NCBI GenBank assembly: GCA_048013815.1
Contig: CM106586.1
Coordinates: 5,518,001 to 5,582,000 of the forward strand
Direction of reading: 5' to 3'
Length of the DNA: 64,000 nt
Source of the DNA: Setoptus koraiensis
Taxonomy: Eukaryota > Animalia > Arthropoda
This document shows, in pieces, positions 1-64,000 of this stretch (position 1 is its first letter; each line of letters starts with the position of its first letter). Below the pieces are notes generated by a model that saw only the letters and a program-made list of their open reading frames with translations, had not been told where the DNA came from and did not search any database. Both the position numbers and the translations under genes were made by a program.

Positions 1-725
1 CGGGCCGCTATTTTTCTTGGTTGCGTACAAAAGATATTAACAGGTTGCTTTCTGGTTACGATTGCATCTTCCAGAATAAATTGAGGTACTTGAGTAGTCT
101 TTCCACAGCCTGTATTACCTTGGATAATTACAACGTTGTATGCTTTGACAGCGCCCCTAATTTTATCTCTGTAATTTGAAATAGCTAATCTTTCATGAAC
201 TTTGTTACTCTTTCGAGTTTCATTGAAATATTTGTTCCTGATTTCCGTAACATCAAATTCTCCATCGTAACCAAAGTCTCTTATCTCGGGCACAGCAGCT
301 ACGGTGCTTACACCCTCAATATTCGATATCATTTCATTAGTGGGCCTCTTATCGACGAAAAAATCCAGACCACGCATCTGCGCCATTCTTCTGACGTGAT
401 CATCATCTTCATCTTCATCGTCGGTAACTTTATCGGATGGCTCTGGGTTGTATCGATGATTGAAGGATGTTGATGGTTTGTTTGGGTCATCAGACGTTCC
501 AGCAAAGCGTTCTCTATACGCATCTGCATATTTGGTATCTTCATGCGGAATGGGACATCCTTTCGATCTATTTGGCTGTCCCCAGCCGGCATTGTCCGGA
601 TTAACCTTTATTACACTCTCAATGGGAGAGTGTTTCTGGGAGACTTTTCTGAGAGCCGCATACATTTGTTGCACCTTGGGGTCTAATGGCTTTGGCTTCA
701 AAATGTCTGGCAGATCGTCAGCCAT
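1..725 (-). CDS. DEAH-box RNA helicase, N-terminal part (runs off the window edge); probably spindle-E/TDRD9
   Basis: Not in the ORF track because it has no stop in the window. Hand translation from the ATG at 725: MADDLPDILKPK...YNVVIIQGNTGCGKTTQVPQFILED...NIFCTQPRKIAA, i.e. DEAH motif I (GxTGCGKTTQ) and motif Ia (TQPRxIAA). The QPRKI variant and N-terminal length recall TDRD9/spn-E, but DHX36/57-type is not excluded. Confidence 0.85.
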   Translation of the reverse strand, partial: MADDLPDILKPKPLDPKVQQMYAALRKVSQKHSPIESVIKVNPDNAGWGQPNRSKGCPIPHEDTKYADAYRERFAGTSDDPNKPSTSFNHRYNPEPSDKVTDDEDEDDDHVRRMAQMRGLDFFVDKRPTNEMISNIEGVSTVAAVPEIRDFGYDGEFDVTEIRNKYFNETRKSNKVHERLAISNYRDKIRGAVKAYNVVIIQGNTGCGKTTQVPQFILEDAIVTRKQPVNIFCTQPRKIAA

Positions 726-1349
726 TTTACAATTTATTTTCACTATTGTTTTGCTGAATTGAAAATATATATAGATTGATATTGATTGATAATATAATAA
801 TAATTGAAAATATCTCTGAATATGTGAACGCGCCTCCAATTCGCTCAGCCTACTGAAACGGACACGCTGCTCTCGATTGGTTTAGGCACGTGTAATCTTA
901 CACGCCGTGTAGATGCACATGTATATACACGGATGCGCAGTCGACATAATCGAGGTGTTGTACTGTGCATGGCTAAGTCGTTGACCGAGTTATTGTCGGT
1001 GTACTTACGCTCGTTAGTGCTGCGGGCTGGGTTGGTTCACACAGTAAGCTAATGGACGAGCCAGCAACAACGCAACCAGAAAAGATGCTCGAGCGCTCGA
1101 GAGGCCTGAGTCAGAAAAAAAGCGCGAACTTGAGCGCGAACGTTGGTGAAGGCAATTTCACGAATCTCTTGTTACACAACCGCAGCAATGGTTACCATGG
1201 AATGTTGTAACAAGAGAATATGGCCGCCGCCTTCAATTATAGATTATGGTGTAGATTGTACAATATTATCTTATAATTGATCTTACAATTAATCGTTATG
1301 GAACATTTTACTTTGTTTTTTGTTTTGTTTTTTTACTTTATAGATATCA

Positions 1350-3920
1350 TCAACTCCTACGTGTTACTATACAACTCAAAACATACGAGCACAACAAACG
1401 AGATAATGTAACAAATACTAATAATGCCATTATGGCCACATAGAGGTCGTTTTCCTTCAAATTGAACTCATTTATCAGATATGGATCGAAATTGGAACAG
1501 TTCGTCGGGACCACTTTGCCAAAATTAGCTTGTTGATTCAACATATCGGTGATTTTGTTTGAAAAATGATGCACCATATCGGACATGTACTCTTTAGAGG
1601 CGTTGGAATAGTTGGCCGAATCAAATTCACTTTTTCCATGCGACATAAATATTTTAGCTAGATTGGTTATATTATTACTATTATGGCGATGATGATCAGT
1701 GACAGACTCGTTGGATGACGATGGAAATAACTGCGATGCAGTCATATTGAACAAGGCATTGGTTGATGGTTTATGCGAGATTTCATTGTAATCGTTAATA
1801 CCATTTTCATCTATACTATCGTCGTTGCAATCCAAATTACCAAGCATGGAATAGAATACGCTATGCAGCAACTCCGACTGATTCGTTTTAAATTCTTGAT
1901 AAGCCAACAAAAGTTCTTTGTCGCACTCGCATCTATTGAAGCCGTAAAGTGTAACAATAATAGCATCGAAGGCATATCTGAAATGAGATAAAAACGTCAA
2001 GGGCTTGTAAAACCTTGGCACTTCGGACACTCTAGAAAAGAATCCAGAGAATAACAAGGCTGGAAAAACACATAATGGTGCAGTGAAAACTGCCGCAGGT
2101 AAATTATTCATGAATATTGCGCCAAAAATGAATCCAATTGATTGAGCTATGAGAGCAGTGGTCATTAGTATAAATGTGAATGATAGGAAACGCCATGAGT
2201 AGAAACCAAATTGTCCGGTCAACAGAAAAACTACAACAGAAAATAATATAACAAATATTATTTGAAATGGTAGATCGGCGATGGTACGGCCAAGAAAGTA
2301 GCTTGATGTTTTGTACCAGCCGTTCTTCCATTCTCTTTTTACTGCCCTGGCATCCATTGGAAAGGATAAAACTGTTATTTGAAGTGCAGCAAATGTAGTT
2401 GTCATTATTGCAACAAGTAGAAAATTCAGATTCTCTTGGACTCTCCTCATCTCTAATGTTTGATCTTGAATAATTGTGTTGTCATTCAATAAGTAGGTGG
2501 CCAAACTAATTGGTTCTCTAGGACAACCACCCATCTGTCCTACTTGTGGCCCATAAAAAGTTGATAACTGTAGACCCAACACAATGTATGTGGCCACTTG
2601 TAAGTAGGTCAGCGCGTAACTACGTCTTATTCTTTTCCATGAACGCTCAAGATGAATCGCAAAATGCTGAAAGAACGGTGATTGTTTTTTCGTTCTAGTC
2701 CTGCGTACTAAGATGTGTAGATCGTGTTCAAGGGTATGATTCACCAAGGATGTATCATTTGTTGCAACTGGATACAAACTGGAGGACTTATTTCGGAGCA
2801 TCAATATTCTCTCCTTGAGATCGTGACCATATTCATTGCATGCTATCTCAATCAGCATATCAGCAACGTTAGTATACTTCGGGCAAGTCAAGTCAAACGA
2901 TGACAAATAGTTGCAGATAATATCGGCTTCACAACTACCTTCATATATACATCTACCATCGGACATCGCGTAAACCTTGTTGAAGACCGAAAATATCCTA
3001 GCTGACGGCTGATGAATTGAAACAACTACACACATAGGATGATCTGTGCTTTGAGTGAGTTGTCTGAGTATTTTTATGATGGATAGAGATGTTGAGGCGT
3101 CAAGTCCTGAGGTGACCTCATCTAATAACAATAGATTCGTCGGATATAAAATTTCTTGAGCAATGGACACTCTTTTCATTTGTCCTCCTGATAACTTTGT
3201 GACATTTCTGTTGGCACATTCTTCAAGTCCCAGCCTGTGGATTATTCCATCAACGTGAGAGCTGTGGTCGAATGAGGCTCGATGGTTCTGTAGCTTTGAG
3301 GCATATACAAGAGTTTCTCTGACAGTTAGTCCAGGTAATAAACAATCATCTTGTGCCATAAGAGCCACTTTCAGTTGTCTGAGCCCTACCGAGGTTATTT
3401 TCCCTTCATTGTGCTTAAGATGGCCTGCGAGACAGTGTAGGAGCGTTGTTTTGCCACATCCACTAGGCCCTATTAATGCAACAAGTTGATTCGAGGCAAC
3501 CTGGCCAGAAACGTTTTTCAATACTTTGTTTGCTTTTTTACTGCTATACCATTTTGGTTTATAATCAAATGATACCTTTGACCACTTTATCAGGAAATGA
3601 TCTAATTTGCTATCAGACAGATCATGACTATGATTTAGCGGTTCTCCATTACAGTTATCATTGTTTGACGAAATTGTTGTTGGTTGATAAGGGTTTTCTG
3701 GATTCGCAATCAATAACTTGGATTGTTCCAATTCTAAATCCTGGACATTGATTTTGTTTTTGATGTTGTTATTATTTTTGACTAATTCAATACTGTTTGG
3801 AATAGATTCTTTCTGTATCTTATGTATATCAACTGAAATATCTGGTGAGTTTGATTCATCGACTAGATTTGAATAATTGTTTGGCTTCATTTCAAATATA
3901 TTTAAATTGTGAGCAGACAT
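1350..3920 (-). CDS. ABC transporter subfamily G half-transporter (white/ABCG1-like), intronless, 856 aa
   Basis: NBD followed by TMD. Walker A GPSGCGKTT, signature LSGGQ, Walker B/D-loop LLLLDEVTSGLD, H-loop SIHQPS, REWKNGWY motif, and a C-terminal block of hydrophobic helices. Confidence 0.95.
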   Translation of the reverse strand: MSAHNLNIFEMKPNNYSNLVDESNSPDISVDIHKIQKESIPNSIELVKNNNNIKNKINVQDLELEQSKLLIANPENPYQPTTISSNNDNCNGEPLNHSHDLSDSKLDHFLIKWSKVSFDYKPKWYSSKKANKVLKNVSGQVASNQLVALIGPSGCGKTTLLHCLAGHLKHNEGKITSVGLRQLKVALMAQDDCLLPGLTVRETLVYASKLQNHRASFDHSSHVDGIIHRLGLEECANRNVTKLSGGQMKRVSIAQEILYPTNLLLLDEVTSGLDASTSLSIIKILRQLTQSTDHPMCVVVSIHQPSARIFSVFNKVYAMSDGRCIYEGSCEADIICNYLSSFDLTCPKYTNVADMLIEIACNEYGHDLKERILMLRNKSSSLYPVATNDTSLVNHTLEHDLHILVRRTRTKKQSPFFQHFAIHLERSWKRIRRSYALTYLQVATYIVLGLQLSTFYGPQVGQMGGCPREPISLATYLLNDNTIIQDQTLEMRRVQENLNFLLVAIMTTTFAALQITVLSFPMDARAVKREWKNGWYKTSSYFLGRTIADLPFQIIFVILFSVVVFLLTGQFGFYSWRFLSFTFILMTTALIAQSIGFIFGAIFMNNLPAAVFTAPLCVFPALLFSGFFSRVSEVPRFYKPLTFLSHFRYAFDAIIVTLYGFNRCECDKELLLAYQEFKTNQSELLHSVFYSMLGNLDCNDDSIDENGINDYNEISHKPSTNALFNMTASQLFPSSSNESVTDHHRHNSNNITNLAKIFMSHGKSEFDSANYSNASKEYMSDMVHHFSNKITDMLNQQANFGKVVPTNCSNFDPYLINEFNLKENDLYVAIMALLVFVTLSRLLCSYVLSCIVTRRS

Positions 3921-5673
3921 TGTCAGTGACTTACTATTATCACTGATTTTAGGATAAATGTTTCAGTTAAAATATCAACGATCAATTTTATTTTGATTTT
4001 TGTTCATTTTTTGATAATCCATCTTAGAGAGGATAAGGATCCTATTCATGACCACAAGCACAACATCATTGGCATCTCTTTTCACTCGGAACAAACTTGC
4101 GGTGCGATCACTACCACTTGTTCACTAACTCTAAAGAAGATACTTGATGACGTTGAGCAACTTTTCTGGACAATAAAGCAACAGAGGTTGTCTGGAGGAA
4201 GTCTCTTCTTTGCAAAACTAGTCTTCTTTTCCTAAAGCCAAATGTATGGTCTCATCTTGATCAACTGATTCTAGTGTGAGATTTCTTAGCATAGCAGGTT
4301 GTGGTAGGATCATCAGGTGGGAAAGTGTAAGTTGATCGTGCATTGGATAATGATTTTACAAGATGTTGTTACTTATTCCGGGACGAAAAGCATCACCGTG
4401 GTTATATTCACTTACTTACTTACTTCTTACGTAACTCGATATGTAATTTTCTGTCGTGCAACGTACCGCCACATCAAAAACTACGAGTCTATTGAGAAAA
4501 TCTATCCATAGTCATCTACTCATCAGGAAACTTACCGAATAAACAATGTCGCAGATAGATATGTTGTAGATGTACTACTATTGGGGTGTTTCATAAGTTT
4601 TGCGTATAGTACAATTGTGGCATGAATAGTATAATTACAACCAGTTTTCAGCAATATAAATCACCCCAGATCCACTTGATTGTCCCAGAAGTCAATTAAT
4701 TACCGCCTGAAAGTCAATCTTATTTTCGAATTGTATTAATCCTTCGTCGAGGATATTTCACCTATTGAAGTTTATCAACTCATTCACTCTAAGCATCTCA
4801 CTACTTCAATATTTTTTACAATAGTGATTCGCCTTTTTCTCACTAGCGATTGCAAATACCTCAGGAGATATGATTTATAATTCTTAACGATATAAAACGC
4901 TGTCAGCGACAGCCTTATAGTTGGGAGAGATTTAGCAGAACTTGTACATCAGCTATCAAATAATTTGCCATCCCCATTACTTATGGAACACCCTAATAAT
5001 ATCTTGCATTGATTTTAACAAACTGTTGCAAAAACTTTTATGTTTACGAGCAGATTGTTATGTGCTTTCATTGGTTATGAGTGCAGAGCCAATTTTCGAT
5101 CCTCAACAGATTGCTGCACTCTAGTACTGTTGTGATGCTACAGAAAGATCTTCAGTTCGTATCGCATGTAGTGTTGTATCTGATCATATTCATGAACATA
5201 TTGATCGATACATGATCTATAGATGCTTCAAGATAGCTTGTGCAAACAGGCTATACAATCATCTCTTGAATGGCTTCATCTAGACGACGACTGTTAGAAG
5301 TGCAACCTAATTGATTTTATGTCACAATGTAATGTTAAAATACGATAGTGCGACATAGTTTCATCCAAACTTGTTCATACTTTTTTCTTTTCATATTCGG
5401 TTATTTCTACGACACTCGCTGCGAGTCGAAAATTACTACACAAGTTATTTTAGATGTTTTATCGCTAGTTAACTTGTCAACAAAAATATAGCAATCTCAG
5501 CATAGATTTTTGACGCTACAATCAAAAGATCATGAAACTACCTCCTGAAATAAAATGCATGCAAGGGAAGCACCGTTTATGTACAGCTACTCTAAGACAT
5601 ATTGAATTCGTGATAGAGAAGTACGGATAAATCTAGAAGTAAAGATAACGAAGATAACTTCACTCCAACAACA

Positions 5674-6682
5674 ATGAAACATTCAATAGTGTTCTCAACT
5701 ATCATTTTGTACCTTGCGTATCACTTGACTGTGGTTCAAGGATACACAGGCGAAAAGAATGAAATACCTAGAGCCGAAGAATCGACTAATAATACCACCT
5801 TATGCAAGTCGCTGGTGCCGTTTAAAGAGATAAAACAAGGTCTCGTCTCAATACTCTCGAACATTACTGATTTAAAGACCAGAAACGAAGCAGCGTCGAA
5901 AAATATAAAGAACAAAATAGTTGAATTGACGGCAACTATATCTGCAGAGCCGACAACAACTGAGGTCAACTTAGGACTACAACAGTTATCAACAAACAAC
6001 AATGAGACGGCAACTCAGTTGCATCATGATGAAGTAGCAACTACGAAAAGTGTCTTGGATAGAACGGTTGAAACGAGCAACAACAAACAACTGTTCGACT
6101 ATCAAGAATTGTATGTATTCAACAGTTGGGTAACACTAAATTTAGAATATGCTCAACAAAATACCAACAATACTATGATTAGTTTAGAGGCTGAGAGCAA
6201 TTCCGGAACCAAAAAAGGGTTTGTGCAGTTTAGTAATGATACTTTGGTTGATGGTTTCGAAGGAGTGAAATACTGGAACTCAGCTGTGACATTCCAGGAG
6301 AAAGCTCTTGAGGGAAAAGAATTTCACATGGAACAATTCCAACCCGAAGGTAGTCAAAACTGAGAGTATCTTGGCAGGATCTAAGCTAATAGAGCGCAAA
6401 TGTTTTACCATATGTTGTCGTTAGAATATTATGCAATTTTAATAATAATAAACTATAGAAGGAACTTGGGATCTTGATGTTGAAGGAGCATTGTTCAAAC
6501 AAACAAATCTCAAACAAGATAAGTTCACTCGATCGATCGGCTTCCTTTTCAACACTTTCTTAGCGTTACATCTATCCAGGTCGAAACTTGTGCGACAGGT
6601 CGGAATCAAAATCTCATCCGAATGTGCCTCTTTCTTACACGATTCTGAGCGGGAGACTCGGTTAACTCTCGCTTATCTTTGA
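5674..6682 (+). CDS. Orphan secreted protein; exon 1 5674-6349, possible exon 2 6459-6682
   Basis: 229-aa ORF with a signal-peptide-like start (MKHSIVFSTIILYLAYHLTVVQG) and several N-x-S/T sites. GT at 6350 and AG at 6457-6458 join in frame (phase 1) to the 6491-6682 ORF, but the donor (GTAGTC) is weak, so exon 2 is tentative. No family recognised. Confidence 0.55.
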
Positions 6683-7383
6683 AAGGAGGCCGGATCGTTC
6701 ATAACTTGCTCCAAGTAATTTGAGACCGGTTTTATGATGCTTATGAGGCTCTGAGCTTATCTTCTCACTCATCATCAGCAGAATGATTGCCTAGTCATTT
6801 TTGTATAATGCAATCAACTCTTATATGAGATAATCGTTGTCGAATCGCCGGTATCGCTAATATTAAGTCGGTCTAGCCATGTTCATGAATCAAGTGTCGG
6901 TACTCTTTATGCGATGAATTTTCTGCACTTTATCAAATATTCGTTTTTTCTCTATTTGCTTAGGGAAAGTACACCTTTTTCTATATGCACCATACCTTAC
7001 CACCCATATCTTACCCAAGCTCCCCACTCGATATCCTGATACAAGTGCGGGCTGTTTTTTCAAAAACATTTTTCTCGCTGAAGCTCCATACGAATTGCCT
7101 CTCGAATATTAGAATTTAGTACAAGCAGTTATACGAGTTCGAAAGAGCTCAGATTTCTCTCATCGCCGGACCATTTTTCCGGTTCGAATTTCGCGCGGAA
7201 AGCTCACGATGAAGTGTGTTTCCCTTTGGTACTCATGTCAGATTTGTCTTGTGCGGATTGAGTATCCCGATAATATACTAATATTATATTTTAATTATTA
7301 ATTAAGTATTAGAAGCAAAAATTACCAACAAAATCAAGACTAACAATAATATTCAATTGAACGGCATCGATAGCAACAAAAAC

Positions 7384-8715
7384 ATGGCTGAATTCGACTT
7401 AACAGCTATTCTTGGCCAATATCTAGATAGGCATCTGATCTTTCCACCTTTGGAATTTCTGTCTGAAAGAAAAATCTATGATGAAAACGACATGATAAGA
7501 AGTAAATTAAATCTCACCAGTAACACAAACATGGTTGATTACGCAATTGACATACACAATATGCTTTATCCAGATCAGGAAGCACCGGCGGAGCTTGTCG
7601 AGAAGAGAAACGCAGTGCTGGCCAATTTGCAGCAACTCAATCTTGACAATGAACCTTTTTTGAAAATGATCACAAGTGAAGAGGTGCGTGATAAAATTGA
7701 AAACTCTAGGGATCCTAAACAACTTACTGATTCTCTTAAAGATCATGGCTTTCAATCGGAAATGTTGGACAATTTATACAAATTTGCCAAGTTTCAGTAC
7801 GAGTGCGGTAAATATCATGTAGCTTATGAATATCTATCCACATTGAGATTGTTCATCGCACCATCAGACAAAAACTATCTGCCATGCCTTTGGGGAATGC
7901 TTGCCTCTCACATTCTAATGGGCATATGGGATGGCGCCTTAGAGGATCTCAATAGGTTGAAAGAATATATAGACAGTTCTCCATTCAACTCATTGCAGAC
8001 ATTGCAACAGCGAACATGGCTCATTCACTGGGGTTTATTTATTTTCTTTAATCACCCTCAGGGTAGAGAGTTACTCACTGAGATGTTCTTGGATTCATCA
8101 TTCTCTAAGAAGATGAACACTAAGCAACAGTACTACACACACGCCCTTCAAACATTGTGTCCTCACATATTGAGATATCTTACCGCGGCCGTAATTATAA
8201 ACCGACAGCGCAGACAATACATGAAGGAACTTGTCAGGATTATTCAAGCGGAGTCTCATTCCTACAGGGATCCCATAACTGAATTCGTGGAGTGCTTGTG
8301 TGTCAACTTTGACTTTGATGCTGCACAAGGTAAATTGCGCGAATGTGAAGCCGTCCTGGACAACGACTTCTTTCTTGGGTCTTGTTTAGAAGATTTCAAA
8401 GAGAATGCGCGCTTATTCATCTTTGAGACATTCTGTCAGATACACGAATGTATTTCTATCAACAAATTATCGGAAAAGTTGAACATGTCAGAGCAAGAAG
8501 CAGAACGCTGGATAGTTAATCTGATTCGAAACGCTAGGTTGGACGCTAAAATCGACTCCAAGAATGGGCATGTGGTCATGGGCACTCAGGCTATATCTCC
8601 ATACCAACAACTAATAGAAAAAACAAAGGCTATGTCAATACGAACCCAGGTCCTTACAATGAATCTTGGCAAGAGAGTAACAGCAGATCCTGAAAAAACA
8701 AGAAATGACTTCTAA
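7384..8715 (+). CDS. EIF3E: Eukaryotic translation initiation factor 3 subunit E (Int-6), intronless
   Basis: Starts MAEFDLT...[13 protein letters not shown]; contains [13 protein letters not shown] and a C-terminal PCI domain ([15 protein letters not shown]...[17 protein letters not shown]). The true ATG is at 7384; the track start at 7357 is a TTG. Confidence 0.97.
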
Positions 8716-8952
8716 ACAGCCATCATTATCGAAACCATTCTATTTGAATAGAAAGCTAAAATATATAAGGATCAATTCAAAATATATAAATAAACTAATT
8801 CACACCATCTTGCAATTCCTATTTTAATCCAAATGGGCATCGTTACATGGGCTGAAACCAATCTCACAGAAATTTGGCTGAGTCGCGAGATCAATATCAC
8901 CCAAGTCAAACTGGCACTACTGGTGCAGTGAAAGTATTGGACATTCAGGCTA

Positions 8953-9618
8953 TCAGTTGAAACTGACTGAGTTCGTCCACAATTTTTCGAATTGAGCTAC
9001 AAAAGGTCTGACTAACTCCTCTTGAGATGTAACAAGCAGATTTTCATAGTTGCAAAATATAGCTTTCTTTGTCCAATTAAAACTTCCGGACATGACCAAT
9101 TCATCATCTATTACAACAAATTTGTGATGCATCAATGCTCCTGAGCCTCGTAAGTTGGATTTCACAGGAATTCCATAGCGACGAAGTCTTTCGATTTTAC
9201 TATCGTACGCCTCATCTTCGCTACCATCAGTGATCACTCGAATGTTAACATCGTTCTGATGCAGATCAATCAAAAGATCAGCTAAGGAGGGGTAACTGAT
9301 CAAATATATACATAAATCTACTTTTCTTGTTGCTTTAGCTAAATGCCAAAGTATTCTTATCAGAGATGAAGGATGAGTTTCCTCTGGTAGGCCATGGCTA
9401 AGATTACAATTTTTCAGCATGCATTTTCTTTCAGAAAAATTTCTATCTATATTCCTGAGTATATTCGAGCATGGAAGATTGATCTCTGGGAAAAATAGCA
9501 CCTCGTTTGTATGGATTTTCTTCGATCTATAAAGTCGAGACAAGATGCAGCGAAACCTGTATACGCAATAAATCGTTGGAGCGGCGATGCCTAAACTCAA
9601 TAAAGTCCAGCATGACAT
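8953..9618 (-). CDS. PLD6: Mitochondrial cardiolipin hydrolase / MitoPLD / zucchini nuclease
   Basis: Single HKD motif MHHKFVVIDDELVMSGSFNWT; N-terminal hydrophobic anchor (MSCWTLLSLGIAAPTIYCVY); Cys/His zinc-wing-like segment (PC...KCMLKNCNLSH). ATG at 9618. Confidence 0.9.
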   Translation of the reverse strand: MSCWTLLSLGIAAPTIYCVYRFRCILSRLYRSKKIHTNEVLFFPEINLPCSNILRNIDRNFSERKCMLKNCNLSHGLPEETHPSSLIRILWHLAKATRKVDLCIYLISYPSLADLLIDLHQNDVNIRVITDGSEDEAYDSKIERLRRYGIPVKSNLRGSGALMHHKFVVIDDELVMSGSFNWTKKAIFCNYENLLVTSQEELVRPFVAQFEKLWTNSVSFN

Positions 9619-10374
9619 GGTGGGTTCTTCAACAACTCGAGAATAATTTAATCTTCTATTTTGTGATATCGAATAAAAACAGTTATCAGAATGAATCTCG
9701 AGCACTTATGTTGAGATATGACTAACTCAAAATATTCTAAAAGTGCTGCCTCCAATGTCATTGAATCAATCCGTGTCGTCAATTTATCGGTTTTTGTCGG
9801 GACAATGAGTTAGCATAGAAAAGTCGTTGCTGTATGTGGTGTCAAAAGAATTGATTATCTTTCACATTCTTATCACCCTTATTATTGTAGATGTCTAATT
9901 GCGGTGGTGCGGAGTTACAGAATATGGATTAATGTGTCGAGCGAGCCGGTCTCTCCCCTGCATTGATTTATAGTTTCTCCCCTGTCGTTGTTGAAGACTG
10001 TTGGAGATACAAAAATGCACCCATCTTCCGCGCTCTCTGCGGCAGTACCTTTGAAAATCAGCTGATTCGTCCTCTTCGCAATCTTTTTAGCATACCTTCG
10101 TGGGAGTGGTAGGCGTTAACAGGAGTTTAGGGAGTCTAGGTGGGAGACTCAAAAGGAGATTTCAGCAGGGCAAATTAGAACTAGAATTATTTCTAAGCGA
10201 GCTCACCCGACCCACACTTATTTTTTTCAATATTTATTATTATTATTATCAATATCAATTATTCTTCAGTCAAATGCACTGTTACTATTTAGATATCTTA
10301 CACAGAATTATTTATGTATGTCGGCAACAACTCAACAATTGATAAGTTACTAAGACTGGATACGATTTATTTTC
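9619..10374. promoter_or_regulatory. Probable bidirectional promoter / 5' UTR region between PLD6 (-) and the FNIP-like gene (+)
   Basis: Head-to-head gene orientation and a locally CpG-richer segment at about 9780-10100. Inferred from the arrangement only. Confidence 0.45.
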
Positions 10375-13300
10375 ATGTCAGAGCTAGAGAAAAAATTAGA
10401 AATTAATCTCTTGAAACACATCCAAGTTGTTCTATTCACCGAGAATGGAAGATTATTATACCAGCTCAAGCAGCAGGCGGGCTCCACTTCATTAGCTCCG
10501 GTGCCAATGCCGACATCGGCATTGGCAACAAGTAATTCCGAAGCCTCTAGCGTCTTAGACAAACATATCAGCAGCAATAATTGTCACAATAATAGTTGTT
10601 ATTACAATCATAATAATAATAATGACTGCTTACAAAAAAGGTCGATACAGCAAAACTATAGTAATAACCACGATGTAATTAGAAGAATACAGCCTTCCAC
10701 CAATGGTGTGAATGTGCAATCACAAAAATCCACTCTATCTGCTCTGTCTGAATGTATATTCGGATCTGTGTCCATACAATCGTTGCCAAATATATGCGTT
10801 TCAAAAATACATCATCTGAATGTTGATACAATTATGATGAGTCTAGTCTTTGAGATGCAACCACAACAAAGTTTGAAACAACAACAACCGGCCAAAATGC
10901 ATAAGCATCAGCAACAAATTTCAACATCAACCTCATCTACATCTTCGAGGCCATCGTCACAACCAATAAAACATAGACAGCACAATACTAATCATAATAG
11001 TAATCTACCGTCTAAGCGGCAAGAAACAAAAATGTCACCTGGGACAAATCATGTTAATATCATCCATCAACAACTAAATGTTAGAAAAAAGCTTGGATTA
11101 GCTCTAATCTGGGACTCCATCGAAGAACAGTTGGACCTAAGTGGACGCAATATAAGAGATTTTATATTCGACTATTCCAAAGCTATTGATTTTCACTTAA
11201 ATGTTCTCAAGGACTACATATCAAATACACAAGCGTTGTCTTCAAAACTCATACACGCCTCTGTATTGAATTGCTTACAGTCTATCAACGAATTGGCAAA
11301 CGCATCATTTGTTTCCAATCTTGAAGATTTTACCGAAGAAGATTTTGTTGAAGAGTTTGTTTCGTTGATAGAGGAACTTGAGCTCAAAACAACCAACTAT
11401 ACCATGTCAACCATATTGACAGTTTTGTTGTCAAGCGACCATCTACAAGATCTACAGGTTGTTCTAACTTCCCAGAACCCAGATACCAAAGTTCTTATTA
11501 TGAGAATTCTTTTTGTTATTAGATGTTTATTGTTTGATGAACATCTTGCATTGTTGAAATCACAAAGTAGCTTGAATACTGCAATCAAAAAGAATACCTG
11601 TTTCCGAAGGCAAAATGATGATTCTCATCTTTATGATAGTAGATCTATTGTGATAAAGGATTCGAACAGTGGAATGATCGATTCGTCTTCATCTAATGTG
11701 AGTAACGCCTGGCATTTTTTTTCAAACCTAATCATTTGATTATTTCTTCACCTTAATATAGACGTTTTATTCCGATTCTTGTAATTTGATAATAATTCTA
11801 ATCAGGATCAATTCCAAGGAAATCATAATACTGATGGTAGTCCATTCCATAATGATACAAGAATTTCAACGGAGGCTAGACAGTTATCCGAAGTGAAATT
11901 CGCCATACCACGCTCAAAGACACACTCGAGTCTGTTGAACGAACCTAAAGTGGCGCCCAAAACCGATAACCAGTTCCTACTAAACCGATCAACTTCGAAG
12001 AACAACTATGGCTTCAATGAGAAAGTATCCAATGTTTCAAAGGAAAAACTCTCATCTAGTTACGACAACACCAATCTCGACACAAATATTAACAAAACAA
12101 ATTTATTTGGAGCTTGTACAAATGGCGATGAGATAAGCACGACCATGCTGGCAAAAAGTAAACTATACATGAGAGAATATCAAAGTCTACGTTTTTCTGG
12201 TCCCTCATCTCTACCACATGCATATAGTATCGCAAGCACGTCTGACGGTGGTCTTAGTAGATCAGCGAGTGGTAGTGTGACGAATATAAGTCAAGAATCT
12301 ACGAGAGGATCAACTCAAAGGATAAACTCTGATTTTGTTACAAGACAAATACCTGAAACATCTCTTATTAGCAGAACGAGCGAGGCGAATACAACTGTTG
12401 GTGCATCAATAGAAAATACTTCAAAAGAACCAATCGACGGCACAAAGAATGACTCTCGAGTTGTTCAATCAACTTCGTTTCAGACATACTCAACTACGAG
12501 TACCAACACAAATATTCCGATCGATCAACTTAATATATCCATAAATATACGCCCAATTACCGAAGGTTCGCTTGTTGGGTTTGCTCAATTGGATCCCTTG
12601 GAATTTAAACCGGAAACTGCTGTCCAATTCGCAGGATCACGAGCTACACCCGATCTAGATAGGACAAGGCGCAAAGAGGCCTCTAGACGCTCTTTTGCAG
12701 ATGCCTCTGTCTCTGCGACTTCCGGAATGTTTGAATTCTTACAGGAGCCCAGAGTTTTTCACACTAAACCTTTAATTTATTTGCAACCAAGTTACCCAAA
12801 TTTGGGCAAAATCTACGAACCTGTCATAACAAGCAATTATTTGATCTCATGTGCCCTCCAATGCATCATTACCGGTCAGACTGAACTAGTCAACGAGAAA
12901 ATCAAACTTGCCCCGGGCAACGATAGAATACTACATATCGACTGTGATAACTGGTAATTATTTGTCCTTTGATTCTCGAACTAATAGAATTATTATTGGT
13001 CATCTGAATTTTCTGACAGTTTAGTGTTCATATTTTATAATTTAAACGCCACTAGGTCGACGCGTATGATTTCGTGCGGAATCCTTAAAACTGTTGTACT
13101 ATCTTCGGTAGTTATGGATGCATGCAATGTCATGAAGCAAATGAAACTTTTTAAAGTAGATACCAAACTTGTAAGTCAGCATGAACCAACTATAGATGAT
13201 AATCTTGAATTACAATTACTAATGTATTCCTACTTATTCTCGCAATTAAGATAATTGAGTATTTTTATAGTAAATTGGCAGAAGAAATTCCCTGTATGGC

Positions 13301-13459
13301 CACATCATCTCTAAATAGTCTAAATAGTAAGTATAGTGTTCTTGACATATTTCTCCATTATAATGATGCTACGCGATCTTCTAATTTAGCCAAACTTTGT
13401 ACCTTTCAACAGGTTCGCCGCTATGTATTGTGGCTGACATTAGTGAAACATGTCTGTGA
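10375..13459 (+). CDS. Folliculin-interacting protein (FNIP1/2)-like; exons 10375-11697, 11806-12953, 13020-13170, 13251-13326, 13413-13459 (914 aa)
   Basis: LSECIFGSVSIQ...SKIHHL...IMMSLVF and RKKLGLALI resemble the FNIP longin motifs (recalled as LGEMMFGSV..LKIH..LMLSKVF, KKIAIGVIF). Four GT-AG introns (donors GTGAGT, GTAATT, GTAAGT, GTAAGT) join the track ORFs with matching phases. The last two exons are less certain. Confidence 0.6.
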
Positions 13460-16248
13460 TTGAATCTTATAAACCTCCTACATGCTGTTTTTTACCGTAA
13501 CCTACTGAAGCATTGGTCTGGAATCTGTGGAACAGGACGCGACGTTTCCATCGACAAGATTAATATTCGCCGGATGCATAAATTCACACAATTCACACAA
13601 TTCATTAGAATTATTGGGAATCGAATAATCGAATCCGTAAAAGCAGATGGTTCAGACGCAGTGTGACTTTGATCGTCTCTTCTAGTTGATGATGTATCTA
13701 AGTAATCGAACTCACCTCTGTTCGACGGGCTTTAATTATATTCTTTTGTTGAAGCACAATCGCTTTTGACTTGAAGATTTCCCTCGAGTAACCATCACTC
13801 AACAGATTCTCGCGCTGAGACTGGCCACCACATCGCGGTCACTTCATTTCAAACATCGTATCGAATGATATCCGGCCGGAAATGCCTCTTATGTTTTATA
13901 GATATCGATCATGAAGATATTGTAAGATATCTGTTCCACCTCTTAATAATTGATCCAAACATGTCAGTAGTCTTCGTAGATGATACACTTGTTGAACTAT
14001 TCATTCAGATTAAAAAGAATGAACAAACGAATCCAAATTGTCTTTCAAATAATTCAGTTAAAAATTTGCAATCACATTACATGTTATATCAGATCACCCG
14101 TTGCTGACGTTCGCTGTTTGCGCCAATGTTGAACTGATATATCTACATGATAAGTCTTAAACTTGATGAGATATCTGGATGTTTGACCTTGAGTGAATGC
14201 TCACTTGGATGCTTGAAATTGGCACAAGTGGAATTACTTTTTATACTGAATTTTGGGGAGATAATTTTGTTTAGTTTATCAGTTTCAGTATTGAATTGGT
14301 TGAATCAGGCGTTGTTAACTAGATGTTGACATCTCAGGGTGACGACGATGAAATACTGTTTCGTCAGATTGTTGCCGTTGGTGCTCGTCGAGTTTCTATA
14401 GAATGAATCATAATGCTGGGGGTAACATTTGATCCATGCGGTCCCACTTGATGTCCTGCCTGTCTTGCTCCACTTAACTCAGAGTGGAAAAACACCGATG
14501 AGGCTAAGGGATGTGTTCGAGAATGGGTTTTTCCAATAATTCGAGCAGCAATGACGGCATTGCTGAGTAACAGGACAGGATTTATCTCAGTTGATCCACA
14601 TGAGTTCAACTAACTGAACTAGGATGCATTTAACGAGAGTCCTCACCAATGGTCTGATTGTCTCAAGTCGGGGTCAAAACTTGAAAAAAAAAATCAACAT
14701 CCATCAATCTATATATCTGAATATTGTAGAGTCGTTAATGAATGCTACCAATTGGTACATGTATAGAGGGAAAGGGACAAGCTTGCTGTTGCTGACTTGT
14801 TGCTTGTTGAACAAGGCTTGTTGAATTGTTGTTGAGCTCATTCATCTCAAACAAAAAGTGCCAAATCACTGTGATGTCACGAACAACCACACTTTACACT
14901 AAACTTCTCGCTCATACTAGGCTTACAAGCAAGCTCGATGCGAGATGGTAGATCCTAAAAATTGTTGGTCCACGAGCCATATATCAATCACAAAACCGTG
15001 CAAGATGATCAATCTGGAAAAGGCTTGACAGCTATACACAACTAAGAAACACAACTAGTATCTCTATGACACAACGATTTCAACAAATTGTTTTCTTGGT
15101 GGTTGCTGAAACTCACGAACGAATTCGTGCAATTAAGTCGGCTAGATGTGGCGAGCTAGGTGTGTCTGGCTGTCTCTAGCATCTAGAGTTAAGATACTAA
15201 TCATCGTGATGATGTGGTGATAATCTCGTGTCTTGATTGGACTGAACTGATTTATCTCACGGCATAAATATTCTCCGAATTTTGCCTGTGGTTCGCTTGT
15301 TTCACTTATAACTCATCAGTTGACTGTGGGTGTTGGGTGATTAAGAGAATCATATCATCCCCATCTCAAGGTAACAGTTATCTTCAGGCCGTGATGTTGA
15401 GTTTGCGGTACCCGTCATATTTCCGTCACATTGGACGCACAACAAGGCTACGAAAGCTGCGCAAAGATGCTGTGCCTCAAGAATACTTCGTTCAAGAGAA
15501 CACAGTGACCGTAATGACATAACGGTAACGATCAAGCTCTGTAATGCTCTCTAGTTGCAGCTTACAGTGAGTGTATTGCTTCTTGTACTTCATGTGCCAT
15601 GGCGACAGCACAGTGAAACTTCTGCGCATTTCATAGTTGAAAGAACACATGAGCAATATAAATGTATACAGTATGTAGTGTCTCTTTATTTATTTTTTGT
15701 TTTTGTACTAAAAACAGCCAGAGGTGGCATGAGTATAACTATCAGTACAACATATAAAACTGCTAGCTAACCTTATCACTGGGCATCAATTTTTATTATT
15801 ATCATCAAAACATTGTTACGTAACAAACAAAACAACAAATCATCTATCTCGAAGACATATTATTACAATATATATTACACAAATAATAGGACATAAAATA
15901 CAATTATTAGCAATCAACTGAAATATGATTAGGATTATGGCAAAATGCATCAATCAATTCACTAGCAGTGATAGTTATTACGAAAAGCAAGCTCAATTTG
16001 GATCTAAGCAAGAATTGAAATCTTCAGCTAGCAAAAAGAGTGATAAATTTTTAGGTGAGGAATCAATTAGTGGTTTTAAATTTTCAATTTCGTTAGTCTC
16101 TTTATGAAGTTCACTATATTAAGATCATCAGATCATTCATTCCACAAGGAACAACCTTCTATTAGAACCATATTATAATCTGGTTTTTGGACTTTCAATT
16201 TATCACCAACTGGTCTGACCATTACATACTTACCATAATCAAAGCAAT

Positions 16249-16602
16249 ATGAGCAAGGAAGAAGGGTCTAATCCAACTGGCCAGGTCAAATCGACCTTTG
16301 GCGGACTACAAGTCAAATTAGAGCTGGCTAAGTCGTCCTCGTCTCCATCTATCGCTAGCGGTTTCTTCATGAGAGAAACGGAAAAGAAGCGCTCCCAATC
16401 AAAGCAACCAACTCCTGAAATACCCAGCAAGCATGAACATCAATCAAAGAGTAGTATTATAGTAGGCGGCAAACTAGCGGGCAATGTAAGCGATAAGGAT
16501 AATAACAAACAATCAAAGGAAGAGCTTTCGCGCAACCCGTCGCCATTTAAATTGACCATAGCCAATTTTGATTTAAATGCCATCAGTCCGTCGTCGTGGT
16601 AA
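16249..16602 (+). CDS. Hypothetical 117-aa Ser/Lys-rich protein
   Basis: Clean ATG-to-TAA ORF flanked by AT-rich DNA; ends in an ordered-looking motif (FKLTIANFDLNAISPSSW). No family recognised. Confidence 0.5.
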   Translation: MSKEEGSNPTGQVKSTFGGLQVKLELAKSSSSPSIASGFFMRETEKKRSQSKQPTPEIPSKHEHQSKSSIIVGGKLAGNVSDKDNNKQSKEELSRNPSPFKLTIANFDLNAISPSSW

Positions 16603-16943
16603 AAAAGGTGCACGTGTGTTGATTATAGTGTAAAAATTTAGACACTAGACACTATTAACAAAAAAAAATAAACAAATAATAATAATTTGAGATAATTCGA
16701 TATACTATCGATTTTGTTGTCCGGTCGCCCTGATTGATTAATCGATTTTTCTCTTTAAAAATCTTTTGGATTGTTGTCAATTTTAAATTTTGCGCTCATA
16801 AAATCCTAAAATTCTCTGGGCTTGAAAGCCGAGCAAAAATAGAGAACATCATTTGGGCCGATAGTTACATCAGCAACTAGCAGCACTTACTAACTTCTAT
16901 TGAAGGAAAATCTTGTTACTTTTTTTGAGAATCTACAGGCAAA

Positions 16944-17687
16944 ATGCGTCGCCGAGGTACCGGAATCGGAGCGATCCAGAAGAACAAGCAACGTTTGGAA
17001 TTGTTCCAACAAAAAGGCAATGACCTAGCCAAGGAGGAACTACTCAAACTGTCTAGTCAAATGGAGGAGTTCAGAGTAAATCTCTCTGATTTTGCTCAAA
17101 AATACAAGAAGGACATAAAAAAGAACGGAGATTTTAGAAGACACTTTCAGCAAATGTGTGCCACTGCCGGTGTTGATCCACTAAGATCATCGACTACATT
17201 TTGGACAAAGATATTGGGCGTAGGGGACTTCTACTATGAATTGGCGATACAGATAGTGGAAGTTTTCATGTCAACTAGTCATCGCAACGGCGGTATAATG
17301 CAGATGGATGAATTACTTACACGCGTCACAGTATCCAGAAATTCCGGTAAGAATTCCAATTTGGCTAGCACTGATTCAATTACAGCCGATGATATTATGA
17401 ATGCCATAGATAAGCTCACAGTATTGGGGGGCACAATCAAAATACTACCATCCAAAGGAACTTACCTAATTCATGCTGTCCCAGCAGAATTGAGCTCTGA
17501 TCATCTTTCCCTAACACAAGTAGCCCACGCTAACAATGGTTTTGTTAGCCGAGCTCAGATATTGTCCCAACTTACTTGGTCAGAAGAACGAACTACAAAA
17601 GCCCTCGACGAACTGATAATGGAGGGTCTAGTGTGGGTAGACAAGCACAATGGCGAAACCTTATATTGGTTCCCAGGATTGAAGTAA
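16944..17687 (+). CDS. SNF8: ESCRT-II subunit SNF8/Vps22/EAP30, intronless
   Basis: MRRRGTGIGAI start; FRRHFQQMCATAGVDPL; LGVGDFYYELAIQIVEV; C-terminal GLVWVDKH...YWFPG. Confidence 0.96.
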   Translation: MRRRGTGIGAIQKNKQRLELFQQKGNDLAKEELLKLSSQMEEFRVNLSDFAQKYKKDIKKNGDFRRHFQQMCATAGVDPLRSSTTFWTKILGVGDFYYELAIQIVEVFMSTSHRNGGIMQMDELLTRVTVSRNSGKNSNLASTDSITADDIMNAIDKLTVLGGTIKILPSKGTYLIHAVPAELSSDHLSLTQVAHANNGFVSRAQILSQLTWSEERTTKALDELIMEGLVWVDKHNGETLYWFPGLK

Positions 17688-18491
17688 ATTATATATGTGC
17701 ATGTCACATGTAACTAAATAATGAGCATCATTCAGGCACATTAGTGTAATAAATAATTCTTTTGTAGACAACCCTAAAATACTATGCAAAAGATTGGCGA
17801 TTCCCATCATTGTCCGTTTCGAAATACTCCCTCCGCATGACCTTGAAACTAAAGTATAACAAAAGAGCTAACCAAACTTGGCGCTACCAGAGATCCCCCA
17901 TTCTAGCTAGTAGTCAAAATCGATGTGAGCAGGTGCAAAATTAATAACAATAAGATGGCCCGTTGGTAGAGAGATGGGTGCGCGCGCAAAGATACTACTA
18001 CAGTCAAAATGATCGCTACATTACCTAACAAATGTCGTTTCGGGCTTAAGCTGTAGACTATGAATGGAAGAGCCGTTTATGGGCCAAGCCCGCATTTAGA
18101 TTGATACTCGGAGGGGGGGGCGGTCCGTCGTATATCTATAGTGGTGGTGGTCACTGTTAGTGTGTTAGGTCGTCTTAGTGCGTGCGCCCCATACGCTTGC
18201 TTTCGCTACCTTGGTATTCTTTTCCACTTGTGATATATACTCGAAGGATTGATGGTCGAGATTCGATGCATCATTCTGTGTTGTTATCATGACATAATCA
18301 TTAATTTGGTATATTATTCGTGTTAAAGCAACTAATTTGTAATATAACTAAAATATACTTCATGCGTGTTATCCAAACTGAGATAACTTCTTCATTTCAT
18401 CACTGAACATGAAAATAACAAAATAATACCAATTATAGACAAAGATAAGAAAAAAAGAGAGAGGATTCTAAGAAGAAAAAGCAAAAATTTG

Positions 18492-20006
18492 ATGATGAGC
18501 TCATGGACTACCAGCTACTTGGCTCGGGTGACTGCAGGAATGTCCAACGATGTATCGCTGGTAATTGTTCTATTTACTCTGATTACAGCATCGCTTATCC
18601 AAGCTGATGTTGATGTCTACCAGCATGATAGAACTGTCGTTTTTGATCCAGCCTATTCAACTGCCGAAGGATCTCAACAATTCCCAGAAGCCCTTGGCTA
18701 CAACATGCTGAATCGCTTTGTTGAACCATCATTGATCAACGACAAAAATGGCTACGCTGATCCCTACCAGAGCAACATAACATCGGATTTAATTGACCTG
18801 CTAGGTGGATATATTATTAACAGGCAGCAACAGCAGCAGGCGTTGTTATCAGAAAAAGATGGAATTAATACTAATGGACTAGATTCAAATAACAACAACA
18901 ATGATTACAACTCACGAGGTGCTGAGACAGATAATGACCTAATGCAAACTATAGTGAATCTAAGAAGAGCCTCAGACAACAGTATATCAGTTGATCAACA
19001 GAATGAAGACCCAGCGCTGAACTCTGCACAGATTGATTTGGAGGGTTTTAAAAATATCATGACAACCTTAGAGCATAACAACAATGATTTAGATGGCCCC
19101 TATCAAAAAGATACATCTAACGATAATTTAGATCAAGATCAGAGTGGTAGCATTCCTGAGATGATAGAACATCAACCAATACTCTCTGGTCATCAGTATG
19201 TTCAGGGTGGCGCTGGCGAGGGTCATCAATTATTGGGACCGGATGGAAGTTTTGAGAATATTCAAGTGATTAAGACAGATACAGCGTTACCATCATATTG
19301 TGATCCGCCGAATCCTTGTCCTATTGGCTACACCAGTGAGTGAACCACTAATTACTGTATTTCCTTTGCCTATGTTTGACCCTTGTCCGTTTTAACTCAT
19401 AATTTGACCATTTTCTACCCCTACGTTGTAAGGTGCTAATGGATGTATCGAAGATTTTGTGAATACAGCCAGCTTCAGCAGAGAATTTCAGGCCAATCAA
19501 GATTGTGCTTGCGACAGCGAGCACAGTTTATTTGATTGTCCATCTGAATCAAATAACAACAAAATTGACACTGACGGAAGCACTCAAGGCTCTGAAGCCA
19601 ATGACATTAAGGCTAATGCACAATTGACCACGCTTGCTAGGTCAATACAAAATCGCTTGGAAGATGTCAACCTTGGCGACATAGAGAATAAGTTGAACAG
19701 ACTTTACGAATCCAAGGTGAACAATGTGAGTTCGAACTTCAATCTTCATACTGTACATCGCTCTAGTGACATGATGTCTGTGGCCCATTCAATTGTCGAA
19801 TCTCTAGTCTACTGAACAGACAATAATTGACTGTCATTTATTGATGTTTTCTTTCTCTCTATGATTTGTATTTTCACTGTCACACATACACACACACAAA
19901 ACATATCTAGAACTACATCAACAATAACGCAAACCCATACCTTGTTGGCGACAAGCTACCAATTGTAGCAAAAAAAGCGCCGAAAACTTACGAAAATCAC
20001 TTCTAA
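18492..20006 (+). CDS. SCG5: Neuroendocrine protein 7B2 (PC2 chaperone); exons 18492-19335, 19433-19716, 19911-20006 (407 aa)
   Basis: Signal-like segment; HQYVQGGAGEGHQLL; LPSYCDPPNPCPIGYT spliced to ANGCIEDFVNTASFSREFQANQDCACDSEH. The third exon, missed by the track, encodes the CT inhibitory peptide NPYLVGDKLPIVAKK. Both introns are GT-AG and phase-consistent. Confidence 0.92.
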
Positions 20007-20272
20007 TTCAAAATCAATTACACAAGAGAAAGAAGCAGAGTTAAATTATCAAAATTAATGCTCGCCATGTTTTCATTCGAAGGAACAACATTACTAGATG
20101 GCTTCTCATCATCATCATCATCCAATCTCAGATACACAGAGAATAGTTGAAGCGACCGACGTCATCTGTTCATCAATACACCGTTATCTCAAGTCCCTAT
20201 CCGGCAACCTGATCATTAATCGGTCCTCTCGACACACAGACTTACATACACGGACACAATTACTCACATACG

Positions 20273-20330
20273 CTCTCTCTCTCTCTCTCTCTCTTTGTCT
20301 TTGTCTCTCTCTCTCTGCCTCTGTCTCTCT
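20273..20330. repeat. Interrupted (CT)n microsatellite downstream of 7B2
   Basis: CTCTCT runs seen directly. Confidence 0.9.
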
Positions 20331-21732
20331 CGCTAGTACTCTTGCATTCGGTGTTTTTCCTCTCTCATGTTATTAGATAAGAACAAAAAAGAATATGAAT
20401 AAAATCTATGCTAACTGTTACGAAAATTGATGCTTAAGCAGATTGTTTAATGAACATTGCCCCGCTATCTCCACATATGTTTAAAGCTTGAATTGACAAA
20501 CATTTCGTACATAGGTATTTAAAACTTTTACGGTAAAATTCAATATGAAGAAGACACAACCGAACAGCTTCAGGGTTTTATACTGTAACTAAAAAGCGAT
20601 CTTGTACTATTCTAAAGATGACCATCATGTCGGTGTCGACTTAGCTCTATATATATTCAGCTCTTGGTTTCACTCTTACAAGTGGAAAGGAGAGAAACTG
20701 GCAACCATAGTGTCATTCATACTTGACTAAGTGCAAACTAGAATTGTTGCCAAAATTGAGATTGAGCGATGAAAAAGAAGCAATTTGCTAAAGCAAACCT
20801 GATTATTGATTGCGCCATCTAATAGAGAACATCATTACCTATATCCTGTGGGTATAAATTCTAATTTGTATATACAATTATATATAAATAGGTGAGCAAT
20901 TTTATACGGAATCATTACCTACGAAAAGACAGTAACCATCAAATCGACAAATCGATTTGATGGTGAGAAGATTACTGTCGTCAGATACAAAGGTGATTTG
21001 ATATATAAATTCACAACATCTATTGTATTCCATCCATTGTATTTTCTTTTATTTCACCTGCATGCCTGAACAAGAAACAGATTGGTGTTGATGATTGAAT
21101 TGTCATTCAAACTTTGTGTAGTTTTAGTTGCTCGTAGTAGTTTCGATGCAACAAAAGAAAGGCAAGTGTAAAGATTCTTCTATCCGGCATCCGTTGAGCT
21201 TTCCGCTATCCTGTGTGTCTCTATCAGTATGTGTTGAACAAATATAAATCAGTCCATCCATAGAGACAAGATAATTTGGCAGATAAATATAATGCATTGA
21301 CAAACCGAGAGAAACTCTGGCCTTTCTTCTTCCTAGTTGTCTATTCTAGTTGAAAAAAAACGATTGACATCTAGCTTGATGAAGAATTTTGTCTTGCAGA
21401 GAGGAAGAGGAGTTGTTGTTTTTTTCTTGGATAAGTGACAAAATCACATTGTCTACCATACCTAAGGCATGGTAACTTCGACAGAAAATTCACGAATCGA
21501 TCCAGATGGCAACCAAGAGAATTCAATCGTAAGATGTACTCTCATTGATAAACAATCAACATTTACTTTAAAATAAATTTACTGTATCATAAAGCACCAT
21601 CATGTGAATTCCCGTCTGAGCTCGCAAACACAGACTGGTAGCATCGGAATGCCACATGTATAAGGTATCCAGACTGGAGAAGAAATCAATAAAGACAAAC
21701 TGTATTCATTACTGCTCGCACTCAAAGTGAGA

Positions 21733-23620
21733 ATGGACCCCAAGAAGAGATGGCCTTGTCAAATAGGCCTCATAAAGCCCATGAAAATTCAGAGAAAGCT
21801 TTTTTTGTCAAAGACAACGCTGGCTCGGATACTGTTCATAGTTATGCATTTTCTCAGCTCAACTATTCAATCTTCAAGATCGTTTAGCAACAATCAACAA
21901 GTGAATCTTGTGTCAGCTGCAATAAAACCTCAAGCGACTGATCTTTTCGATAGACAACCAAATACTCATACGGTTGTGTCCAACCAGCAACCCGATCCTC
22001 AAATAACAACCACGAACCCATATATCGAAAAATTGAATGAACCAAGTTTCGTACTGCCGGTGGACCGACCGACCATCATGAGTAACTTATCTCTACCAAA
22101 AAGTGAAACTCATTTTGTAAATTATAACAAAGATTCAAGAACCTTCACTTTTTTAGGTGATGATGGACTTAAAAATTGCACTATATTGAACAGTGCTTCA
22201 TACAATTCGAAACCACCGGATACAGATAACAATATCGTGATCATCAGTACTAATACAACACAGAATGAAAGAGACAACGAAGTTGTAAGCCCGCAACAAT
22301 CTCGTTCAAGACGTGCCTCAGCGACCAAATTGAAAAATTACAGTTCGTCGAAACAGACAATATCTTCTGCTTTACATTATACGCCTGTAGCAAACGAGAG
22401 TAACAGGCGCTCTGATGAGAAACTTGTTATTGGCAAGAGATCAGATCTTGTTGCTGACTCTTCATCTTCGCCACAAGCCAAGACAATGGTTTTAGTGACG
22501 ACAAAATCGGGAAAGTTCAGCGAACTAGTTCCATTAGAGGAATTAATTCTTGCTCCAACAAATATTAATTCTGATCTCAATTTGATGAGGCCTTTGTTTG
22601 ATGAAATCAGTAACCCAATGAGCTCTCATCAAAACGGACCTCCGTTGTTTCTGGCCTCATCGATTGGTCGATTGAAGGGTCAACAAGACGGTCGACCTGA
22701 CTCAAGGGATACTATATTGGATGATGACGACAGTAGATTGAATGGCTCACCAAATGTTCCAATAATGGCTGGTTTAAATTCGAACCAGAATCAAAATATA
22801 ATAGGTGGCTCTTCCAACAATGCTCATCTAACTCAGCCTCATGCCGTCGAACAGAAGTCTTTGAAACCAACGTCAATGGCACCTCTCAATCCGTGGTCGA
22901 GTGGTCCAGTTGATCAAGGTGACGATGATGACGATGACGACGATGGGCCTGATAGTGATGTAGCTTCGCCACAATTAGTAAATCAAAAAAACAATCCTCA
23001 ACAACCTCAGAGATACAAAATGAATCCCTCTATTGAGAGGCGTCAGGGATACCCTATTCTTCCAGTAAATACTGATAATCTATCATATGTGAGAAACACT
23101 AAGCAAGATCTGAATGTTGCAGCAGGTCACTACTATAAAAAGAAGAAACCTAAACATAAGAAGCCGAAGAAGAAGAAGAAGAAAAAAAAGAAGAAGAAGA
23201 AACATCATGATCACGGAAAGTATTACATGTAAGTTGATTTCCAAACTATCACTCGAAGTCGCAAGAATGACCTCTAAATGATTGCTGAGTAATAAACTCC
23301 CGTTTTCTTCTGTTCTTTTCAACAATCAGGTACGCAAAAGTACCCAAGAAAAAGACCTGGGAATTTGGTTATAAAAGAGGAAATAAGAAACATAAAAGTA
23401 AGTAGATTAGACTGTTGACTCACGCATCTATATACGATTCGAGACGACCAACCTGACCGAACATTTTTATACCCATGTCCGCGAAACAGTTGAACGCCAC
23501 GAAAAAGGACACAAATCTCATTTCAAAACAAAAGTAAAGTGGGAAGACAAAAAAAGTAAGGGTAAAGGTATTCACATTTGGGATTACAATCATTTCGATA
23601 AGAAGAAGAAGAAGTTCTAG
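21733..23620 (+). CDS. Putative secreted low-complexity protein with a Lys/His-rich C-terminal domain; exons 21733-23228, 23330-23397, 23490-23620
   Basis: Hydrophobic segment TTLARILFIVMHFLSS near the start (start may be the ATG at 21781); poly-Lys run. GTAAGT donors at 23229 and 23398 splice in frame to YAKVPKKKTWEFGYKRGNKKHK and IERHEKGHKSHFKTKVKWEDKKSKGKGIHIWDYNHFDKKKKKF*. Confidence 0.75.
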
Positions 23621-23813
23621 GTACTTCCAGTCACAAGTGTTCGCAAAGCAGCGAAGAAAGATAATTTTCATCTTCTTTTTCTGTAAAATTTGAGGATTTA
23701 CTTTTAATCTGTTATTGGTAGATATCGAATATAATAAAGTGTTATAATAAGCAAAATAAATAGATATGATTCAGTGTAGTTTCTGTACAATATTGGATGC
23801 AAATCACATAAAT

Positions 23814-24698
23814 TCAGTCAACCATTGAAATGTCATCTGATTGGACATCAATTGGCATCTCATGCTGTCCGTAATAATTGTTGTTGTAACATTTTGACAT
23901 AGGATCATCCTCATCGAATACCTCTGTTATGATAATAGACTCATGCCCTGTCTCGTCAGCAGCTATTTTGCAATTTTTTCCAATGAAGTTTCTTTCTGAG
24001 CAATTATCATCTGAATCCTGATCAGCTAATTCTTCGATCTCTGGTGTTGTATTACAAGGCCGTCCGTGAACACTTGGATTCCACAGAACAACTGCCTTGT
24101 TGATCTTATCCATTTCATCGCGAGCCAGCCGATTGAGCGTGGATTGATTTGGACCTTGACTAAATTGACGCAAATCACTCTGTTTCTTATCTTTAAACAA
24201 CAAATAGACATATCTTTCTAGATCTTCGCTGTCTGATTGTATGTGAGGCTTCTTTTTTTGATGAAGTGCTTTCTCGAAACAGACGTCTTGTTCTTCATCA
24301 TTGTCCTCTTCAATTTCAGCATCGGCATCGTAGTCTGGACTATCTTGATGACTCTTGTGTGAGCTGTTGTTTAAATTAAGTGAGCCAAACTGGCTGAGCA
24401 TCATGGATTCACTTAGCCATTGTTTAGTGGGTGGTGCCGAGGCATCCTCATCCACCTCAATGGAAGATCTTTTGGTCTGGGGTAAACTGTGATTGACATT
24501 GATTATATCTGCGGGGTTGGGAGTATTTTCGCATCCAAATATTTTGGTTGGCATAAATGAGAGCACATCGGTCATCCAGGGCATCTGAGTAGGTACAGTG
24601 CCTTGCCAATGTTGGTTGCCAACGGCGATATTTCTAGTGGCAGTCTCGTTGAACATCATCTCGGGAGATTGGCTAATGTCCGTGTGATGTTGAAACAT
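23814..24698 (-). CDS. Acidic disordered protein, CCDC117/HCFC1R1-like (tentative)
   Basis: Long ORF (first ATG at 24698, MFQHH). KRS...APPTKQWLSESMMLSQFGSLNL and KAVVLWNP resemble the two short conserved blocks I recall for this family. Confidence 0.5.
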   Translation of the reverse strand: MFQHHTDISQSPEMMFNETATRNIAVGNQHWQGTVPTQMPWMTDVLSFMPTKIFGCENTPNPADIINVNHSLPQTKRSSIEVDEDASAPPTKQWLSESMMLSQFGSLNLNNSSHKSHQDSPDYDADAEIEEDNDEEQDVCFEKALHQKKKPHIQSDSEDLERYVYLLFKDKKQSDLRQFSQGPNQSTLNRLARDEMDKINKAVVLWNPSVHGRPCNTTPEIEELADQDSDDNCSERNFIGKNCKIAADETGHESIIITEVFDEDDPMSKCYNNNYYGQHEMPIDVQSDDISMVD

Positions 24699-25894
24699 TC
24701 GACTTGATATCCAATAATGAATATAAATGTAAACTGTAATTATGAGCACGGCAAGACAATATAATAATGATGGTAGTGAACAGTACAGATTCTGAACAAT
24801 ATAGTGAGAATGAATTACAGTGATATTAATTCAAAGGATATTTAGAAAGAGAGAGGGAATTCTTGGTACAATAATAGTGACGTTAGCCCGTGATGATATT
24901 GTTTGAGTAGGTGTTGTTGGGTTGTTTGCGTTGTTTGTGTGTTGACGCTTATGCCCAATCTACGAAATGATGCAAACCAGATTTGTGTGTCTATTCTAGT
25001 GCAGTGTATGGGCAAAAAATAAGCAGCAAAAACAAAAACAGTGAAATGTGCACATAAAGGGCAAAGCATAGCGTGTTTCATTGCCACATGATGCAATGTT
25101 TAATACTGTACTAGACGTAGACAGTGGCGCCTCAATCGGACGATACTAGAAGTTTCTAGAAAATGTATACGCCATCAATAGAACATTCGGTGTATTTCAA
25201 TAGACTAGCCGCGCTAGTACAGCACACAGTACACGGTACAAGGTGTATAAGGTGGTTTGCCCGGGTCGGTCTTTGGTTTGTCTTTAGTCGCGACATCGAC
25301 AAGTACAACTCGTCGACACTTCACTCTCGACAAGGCGGAAATATGTAAAGATATTGTGCTGATGGTATGAGAAATCAAAATGTATTTTATCCCGACTCGA
25401 TTGAAATTTCAACACCGTTAGAGTATATATTGGGAGTATCATGATACAGTGGTGCAAATTTTGGGGTCCCGGTGACTTGGATGGCAACTTTCGAACATAG
25501 TAAACCTGATTGGTATACAGAGAAATAATAAAATATTCTTTTTGAATTTCAATCGAACCACACACCGAGGTGCACTCTGGCGGAAACTACCCCAAAGTGC
25601 GTGCTCCGAGCGGTACAATATCCATCGATGATTCGACGTGTCGATAAAAGCATATGTCGACAAAACATTTGTCGATGAATCTTCCTGACGCGGAATCGAC
25701 CGGGTCGATGGATCGCACCCAACCCGATCCGGGCAAATGTCGCCGCACCGAAACAAACTGTGCCGCACACAAGCACAGAAAGCATTACAAAATTGTTTGT
25801 GCCGCTTGTCACAATTGTGTTGTGTGTGCAATCATTCCATTGGGTGTGTTTAATGCGGTGTGTGCATAGCAGTACAATCTGTGCATGGGTAAGA

Positions 25895-25926
25895 CCCACA
25901 GTGCATTTCACAAAATGCACTGTGGG
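25895..25926. repeat. Perfect inverted repeat (14-bp stem, 4-nt loop)
   Basis: CCCACAGTGCATTT-CACA-AAATGCACTGTGGG read directly from the sequence. Confidence 0.9.
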
Positions 25927-26268
25927 AGGCTCGTAGCTTTAACAGTGCCATTCAAATTGTTTGTTTGGACCACCCTATATTTATTTTGTTTTGTTCCCTC
26001 GTGTGTCCCACCAATGCCGACATGTTTACAAAAAACAAGAAAATAAAAGAAAAACAAAAAAAAAAAAATAATAAAACACAATTAAATCAATATCATCATA
26101 GGTAAAATACTCTAGTACAATAAATCACTTAGGCATTATCTATTATTATTATTATTTATTATCACTACTGTATTGTAAGCCGATTTGGCTTCATTAGCTT
26201 ATTTGGCATGGTATATATATGTATGGTAGGACCATTATTATTATCATCATCATAAAATATACATTACA

Positions 26269-28099
26269 ATGCATGTCTCAGTGCCCGATACTAGGGAGGT
26301 TAAAATACCTCAATCATCCCCTTTTCTACTATATAATATTCATATCAACGGTTTATACCATTGCTCGTTAAGATACAAGCAGTTGTTACATCTACACTCG
26401 CAGCTATGTAAAAGATTTGGATCTTATTATTTGCCATCATTTCCATCTAAAAAATTATTACCCTTATCATTAATACAAGTTGAAGATAGGAGATTACAAT
26501 TGGAGAAATACTTACAAAATATAAGTCAAGATAAAACTATTCGTAACAGCGACATATTCAATTTATTTTTATTAGAAGCACAACGGGAAAGTGCTCAAGC
26601 TACTAGTACAGAAGTATTATTAGAAGTGGAATTAGTCAATGGACAAAAGATTAGACTTAATATTATATCGCACGACTCAACAGATGCAATATTGGCATCA
26701 ATGTGTCGAGCTTTGGGATTAAATGAGCGCTGTCACGCTTATTTCTGTCTTTGCCTATGTGGTTATGATGTAATCAAAGATAAATTGATTATGAAACGTA
26801 GATTATGTTGCTTCGAGTCACCTTTTCTAACTCTACAAACTGCCAATCAAACAATGTCATCTAATACACCCTCTACAATAGCAAAAGCTAACTTCACATC
26901 ATCTGTGAGCAACAATCATAGTAATAATAATATCAATTGCAAAAAAGATCACTATAATTATGTTAAGGGGACACATCAATCTAATGATCATAATCAAGGA
27001 ACATTCACTACACATCGAATACTTTTGAGGAAGTCCTATTGGGATCCAATTTACGATACTTGCGCTTATTTAATTGATGATCGGAAAGCTCTGAATTTAT
27101 TATTTATTCAAACTGTTTACGATGTTAAGCATAATTTGATACATATCGATGAAGAGACATACAATCAATTGGAAACCTTTCTTGCGAACGATGCCGAAAG
27201 AGAGTATGTACTATTAGCTCGGACACTTAAATTCTACAACTATTTGCACTTTGAACCATGCATAAGTGATTATCCGAGATCAGACACAAAAGTCATCATA
27301 TCTGTAGGCAATCGAGAATTAAGCATGCAAGTACTATCACCAAATAATTTCAGTGATGATCACACCCCATCCAATAATCAATTGCGCACAACAACTTCAT
27401 TTGGAGGTGGTAATCTACGTGTTGGAGCAGTTCGACCAGTGAAATATTACAATAGTCAGAATATAGTGGAAGAAGAATACAATTTTAAGATACCACACAT
27501 AAGATGCTGGCGTCTAACTTCTATCACCCCATCAAATGGGAGTTGCAATTTTTCATCGTTGTCAAACCACATGAATCAAGCAAGCATATATAGTCAGCAG
27601 CAACAACAATATGAGTTGTCATTTGAGTATCTTATAGCCAAAGACACTCTGAAATGGATAACAATATCTAGTGATCAAGCTATATTTATCAGTGTCTCTA
27701 TTCAGGAGGTAGTGGACGAGCTAGTGTCTAAGCGTGATGGTCTACCATTCAGAGGATCTAGCAAACCGGCTATTTCTGCTAAACACCCAGGACTTTTTAC
27801 TTATATGGATCGTGGAGGCTCACAACGTGATGTTGTAACAACTAAAGATCAATCTACAGCTCTAGAATATCTAGCACATCAGCACAGTACAACGCACGGT
27901 TCCTCCACTTTCGATGTATCGGTAAGAATGTTTTTGTAGTCAAAATGCAACCTAGAGCAATCGTTTTTTACTTTGCACAATATTCTTAATATATTTACTT
28001 TGTTTTCCATGTCCCTACTTTTAGGCTGTAAAGACCAAGGCGCCTAGATCATTTATCAATGATGCATTCGAGAGTGGAATTGGCGATGATGATCTCTAG
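26269..28099 (+). CDS. SNX17: Sorting nexin-17 (PX-FERM); exons 26269-27921, 28025-28099
   Basis: N-terminal PX domain (YNIHINGLYHCSLRYKQL...RRLQLEKYLQ), FERM-like region (LRKSYWD, IRCWRLTS, WITISSDQAIFIS). The intron 27922-28024 leads to the diagnostic end NDAFESGIGDDDL*. Confidence 0.95.
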
Positions 28100-28520
28100 A
28101 ATAAAAAGTTATCCACAACCTAACATACCAAATTATCAATATTAATTTAAGTAACGCTCAAAGCGAACTAGAAAATTGATAGATACTTCTCGCCTTAAGA
28201 AGCTCAAAGCTTCGACTAATCAGCAACGAAGTAACTGAAGCATAAAACAAAAGAATGTGACCATCAATAGCACAATTTTATTTTTACACATTTAAGATAA
28301 ATATATCATTATTACTTGCAATCACTACTACTTCTACAACCTCTACTAAAACAACTACTACTACTATTATAACCCTAACTATTAAAGCGGATAATAATAA
28401 TTGCAACTCACACATAAATAAATAATTATGTAATAAAAAAACTCAAACACTAAAATGAAGAACATAATATGATATAGACCGGTAGCGTATTTGTAATGTA
28501 CCGGTATATCTCTGAAGATC

Positions 28521-30440
28521 CTAATCGTCCAAATCCTCAATGCAGGGTATGGAATCTTTCCTCGGTCGTCCCTTAGGTTTTGTTGGCGAAACTTTACTTC
28601 CACCCATCATGATCTGTGATAGTGAATAGATGACCAATTGGTAGTGATAACGGCGAGAAAAAAACCCTATCTCAATGGCTGGAGCGATGAAAACTAATAC
28701 ATACCTGTTTTTTCCATTTCATTCTCCTGTTCTGTTATGCAAGAATGGAAAATAGGATTTTATTTGTGGTTAGAGTTAGCTAAGATGTTATACTAGTGTT
28801 CCTATTACTAACTTACTATTATTAGGGTATTACTATTACGGTGAATAGATATCGACAAAAGAAACTAGTTGTATGACACTAGAAAAGAATGAGATTTTGA
28901 TGAGAGATAACGAGAAACGGTTTATTTTTCACGCACTCAACCACTTACTAACAACCAGTAGAGATTGTACCATCACTTACGCTCATATTCAATTCTCTAT
29001 CTATTATGTAAACAGCTTCTTTAATTTATACTAGCCGGTGATGACATAATAGGTTTAGCACGTGATATATGGTCTCTATTCATGCACGTATTGCGCGCAA
29101 TTACAATGTAGTGAGTTTCTGTTGTAGTTACACAATTTTGTTTCACTTCATTTGTCGAGATCGTTATCATGAAATGTTATAGTGTGGAGACTAGAAATGG
29201 GAGCAAGAGTAAAGATTTGATCGATCTCATTGTGTTTTTGGGGTCTCATTCGAACACCAAACGTTATTCTTGTGACGAGAAGTTTCTACGATCAGGAAGA
29301 GTTTACTAGGCACTCAAGTTTGTTGGTACAACTATCTGAAATAAGTGGAAAAGAAAGAATGCATATCTGCGACCGCACATATATCTTTTTCCGTTCTTTG
29401 TGTCAAATCTTTTGTCATCGTCACTTATAGTGAGGAGATGCGTAAAAGTCAAAAATAAACCAGAATGAGTTACAAAACAATTTCTCAAAGTTGCATGCAC
29501 GATGCTTCATTGTAAACCATTCTTTATCATCGTTCACGACAATTTATCATCACAGGGCCATATCTTGCTTTCGTGCTTTCGTGAATCATCATCACAATGT
29601 CCAACAAAGGCTCCATGATGATATTATCTTTCTTTGAAGTCAAACATTGTGAGCTGATAATGACTTGATGTAAGTCATTTTGTTCATTATATTGAGCAAA
29701 CTAATTCAGTGTCAAATGGCGCGACTCGCGCCAGTGATTGTTCAAACTTTGCAAATGGTAGTCTCGCTCTCACTTACCTGGTACCAAGTCTTTACTTGTA
29801 ATTGGCTTAGATTCAACAATTTGGCAATTTTGATTCTGTCGGAAGTGGTTAGATATTTGTTACTGTCGAAGCGCCGCTCCAGACCAATCAATTGATACTC
29901 ATAGAATATTGTTCGATTGCGTCTTGATTGTAGAATAAGATCTTGACTATTCTTCGCGACACAGCTTTTAGTTGTTGGTATCTCGCTCCTGTTGCGATTA
30001 ATTATTTCGCTGTTATCTGATGAGGTTATTAACGCAAGTGGTTGATTATTCGAATCTGTGTAACAATTACCAGCCAAATGATTCGCACCACTCACTACTG
30101 CATATTGTCCGGTGTTACCGATGAATGACATTTGCTCGACATTGTCATAATTGATTGGCGAACAATTTGCCGCAAATATGTTGTAGATTGCTCTACTTTC
30201 ATCTAAAAGTTTGGAACTTCCATGGTGTAACTGAATGTTTGGTTGTTGATGTGCCTTAATCAAGTTGCTTGTTGAATATTTTCTTAAATCGATTTCTTTG
30301 AATGTTGCGCTGTTGATTTGACAAACTGACTCTAACGAACTAAAGTTCTTTGACATTGGTTTACGTCCTTTCTCGGATCCTAATCCTAATAGGTCGCGAA
30401 TCAAAAACGATCTATGAGGACTTTCCTTCAGATAATCCAT
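28521..30440 (-). CDS. BARX: Barx-family homeobox protein; exons 30440-29778, 28731-28705 (27-nt microexon), 28613-28521 (260 aa)
   Basis: eh1-like SFLIRDLL; homeodomain [19 protein letters not shown]...[11 protein letters not shown] | NRRMKWKKQ | [23 protein letters not shown]. The last block matches the Barx-specific [15 protein letters not shown] tail. All splice sites are GT-AG, phase 0. Confidence 0.88.
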
Positions 30441-31119
30441 TTCTGATATATCATATATGTAAGCTGCGGTTAGAATCAGAACGAAGACTCAACTGACTTC
30501 TGTTCTCAAGTTAACTCACACTTTTATGCAAGAGAAACCAGCCTGAGAACCGCGCCATGAACACCCATGGGTGATATAGGTTGAGGCTGTCTTGCGCACT
30601 CGACTTTCTCCCCATGAATTCACCAGCGCATGTCGCAGTCTCGAATCTTGCGACGCTGTGATATTCGAATGGTTAGATACTCGGTTATTCGGCTGAACGG
30701 CAATATGCTTGCTTAAATAAAGAGACAATCGTGTAAGTTATTTGGTATAAATAAACTCTTTATTTTGTTCAGTTTAGTTTTAGATTTGTAGTGGTTTCTC
30801 TCTTTGGAATTTTGATGAGATATAGTTTTTAAAAAATATATTTCTTGAGCATCGCAACAAAGCTCTTTTCAAAAGCTTTTACAAATGGATTTATCTGGGT
30901 TTTTTACATTCTCTGACTAACTGAGTTATCCACTAAAACTATTGTAGATTTATTTAGGCCTAACGGAACTATTCCTCCTCAAGGATCTCTTCATACTGTT
31001 AGCTCAATTCTACCAAGATTCAAAGGGGAGGGATGAATGATTGAAAAAATAAATGTTAGAGTTAGATGGAATAAATATTGGCCCTCGGAGGAGCTGGTAG
31101 ATGATTTCATGGTGGCAAC

Positions 31120-34100
31120 CTACTCTGATTCGCCAGACTCTTTCTCGTCTGTTATCACCGGTAAATTGGTTGATGTGGTAGATTGTTGTTGGTCCATGTC
31201 CTTAGATTGGGTAACTGTAGTGTCCTGGGTTACTGTTGCATTATCTTTGATTTGAATTTCTGATTCTCTGGTATCTAGTAGCACAGGTGTCACTGTTAAG
31301 TTAGCACTGCTCGGTGTAGCTGAAGTCTGGATTGAGGTTGAATACTGGGTCTCGGCCACAGAGACAACCGGATTCACGTCATTATTTACACCATTATTCT
31401 CTTTAGATTTTCGGAACATATTACTTCCTGAGTTATATAGGTGGCTGGATATCTGACCAGAGGAAGTTCCATATAGAGCAACTTTCGGACTAGAAACGGC
31501 ATAATGGGAGCTCGAAGGATCTTCATGATAAAGAGAGTGAAATGTTTATGTGATTAGAAATAGTCACGATTTCTGGAAGAAAAAGATGGAACAACAAAAT
31601 TCAAAAGCATAGATTCTTACCACTGAACATCGATTGTTGAGGATTCTGGTAAAACTTAGGTTTTGGATGAATAGGTGGAGGTTGTGTAGAAGCTGGATTA
31701 TTAATTGTTTTAGGATCCTCTGTGATAGATATCCAATCGGTATTGGAATCATTAAGGTTGCCAATGTTGATTGGTGACTTGCTATAGTGTACACTATCAT
31801 GAGCTCCAACTATTCCATATGGGTTCGACGAGACGGTGCTCGCATATATCGGAGCATAGCTGCGGTTATCAATGGCGGGTGTAAGATTTTTGGTAGTAGT
31901 TGCCTGCATTTTCAATGATGGTTCTTGGTGGTTATTTTCTTCGATATTGTCTAGTGATGCTGCTTCAGAATCATTAGCTGTTTTTCTTCGTTGATTTTGA
32001 TGACGTTTAATCTTTCTACTTCCTGCCATCATGGACATATCATCTTCATCTGAAGAATGCGACGAGGCTAGTTCGTAGTTGGCTGGTCTCAGACGTTCAT
32101 TGTTGGTAATACTCGTAGCTAAAGATTCGTTTCCATCTGTGGTAGTTGTTCCGAGTGCATATTTATCAGATACATTTTGACTTTTGCTATCATAATGCTG
32201 GTGATGCTGACCGCTGGTTTTACCATTGTACATGTGTTCATTATTTTGATCGCGGTGATGCGAAGAACGATGATGATGATGATGGTGATGATGATGTCTG
32301 GATGTTTTCTTATGGTGATGATTTCTTCTACTTCTATGACGTTTAGAACGTGAGCGTCCGTATGCACCGGCATCTACACTAGACAGATTCCTCGATTGAT
32401 TGTAATGATCATCGTCGTCAACTAAATGGTCAGTCTGATCGGCAGCGTAACCTGCCACTTGATATGGACTGGTCGAGGATGTATTTGTTGTGGTTGATCT
32501 ACTTGTCGTGGAAGCGGTAGATATAGTCAATTTGTTGTTAAATATATCCGTGCAAGAACTTTGGAATCCACCACCAGCTGGGCCTGTTTGGAGAGGCTTC
32601 GACAGGCCATAAGGATGCGGTAATAAAGTATTCTGAGTGCGTTGTAGGTATGCTGCGGTATTCTGATCTATATGGCTCGATCCAAGAGGGTTGTTGTAAA
32701 GCGCAGAGTTATCCTCATAAAAAGGAATCTTTTTACCTTGAAACTTGAGCCAGCTAACGTAGAGATTGTAGCGAATTTGTTTATCCAATAAACAGAATGT
32801 CAACACCAACACTACAGACTTTATTAAAGTCAAGATGGGAAATAAAGCTGGATAATCTGGTATGGCTTCATTGACTGAGTAGATTGCGGCTAGCCAATAA
32901 GCAGTAATAAGTGGTAATAATATCAAAGATGTTGTCCATAACAATTGTCTGAGATTCTGATGATCACTCTGAAGAGTTTCTTTTATCTGTTGCGATTTGC
33001 GCCAGCTCAAAATCAATGTAAATGAAGTAGCTAAAATAAGACCAAATATTGGTCCGAACATACTCCAAATGATGCTTTCATGGATAGAGAGCCAACAGAA
33101 TAGATAGTTGCCGAATTGTTCGATTCGCAGACCTACAGCTATACTGACAAATACAGCAGGAACAGCGAAACCCATGATGTGATAAAATTTCATTGGTCCA
33201 TGATTTATATCTCGTATCTCTGTTAGCATCCTCAATAAATGCGTTGAGTTGATAAATATCCAACAAAACAAGCTTATGGACAGATAGTGCAAAAATATAG
33301 CTACCATTTTGCATTGATATTCTTGATAAGTTACCATGATTGAAGCGCGCGACCTAGATACCAGTAGTATTAGAGCTTCCATGAATATTAGAACTAAAAT
33401 CATGTTACGATTAATACTATTACTATTGCTGTTAATGCTGTGGCCTCTTATACATGTCATTATAAAGTAGGCAATGCTTAATAATATAATAGATATTATC
33501 AGGCACAACTGTAGCCCAATATCTCTATTATTTATGGGCCCTTCACCCCAGATTGCTTCAACGTTCGCATCATCCATCAATACCGTGACAGCACCTAAAT
33601 GATCACATGTACAATTGATGTAGTCGTGTCGAGACTTAAGTGAATGATCGTGAGAGATACCACGTAACTCACAACCTCGAGCCGAGAATCTTCCTGAGTG
33701 ACTCGATTGCAAAGATAATGGATCGGATGTTGATTCTTGATTTGAGTTTTGGTGGTGCTTGGGTACCGTATTTCTAGAGTTGATCGATTTAGAAGAAGGT
33801 GGAGCTTGGTGACCTGGAGGTGTGAAATTCCATACTACACACTGAGGTCTAGTCTTGCCAGAGCCTTTGGTTACTTTCAAAATATAACTCACTTTAGGTT
33901 GTAGGTTGCGTGACATAAAGTCTGTACTGTTGGCCGCCTTCATAGTGAGCCAAACAACAGGTGTATTAGTTGTGGCTGAATTTCCTAAGCGATGTTGCAC
34001 AGTTCCGTCGTCATGGCCTGGTAGTAAGGGGCCCAGTGTTTGGTAGATTGAATACACTACCAGAGCAGAAGGCGTTCTAGGTAAGCGATATTGATCATTT

Positions 34101-37100
34101 TGAGCACGCTTCAACGGTAGTTCATTTAATGAACTGCCACCAATAACGAGATCTCTTTTCGAACGATAATTTATACCAGATTGGCCTTGTCCTGATTGAT
34201 AGTAGTTGATAGATTCGTGTGGTAAGTCTAATTTCAGTGCCCGGAGTGGAATTACAGCCTTGGTTACCTCGTCGGCATATAATCTGTCTGGAGCATAATT
34301 GTTATATTTTGGTATAGCGATTGCTGGCGAGGCATCCAGGCCTGGCACACTGTAATCAAGATAAATAGGAGATCCGTCTTGATTGTATGGTCGATTAGAA
34401 GAAGTTGTGATGCCTGCCATATTGTTCTTGTCTACAGATTCATTTTTAATTTTGGCACTACCAGGCGATGACTTCAAGGAGTCCAATAACTGATCTGTAG
34501 AGATGGTGTCCATACCGAAAGTAAAATATTTACTGGCCACCTCAAAAGGCTGTGTGAATGTGTCCAATTGGTTATCGATTAAAACTCTACCATACTGATC
34601 AAAAATTTTCAACAATTGCTCGGCTCCCCCGTTAGATGACATCTTTGATATTCTTGACCAATCTTCAGTATGCTTAGGATCCAGAAGAAAACTGGTTGAT
34701 TCTACTAAGTTTCTAATATACATTCTGTCGTGCTTGTGGGCTAAGTTCGATCCGTTTTGGTGTGTTTCAAAATTTATAAGATGGTACAACAATCTGAATG
34801 CCACAAACAAATCACTCCCATAGACAGTTACACCATTTTCTAGCTGCTGATTTGCTTCTGCTGTAGTTTGATTGAATGCCTGACGTAAATTATTAGCCAA
34901 CTTCGTGGCTTGATTGGTATTTAAGTGAAGGGGATCTTTCTCGAGCAATATGACCTGAGGATATAAGTCAAAGAAACTAGGGCTGATACAATTGAATAAG
35001 TCTACCTTCTGCCAGCCATTAGACTCGTCACATACTCTAGATGCATTACCACGTGTGTTATTTGGACATGGTCCTGTAGCAGTCTGCTTGTAAGGAGTTT
35101 TAGGCCACCATATACCGTCGGAGTAGCTTTTTGGACAGGCATCGTATATAACTTCACACCCTCTCAATGTGACCTCGGCGTAAGCACTCGGGCATGTATC
35201 ACAACGGCGCCCAATGACACCAGGTCGACATCTACACTGGCCTGTAGTAGGGTGACACTGACCACCTAATGAGCCGATTGTATAGCAATCGCAAGAGATA
35301 CATCGATCGCTAGATTCGGGTTGGTAATGGTTGATTTTACAATTACATTGACCTGTAGTTTTGTGGCAATCACCATCAAAGCCTTTAGACTCGTCGCATT
35401 GACATGGACCGCATATGGAAAAATTTCCTCCGGATACGGGGTGACCCCACCAGTTTGAAGGACATCTCCTGGTCAATGAATGCTCACAATGTCTCCCACT
35501 TCGTGTGGGGTCGCAATCGCATTGATAACCGCTATCAAATGAAGCAAAATGACCATGTAAATCTAAGAGTGTGTTCTGCTGATTTGCAGTGCCCAGTCTA
35601 TGATTGTTTTGCTGTCGATTGAAATTCGAACTGTCAATTGGGTTTTCATAGACCGCGTTCTGCTCCATAGGAGATACCTGCAAAGAATCGGCTGCCGGGC
35701 GACATTTTGAACCTGTGCCTTGGCAGAGGTTTAATGAGCAGACAGGTACACATCCTTGCTCTGAGGCCACGAATCCGGGTTGACAAACGCATTTATGCTG
35801 AGACATTCCATATTGAACACAACTTGCGTTTTCCATACATGTGCTCGATAAACAACTATCCAATTGCTGGCAGCCTATTTCGACATTACGTTCTTCTTTG
35901 TTAGCTAACAACCAGTTACTTGCTGACTGGCCTGCTATATCGATTTCTTGTATGCAACCGACGAAACTTGGGGAGCTCATTTGTGACTGATAGCCCGTGA
36001 GCGTCGAACTTATCGTTGTTGTGGCCGTTGATCGATTATAAGTATTGTAGTATGTACTCGAGTCCTGACTCACTAATGGCTCTATATTGTCGGAAATACC
36101 TGGTGCTACAGTATTCAAGTCTCTGCTGTTTAATCGTGCATGAGTTGGGCCTGTAGAGGTTGAAGCAGCTCCGACAATGATTTTAGATATATATAGAGTG
36201 GTTAAATCCATAGCACCATTCTCGAGCTCTTTTTCTATCTCGTATTGGCCATAATCTAGTACTATCCCAACAATGTTACCGATGTTATTATTCATAATTC
36301 GAGTTTGCTTATTCATTGAGATATTCAGCTGGACCGAGTGCCATTGCCCATCATCAACACCAGTTCCTCCAGCAAGTGACAATATCTGATTTTGATAAGA
36401 AAATCTCACCTCTCCGTCCACAACATCCAGTGCAATGACGTTAGGTGAGGAACTTGAATCGGTTGTAGATTCGAGATATACTCTGATCAAAGCTCCATTT
36501 GGTTGGATAGTGCGGAAATTCAAGCGCACGTACCAGGGCAACAGTATTGATGGCGACTGACCTTTTGGCACATAAGTCACATGAGAGTTCCCGCCAAAAC
36601 GTCGCACCCCGCCACCAGTCTGATTTGCCACTTGACTACAGTCATGCCCATAGTACCCCTCGGCACATGAACAACTATATGTACCCCAAGCGTCGTGGCA
36701 AGTTCCTCCATTTCGGCACGGCTGGACATGGCAGAAAGAACGTTTATCTTGACAACCAGCCAGAGTACCATTATTAGCGACAAACTGGTTCAAATCGACC
36801 AGTTGGTGATCTATATATAAGTCACTAATACAACCTGCGAATGGCGTCCCGGATTGCACTTGAAATTTCGTTGGCAATAAGGGCAGTGCGCCTAACTGCA
36901 ATGGACTGGACAGATCTAAAAACCTGTGACATGATTCGATTTCTTTAGAGCATCTTGATTCCAACTCCATTTGTGTTGTGTTTGAGCATCGCCTCCACGA
37001 ACTTATCTGTGCATGATGTTCGATAGTTGGTATGGTTGAGGGTTGCTCTCCATACTGGTTGTTGGGTGACCATGATGACTCAGTCGAAGTGGACATAGCT

Positions 37101-40018
37101 GAGGATTGTTGCTGCTGATCATGCTGAAGTTTAGCTAGTTCTTGGTCTAAAATTGGATCGCAGTCATCTAGTAGTAGAGTGGCTTGTCTATCTAAATAGT
37201 CTATGGACACTTTATGCCAATTGCCATCAGATACAGTTATCCTTGGAAGCGATACAGTTGAAACATTCGAACCGAGTGAAAATGAGAACTTTAGCCTTGA
37301 ATCCGTCAATTCTAGAGCTATAAAATCGTTTCGATCGTTATAGCGTCCATTATATAATAGTAGCGCATCAGACTGACGGGTTGCGAATCTAAGAGATATA
37401 TGGAGGCGATTACGTTGGCGCAAGCTTGGTAGAGTTAGATATGATCCGCGTGGAAATGATCTAGCACGCAGTTGGCATAATTCGTTGGACCAAGCTGACG
37501 TTTGGCAACCTTGACATTTGAATCCACCAATAAAACCTGTTGGCACAACACCAAACGTTTTGCCCGATAGTTGATGATTACCTATCTGTGGTGGTACGTA
37601 TATAGAAGTCTTGTTGAGATTTACACACTTTGTGCCGCCAGCACATATTCCAGGTTGTTGCTTTCCAACAGCATATAGTGGGCTAATAGTAGCTTGCGAT
37701 AATTGGTAAGAGTCCATTAATTGACATGAGCTATTTGTGAAGCTAAGTTCACATTTGCGGCCGATGAAACCTGAGCGGCATTCACAAGAGTATCCTAGCT
37801 CATGTCTGTGACAAATACCTCCATTCTGACATGGGTTTGAGAAACATTGATTGATCTCAACGTCGCATTCATATTTTGAGTGCTCTCCGGTGAAAGTTTG
37901 GGGACACTCGCATGTATAACTTAGAAGTGGTGTGACAGGTTTAAATAGCATTGTTCGAGTTGAAATAAACGGCTTGGATGCATCTCCGAATTTATACGTC
38001 TGTTGACAACGTTGATAATTGAGACATGGCTCCCTTACACAAAAACCGTCCTCGAATGGTAGTACTTGCATACCCATCTTCTGAGACAGTAAAGGTCTAT
38101 TCAAGTATATCCGTTCTTGCAAATATTGGCTAGAGTAATAGGCTTCAGTATCGCGGCTGTCTGGTAGTCTTGCGCTGAGGCTCACATTTAGTATTAGATT
38201 ATTGACCGAGTTTATCGAACCACTAATATTGCTTATAGTATTAGTTGGGTGATACTCTTGAATATCGAACAAAACTATATTATCAGCTCCACATGCGAGT
38301 ATCTGGGCTAGACTTCCCATGAATGAATCATACTTGTTCATCATGAATTCATCCCGGCTGATGTTATCCAATTGCATCATTATACTGTTTTGTAACATAT
38401 TTTCTGTGATTAAATTGACAACTAATAAACATTGAGCAATGACTTCAAATTGTCCATCAGATACCAAGATCTCAAATACTGCTCTCATCGGTACGTTGCT
38501 GTTGAGACTAGGACTAAGTTGAATCTCTCCGGTGGTTGCATTAATTAAGATCCAAAGGGCATTGTTACCGCTAACAATTGTGTAAGTCAATTTATCTGAA
38601 ATATCTGCATCATAAGCTGGTACCCTTCCTATCGGTGAGGTGGGAAAATGACTGCGATTATTGTTGAATATGATGGAAAAATCATGCAGTTGAGGTTTGT
38701 TATCATTTTCATCCATGATCTCTATTTCTATATCTATGTCGGATTTAAGCGACATTGACGATGCTCTAATCACAAGATTATATTTGATCTTGCCGGATTC
38801 GTAATTGAAATCCACCATCGACACAACTTCTGCTTTATCTGATTGATCTCTTTGGATGAGACTGAACGATTTAGCATCGGCACCGCCGCTTATTTCATAC
38901 ACAATTCTGGCATTTTCGCCTTCATCTAAATCCGTGGCCATCATAGTGGCTACCACAGTTCCGATGGGAGAATTTTCCGATACCATAAAATGTAGCTTTT
39001 CCAGTGTTACTTTTTCTCCATCGGGACTCAACCATTGCGGAGCATTATCATTGACATCATCAACATAGATGGTAATGGCTACGGACCCATTGAGCGGTGG
39101 CTGGCCCCTGTCTATGGCTAGTGCGACTAGTTCATACTTGGAGTGTTGTTCACGATCAAGTAATTTATTTGTTCTAATAACACCCGAATTTGGATCAATG
39201 GTGAACGTTCCTTCGCAATCATTTCCGCCGGCAAAAGTGTATTTTATTTGAGCGTTTAGACCGACATCGTTGTCCAATGCGTGAACTTTTAAAACTGGCG
39301 TATGAATGGGTACACTTTCCGAGATGTTTTGGCTCAACTGAACAGTTGTCGCACTAGTAGAACCAAATGTTACATGATTGTGTTGTTGCTCGGAATTAGA
39401 TTGAGAATTCGATTGCGTAAATATTGGCGGTGAATCATTGATGTCTGTGACCTCAACGTAGACTTTTGCTGTGTCGGTTTGACGTGGCTGCCCATTGTCA
39501 GACACAGTGATTATCAACGTGTAACTAGAGACACGTTCCCTGTCTAGAGGTTTGTTGGTTGTGATGGCTCCTGTTTTACTATCTATTTTGAATTCAGCAT
39601 CATTGACAGGGGGAAATTGTTGCTGTTGTTGCTGTTGCTGCTGTTGTTGTTCGAACAATTGATTGATTGAGCTCAACGATTGGGGCGATTGATAGCTCAA
39701 TGTTGTGATAAATCTATGTTCGAGTATTGAGGACAAAGAATAAGATAGTTCGTGTCCGTCTAAATCCGTGGCGGACACATTGACCACCGGATAGTCCCTG
39801 TCCTTGTCCTCGGGTATGCTGGCGTCATAACTGTTTCTATCGAATATTGGTGGTCTGTTTGAGATGGCATTGGGCTTGATTTGGTAATCGTCTGAGCTTG
39901 TGACAAAGCTAGAATTGCTAGCTATCAATAGTAATAATGTAAAATAATTGACTAGATGAAGGTGCGAGATGCTCCTGAGAAGTTTAGTATTTAATTTTGG
40001 CATCATGTCGTGTGTCAT
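31120..40018 (-). CDS. stan: Flamingo/starry night (CELSR) adhesion GPCR with a reduced cadherin array; exons 40018-31621 and 31520-31120 (2932 aa)
   Basis: Signal peptide, cadherin repeats (LDRE, DxNDxxP), flamingo box, EGF and two laminin-G domains, laminin-EGF, hormone-receptor domain (WWPKT), GAIN/GPS, 7TM, and the cytoplasmic LASSHSSDEDD motif. A phase-1 intron at 31620-31521 joins the 31120-31419 ORF as the last exon. Confidence 0.96.
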
Positions 40019-40377
40019 TGTTGCTGTTGCTGGTCTGGTGCAATCGTCCGGATGGTAATAGTGGCTCGGTTGATTGTGAGGTCCATATCGTTGTGGTCAC
40101 ATATTATTGTATTCATGCAAACCCAATGCGCCCGGCAACACGATGCAAATGAATTTGTTGTCAGGCAGTTGTATACTAAATGAAATTGATTTACTTGCTG
40201 CGTGGAATTATAATTGATAATTGTCGCAAATTGCTAAATGGTTGATAATAAAATTGATCTGATTGGCCGCATAATAGCCACAGTTGTGCGTATAGGAATG
40301 TTCAAGATTGCATAAATAAGTGGTTGAGTTCATGAGCAAGTTGACCAAGAAACGAAAATTTTGATGAAGAAAAAGGA

Positions 40378-40470
40378 TTGTGTGTGTGTGTTTGTTCTAT
40401 TTCGACAGTTCGATCTCTATAAATCCTTCAAAACAAGTGTGTGTGTGTCTGTGTGTGCGTGTGTGTGTGT
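40378..40470. repeat. Interrupted (GT)n microsatellites upstream of flamingo
   Basis: Runs of TGTGTG seen directly. Confidence 0.85.
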
Positions 40471-42766
40471 GAGTACTGCTACAAAAATAACTTGTCTCTT
40501 GAGATTACTCAACTCACCAGAGCCAGTGCGCCAGTGCAATTGATGCTGCAGCAGGGGAATGAATTGAATAAGAATGAGGGAATCAAATCGAATCAATCGA
40601 CGTGTGCGAGAACTTGTGTGAGCCGCTAGTGGCCACAACAACAACAACAAGTGCCTGTTCTGCTATGTCTCGTGTACTGTGTGTGTGTGCGCCAGCAACA
40701 GACAGAGATCATTGGACTCAAGTTTCCAACTGGTGAACCAAGAAACGAATAATGATGCAGACTTAAGTCTGCGCCGGTTGCGGGCACTATCAGAGGCGCT
40801 CAGAGGAAACTTAATCTTGGCCATCTCACGGACAGTCAAAGCGGTCGGCTCTTCTTAGAACACTCGACCACTGCTAATGGGGCAGCTGCAACAGGTACCA
40901 CACATTGGGCAGCCCTGCAGCACGCCCTCTCGAGAAGAAGCCGACAACCAACGACGCTTGCCTATGCCTTAGATGGCTTACATGGCGGAATTGACCGGTC
41001 CACAACATGTCGGTGTTATTCTTATTGCGGGTACGACAGTGTGTTAGCACGCAGCATCACGAATGCATGCGTGTCCGTCTGACCGTCCGTTCGCTCGTTA
41101 GTCGCAACAACGGCTCAGGGCAAGTGAAGTTCGGCGGAATCACCATCTTCAAAACGGCCAACTGCTATATACCTGCCTATGGCTTATTATGTCCAATCTT
41201 TTTTTAATTTTTCGTTCATGTAGCAGTGCATGTGTGTGTGTGTGAGTTATAAACAAGACGACCAATACATGTACTGTAAGCGGCAACTGTTAAAATAACA
41301 GCAATTGTTCGGACCGGACTGTATGTTAAACTTGGACAACTAATATAAACTGACAACAAACTATAGTTATAACATTTAAGTCCATGATAATGCCGCTTGC
41401 TTGTTATCTACTCAGGATGTATTATGTTCTCGGATTGGCTCAGCACAAACACAATCCATTGTTGGCTCAACCTTCGTTGATCCAAGCCCCACTAAGAGTG
41501 GCCAAGATGTCTATAAATTGGACTCAACGGTTGGCTCGTTGAACTCAATAATCATGGCAATAATGACTGTGTGATCATCACCATCACTTTGATGCTACCA
41601 CTTACTCCACGATAACTATGATGATGATATCAAATTCTATTGTGTGTTTGTGTCTACTGTAGAACCTGTCGAATGTCTGTCTCTCTCTCCCTCTCTTTGT
41701 ACACCCAACTTAGGTCCTATTCTCCTGGCGAGCAAGTGTATTACACAGGCTCACAACAATCAAGGAGCAACGGCTTCTATTGCTCTTGGAACAGTCCCGA
41801 TGGTTACATGATTTTGAGCAAAATCGCATGACGCACCAACAGACTATAAACTAAAATGGCGTAGATTTACAACCTTGCGAGTCGTTTCTAAATACTTCAC
41901 TAATGGCTCAAATCATTGCTGCTGTTATTGTCCTCCCTCTCACACTATAGACCATCCAACTCATTTCAGACTCATGAAGTATGTGATATCTTTGTATTGT
42001 AATTGTACTCTGTACGTAAAGCTCTGGTACGAGCAAGTACAAATTATTCTCCACTGGCTTCAACACAAAGATGAGCAATGAGACATGTTAAGTCCATCAT
42101 CGTTTCAACACTTCATGCTATATGTGCTAAATTTTGAAGTGAACAATTGCGAAAGAACAACACGTGCCTGTCGTGAACAATATTATGCCTATCATTGTGA
42201 AGCCCACTTAGAGAGTGGTCATTAATCAACATACATCAATTGTTACGTAAAATTTTCGCCCTCTGGCGAACACACTGGTGCTATTGTTCTTGTGCATGGA
42301 AACAATCTTTTTAATCGGTTTTGCAGTTTATGTGCCGCGTTCAGTAAATATAGTATGGATGCGCCTTCCATCTATCAACAACTGTACCCTGATTAACTAA
42401 CGCAATTATTTTCAAGCCTAGATTGTGCTTACTACGGATATCCTTGTAGTTTACACATAGAACAGGGAAGACATCCTACCAAGATCATTTAAATGATGCT
42501 CTCCTAGTGTCACATCAAATTGTCACGATCAGAGGAGCAGCAATCTGAGACATGTTTCACTTTTGAATAGAATCTTATCTAAGATAAGTTATCTGCCATC
42601 AAATCTTCAGCGCTTACTAAGTCAAAAAGTGATATGCTTTCGATCAAAATAGAAGGAAAACAACTTTTGCGATCAACTACTGTCTTACTAATTTAATTAA
42701 GGCTACAGAAAGTTACTTTTTAACAGTGGAACTTTTAATGGGTTATGGTTGTCGAAGAGTTCGACA

Positions 42767-43870
42767 TCAGCCGGTTACTTTCTTTCTATTGAAATGGTCG
42801 GATTGAGGAAGCATAATTTGCGATTTGCCACATCTACCAGCCCATGTTGGGCAGTCGATAAATCTTAGCTCTGGGTCATAACAAATAAATATACCGCTCA
42901 ACAGTGGTATGGGTGAATTATGTTGCTTTTCGCATACAAATCTGACCTGTTTTTTGTTTGTCAAGTTCATTACACTTTTTCGTAGGTCTTCAATGAAGTA
43001 GAGTTTCGAAGAAGACGGTGTAATTCCGCCAGAGGCGAGATTTCTCTTCAATGCAAGACTTTTCACAATTGCCAAGGTGGAAGCGAAAAAGTTATATTCG
43101 CCGCGTAGTTTAGCAGTATCACGAGCGCACGTTCCGTGCTTGAGCCACTCATGTTTCCAGAATCCTTGACTAGAGCCGAACAGAGAGGGCCAGTGGTCAT
43201 CCAGATCATATCGTATAGGGTTAAGTGCATTTATATTGAATTCGTTATCGAAGCAACAAAATTCTGGTGACACATCTCCGCCATTTGGATTACTCTTTGT
43301 AGCCCACATACCATGTATGGTGAAATCTTCTGGTTCTTTGATACACTTATCGGGCGAGGTGGTGCAGTAACCAGGCGGCCATTGAAGTGCCAATGAGTAA
43401 TATTTGGCATCGTAATCATTAGAGCACCCTCGGTCTCTATATGGCGATGGTGATCTATTTCTAGGTCTGCTGGCTTGGGGGGGTTGATTTTGGATAACTG
43501 TCGAGTATTTGGCCATATCTTTGTACCATTGAGACGCTTTGACCTCTTCCGGGGATCCCCAGCCAGAGGCTCGAGATAGCCTGCTGAGACCCGTAGGTGT
43601 TTTTCCTGGTGGTCCAATGAGACTTGGCCAGTCTTTTGCATCGGTAATACTGGGACTAACATTTTTTGGTTTAGGCGCTAATTGCTTTCTTGCTGACTGG
43701 CCATTCCAAACATCGGAACCGATGGCGCCGATGTTCGAACTGACTTTATTGGTAGTTTCGGTGCCTAGGCAGTGGTTAGTCTTGATATAACTCGCTAACA
43801 CACAAGCTATAACGACCAGATGTAAAAAGTGGGTATAGTATTCTGAAGACATGTTGTTGTGTTTCTTCAT
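42767..43870 (-). CDS. RNASET2: Secreted ribonuclease T2 family protein with a long N-terminal extension, intronless
   Basis: Signal-like segment (FLHLVVIACVLASYI); LALQWPPGYC; CAS I FTIHGMW; CAS II FWKHEWLKHGTC. Confidence 0.93.
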   Translation of the reverse strand: MKKHNNMSSEYYTHFLHLVVIACVLASYIKTNHCLGTETTNKVSSNIGAIGSDVWNGQSARKQLAPKPKNVSPSITDAKDWPSLIGPPGKTPTGLSRLSRASGWGSPEEVKASQWYKDMAKYSTVIQNQPPQASRPRNRSPSPYRDRGCSNDYDAKYYSLALQWPPGYCTTSPDKCIKEPEDFTIHGMWATKSNPNGGDVSPEFCCFDNEFNINALNPIRYDLDDHWPSLFGSSQGFWKHEWLKHGTCARDTAKLRGEYNFFASTLAIVKSLALKRNLASGGITPSSSKLYFIEDLRKSVMNLTNKKQVRFVCEKQHNSPIPLLSGIFICYDPELRFIDCPTWAGRCGKSQIMLPQSDHFNRKKVTG

Positions 43871-44538
43871 AATAACAAATAATCACAGAGGTATATGGAT
43901 GATTATATTCGATCGTCAATCAGAAAGTATGGTGCTCGATTGAACACCAGCCCTCGATGGATTTTTGTAGTGATTGGCCCACAGGATTTAAAATATGAGC
44001 CCAACACAGTGTAACTATTTATATTTTTATTCTGAACTATATTATTTGCTTTTGTACGTTGTGTCTATTTTCAACTGTAGGTGTTCCATTGTCTAAGCTA
44101 TATACGATACGCACGACAAAAAATTATCCTTATCACATATAAGAAATGTATTTATACATGTTTAGATACACTGAGATTAGATAGATAGATAAATGTAAAG
44201 GATGAAATGCACGATTCTAACCAGCTATGTCGCAGACATGAATATTTATGGCTGCGGATAATACAAACAAAAAAAAATGTCATCACACTCAGACGGTGCA
44301 CCCGTATCATGTGTTCTATCATATCCAAAATAGTTAATGTACAGCTAGCTGTGGTTTAGTCATATTTTTTAGTCATGCTTACTCGTGGTGAGATTTATTA
44401 TTTAGAGAGGCAATCTGATAATTGGGATACAAAAAAACTAGTCTGTAGTCTCCTCTTAGAAATACTGATGAATGTTTTGAATTAGATTGGGATTAGATAA
44501 TGAGACTTTGCGAAGGTTATTGCGGAAAAGAGACATCT

Positions 44539-45261
44539 CTAGTAGGGTATTGTGGTGCCATCATAGTTGAGGAGTATTCCAGCCTGTTCCGGTTTAATTT
44601 CGTCAAATGTCTTGACCATGCCTGACACGCTTGTTTTGGTATCGATGGCAGCGTTGGGGCCGCCCATGTCAGTGAGAACCCATCCAGGGTGGATAGGTGC
44701 AACAATGATGTTGTCTGGTTTCAATTGGATTGACAAGCTCTTGGATACTTGATTAAAGGCCGACTTACTTGTTCGATAGGCGTACATTTGGCCGGAGGTA
44801 TTGTCGGCAATGGAGCCCACTTTCGATGAAATATTTGCAACAAAGGTCTTGTGTCCGGCTTTCGCGCTAGAACGTAGTAATGGCAAGAATGCTCTGGTTA
44901 AAAGCAATGGTGCCACAACGTTGACTTCATATACTTCTAGCATGTCGTCTCGTCTGGCGTCGTCTAGATCGGCCTTGATGTGGATGCCGGCGTTGTTCAC
45001 GAGTAGGTTCAATCCATCCGACCCAACGGCCTTTGACACCTCATCAACAAGCTTGGGAAAACGATCGTAATCCTTCACTTCAAGCTCGACTATTTTCACT
45101 TTTGGGTTTGATGACTCAATTTCTTTCAATTCTTGTGCTTTTGAAGGATTCCTACAAGCTGCGAACAGTAGTTTTGTTGAGGGAAGAGCCGCATATTGCT
45201 TCACAAATTCTAAGCCGATACCTCGGTTGGCACCGGTGATGAAGATGGTTGAATAAGCCAT
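44539..45261 (-). CDS. Short-chain dehydrogenase/reductase, C-factor/sniffer-like carbonyl reductase
   Basis: ITGANRGIG Rossmann motif, LLVNNAGI, catalytic YRTSK (YxxxK), IHPGWVLTDMGG. Confidence 0.93.
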   Translation of the reverse strand: MAYSTIFITGANRGIGLEFVKQYAALPSTKLLFAACRNPSKAQELKEIESSNPKVKIVELEVKDYDRFPKLVDEVSKAVGSDGLNLLVNNAGIHIKADLDDARRDDMLEVYEVNVVAPLLLTRAFLPLLRSSAKAGHKTFVANISSKVGSIADNTSGQMYAYRTSKSAFNQVSKSLSIQLKPDNIIVAPIHPGWVLTDMGGPNAAIDTKTSVSGMVKTFDEIKPEQAGILLNYDGTTIPY

Positions 45262-46210
45262 TGTGATAGTGATAATTAATTTTCGAATTGACGTTCAATT
45301 TGATGAGTCCGACTGGGATGGCGTGTGGGTTCAAATGATAGATAGCTTTTGATCTGGATTCAATGTTTATTTAAGAGATTGCTATGAGAAATTAATCTAG
45401 CATATGCTACATAATCAATGCAAATAAAGCATTTCGATCAAGACACTTACAATGCCGGCGGAGATGGTGGAAACCCGCCCTCAAAGCCATTTCTCTGCTT
45501 TTTGAAGCCGCGTTTTTCAAACTAGTTTATTTCAGTGAAATTGTTTCAAAGAGAGACCTGCTACATGGCATCCTATATGCATCATGGATTTCAAAATCAG
45601 CCAACCAAAATAACCCCATCAGATAGGTGTGACTTGTGCGATATGATGAATTTCCCCAACGGAAGTAAGAGATTCTAATTAGACAAATTAGACTTGATCT
45701 CGAAACTAAGTCAAGCTTACTCCCAAAAAATTACTCTCATTAGCTTTACGATCACGATTGTTTGATCAAAACCAGTTTCCACATCGAGTAATAATTTGCT
45801 GTTTAACGACTTGCGGTCTAGTCATGTTGAAAATCGCCAACTAACACGAGCCCTCATAAGTGAGCTGCATAGGCGGAGATTGATCAGAAAAAAATATGTA
45901 TTAGGAAGGAGTGACTTATGATGATGTATTTTGCTAATGAAAGTTGATTTAATTAGGTTTTTTGATACAGTAAGCCAAGAATATACTGATGAGACTCTGG
46001 TATTAGTGGTTGCTGATATATTTGGTGATCTATAATGAGAATTCCAGTATAAACTATATTCAATCTTTAGGTCAGTTAACGCATTCTTTGCATCTATTGG
46101 CATCATTTTCAGACGGTTTTTGAAGTAGAATAAGATCTCACAGACTGGTTCACTCAATGATTATGAATAAGATTATGATTCGTTAAAAAATTCAAGTAGA
46201 ATAGTTGGTA

Positions 46211-47506
46211 TCACGATGAGATCTTTGGCTCATATTTTAAGCTACTACTACGTCGTTGTCGGCTGTCGTCCGTCCCATCATTAATCATCATGTCTTCAAT
46301 CATGGATAAACACTCGAGTACTTCGTCATTTTTAGCACAGTATAGAGATGGTGTCAACCCGTTTGCATCCAAAGCATTGACTGGTGCCCCTGCAATCAAT
46401 AACTCATGTGTCAACTGTTTCATGCCACGCTCTGCAGCTAGATGTAACGGTGTGACAAGTTCATGATTGATGCAAGTAGCTAAAGCTGGACATGCCTTAA
46501 GCATATTTGAAGCTAATTCTTCTAAATTGTGTTGAATGGCTCTTATAAGAATAGAGCAGCCCTCAGAATCTTGCACAGTTAAATCCTTCGCACTGGGCAA
46601 CATCTGTGATATGAGATTAGTATGTCCTAATTTTATGGCTGTATGTATAACAGTATTCATTTCATTGTCTGGTATCGAGGGATCTGTTCTTGGATCATTC
46701 ATTAAAATCTTGAATAATTCTACAATACCTCTTTTAAGCGCTAAGTGTAGGCATGTATTTCCCTCAGAGTCTTTAATGTTGGGATCTGCGCCCTGGTTGA
46801 GCAGGTGTGTAGCTGTGGCATAGCTGCAAGGTCCCCCTGACCTGGCGGCCATGTGGAGAGCAGTTTGACCGAAAGAGTTCCTGGCATTTATTGTGTTGGC
46901 CGTAGCTAAAGAACTAACAGCATGAACATCATCTATGGCCGAGGCAAAATGCAATGGTGTGTTGCCACTAATATTATAACTATTTGGTGAAGCACCGGCC
47001 TCAATCAAGGCCATCACAACTTTATAATGATTCTCGTATGCTGCATAATGCAATGGTGTGTTGTAATCAACATCTAGAGGTTCAATAAATTCACTAGATT
47101 TTCCAAGTTTCTCGATAATAAGTTGAGCACATTTTACATGACCATAATAGGCACAGATATGTAAAGGGGTCACATTGTACAAAGCTGTTGCGCTTGGATT
47201 GGCTCCGTGCTCCAAAAGGCAGGATACCACTTCTGGACAACCATTACGACAGGCCCTATGTAGCGAGGTCAGACCCTCCGAATCGCAGTCGTCAACTTCG
47301 ACTCCTTCTTCAATGAAATATTCCAAAAGCTCTAATGAATCCAAGAATGCGCTTAAATGTAAATAGGTGCGCTTGTGAATGTCTTTATAGTGGGGATCAT
47401 CGCCTTCAAGGACTCGCTCCTTTACTAGATGTAGGCTCTGTTTTAGAACAGCTTTAGTCAGTAAAGGCTCATTTTGTAGAAGTAGTATCGGTCTACTTGA
47501 TTCCAT
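46211..47506 (-). CDS. Ankyrin-repeat protein, shortened ANKRD28/44/52 (PP6 regulatory ankyrin subunit)-like
   Basis: About 11 ankyrin repeats. The N-terminal KRTYLHLSAFL...LTSLHRA...TPLHICA...VKCAQLII and C-terminal TPLHLAAERG...GLTPSLYCAKNDEVLECLSMI match both ends of ANKRD28/44/52 as I recall them. Confidence 0.8.
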   Translation of the reverse strand: MESSRPILLLQNEPLLTKAVLKQSLHLVKERVLEGDDPHYKDIHKRTYLHLSAFLDSLELLEYFIEEGVEVDDCDSEGLTSLHRACRNGCPEVVSCLLEHGANPSATALYNVTPLHICAYYGHVKCAQLIIEKLGKSSEFIEPLDVDYNTPLHYAAYENHYKVVMALIEAGASPNSYNISGNTPLHFASAIDDVHAVSSLATANTINARNSFGQTALHMAARSGGPCSYATATHLLNQGADPNIKDSEGNTCLHLALKRGIVELFKILMNDPRTDPSIPDNEMNTVIHTAIKLGHTNLISQMLPSAKDLTVQDSEGCSILIRAIQHNLEELASNMLKACPALATCINHELVTPLHLAAERGMKQLTHELLIAGAPVNALDANGLTPSLYCAKNDEVLECLSMIEDMMINDGTDDSRQRRSSSLKYEPKISS

Positions 47507-47967
47507 ATTCCAAATTATATTATAATTTATTATTCCGATGGAGAGAAGTAAGGAGAGAAATGTTCATAATTACTATTGTTAATTCATGATGAGTAAATAA
47601 ATTAATTATACGTCTACTTATAATACAATTCATCATCACAGACAACATGGTCCCCATGAGTTAAACTGCAGATTTTGGTGAAGCAATATGACGGCAACAT
47701 ATAGCAATAGCTGCAATGTATGTAGCGTTACAGTAATATTCATCCAAATGCAAAATTTTTGGCCGAGAGCGAATGCGCGAAAATTGAAAAGTTAGAAGTG
47801 CCAGTATTCACACGTAAATATAGAGCCATATATTCACGGATGATAACATCGACAGAATCCACGTTTTTTTAAGCAGATGTGATCTAGGATATATTCATTA
47901 GCATACCAACTGCTACAAAAGGAATGAACCTTATATCTTCATTATTGTTTGACTACTGAGGTCAACT
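47507..47967. promoter_or_regulatory. Probable bidirectional promoter between the ankyrin gene (-) and DAP3 (+)
   Basis: Head-to-head ATGs 461 bp apart. Inferred from the arrangement only. Confidence 0.5.
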
Positions 47968-49110
47968 ATGATTTCGAGATTCTCTCAAAGAAGATTTATT
48001 AGTCAGTTGGCGCTAACACCAGTAAAATCAGGCCTAAACTGGCAAGCCCACGAAGATAATCCTCTCAAGCACAACAAAGATCATTTGGGGCTCTTCTATG
48101 ATATTCCGAGAAAAAACCTAGCATCTATATATGCTGACCCTAAACCAATGCAAAGGAATTTGAACCAGCTCTATGACGCTCTTGGTAGAGTGTCGATCAT
48201 GATAAGGAAGCCTGCGTTGGATATCATGAACTATTTGAAATGTTTGGATTACAGTAAACCCACGACACGTTTCCTTCTCTATGGAGAATTTGGAGCAGGA
48301 AAAACTATGACATTGTATCATCTACAACATTACATGCACTGTCTTGGGGATCATTTCCTAGTATATGTGCCAAAGCCATCAGAATGGACCGAATCTCCCT
48401 CTGATCAAGCGGAATCTCTCTCCCGGCCAGGACGGCTCGATTTGCCTATCGATTCAGCTTACTATCTACAGAAATTCAAAATCATCAACTCTGATCTCCT
48501 GCAAAAGTATGGTGATAAAATGACGTGCAGCCGTGACTACAACTGGAGCTCTCGTGAGATGACTATAAAAGGAGAACCTATCACAAATGTTATAGAGCAT
48601 GGAATAAATCGTGTGAATCATGCTTCCGATTGTCTAGCTGTGCTACTCAAGGAACTTAAGAGATGTGCCAATGAGGGCCTGATTAAAGTGTCTGTTCTAG
48701 TCGACAAAGTTAATCTATTTTATCTGGACGAACCACGGCTAAAACATAATGATAAGAAGGTCGCATATGCAGACGACATTACTCCCGCGAGGGCATTCAA
48801 AAAATTGTTCAAAAATGATTGGAATGGCGGAGTCGTCATCGCTGCTGTTGAGAAGGATGTTGTCGATAAGTCCCCAAACGTTCAACCAAGAACACTACTG
48901 ACTATAGACGGTTGGAATACCTTCGAGCCTTGCTTGCCTATAGAAGTCCCAAAATACAGTCGCAAAGAGTTTGAGACTTGTATGAACTATTACCAAGGTA
49001 CTAGGTGGCTACAGAGAGCTGAGTCTATGACCGAAGAGGGCCGGGATGAAGTTAGATTTGTTAGCGCATTGAATCCACACGAAGTGTTTCGTGTTTGTAA
49101 ACATTTATAA
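47968..49110 (+). CDS. DAP3: Mitochondrial 28S ribosomal protein S29 (death-associated protein 3), intronless
   Basis: IMIRKPALDI; P-loop LLYGEFGAGKTMTL; GRLDLPIDSA; KNDWNGGVVI; PIEVPKYSRKEFETCMNYY; FVSALNP. Confidence 0.93.
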   Translation: MISRFSQRRFISQLALTPVKSGLNWQAHEDNPLKHNKDHLGLFYDIPRKNLASIYADPKPMQRNLNQLYDALGRVSIMIRKPALDIMNYLKCLDYSKPTTRFLLYGEFGAGKTMTLYHLQHYMHCLGDHFLVYVPKPSEWTESPSDQAESLSRPGRLDLPIDSAYYLQKFKIINSDLLQKYGDKMTCSRDYNWSSREMTIKGEPITNVIEHGINRVNHASDCLAVLLKELKRCANEGLIKVSVLVDKVNLFYLDEPRLKHNDKKVAYADDITPARAFKKLFKNDWNGGVVIAAVEKDVVDKSPNVQPRTLLTIDGWNTFEPCLPIEVPKYSRKEFETCMNYYQGTRWLQRAESMTEEGRDEVRFVSALNPHEVFRVCKHL

Positions 49111-49443
49111 ATAAAAGTCAATTCTTAAAACAGCATTTTTATTAGCACGTTGAAAGTGGGGTCCCACAATAGATTGTTTTGCCAAATCATAGAATCAGGC
49201 GTTGAAGAAACGTTTAAATTTTGCGCGGATGCCTCTTTCTTGCAAGGTATGTTTGTATCGGTTTGTCTGTGCGCCAGCTCTCGAATATTCTCGATGAGAG
49301 ATCGAGAAAATTCTCACTAACAAGTAAAGTCGCGTCGGCAAATACCACATGGACTGCATAAACATACTCACTAATTTGTACTATCTGGATATTATATGAT
49401 TTATTTGGGTAAGAATTTTGTTTGAAGTATTACCATCGACACA

Positions 49444-50494
49444 ATGTCTAACAAAGAACAAGCACAGACAGAGAAGAATCTTGGCAATGAGGCCTACAAG
49501 AAAAAAGATTTCGAGAAGGCCTTACAGCACTACCAGAAAGCGGCAGAACTCGATAATACCGATATGACATTCTTAACCAACAAGGCAGCAGTATACATGG
49601 AACAAAAGAAATATGATGAGTGCATTAGCGAATGTCAGCAGGCCATTGAGGTTGGCCGTGAAAATAGAGCAGACTTCAAGATTATCGCCAAAGCCTTCTC
49701 ACGAATCGGTGCCGCATACCAGAAAAAAGATGACCTGGAGAATTCGAGGACATTCTATCGTAAATCTCTTTCAGAACACAGAACACCAGAAACTTTGTCC
49801 AAATTGAGCGAAGTTGAAAAGATTATAAAAGACAGAGAGCTTGCCAGTTATGTTAATCCGGAATTGGCGGTAGAGGAAAAGAACAAAGGTAATGAATTTT
49901 TCCAAAAAGGAGACTACCCATCCGCCATCAAGCACTACACAGAGGCCATCAAGCGTAATCCAGATGACGCCAAATTATACAGTAATCGCGCTGCCTGTTA
50001 TCAAAAACTATTAGAGTTACCCTTGGCGTGTAAGGATGCTCAAGAGTGTATCAAGCGCGATCCAAAATTTGTCAAAGGACACATCAGGCTTGGTCTGGCT
50101 TTACTTGGTCTCAAGAAAACTACTGAAGCAGCGGATGCTTACAGAGCCGCATTGGAAATCGATGAAAATAATCAGGAAGCTCTCGAAGGTTACAGAAAAG
50201 CCATCGGCTCATCAGATCCTGAGGACATCAGGAAGAGGGCCATGAACAATCCCGAAATTCAAGAAATTTTGCAAGATCCTGCTATGAGAATGATATTAAC
50301 TCAAGGCCAAAACGATCCAAAAGCCCTTACAGAGTAAGTAATATTTTCAAATTGTCTCCGCTTAGCACTCACCAAAGAACGTTCCCTGCTAAATATCTTG
50401 TTCCACCCTTCTTCTTTACAGACATCTTCAAAATCCAGAAGTTAGAAAAAAGTTCCAAAAACTCATGGAGGCCGGTATAGTATCTATCAAGTAA
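49444..50494 (+). CDS. STIP1: STI1/Hop co-chaperone, short form (TPR2A-TPR2B-DP2); exons 49444-50333, 50422-50494 (320 aa)
   Basis: KNLGNEAYKKKDF (TPR2A); KNKGNEFFQKGDYPSAIKHYTEAIKRNPDDAKLYSNRAACY (TPR2B); PEIQEILQDPAMRMIL spliced (GTAAGT...TTTACAG) to HLQNPEVRKKFQKLMEAGIV (DP2). Confidence 0.95.
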
Positions 50495-50781
50495 AGAGAC
50501 TAGGATCAAAATTTTTTAGTTTAAGTTGTTGGATCGTTTCTTTCTGACAGGCTTAAATCAGACAATTAATAAAACAAGTGGTCACGTCTTTCCAACGAGA
50601 CTACGTGACTTCAGAACGGCGCGCGAATAAAATTTGTCAAAAGGTCGTGTGTATCATATCAACAAGAGGTTGTCGTAACTTAATTTTTGTCCGGCGCAAT
50701 CACTGTTGCGGCAGCAAGTGCGTCAATGCATAACTTCTTCCGGTCAGTTCCGGAGAGAGCGAGAGAGAGGCATCATATAAT

Positions 50782-50805
50782 AGAGAGAGAGAGAGAGAGA
50801 GAGAG
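50782..50805. repeat. (GA)n microsatellite next to a CpG-rich segment with CTTCCGG/TTCCGG ETS-like sites
   Basis: Seen directly at 50738-50805. Confidence 0.85.
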
Positions 50806-53800
50806 TAGTCGTTGAAGTTTGTGCGCCAACATGTATGAAGTTATGCATGAACAAACTCCATTGTCTCTTTACCTTAATTTCTCATATATTCGAATTTGGC
50901 GAACATAATGATTGCTGCAATCATTATAATCAAGCACAACAAAAGGATAAACACATTAGAGTTGTCAACCAAAAAGTTGATTTCCGGACTGACGCGGGTT
51001 TGCTTTTGTGTGTCGATCCTAGATTCATTTGATTGGTTGAGCACTTGCTCTGACAGTAACAACCTGTTGCTATCAACTTTGCTTTCATGATTTTACGCTC
51101 GGGCTGAGGCATAGTCCTCAACTTGATTCTCCACCCGATTTTTTTATGTACTATTTGAGCTATAAGGTAATCATCATGTGTCACGAGATTGAGAGAATTA
51201 GATTGACGATAAGCGTGCTGTTTCATACACAAACGCAGAGACATTCAAAAACACGTATTGGTTTATTCTGGGACCAACAGCCCACTGACTAACATCAACT
51301 AGGCAGTGTATACTTTGATGTTATTAATAGTGCACAACATTATTATAATATTATTATCTCAACATTATTATTAATAATAACTGGTGTAGGGAGAGATTGT
51401 TAATGGTCGTCGTTGTGGTTGTTTGACCACATAATAATTAGTCAATGCACAGTGTGTGATTAGTGATGAATCATAGAGTGTGAGAAATTGTGTAACACCG
51501 TTCTTTAACTTCTACCATTACTTCCTTCCTTCCTTCCTTCTCTATCCTGTATTGTCTTTTGGCCACATTAAAAACTAAGCGTGTACATGTGTGACATCAT
51601 TAATATTAATACACTTTATATTGTAATATTACTATACTATTTGTCACTGCAACAATAAATACACTTCTGATTCTACGCAGATATAGCAAAGCAACTGGCT
51701 AGTGTCACTGTCGTCGTTGTGACAAAAATGGTCACACTTGAAAAGGTCCCGTTTCTAAGTTCATCTCTTGCGATGGTCGCCATCCTCATCATCGTCTTCT
51801 TCTTGATTCAATCTATTTGATAAGGAGCACAACAAAAAGAGCACAACAACAAGAGAGAATTGAATGGGAATGAGAAAGAATAAGTATAGACTAGGGTAGT
51901 TATTAACGCATCATCGCCATCTCAGCCACCACTATGACAAACTGTTGACAAAGACTTCAGAATCACGTCACCTGAACTCCAACTTTCCACTCATTTTATT
52001 GCTCACAAAGAGGATGCTGGTTATATTATAGTTATATAACTGATGACTGGCAAAGGTGTAGCATATGTTGTACCGGTTGTGACTACTCTCTAACCGTGAT
52101 GCTGTGGTTTGTGTGTGTGGACGTGTATGATTGGCGGTGGTCAAGAAACTCAATTGTCGGACAGCAGTCGCTATCAGCGATGGAGCATGATGATGCGGCC
52201 ATCACTTTTACGTGGCCTCATCACGTTTATCGCCTATTGTTTGCTCTTTAACACTTGACGACAATTCACTTCGACTTCTCGGTATCAATTCGTTGTTGCT
52301 TTTCTAACTTAACACTAACTTCGATCTCAGAAGTTAGAGTGAGTAGGGATGTAGTGTTTGCGTTCGATTGCGCCTACCATGTGTCTCTTGTTCTATCACA
52401 ACTACTCTGCTTTTTCGATATATCACACACAATAGACACCAATGGTCCTACAATCTGTTGTCTGAAGTTGGAGTTTAGTGAGGAACTGTGCCGAAGCACG
52501 AGAGGAGCTAGTCACACATTGAATGGATTTTGGCGTGCTGCAGAAGTGCTCGAAGCGCAATCGATTTGCGACTGTTAGAATGGCGTTACAAAGTTGTTAC
52601 ATTAGATAATTGAAATCGATATCAAGTGTCACGTAATAAATCAATAGGCATACCAGTATATAAAACGTTCATGGTGCACGTGCAAGAGTCACCTTGACCA
52701 ATTACTATTGATCAACCATTCAAATCAACCAATATACTCTATGTTTGCTTATTGGTTGTCCATTTGTTTGTCCATCAACATTGGGCACGATCAATTTAAT
52801 GTTACTAGAGGCCTCAGTCTGATCTCGCAATTGTCCAACAATTCCGCTGCAGCTAATTAGCCAGCTATATAATCGATTGAACTGAAAACGTACATTAGAT
52901 TTGTCATACACATATCTTGTGCCCTTGAAAATCGACACGAATACAAATAGTTGAATATCTGTTATTCTTGGGTTCCGCCGTCGTGGAAAAAAGCGAGAAC
53001 GTCGGACGCAGGTACCGGTTTACAAAAATATATATGACTTTGCCGCAGAGTGCCGTATAATATACATTTATATTATATTATATAACAGTTGCTGTATGAT
53101 ATCAGTAGGGCCAGTGGTATGGTGGCAACGCTGGAAATTGCACGCATGAGCTCCATCACGAATGAGAGAAGATTAAAAGATTCATTCATTTTTATGAATG
53201 GACGATGATACTCGTAGTGGTGTCCATTCGCACTGAGTACAGGTAAATCTCTTTTCTCTACTCAGCATTGCTCAATTATGACCACTACATCCTGTCCGAT
53301 TTCACCATTTCTGCTGTGTCGCAGGGTGACATTGGACTGGACAGGATCGACGTTCCAGTTCTCCTCATGTGTTTAGATTATAGCGCATGACTGTTGCGTC
53401 AACTACTGGCCGTGTTAGATCTATCATCGTCATCAGTATATTTGGTAATGGTAATCTCTCAGGTAAAATGTCTGTATGTATGTGAGTGTGCCTGTGTGTA
53501 TCAAAATAGTTGTGGTAATGCATAGGCAGTAGTGAATAGAATCAGAATAGGGCCAGGATGAATGGTAGTGGTCAACACTCACAATTCGCATGTGAGCCAA
53601 CAACAATATGTATTGAAACTGTACAGTAACAATATGTTATAAATAAACACAGAGTCAATCTATTCAATTGATATGGTGGCGATACAAACAACCGACGCTA
53701 GCGACCAGCACATAAATAACGACCAAGCAACTCTAATAGAATATCCGATCTGACACAAGTTGCTCGTCGATTCTATATGTTGTTGCCATCTCATGAAATC

Positions 53801-56800
53801 TCTTCTCTGCCTATATAGCTGGCTGGCCGGTCGACCGGCTAGTTGGCTATATCATCCATCTAATAATGTTCAATGAATAGATTAATGAGATGTCCTATAT
53901 AAGTGTGCGCCTAGTTGTCGACCAGCACAAACACACGACTCAAGCATTAGCCAAGTTGAGTGAGTTGACCATGAAAAGAGGTAGTATTGGTAGTGGACAC
54001 ATTTTAGGTTATGTTTGTCAGATCATTTAGAGACAGCGATGTCGTTTGCGATGTGTAAGGACGGTTTACAGAAGTTTGTTGAGTTGACTTGTATATGGGT
54101 GCTTGTATATGTGTGCTCACAACACAAAGGGACGACAACGGTGATGCTGAGTTGAATTTAGTAGTGGCGAGATGATGCATTCTTTTTCTTTTGCGTCAGA
54201 AGAGAACGCACAAAGGACACGCAAGAGAACTGTACCGCTGTGGCTTTGGCTGCGGCTGTCTTTGTTGTTGCACACCATAGAAAGACAATTAAATGTACCT
54301 GTCTAATTATTGGCCAACTACTTGACCACCATCATGGCGCATGCATGGAGGCTTCATGAGGCCATGTGTCTATCAATATAGCTTCATCTGTATATAACGC
54401 TGGCATCCATTCAATAAGGTCTCGTTGTTGCTGCTGGCCGGCTGTCTGACTGTCTGGCTGGCTGCATCTATCTATTGCCATTGTCATTGTCGTTTGTATG
54501 ACACAATAACCCTAACAATAACTACAAGTCGACTTTAGCTGAATAGATGTAGTCGACGAACGAACTCTACTCACCACACAGAATCTCTCGGGCATGTATT
54601 GCATGGAGAGAGCTTTAGCTGTTAAATGCCCCCCCTCTACTGTGTGCTTGAACTCTGACTAATTCTCTCTCTCTCTCTCCTATTTTTGTTACATAATAAC
54701 TCGGCTGCAGACACTCTGCCAGCAGCCACAACAATTCCGTAACAGAGCACTACGCGCTGCAGCGCTTCATAAAAGAGCCTTATTTGTGATGTTACGTCAC
54801 GCAAGTCATGTCGGTGATGATGATGAAATGATGATATTATGTGCAAGCATTAGGTATCGTGATTGTAATGGTGATAGTTGCACTCTATCATAGTTTGTGT
54901 CCTATCTGCATGACGAAATAGGCTCATTTGAAAAGGCCGCCATACACTAGCAGCGGTCAGCGACTAGAGTCATTAAGAGTCACCACAGCACAGGTATAAA
55001 CGGCATAACTACTAGTGGTATGTGTCGGTTAAGCAAACAACACGAACAATATGCGCCTTTGTGCTAATGAAAAAGTGTCCCCTGTCCCTCGAAATTACTA
55101 TTAGATTGCTAGACGAGACATGATTGTTCATTGAGCGACGGTTTATCCTTTTTGTGTGTGCACTCACAGCGCACACATAATCTGTTTGTGTATAATAATT
55201 TATTATCATTATCATTTATATAGATTTGGGGGGGCCGATATGCATATTGATAGAATAACATTGGTATTGGTGTTAACTTGTTCAGTCCTTGTTGTTTGCA
55301 ATTTATATAATATCTTATATAATAGTAATAATAGTAATGTGTGAGTGTGATATCTGGTTTTGTTTTGTTGTTTGCATCTTTGGTGTCTTGGAATTGGTTT
55401 CGTTGGTCCCCGGTTCCTATCAGCTCTTATCATTTTTTCTTTCTCTTGAATCAATTCCTTGCTATCATCATTGTTGTCGTGTCCCGAGTAATAATGAGAA
55501 TTAATTTAATTTATTTCCTATCTATTGTAGTGGCAACCTAATCTCGCGGGCTTGCCGCGCATCACAACTGGCTGACTAAATGCGGCTGCCCATGCTGTTC
55601 AGCACTGTTCCGTTTTTGTTGCCTTCCCCCAATTTGCAGACGGTGCCAGAGTGAACAGCGAATATTTGTGTGGACTCATCATCTGGTCGCGAGCCGAACC
55701 CATCGTGCACGAGCCGAATGTGCGCGCAAGCATCTGAAGGGGGAAGACACACAGACACCGGTTATGACTCACAACTTGCGACACACACACACTCGAATCG
55801 AGTGACTCGTTCGTACGAACGAGCCCTGAAAAAGTTCGCTCGTTCACATGTTAGCACAGCGCGACACACACAGCCTTGGAGAAACGTGTGGACATCTTAT
55901 AGGACAACAGCGCGTGTGTGTGCGCTATGGTGTGTGCATGTGCGCGCTCGATCATTCGATCTTGAGTGGTGGCCAGTTCAGTTCGGTTACAACTTGGGCA
56001 ACTTGGCAAGGCTTGCCAAAAGCCACACAATCAGTTGGCCGAATAGTATTGAATCTGATGGAATCGCGTGCCGCGCAACGATTGAACAGTGCGTATTTTT
56101 TCGCGATTAACGCGTGCCAATGGCCGCCCGCGGCTGATTAGATCGCTGGCCAATTCACTGGCAAGTTGCAACATTTGTGCTGGCCATTCTATTGTGTGTT
56201 CGTGTTTGTGTGTTCTGTGCCTGTTCTACATGGCACTTGCAATGTTATCACTGGCTGCATCGTGAATCCGCGCGCGCTTAGTCAACCAATCACGATCACT
56301 GCACCGCAATCACGTCGCTGACTAAATTGGCCAAACACACACAAACTAACATGAGACTTGTGACACACATAATGCAAACAGTGCTGCACAATATAGGCGG
56401 AAAGATGTTTTCTGGCGACAACATGCAGCAGCAACACGCAGACAGCAGTTTGAGGCTGCAATATAGGCCAACTTTGTTGCTGCGGCCTGTCGAATCACAG
56501 CACAGCATAACAGGCAAGCAATGTTATTCAACACGATGATGGCAGCCACGAAGAGTGAATCACGTGTACATGTCGTTTCATTTGTGCATAATCCTCGTTA
56601 TGATTATCGAACAACAACAACGATTCGCAATGTCGCTGCGTGATTGAACTTGCTGTCCTATAATGAGCCCAATAGCGAATCATCTGATATGGCAAATTTG
56701 CTGAGGCCACGGCTGGCTCGTTGATGGCGTCGTTGTAAGTGCGCATATGAGCCGTATTTATCAAGCTACGACTCTGCTCTTGCGGAATTGCAGCTAGTAT

Positions 56801-56888
56801 CATCATATAGGAGTAGCTCTTGGTTAGTTCATCACCAATGAGCTTGTTATTGTTGCCGTTGAATCGATGCTGTTGTTGTCGTTGCGTC

Positions 56889-58751
56889 TCACATGTGTCG
56901 TTTCATGTGCAACGACAAATGATCCGAGCGCGAGAATGCCCTCTCGCACAATCTACAATGGAACGGTCTGTCACCGGTGTGTTTCCTATAATGTCTAGTC
57001 AATTCATCTGATCTGGCAAATTTCCAGCCACAACCTTTCCAATTGCATTGATAGGGCTTCTCGCCGGTGTGAGTGCGCAAATGGGCCTTCAAATGGCTAC
57101 TCTTAGAATAGGTCTTATTGCAGGTATTATTATAGGAGCAAGTATGTAGTGTTAACTTTTTTGGTCGTTTGGCTCGCCGACCTCTTTTGCCTTTGACGGT
57201 TGCACCAGCCACAACTGTCGTTGTTATGCTATTGCTGTTGTTGCTGGTGTTATTATTGTTATTGTTGTGGTTGCCGACTTGATGAACTGACAAGAGTGGC
57301 GGCACAAGCTGCTGCTGTTGTTGTTGTTGGTGTTGCATTGGCTGTTGTGCGTTGTCGATGACAACAGTCTGTTGTTGGTGTTGTATTGATTGTTGTGCGC
57401 TCTCAATTACAACAGTCTGTTGTTGTTGGTTGGTGGCCGAATTGAATGGATGCTGATAATGCTGATACTGTTGTTGTTCTTGCTGTTCCATATGATGATG
57501 TTGCAATGGATCATGCTGAAGATGCTGGTGTTGCGGCTGGTGTTCATGGTGGAGGTTTTCATGATGATGATGCTGATGATGATGATGATGGTGATGTGGT
57601 TGATGATGGGGATGCTGATGCATGTGCTGCTGATGATGATAGTCAAAACAAAAGTCCTGATCGGTGGTTGTAGAATCTGGCAAGATGCCCATTGACGAAT
57701 CAAGTGTGACATTGTGATTGAGAGGACTGAGATTAATGTGATTGAGAGGACTGAGATTAATGTGATTAAGATTGTGATGATCAACTGTTTGTTGTTGTTG
57801 TTGCTGTTGAACAACATGGACCTGAACATGGATCTGATTGTTGTTGTAATCAATTTGCAGCTGTTGGTTGTGATTATTTGTCATGTGATCGGAGCCTATT
57901 TGATCAAATGAACTGCCATTTGATCCAATTTGGTGTGACTGGCTAGTTGAGGCTGGATTTTGTTGCTCGACATCTCCCAAATATGGCAACGTCATCGCAC
58001 TGTTATCCTGATCATGATGCTCGCTAATCAGCTGAGCTGGTGGTTGGCCACCATCACTTGGATCATAATGATTATTAGTGTGGCCATTGATTAGATGCTG
58101 TTGCTGAGCTTGCTGGAGTTGATGGTGACTGGACTGAAGAATTTGTTGCTCGACATCTCCTAAATATGGCAACGTCATCGCACCGTTATCCTGATCATGA
58201 TGCTCACTAATCAGCTGAGCTGGTGGTTGGCCACCATCACTTGGATCATAATGATTATTAGTGTGGCCATTGATTAGATGCTGTTGCTGAGCTTGCTGGA
58301 GTTGATGGTGACTGGGCTGAAGAATTTGTTGCTCGACATCTTCCAAATATGACAACGTCATCGCACCGTTATCCTGATCATGGTGCTCGCTAATCAGCTG
58401 AGCTGGTGGTTGGCCACCATCACTTGGATCATAATGATTATTAGTGTGGCCATTGATCAGATGCTGTTGCTGAGCTTGCTGGAGTTGATGGTGACTGGGC
58501 TGAAGAATTTGTTGTGAGGCTTGTTGCTGTATATCATGATGGTGATAATTACCATTCATTTGTGTGCTATCATCATCTAAAAATCCATCAACAAATGCTA
58601 TCTGTTGTTGGTGATGATGATAGCTATCGGCATTATAATAGTTGTCTGTGTGATGATGCCCGTTAATTTGACCAAACAACAAGCTGCCATGTTGGCCAGG
58701 GCCACCATTAGGTGTGTATTGTAAAATTTGTTGCTGAGATGATGTCATCAT
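56889..58751 (-). CDS. Kruppel-like factor, KLF1/2/4 type, with a Gln/His-rich N-terminus; intronless, 620 aa
   Basis: Three C-terminal C2H2 fingers ([18 protein letters not shown]...[18 protein letters not shown]...[15 protein letters not shown]) preceded by the basic KGKRGRR motif, as in KLF2/4. Confidence 0.95.
57715..57770 (-). repeat. Short in-frame tandem duplication (24 bp, NHINLSPL x2) in the KLF CDS
   Basis: GTGATTGAGAGGACTGAGATTAAT occurs twice in tandem. Confidence 0.9.
57961..58514 (-). repeat. In-frame tandem repeat, 3 x 183 bp (61 aa), inside the KLF CDS
   Basis: TGTTGCTCGACATC recurs at 57961, 58144 and 58327, spaced exactly 183 bp. Unit: [61 protein letters not shown]. Confidence 0.97.
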
Positions 58752-59731
58752 GGTGAGAGATTCATTAGATGTAATAGTAGTATCAATCTGTTTGTTTTTT
58801 ATCTGATCTAATTGACATGATTGCTAAATGTGTTATATTTGTTTTCTATGAAGCAATTGTAAACTATGTGATGCAATAGTTGCGTAGAAGAGAAACTGGA
58901 AGTGTTATTCGAATTGTTGTTGCTGTACTGCCACACTGGAGGAACTATAAATGAACATTCAATGGCCGCTGGGATGTTCGCTGCTTGGTGAGAATTTTTC
59001 GAATGTGCTCGTTTGCGCACGCAGTCGTCGCCAGTTCGATTCGAACGTTCGCTGCGAACTGCGAACAGCAGCGACGGCGGCGACGGGGGAAGCGAATGTA
59101 GGGGACAAGCACTTTGCCGCCACTTCTCTGGCGTCGCTCGTTGACTAACAGTGCGCGCGTAGCGTAGTTGCGCAACTCAATTATGTCCTGTTGGTTGCTA
59201 GTTGGCCAGCGACCAATACAATGCCAAGATGACCAACTGATCCAGCATAAAAAAGAGAGAAAAGATGGGGTCAATACCAAATAGTCTACTGAGAACAACA
59301 ACAACAACAACTAGTAACACACAGTCAACAATCAGTCATTAAATGTGGGCAGACTGAGCGGCGATGATGATATGAGACGACGACGACGACCACGATGATG
59401 ATGATACGTTATGCAAATGCGATATTGTTTTTGCTGCTAGTTTGCTTGTTCCTGGATCGGCCGGTCACTTTCTTCTTATTACGGTGATATACAATGATAC
59501 ATTACATAACGTAGCAGTTCTGGCTGACAATAGGCAAAAGGAGCGCCCAAGCCAGTTCGAGCCACTTGAGAGCACAGCAAAGTTCGGCATCTTCGTCAGC
59601 GTATTGCTCATCTCATTGTGTCTAGAGGTATATTTTTTGATAATAGTTAATTATAAATATTATTATTATTCTACTAGTATAACGGATGTACCCGACGCAA
59701 CAAGTGTGTGAGGGCGTAAGGTAATCACGAG

Positions 59732-61412
59732 CGACAACAATTCACTTTCAAGGAAACAACAAACAATGTTTACTCTACCTGTAAAAAGAAGTGTTTACTA
59801 GTGTATGTGTAAGTGTGTGTGTCGGAAAACTGGCGCGTGGGTGACATGACACACAAACAAAGTGGCCGAGGTCACAGTTGGCGCTATTACTTGTAGGCAT
59901 AATTATTATTATTATTCAATATTCAGGCTGTTAGGCCTGTTGTTACTTGCCATGCCATACCCAATTTTTCACCGGATGAAGAAATGTGGAAAATATGAAC
60001 GATGCAACTCTCAATTGATGAATCAATGTTCCTCCATTCAAAGCCATGCCAGATATCTGTCATGAGCTACTCCTACGAATGTCATTTGAGTCCACTGAAG
60101 GCACAGGCAACGCCGTAGTCAATCTAAGCCATATCAACAATCGAACAAGCCGATATCTTTTGTAAGTCCGCAAGCAGCAATAATACTTGCAAGAGCATGT
60201 CATATGATGAATGGCGAATGTAGCAAAATCCGCAAAATCCCTTAGAAGCAAGGAATTGTCTGAATGTTAGCCGATCTCTTATTATACATTTGTGGCATAA
60301 GAGCGAAACAATTTTAAAACCTCTAAACCAGGGTTGGTATTTTCATCTTCAGTCTCAATGGCTCTAATTTAAGTGTACCAACACGCATCATCGCAAGAAT
60401 AGTAATATCTGATTGCAACTGGCGCTCTACTACAGGTACTATTATCAGACATCAGATGACTCCAAAATGATCCAGTGTAAGACGAAAAAGCCCCACTCAA
60501 ACCGACAACTAATTTGCCATCAGTTATCAAACCAGCATTGGTCTCAAGATTTTTCATAGAAAAAATTTGAAACTCGCCACAGAAGTGCGATCCATCGCAC
60601 TTCGCTGTGATCTGACTGACGAGTGGATCGTATAAAGATTATGGTTTGCATGAATTTCACGGTTACTAATGATGCCCAATGACATAAGTAAATTATGTCA
60701 CTGTTGCGCAACTCCGATTCCACGCAAGTATTATAGGCAAAATGTATTCCAGCATGGACCAATAATCAAACTGTTATCGAATAGGATTCTTTGGGATCCA
60801 AACATTCTCTCCTTTTGCTATACTTAGGTAACAGTGTACTATGATTGATTCACACTATCCGTGCCACAACAAGCGTTTCGGTTAGTATATCGAGGCGATA
60901 GATTATCAAAGCCGTTCTGCGACTTTCATGGAATACAATTGATAAACGCCATCAAATACATATGCATACACAGTCATCAATTTGGTTGAATGCATTAGCC
61001 ATGCATCAGTCAATTAACCGACAATCAGTTATTGGAGTCAAACGAAATGAAAGAACATTAGGATCACTATTGCCAATGAGAAGGCTGGTTTATCAAGTGA
61101 ATTGCCATTTCGGAAATGGAATGTCTCAACATGTTTGCATATGTCAACCTGGATAGACTTCAAAGCGAGCCGTTGTGTATCTGATGCTGCTGCTAGAGCT
61201 GCACATGCTCTTGTTTGCTCTTCACCAACGACAACAATTCATCTTGGAGAAAACAGAAACAATAACAACTACTACAATACAATGTTTGCTCTACCTGTAA
61301 AAAGTGTACGTTTGTGTCGGAAAAGTGGTGCGTGGGCGACATGACATACAGACAAAGTGGCATTTACTATTGCTAGTTGTTGTTATTGGTACAATTATTA
61401 TTATTATTTCAA
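59732..61412. repeat. Diverged direct repeat of about 185 bp: copy A ~59732-59918, copy B ~61229-61412
   Basis: Collinear shared blocks: CGACAACAATTCA; ACAATGTTTRCTCTACCTGTAAAAAG; TGTGTCGGAAAASTGGYGCGTGGGYGACATGACAYACARACAAAGTGGC; AATTATTATTATT. Confidence 0.85.
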
Positions 61413-64000
61413 CGATTGTTGCTGTTGTTTTTGTTCTCGCTACAACATGACACACAAGAAGAAGAAGAAGAAGAGAAAGAAGAAGAAGGAGACGAGAAAC
61501 GAGGAAAGTGATTGACTTTCTCTCGGCTGCTGTACTCACTCGGAACTAGCATGCAGAAGGCGGGCAGTGAAGAGGAGAAAGAGAGAGAGAGAAAGAGACT
61601 CGGACCAGAGGGGTCACCAGATGAAACATGCCCATGTTTACATGTTTTCCTGGCCACGAGCCCTTGGTGGAAATGCACTCGGATAAATTGATTTTTGCAC
61701 ACACACACACACACTAATGATCATGACAAGTTGTTGGTGCTGGGCCTCGGCTTGTTTCGTTCCGTTCGGAACTGGCAAAGCATACAACTGTGGAAATGAG
61801 AGAGAAAGCAAACATCATGATTATTGCAGTGCTGTCGATGATGCTCATTATGGTGATGGCTTTGGCTGAGCCTATTTACCTTTGTTTGTGTTGTTGTGCA
61901 ACCAACCACCTTTGCCAGCTAGTCTGACAAAATTTCGCAGCCTGTTACGTAGTATGTTTAATGAGTTTGTGTGTGTGTGTGTGTTTTGTGTTGTGTTGAC
62001 AACTTGACTAGTTCTTACATAATCATCATCATCATACCAATGGCACCAAAACGCATCCTGATGATAAAAGTTAGCGCTCATGATGATTATGTTGGCATTA
62101 ACTGGCATCTGACTGGCTAGTGAGTGCTCGGCATATAGACAGACAGGTCCATTCTTGAATTAGCACTAAATTTGTTTGTGCCCACAAACAAATACACGAG
62201 CATACATGCAGCGGTTATACATTATAGTTGGTATAATCAGAAAGTAAACTAGTGCTAGAGTCGGTCACCTGTCCTCTCGTGCAAGCTCTCTTTCTCCATT
62301 TTATTTGCTTTTCCATATTTTTTGTTGCGGCACATTACATTCATTCATCGATGGCTCATGTTGACTGAATGTCGAATGATGAAGAGAAACGAAAATTGAT
62401 TGAGTTAAACAATGTTACTACATAAACACACAAACATACTAGTGGCGGCTCGCAACACTAGTGTGTACAACAACAACTAATTACAGCGTAAAATTGCGTA
62501 ACAAAGCGCATATTATCTGAACGATCACATCAGCTCATTACTACGATTACCATCATCATAATTTCAATCAATACTCATGTTGCTCCAGTTACATCAGTAT
62601 GGTCATCTAAGTGGTCTGCACACACGAAGACAGCGACAACTTGGCCTCGCGTTGTCTTCTAAACGGTGCGGGCTTGTGGGCTTTTCTTGTCGTGTGTCTG
62701 GCGGGCATCAAACAGTTGCTGCTACGCGTACCGGCCAAGCCAATGGGAAATAAGATGATCTATTATCGCCGCTATTGTAGCCGAGCTCGATATGTCTATC
62801 ATGTAAATGAAGGGATAAGTGCAGTGAAGTTATCCTATGCGCAACTACATTAGTGGCGTTGGTAGTTGTTATTGTTGCAAAGCGCGCCAGTTATCCGCCA
62901 GCTAGCCGGTCGGCATCAACGGCAACTCGATCGCCCACTCGCTTCTTCAACTTAATTAGGTAGAGAGCTGAGCAAGGGGAGAGTGAACGAACAAGAACAA
63001 AGCCAACAAACAAAAGCTCGTACCTCTACTATCCAATTATGAGTTCTCTCTCACTCTCTGTGGTCCGACCATTTGTCTGTTGCTCGACTTTCGACTTTCC
63101 TTTCATGTTGTGCATTTTGTTTGACTCAACACTATCGTGTACTGATTGATGAGCGAAACAAAACACTATTTGGACCCGATGAATATACCATGGTTGATGC
63201 ATGGACGTTATGGTTGACACTGGATGATGTTCATTATGAGTGCGCTCACCGGTGGACGAGAACTGAAAAAATGCGTGCCATTTTTTTGGGCCAGCTAATG
63301 GAGCAACGACAGCAACAACAACAACAACAACTACAACAAACATGTTTTTTGCCTGAATGCTGTTGATCGACTTGATGGATAAAGAACTGACCAGTGGCCG
63401 GCATTGGATGAATGCAGCGAATCGCTTTCATGGTGTGCCCGCGCTGCCTCAATCATGCAGATGTTCACACAATAATTACCTTTTTCTTTCTGAACCAACG
63501 TTCGCGTGTTATGACGCAACTGGACACAACTACTCAGGCTACTATTGTCTCTAGCTGACGATATTAACGAATCGACTTGTAAATCATAATTATATTTGGA
63601 CGTGTAACAACACACACACACACACACACGATAAGCAACGGCCAAAGTCGATTCTCGGCGCTCGGTTGCCTCACTGGCGCACTATGGCCGCCATTATACA
63701 CAGTCGGAGATTCAATCACTATCAATCGGCTGAATGTTTTGCAATTAATTGTGTGTGTGTGTGTGTCCGATGGCCCAGTTTGGCCATCAATAATGATAAT
63801 GAATCGCCCCGGAGTCGGCCAGCATGGACGCACCAACACGTAGTAATGTTGAAGTTTTTGCGGACTAGAGAGCCAAAGTGGACCAGGCTGAGGCAACAAA
63901 AATGAATGGTCACAATGTAATTATAAAGAGCATCTTAATCGATGCAGATTACGCCGGATTATCGATGATGTTCCAGCAAACGGGCCGCTTTATCGTGTGG

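What the first reader, a model, noticed from the sequence alone, without database searches (positions are those of the whole stretch)
38405..39859. Miniaturised Flamingo: 4 cadherin repeats instead of about 9, with a chimeric EC1/EC6 first repeat
Seen: one uninterrupted ORF runs from a signal peptide (in-frame stop upstream) through only four cadherin repeats into the flamingo box. Repeats 2-4 carry features I recall for CELSR EC7 (YTFAGGNDCEGTF), EC8 (ENSPIG) and EC9 (IGRVPAYDADISD). In repeat 1, the first half (YSLSSILEHR) resembles Fmi EC1 (YSMVSLLDSR) and the second half (YTLIITVSDNGQPRQTDT) resembles EC6 (YTLAITARDNGIPQKSDT). A 40-aa polyQ insert (about 39600-39715) sits exactly at the junction. 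Established: Drosophila Stan and vertebrate CELSR1-3 have about nine repeats, which mediate the homophilic trans-adhesion of planar cell polarity. Inference: an in-register internal deletion removed about five repeats, implying a shorter intercellular bridge and a changed homophilic interface, possibly tied to body or cell miniaturisation.
Basis: partly seen in the sequence, partly recalled or inferred. Interest (0 to 1): 0.78.

Follow-up and report, generated by a model that had tools for sequence, protein, structure and literature searches.

The report
Four-repeat Flamingo with hybrid first repeat
A gall-mite relative's Flamingo cell-polarity receptor keeps four of the usual nine cadherin repeats, the first a tightly conserved splice of halves of repeats 1 and 6, and related mites keep seven or two, so they form a natural deletion series for asking how much of this adhesion rod is needed.

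Summary

- **Gene.** Window 31601-40018 (-) is one intron-less 2,805-aa ORF with full Flamingo/CELSR architecture but only four cadherin repeats.
- **Repeat identity.** Profiles for EC1-EC9, built from 14 full-length orthologues, classified 784 of 784 held-out half-repeats correctly. They assign repeats 2-4 to EC7, EC8 and EC9.
- **Hybrid repeat 1.** Its N-half is EC1 and its C-half is EC6. Each scores above every non-member half and within the true-member range.
- **Junction.** It lies in the C-D loop and carries a 37-aa insert with a Q11 run, not a 40-aa polyQ.
- **Not an artefact.** A sister species (88% aa identity, dS about 0.8) has the same layout on one independent contig with conserved synteny. 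The hybrid repeat and insert are the most constrained part of the protein (dN/dS 0.006-0.04, against 0.079 overall).
- **No missing exons.** No other cadherin-coding DNA exists in the 64 kb.
- **New here.** Truncation recurs across eriophyoid mites: Fragariocoptes has EC3-9, and 20 eriophyid-like species including Aceria tosichella have only EC8-9.
- **Untested.** Function, expression and a second locus.

The scan has separately noted shrunken Dachsous and Fat cadherins elsewhere in this genome. I did not check those notes.

The parts
31601..40018 (-). Complete intron-less Flamingo/stan/CELSR gene, 2,805 aa plus stop
   Evidence: ORF list; Pfam architecture; nests among eriophyoid Flamingo orthologues
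40097..40099 (-). In-frame stop 26 codons upstream of the start codon
   Evidence: Stop-to-stop frame is 31604-40096; translation of the upstream DNA
39869..40018 (-). N-terminus with a signal-peptide-like hydrophobic stretch (aa 22-32); no long pro-region and no furin site, unlike the reference orthologues
   Evidence: Kyte-Doolittle maximum 2.27 at aa 22-32; comparison with EC1 upstream regions of the references; fastest-evolving part, dN/dS 0.80
39710..39868 (-). Repeat 1, N-half (aa 51-103): derived from EC1, strands A-C
   Evidence: EC1 profile 42.0 bits vs next best 26.5. This exceeds all 352 non-EC1 N-halves (maximum 32.5) and lies within the true EC1 range. Best pairwise match is EC1 in 9 of 10 species. 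dN/dS 0.039. AF2 pLDDT 84-90
39599..39709 (-). 37-aa insert in the C-D loop at the EC1/EC6 junction (aa 104-140), including a Q11 run at nt 39617-39649
   Evidence: Unaligned to either parent profile; 36 of 37 residues conserved in the sister species despite dS of about 1.5, dN/dS 0.007; low-confidence loop or helix in the AF2 model; short-read contigs break here
39434..39598 (-). Repeat 1, C-half (aa 141-195): derived from EC6, strands D-G plus the native EC6-EC7 linker
   Evidence: EC6 profile 70.5 bits vs next best 52.0 and EC1 48.9. This exceeds all 348 non-EC6 C-halves (maximum 61.1). Best pairwise match is EC6 in 11 of 11 species. 59% identical to Tetranychus EC6 against 41% to its EC1. 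dN/dS 0.006
39047..39433 (-). Repeat 2 = EC7 (aa 196-324), with a fast-evolving low-complexity insert at its start (aa ~201-230)
   Evidence: EC7 129 bits vs 89; core dN/dS 0.020, insert 0.35; insert disordered in the model
38702..39046 (-). Repeat 3 = EC8 (aa 325-439)
   Evidence: EC8 119 bits vs 44; both halves agree
38339..38701 (-). Repeat 4 = EC9 (aa 440-560), the CELSR-type membrane-proximal cadherin leading into the Flamingo box
   Evidence: Pfam PF23592 4.6e-27; EC9 169 bits vs 23
35339..38338 (-). Flamingo box, EGF and LamG block (aa 561-1560)
   Evidence: Pfam Laminin_G_1/2, EGF, hEGF; dN/dS 0.093
32759..35338 (-). Laminin-EGF, HRM, GAIN (GPS reads HL|G) and secretin-type 7TM (aa 1561-2420)
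   Evidence: Pfam EGF_laminin, HRM, GAIN, 7tm_2; GPS motif; 45-51% identical to eriophyid orthologues and 39% to the oribatid one
31604..32758 (-). Cytoplasmic tail (aa 2421-2805), low complexity with a His9 run
   Evidence: Translation; homopolymer scan; dN/dS 0.068

Best explanation
This is the single-exon Flamingo (starry night / CELSR) orthologue of an eriophyoid mite.

In its lineage one in-frame genomic deletion, inside what outgroup mites encode as a single exon, removed everything from the C-D loop of EC1 to the C-D loop of EC6. The result is one hybrid cadherin domain. Strands A-C and the free N-terminal tip come from EC1. Strands D-G and the native calcium-binding linker to EC7 come from EC6. 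The hybrid is followed by intact EC7, EC8 and EC9. The long pro-region before EC1 is also gone.

The rest of the receptor is complete: the EC9-to-GAIN module, the 7TM and the tail. The gene is functional. The hybrid repeat, its 37-aa loop insert and EC7 are the most strongly conserved parts of the protein.

Shown: the architecture, the parentage of each half, conservation in a sister species, purifying selection, and recurrence of N-terminal repeat loss in related mites (7, 4 and 2 repeats).

Inferred (about even odds): the three free repeats (hybrid, EC7, EC8) still make a calcium-dependent antiparallel contact between neighbouring cells. This contact would be much shorter and would use a remodelled interface, because EC4 and EC5, which human CELSR2 needs for bead aggregation, are absent. 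The EC9-GAIN-7TM module would signal as usual.
For: - Architecture.
- Repeat parentage: EC1-EC9 profiles from 14 orthologues; classifier 784 of 784 correct on 44 held-out proteins; observed scores lie outside the non-member ranges and inside the member ranges; pairwise scores favour EC6 in 11 of 11 species and EC1 in 9 of 10; alignment; crossover interval aa 103-150.
- Fold: the AF2 model (30-row alignment, mean pLDDT 81.5) gives seven strands for the hybrid repeat, and the model matches four-repeat cadherin crystal structures at E about 1e-33.
- Independent confirmation: sister-species contig L001 has the same layout, conserved downstream genes and alignable upstream DNA.
- Selection: dN/dS 0.039, 0.007, 0.006 and 0.020 for the EC1-half, insert, EC6-half and EC7 core, against 0.079 overall, with dS about 0.8.
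- No other cadherin-coding DNA in the window; an RNase T2 gene bounds the locus 2.7 kb upstream.
- Orthology and the lineage pattern.
- Outgroup mites encode EC1-EC8 in one exon.
- Calcium-binding motifs are intact at all three linkers.
[quoted passage not shown] EC1-8 form an antiparallel dimer, EC1-4 suffice, and EC4 is essential and EC5 needed for full activity in CELSR2 (PMC10160967).
Against: - No RNA run holds the stretch, so expression is not shown.
- In this species, short-read contigs from three studies all stop at the CAG/CAA repeat that encodes the polyQ, which is the junction itself. Only the window's own assembly and the sister species bridge it.
- Against single vertebrate CELSR1 sequences, the C-half ties between EC6 and EC1 (33.2 vs 32.8 bits). 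The N-half's raw identity to Tetranychus EC1 and EC6 is close (39% vs 35%). The assignment therefore rests on arthropod profiles and scored alignments.
- A genome-wide search for a second Flamingo locus was not possible.
- The adhesive role is inference only. The deleted EC4 and EC5 are the repeats that human CELSR2 needs for aggregation.
Confidence: 0.8

Rival explanations
1. The short ectodomain no longer bridges cells. The receptor works only in cis, through the EC9-GAIN-7TM module with Frizzled or Van Gogh, or binds a different, heterophilic partner. The conserved hybrid repeat and insert serve that other role. The structural history is the same as in the best explanation; only the function differs.
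For: EC4 and EC5, needed for CELSR2 bead aggregation, are deleted (PMC10160967). Most eriophyid relatives keep only EC8 outside the compact module. The insert is conserved as strongly as a binding site would be. The A. lycopersici genome paper reports fat, dachs and four-jointed absent in an eriophyid (PMC7738191).
Against: Calcium-binding linker motifs are intact. The extremely low dN/dS of the hybrid repeat and EC7 fits a retained adhesive rod equally well. Nothing tested here separates the two roles.
Confidence: 0.3
2. Repeat 1 is one whole canonical repeat (EC1 or EC6). The deletion fell on domain boundaries, and the mixed signal comes from fast divergence or from adaptation of an EC1 to pack against EC7.
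For: The whole-repeat scores tie (EC1 86.1, EC6 84.4). The lineage evolves fast. Vertebrate single-sequence comparison is indecisive.
Against: True EC1 C-halves prefer EC1 by at least 18 bits, and true EC6 N-halves prefer EC6 by at least 14 bits, in 44 held-out proteins. Here the preferences are reversed by 22 and 24 bits. The EC6-like residues are spread over strands E-G, not only at the linker. The score profile of the C-half mirrors that of Fragariocoptes EC6.
Confidence: 0.06
3. Assembly artefact: five repeats were collapsed at the CAG/CAA repeat in this assembly.
For: No short-read contig of this species bridges 39613-39654.
Against: The flanking contigs run 26 and 32 bases into a 42-base gap, so they overlap within the repeat. 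The sister species carries the same junction on one contig, where the Gln run is interrupted by His. The reading frame and the fold register are preserved. The junction region is under purifying selection between the two species.
Confidence: 0.03
4. This is a derived paralogue, and a nine-repeat Flamingo elsewhere in the genome is the true orthologue.
For: The whole genome could not be searched. The scan's notes for this genome are silent rather than negative.
Against: The protein and its sister-species copy sit inside the eriophoid Flamingo clade (SH-aLRT 95-100). All 105 relatives found by the GAIN/7TM search look like one gene per species, and no eriophyoid long form appears beside a short one. 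Synteny is conserved with the sister species.
Confidence: 0.05

Closest known systems
Arthropod Flamingo / starry night, e.g. Tetranychus urticae T1K1W7, Oppia nitens and Dermatophagoides farinae 'protocadherin-like wing polarity protein stan'
   Same: Orthologous by gene tree. Same order of EC7, EC8, EC9, Flamingo box, EGF/LamG, HRM, GAIN and 7TM. 37-39% identity over HRM-7TM.
   Different: They have nine repeats, a pro-region with a furin-type site, and the calcium-poor EC5-EC6 hinge. Here EC1's second half through EC6's first half, the hinge and the pro-region are all absent, and repeat 1 is a hybrid with a 37-aa loop insert.
Vertebrate CELSR1-3 (structures 8D40 EC1-4, 7SZ8 EC4-7, 8VY2 ectodomain)
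   Same: Same domain grammar. The modelled N-terminal 521 aa superposes on four-repeat CELSR1 fragments (TM by target 0.61-0.73). The CADH9-GAIN module parts are all present.
   Different: CELSR adhesion needs CADH1-8 (PMC12038025). In CELSR2, EC1-4 suffice, EC4 is essential and EC5 is needed for full activity (PMC10160967). The mite protein lacks EC2-EC5 entirely. The GPS reads HL|G.
Two-repeat Flamingo of eriophyid mites (Aceria tosichella 'CELSR2' in UniRef, P0128, and 19 unnamed proteins P0121-P0140)
   Same: Closest relatives: 45-51% identity over HRM-7TM, also intron-less, same EC9-to-7TM module, same HL|G GPS in the two checked, P0121 and P0128.
   Different: They go from a signal anchor and a short linker straight into EC8, so only EC8-EC9 remain and there is no hybrid repeat. 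An 82-kb contig shows no cadherin-coding DNA in the 10 kb upstream.
Fragariocoptes setiger stan (GCA_019968535.1, P0194)
   Same: Eriophyoid orthologue, single ORF. It has inserts at the same two loop sites: the EC6 C-D loop and the start of EC7.
   Different: It keeps EC3-EC9 after a signal-like stretch, seven repeats in all. It lacks the EC1 half that the window keeps and keeps the EC3-EC5 that the window lacks, so the two truncations are independent events.
Engineered CELSR truncations (CELSR1 deltaCADH1-8; CELSR2 EC1-n series)
   Same: The same question is asked: how many cadherin repeats, and which ones, does the receptor need.
   Different: Those constructs are laboratory N- or C-terminal truncations cut at domain borders. 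This is a natural internal deletion with a mid-domain, in-register junction that has survived long enough for dS of about 0.8 between species.

Membership tests
Flamingo / starry night / CELSR (ADGRC adhesion GPCR) | Secretin-type 7TM preceded by HRM and GAIN domains | tested here: met
   Pfam 7tm_2 5.8e-32, GAIN 6.9e-12, HRM 4.3e-08
Flamingo / starry night / CELSR (ADGRC adhesion GPCR) | EGF / laminin-G / laminin-EGF block between the cadherins and HRM | tested here: met
   Laminin_G_2 4e-33, Laminin_G_1 5.3e-29, EGF 9.3e-12, EGF_laminin 2.5e-08
Flamingo / starry night / CELSR (ADGRC adhesion GPCR) | CELSR-type membrane-proximal cadherin (EC9) next to the Flamingo box | tested here: met
   PF23592 4.6e-27; EC9 profile 169 bits
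Flamingo / starry night / CELSR (ADGRC adhesion GPCR) | Orthology: groups with arthropod stan genes in a gene tree | tested here: met
   Nests in the eriophyoid clade within acariform mites, SH-aLRT 95-100. The order among the three eriophyoid lineages is unresolved (p-AU 0.35).
Flamingo / starry night / CELSR (ADGRC adhesion GPCR) | Nine tandem cadherin repeats EC1-EC9. This is typical of bilaterian members; I treat it as characteristic rather than defining. | tested here: not met
   Four repeats and three linkers. Relatives have 7 or 2.
Flamingo / starry night / CELSR (ADGRC adhesion GPCR) | Calcium-binding motifs at the inter-repeat linkers | tested here: met
   The PE-, DxD-, DRE-type and DxNDxxP motifs are present in the hybrid repeat and EC7. 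In EC8 the DRE position reads DFN, and its other three motifs are present. Sequence level only.
Flamingo / starry night / CELSR (ADGRC adhesion GPCR) | GPS autoproteolysis consensus HL|T/S (variable within the family) | tested here: not met
   Reads HL|G at aa 2140-2142, as in P0004, P0121 and P0128
Flamingo / starry night / CELSR (ADGRC adhesion GPCR) | Homophilic trans-binding and partnership with Frizzled / Van Gogh in planar polarity | not testable with these tools
   Needs aggregation assays and genetics
Fat / Dachsous / protocadherins (considered because they dominated the first search) | Single-pass membrane anchor after the cadherin array, with no GAIN or 7TM | tested here: not met
   GAIN and 7tm_2 are present. 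The high scores of Fat-like proteins are sums over many generic repeats at 25-35% identity.

The most novel reading that the evidence does not exclude
Eriophyoid mites are a natural deletion series of the Flamingo adhesion rod, with 9 repeats cut independently to 7, 4 and 2. In the four-repeat form, the hybrid EC1/EC6 domain and its invariant 37-aa loop would have become a new, compact homophilic or heterophilic interface. That interface would replace the EC1-EC5 overlap that vertebrate CELSRs need. If so, planar-polarity bridging could run on a rod about a third of the normal length, set by the much smaller cells and cell contacts of these animals.
Probability: 0.3. Interest if true: 0.82.

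Novelty: new variant of a known kind. Interest (0 to 1): 0.66.

Why it matters
Flamingo/CELSR is among the most conserved adhesion GPCRs, and its nine-repeat rod is treated as a fixed feature. Which repeats are needed has been tested only with engineered human and mouse truncations.

Here evolution has made an internal deletion that removes exactly the repeats (EC4, EC5) that those experiments call essential. It welded two half-domains into one fold and then held the product under the strongest constraint in the whole protein. Relatives keep seven or only two repeats.

This gives ready-made, selection-approved constructs for three questions:
- whether trans-adhesion is separable from signalling,
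- what sets the length of the intercellular bridge,
- whether a mid-domain cadherin chimera folds and binds.

It also adds a core planar-polarity receptor to the picture of protein-level streamlining in the smallest arthropods. The published eriophyid genome paper reports fat, dachs and four-jointed as absent, and earlier unchecked notes of this scan describe shrunken Fat and Dachsous in this genome.

Tried and rejected
- **First word search.** The search on residues 1-640 was swamped by Fat/Dachsous-type proteins. Only P0004 was useful, and the GAIN/7TM search was needed to find orthologues.
- **Structure prediction, too shallow.** A two-row alignment gave a useless model (pLDDT 29.6). A 30-row alignment of rows not flagged gave the usable model.
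- **Solved structures.** A sequence search against solved structures does not discriminate: mouse CELSR1 EC6 33.2 vs EC1 32.8 bits.
- **Exon-boundary origin of the deletion.** Rejected. Oppia nitens encodes aa 1-929 in one exon, and the only intron in the Dinothrombium cadherin region lies before EC1.
- **Weak EC2-like hit upstream of the Fragariocoptes gene.** The hit (11.6 bits) does not read as a cadherin on inspection.
- **Uninformative relatives.** P0146, P0159, P0177 and P0179 begin mid-domain without a signal-like stretch. I took them to be incomplete gene models, not cadherin-free receptors.
- **Per-residue comparison.** The comparison of EC1 and EC6 profiles worked only for the C-half. 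The EC6 profile would not align to the N-half at all.
- **Reads.** Only assembled contigs were on offer and no RNA runs, so neither expression nor a read-level bridge of the polyQ repeat could be shown.
Full report
**What is there**

Window 31601-40018 on the minus strand is one uninterrupted ORF of 2,805 aa. The stop-to-stop frame extends only 26 codons above the ATG, with the stop at 40097-40099. The N-terminus has a signal-like hydrophobic stretch at aa 22-32.

Pfam finds cadherin repeats, the CELSR-type ninth cadherin (aa 436-524), laminin-G, EGF, laminin-EGF, HRM, GAIN and a secretin-type 7TM. That is the full Flamingo / starry night / CELSR architecture.

A search with the HRM-GAIN-7TM part returns only Flamingo/CELSR proteins. 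The nearest are:
- an unnamed 2,803-aa protein at 90% identity (P0004);
- 20 proteins at 45-51%, which include the Aceria tosichella protein;
- oribatid, astigmatid, spider-mite, tick and insect 'stan' proteins at 31-39%.

So the organism is an eriophyoid mite. The scan's index describes this genome as two pieces covered by about 775 windows. That matches the published two-chromosome, 47-Mb Setoptus koraiensis assembly (PMC11920263). This identification is my inference and was not tested.

**Counting and naming the repeats**

Fourteen full-length orthologues align in register on eight inter-repeat linkers, including the non-canonical EC5-EC6 linker. The window protein has three linkers, at aa 192, 321 and 436, and therefore four repeats.

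I cut the reference alignment into EC1-EC9 and built one profile per repeat.

| Segment | Best profile (bits) | Next best (bits) |
|---|---|---|
| Repeat 2 | EC7, 129 | 89 |
| Repeat 3 | EC8, 119 | 44 |
| Repeat 4 | EC9, 169 | 23 |
| Repeat 1, whole | EC1, 86.1 | EC6, 84.4 |
| Repeat 1, N-half (aa 51-103) | EC1, 42.0 | 26.5 (EC6 18.0) |
| Repeat 1, C-half (aa 141-195) | EC6, 70.5 | 52.0 (EC1 48.9) |

*Calibration.*
- On 44 full-length Flamingo proteins not used for the profiles, 784 of 784 half-repeats went to their true repeat.
- True EC1 C-halves prefer EC1 by at least 18 bits, and true EC6 N-halves prefer EC6 by at least 14 bits.
- The observed 42.0 bits exceeds all 352 non-EC1 N-halves (maximum 32.5). 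The observed 70.5 exceeds all 348 non-EC6 C-halves (maximum 61.1). Both lie inside the ranges of true members.

*Checks without profiles.*
- BLOSUM62 local scores put the C-half on EC6 in 11 of 11 species (143-180 against at most 141 for any other repeat). They put the N-half on EC1 in 9 of 10 species.
- The C-half is 59% identical to Tetranychus EC6 and 41% to its EC1.
- The alignment shows the EC1 signatures up to the 'LEHR' that matches the 'LDAR' of the reference EC1s. The EC6 signatures run from 'EFKID' onward.
- The EC6-favouring residues are spread over strands E to G, and the crossover lies somewhere in aa 103-150.

*Weaker points.* A single-sequence search against solved structures ties EC6 and EC1 of mouse CELSR1. 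The N-half's raw identity to one species barely separates EC1 from EC6. The N-half assignment is therefore sound but less strong than the C-half assignment.

**The junction and the fold**

Between the halves sit 37 residues (aa 104-140, nt 39599-39709) that align to neither parent. They contain a run of 11 Gln, so '40-aa polyQ' overstates it.

An AlphaFold2 model of aa 45-565, from a 30-row alignment, has mean pLDDT 81.5.
- The hybrid repeat has seven strands. Those from the EC1 half have pLDDT 84-90, and those from the EC6 half 85-92.
- The insert is a low-confidence excursion with a predicted helix.
- A second disordered insert sits at the start of EC7.
- The model superposes over about 500 columns on four-repeat cadherin crystal structures. 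These include CELSR1 EC1-4 and EC4-7 and protocadherin EC3-6, at E about 1e-33.

The calcium-binding motifs are present at all three linkers. Because the C-half is EC6, the interface with EC7 is the native one. Because the N-half is EC1, the free tip is the native one.

**Real, not an artefact**

P0004 is encoded on a single 16-kb contig assembled independently from another run (L001).
- Its ORF shows the same EC1-half, EC6-half, EC7, EC8, EC9 order.
- Its Gln run is interrupted by His.
- Its downstream homeodomain and SNX17-like genes lie in the same order as in the window. Its upstream non-coding DNA aligns to window 40262-41102 at 71-77%.

Between the two species dS is about 0.8.

| Segment | dN/dS |
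|---|---|
| Whole protein | 0.079 |
| EC1 half | 0.039 |
| Insert (36 of 37 residues identical) | 0.007 |
| EC6 half | 0.006 |
| EC7 core | 0.020 |

The hybrid repeat is the most constrained part of the receptor.

A six-frame scan of all 64 kb with the nine profiles finds no other cadherin-coding DNA. Everything else scores under 8 bits. The next gene upstream, 2.7 kb away, is an RNase T2.

Contigs of this same species from three independent studies match the window letter for letter. All of them break at the CAG/CAA repeat 39613-39654 and at a CA repeat at 40430-40478. The flanking contigs overlap inside the repeat, but strictly the junction is bridged only by the window's assembly and by the sister species. 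No RNA run holds the stretch, so expression is not shown.

**How it arose**

Oppia nitens encodes aa 1-929 (EC1-EC8) in one exon. Dinothrombium has only a 72-nt intron, and it lies before EC1. Exon boundaries therefore do not explain the deletion.

The simplest history is a single in-frame genomic deletion inside one exon. It survived because it happened to join two C-D loops in register.

Fragariocoptes carries a ~28-aa insert in the same EC6 loop. That suggests the loop was already a permissive, expanded site in early eriophyoids. This last point is speculation.

**The wider pattern (new in this follow-up)**

- **Two repeats.** The 20 closest other relatives, including Aceria tosichella, go from a conserved signal anchor and a short linker straight into EC8, so they keep only EC8-EC9. 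On an 82-kb contig the ORF opens 27 nt above the ATG, and the 10 kb upstream hold no cadherin-coding DNA.
- **Seven repeats.** Fragariocoptes setiger has a signal-like stretch followed by EC3-EC9.
- **Gene tree.** The eriophyoid sequences form one clade: Fragariocoptes, then the window lineage, then the two-repeat clade (SH-aLRT 95-100). The alternative order is not rejected (p-AU 0.35).
- **Independent events.** Whatever the order, the seven-repeat and four-repeat forms cannot derive from each other, because each keeps parts the other lacks. The two-repeat form could descend from either one or from a nine-repeat ancestor.
- **Outside the clade.** In the sister clade of unnamed sequences, one protein has nine repeats and another has a signal peptide, a His-rich linker and only EC8-EC9.

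**Likely function**

Established background:
- CELSR1 needs CADH1-8 for cell adhesion, while CADH9-GAIN forms a compact regulatory module (PMC12038025).
- In human CELSR2, EC1-EC8 overlap as an antiparallel dimer. EC1-4 suffice for bead aggregation, EC1-3 do not, and EC5 is needed for full activity (PMC10160967).

The mite protein lacks EC2-EC5 and the EC5-EC6 hinge, yet it conserves its three free repeats more strictly than anything else. I infer one of two outcomes:
- a short antiparallel contact, hybrid repeat against EC8 and EC7 against EC7, with a remodelled interface that may involve the invariant insert (about even odds);
- a shift to cis-only or heterophilic use (about 0.3).

Neither is tested.

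**Novelty**

No paper in the searchable library joins eriophyoid mites with planar polarity. The eriophyid genome paper does not mention Flamingo and reports only the absence of fat, dachs and four-jointed.

This is a new variant of a well-known receptor, not a new kind of system.

Earlier notes of this scan describe shrunken Dachsous and Fat cadherins elsewhere in the same genome. I used them as context only and did not check them.

Noticed in passing
L002:10001-16645 and proteins P0121-P0140: Twenty eriophyid-like Flamingo orthologues, including Aceria tosichella, keep only EC8-EC9 after a conserved signal anchor. An 82-kb contig has no cadherin-coding DNA in the 10 kb upstream.
   Followed up: yes
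L004:2692-13248 (Fragariocoptes setiger): Flamingo with a signal-like stretch followed by EC3-EC9, seven repeats. Its truncation is independent of the window's. Only 2.7 kb of upstream DNA is available.
   Followed up: partly
L005:1436-6622 (P0156) versus P0149: In the unnamed sister clade of the eriophyoids, one protein has EC1-9. Another has a signal peptide, a His-rich linker and only EC8-EC9, an apparently separate reduction to two repeats. The organisms are unknown.
   Followed up: partly
window 33593-33601 (-), aa 2140-2142: The GPS site reads HL|G instead of HL|T/S, as in the sister species and two eriophyid orthologues. The GAIN domain is probably not self-cleaving.
   Followed up: partly
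window 39613-39654 and 40430-40478: Short-read contigs of this species from three studies all end at the CAG/CAA (polyQ) repeat and at a CA dinucleotide repeat upstream of the gene. The coding junction is therefore unbridged in public short-read assemblies.
   Followed up: yes
window 39329-39418 (-), aa ~201-230: A low-complexity insert at the start of EC7 evolves fast (dN/dS 0.35) and is disordered in the model. Fragariocoptes has an insert at the same site.
   Followed up: partly
window 40262-41102: Non-coding DNA upstream of the gene aligns at 71-77% with the sister species despite dS of about 0.8 in the gene. It may be a conserved promoter or 5' UTR region.
   Followed up: no
window 42767-43870 (-), 29712-30440 (-), 27597-28022 (+): Neighbours of the gene. 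An RNase T2 gene lies upstream (Pfam 1e-41). A homeodomain gene and an SNX17-like gene lie downstream, in the same order as in the sister species.
   Followed up: partly
window 32270-32296 (-), aa 2575-2583: A His9 run lies within a long low-complexity cytoplasmic tail that is nevertheless under purifying selection (dN/dS 0.068).
   Followed up: no
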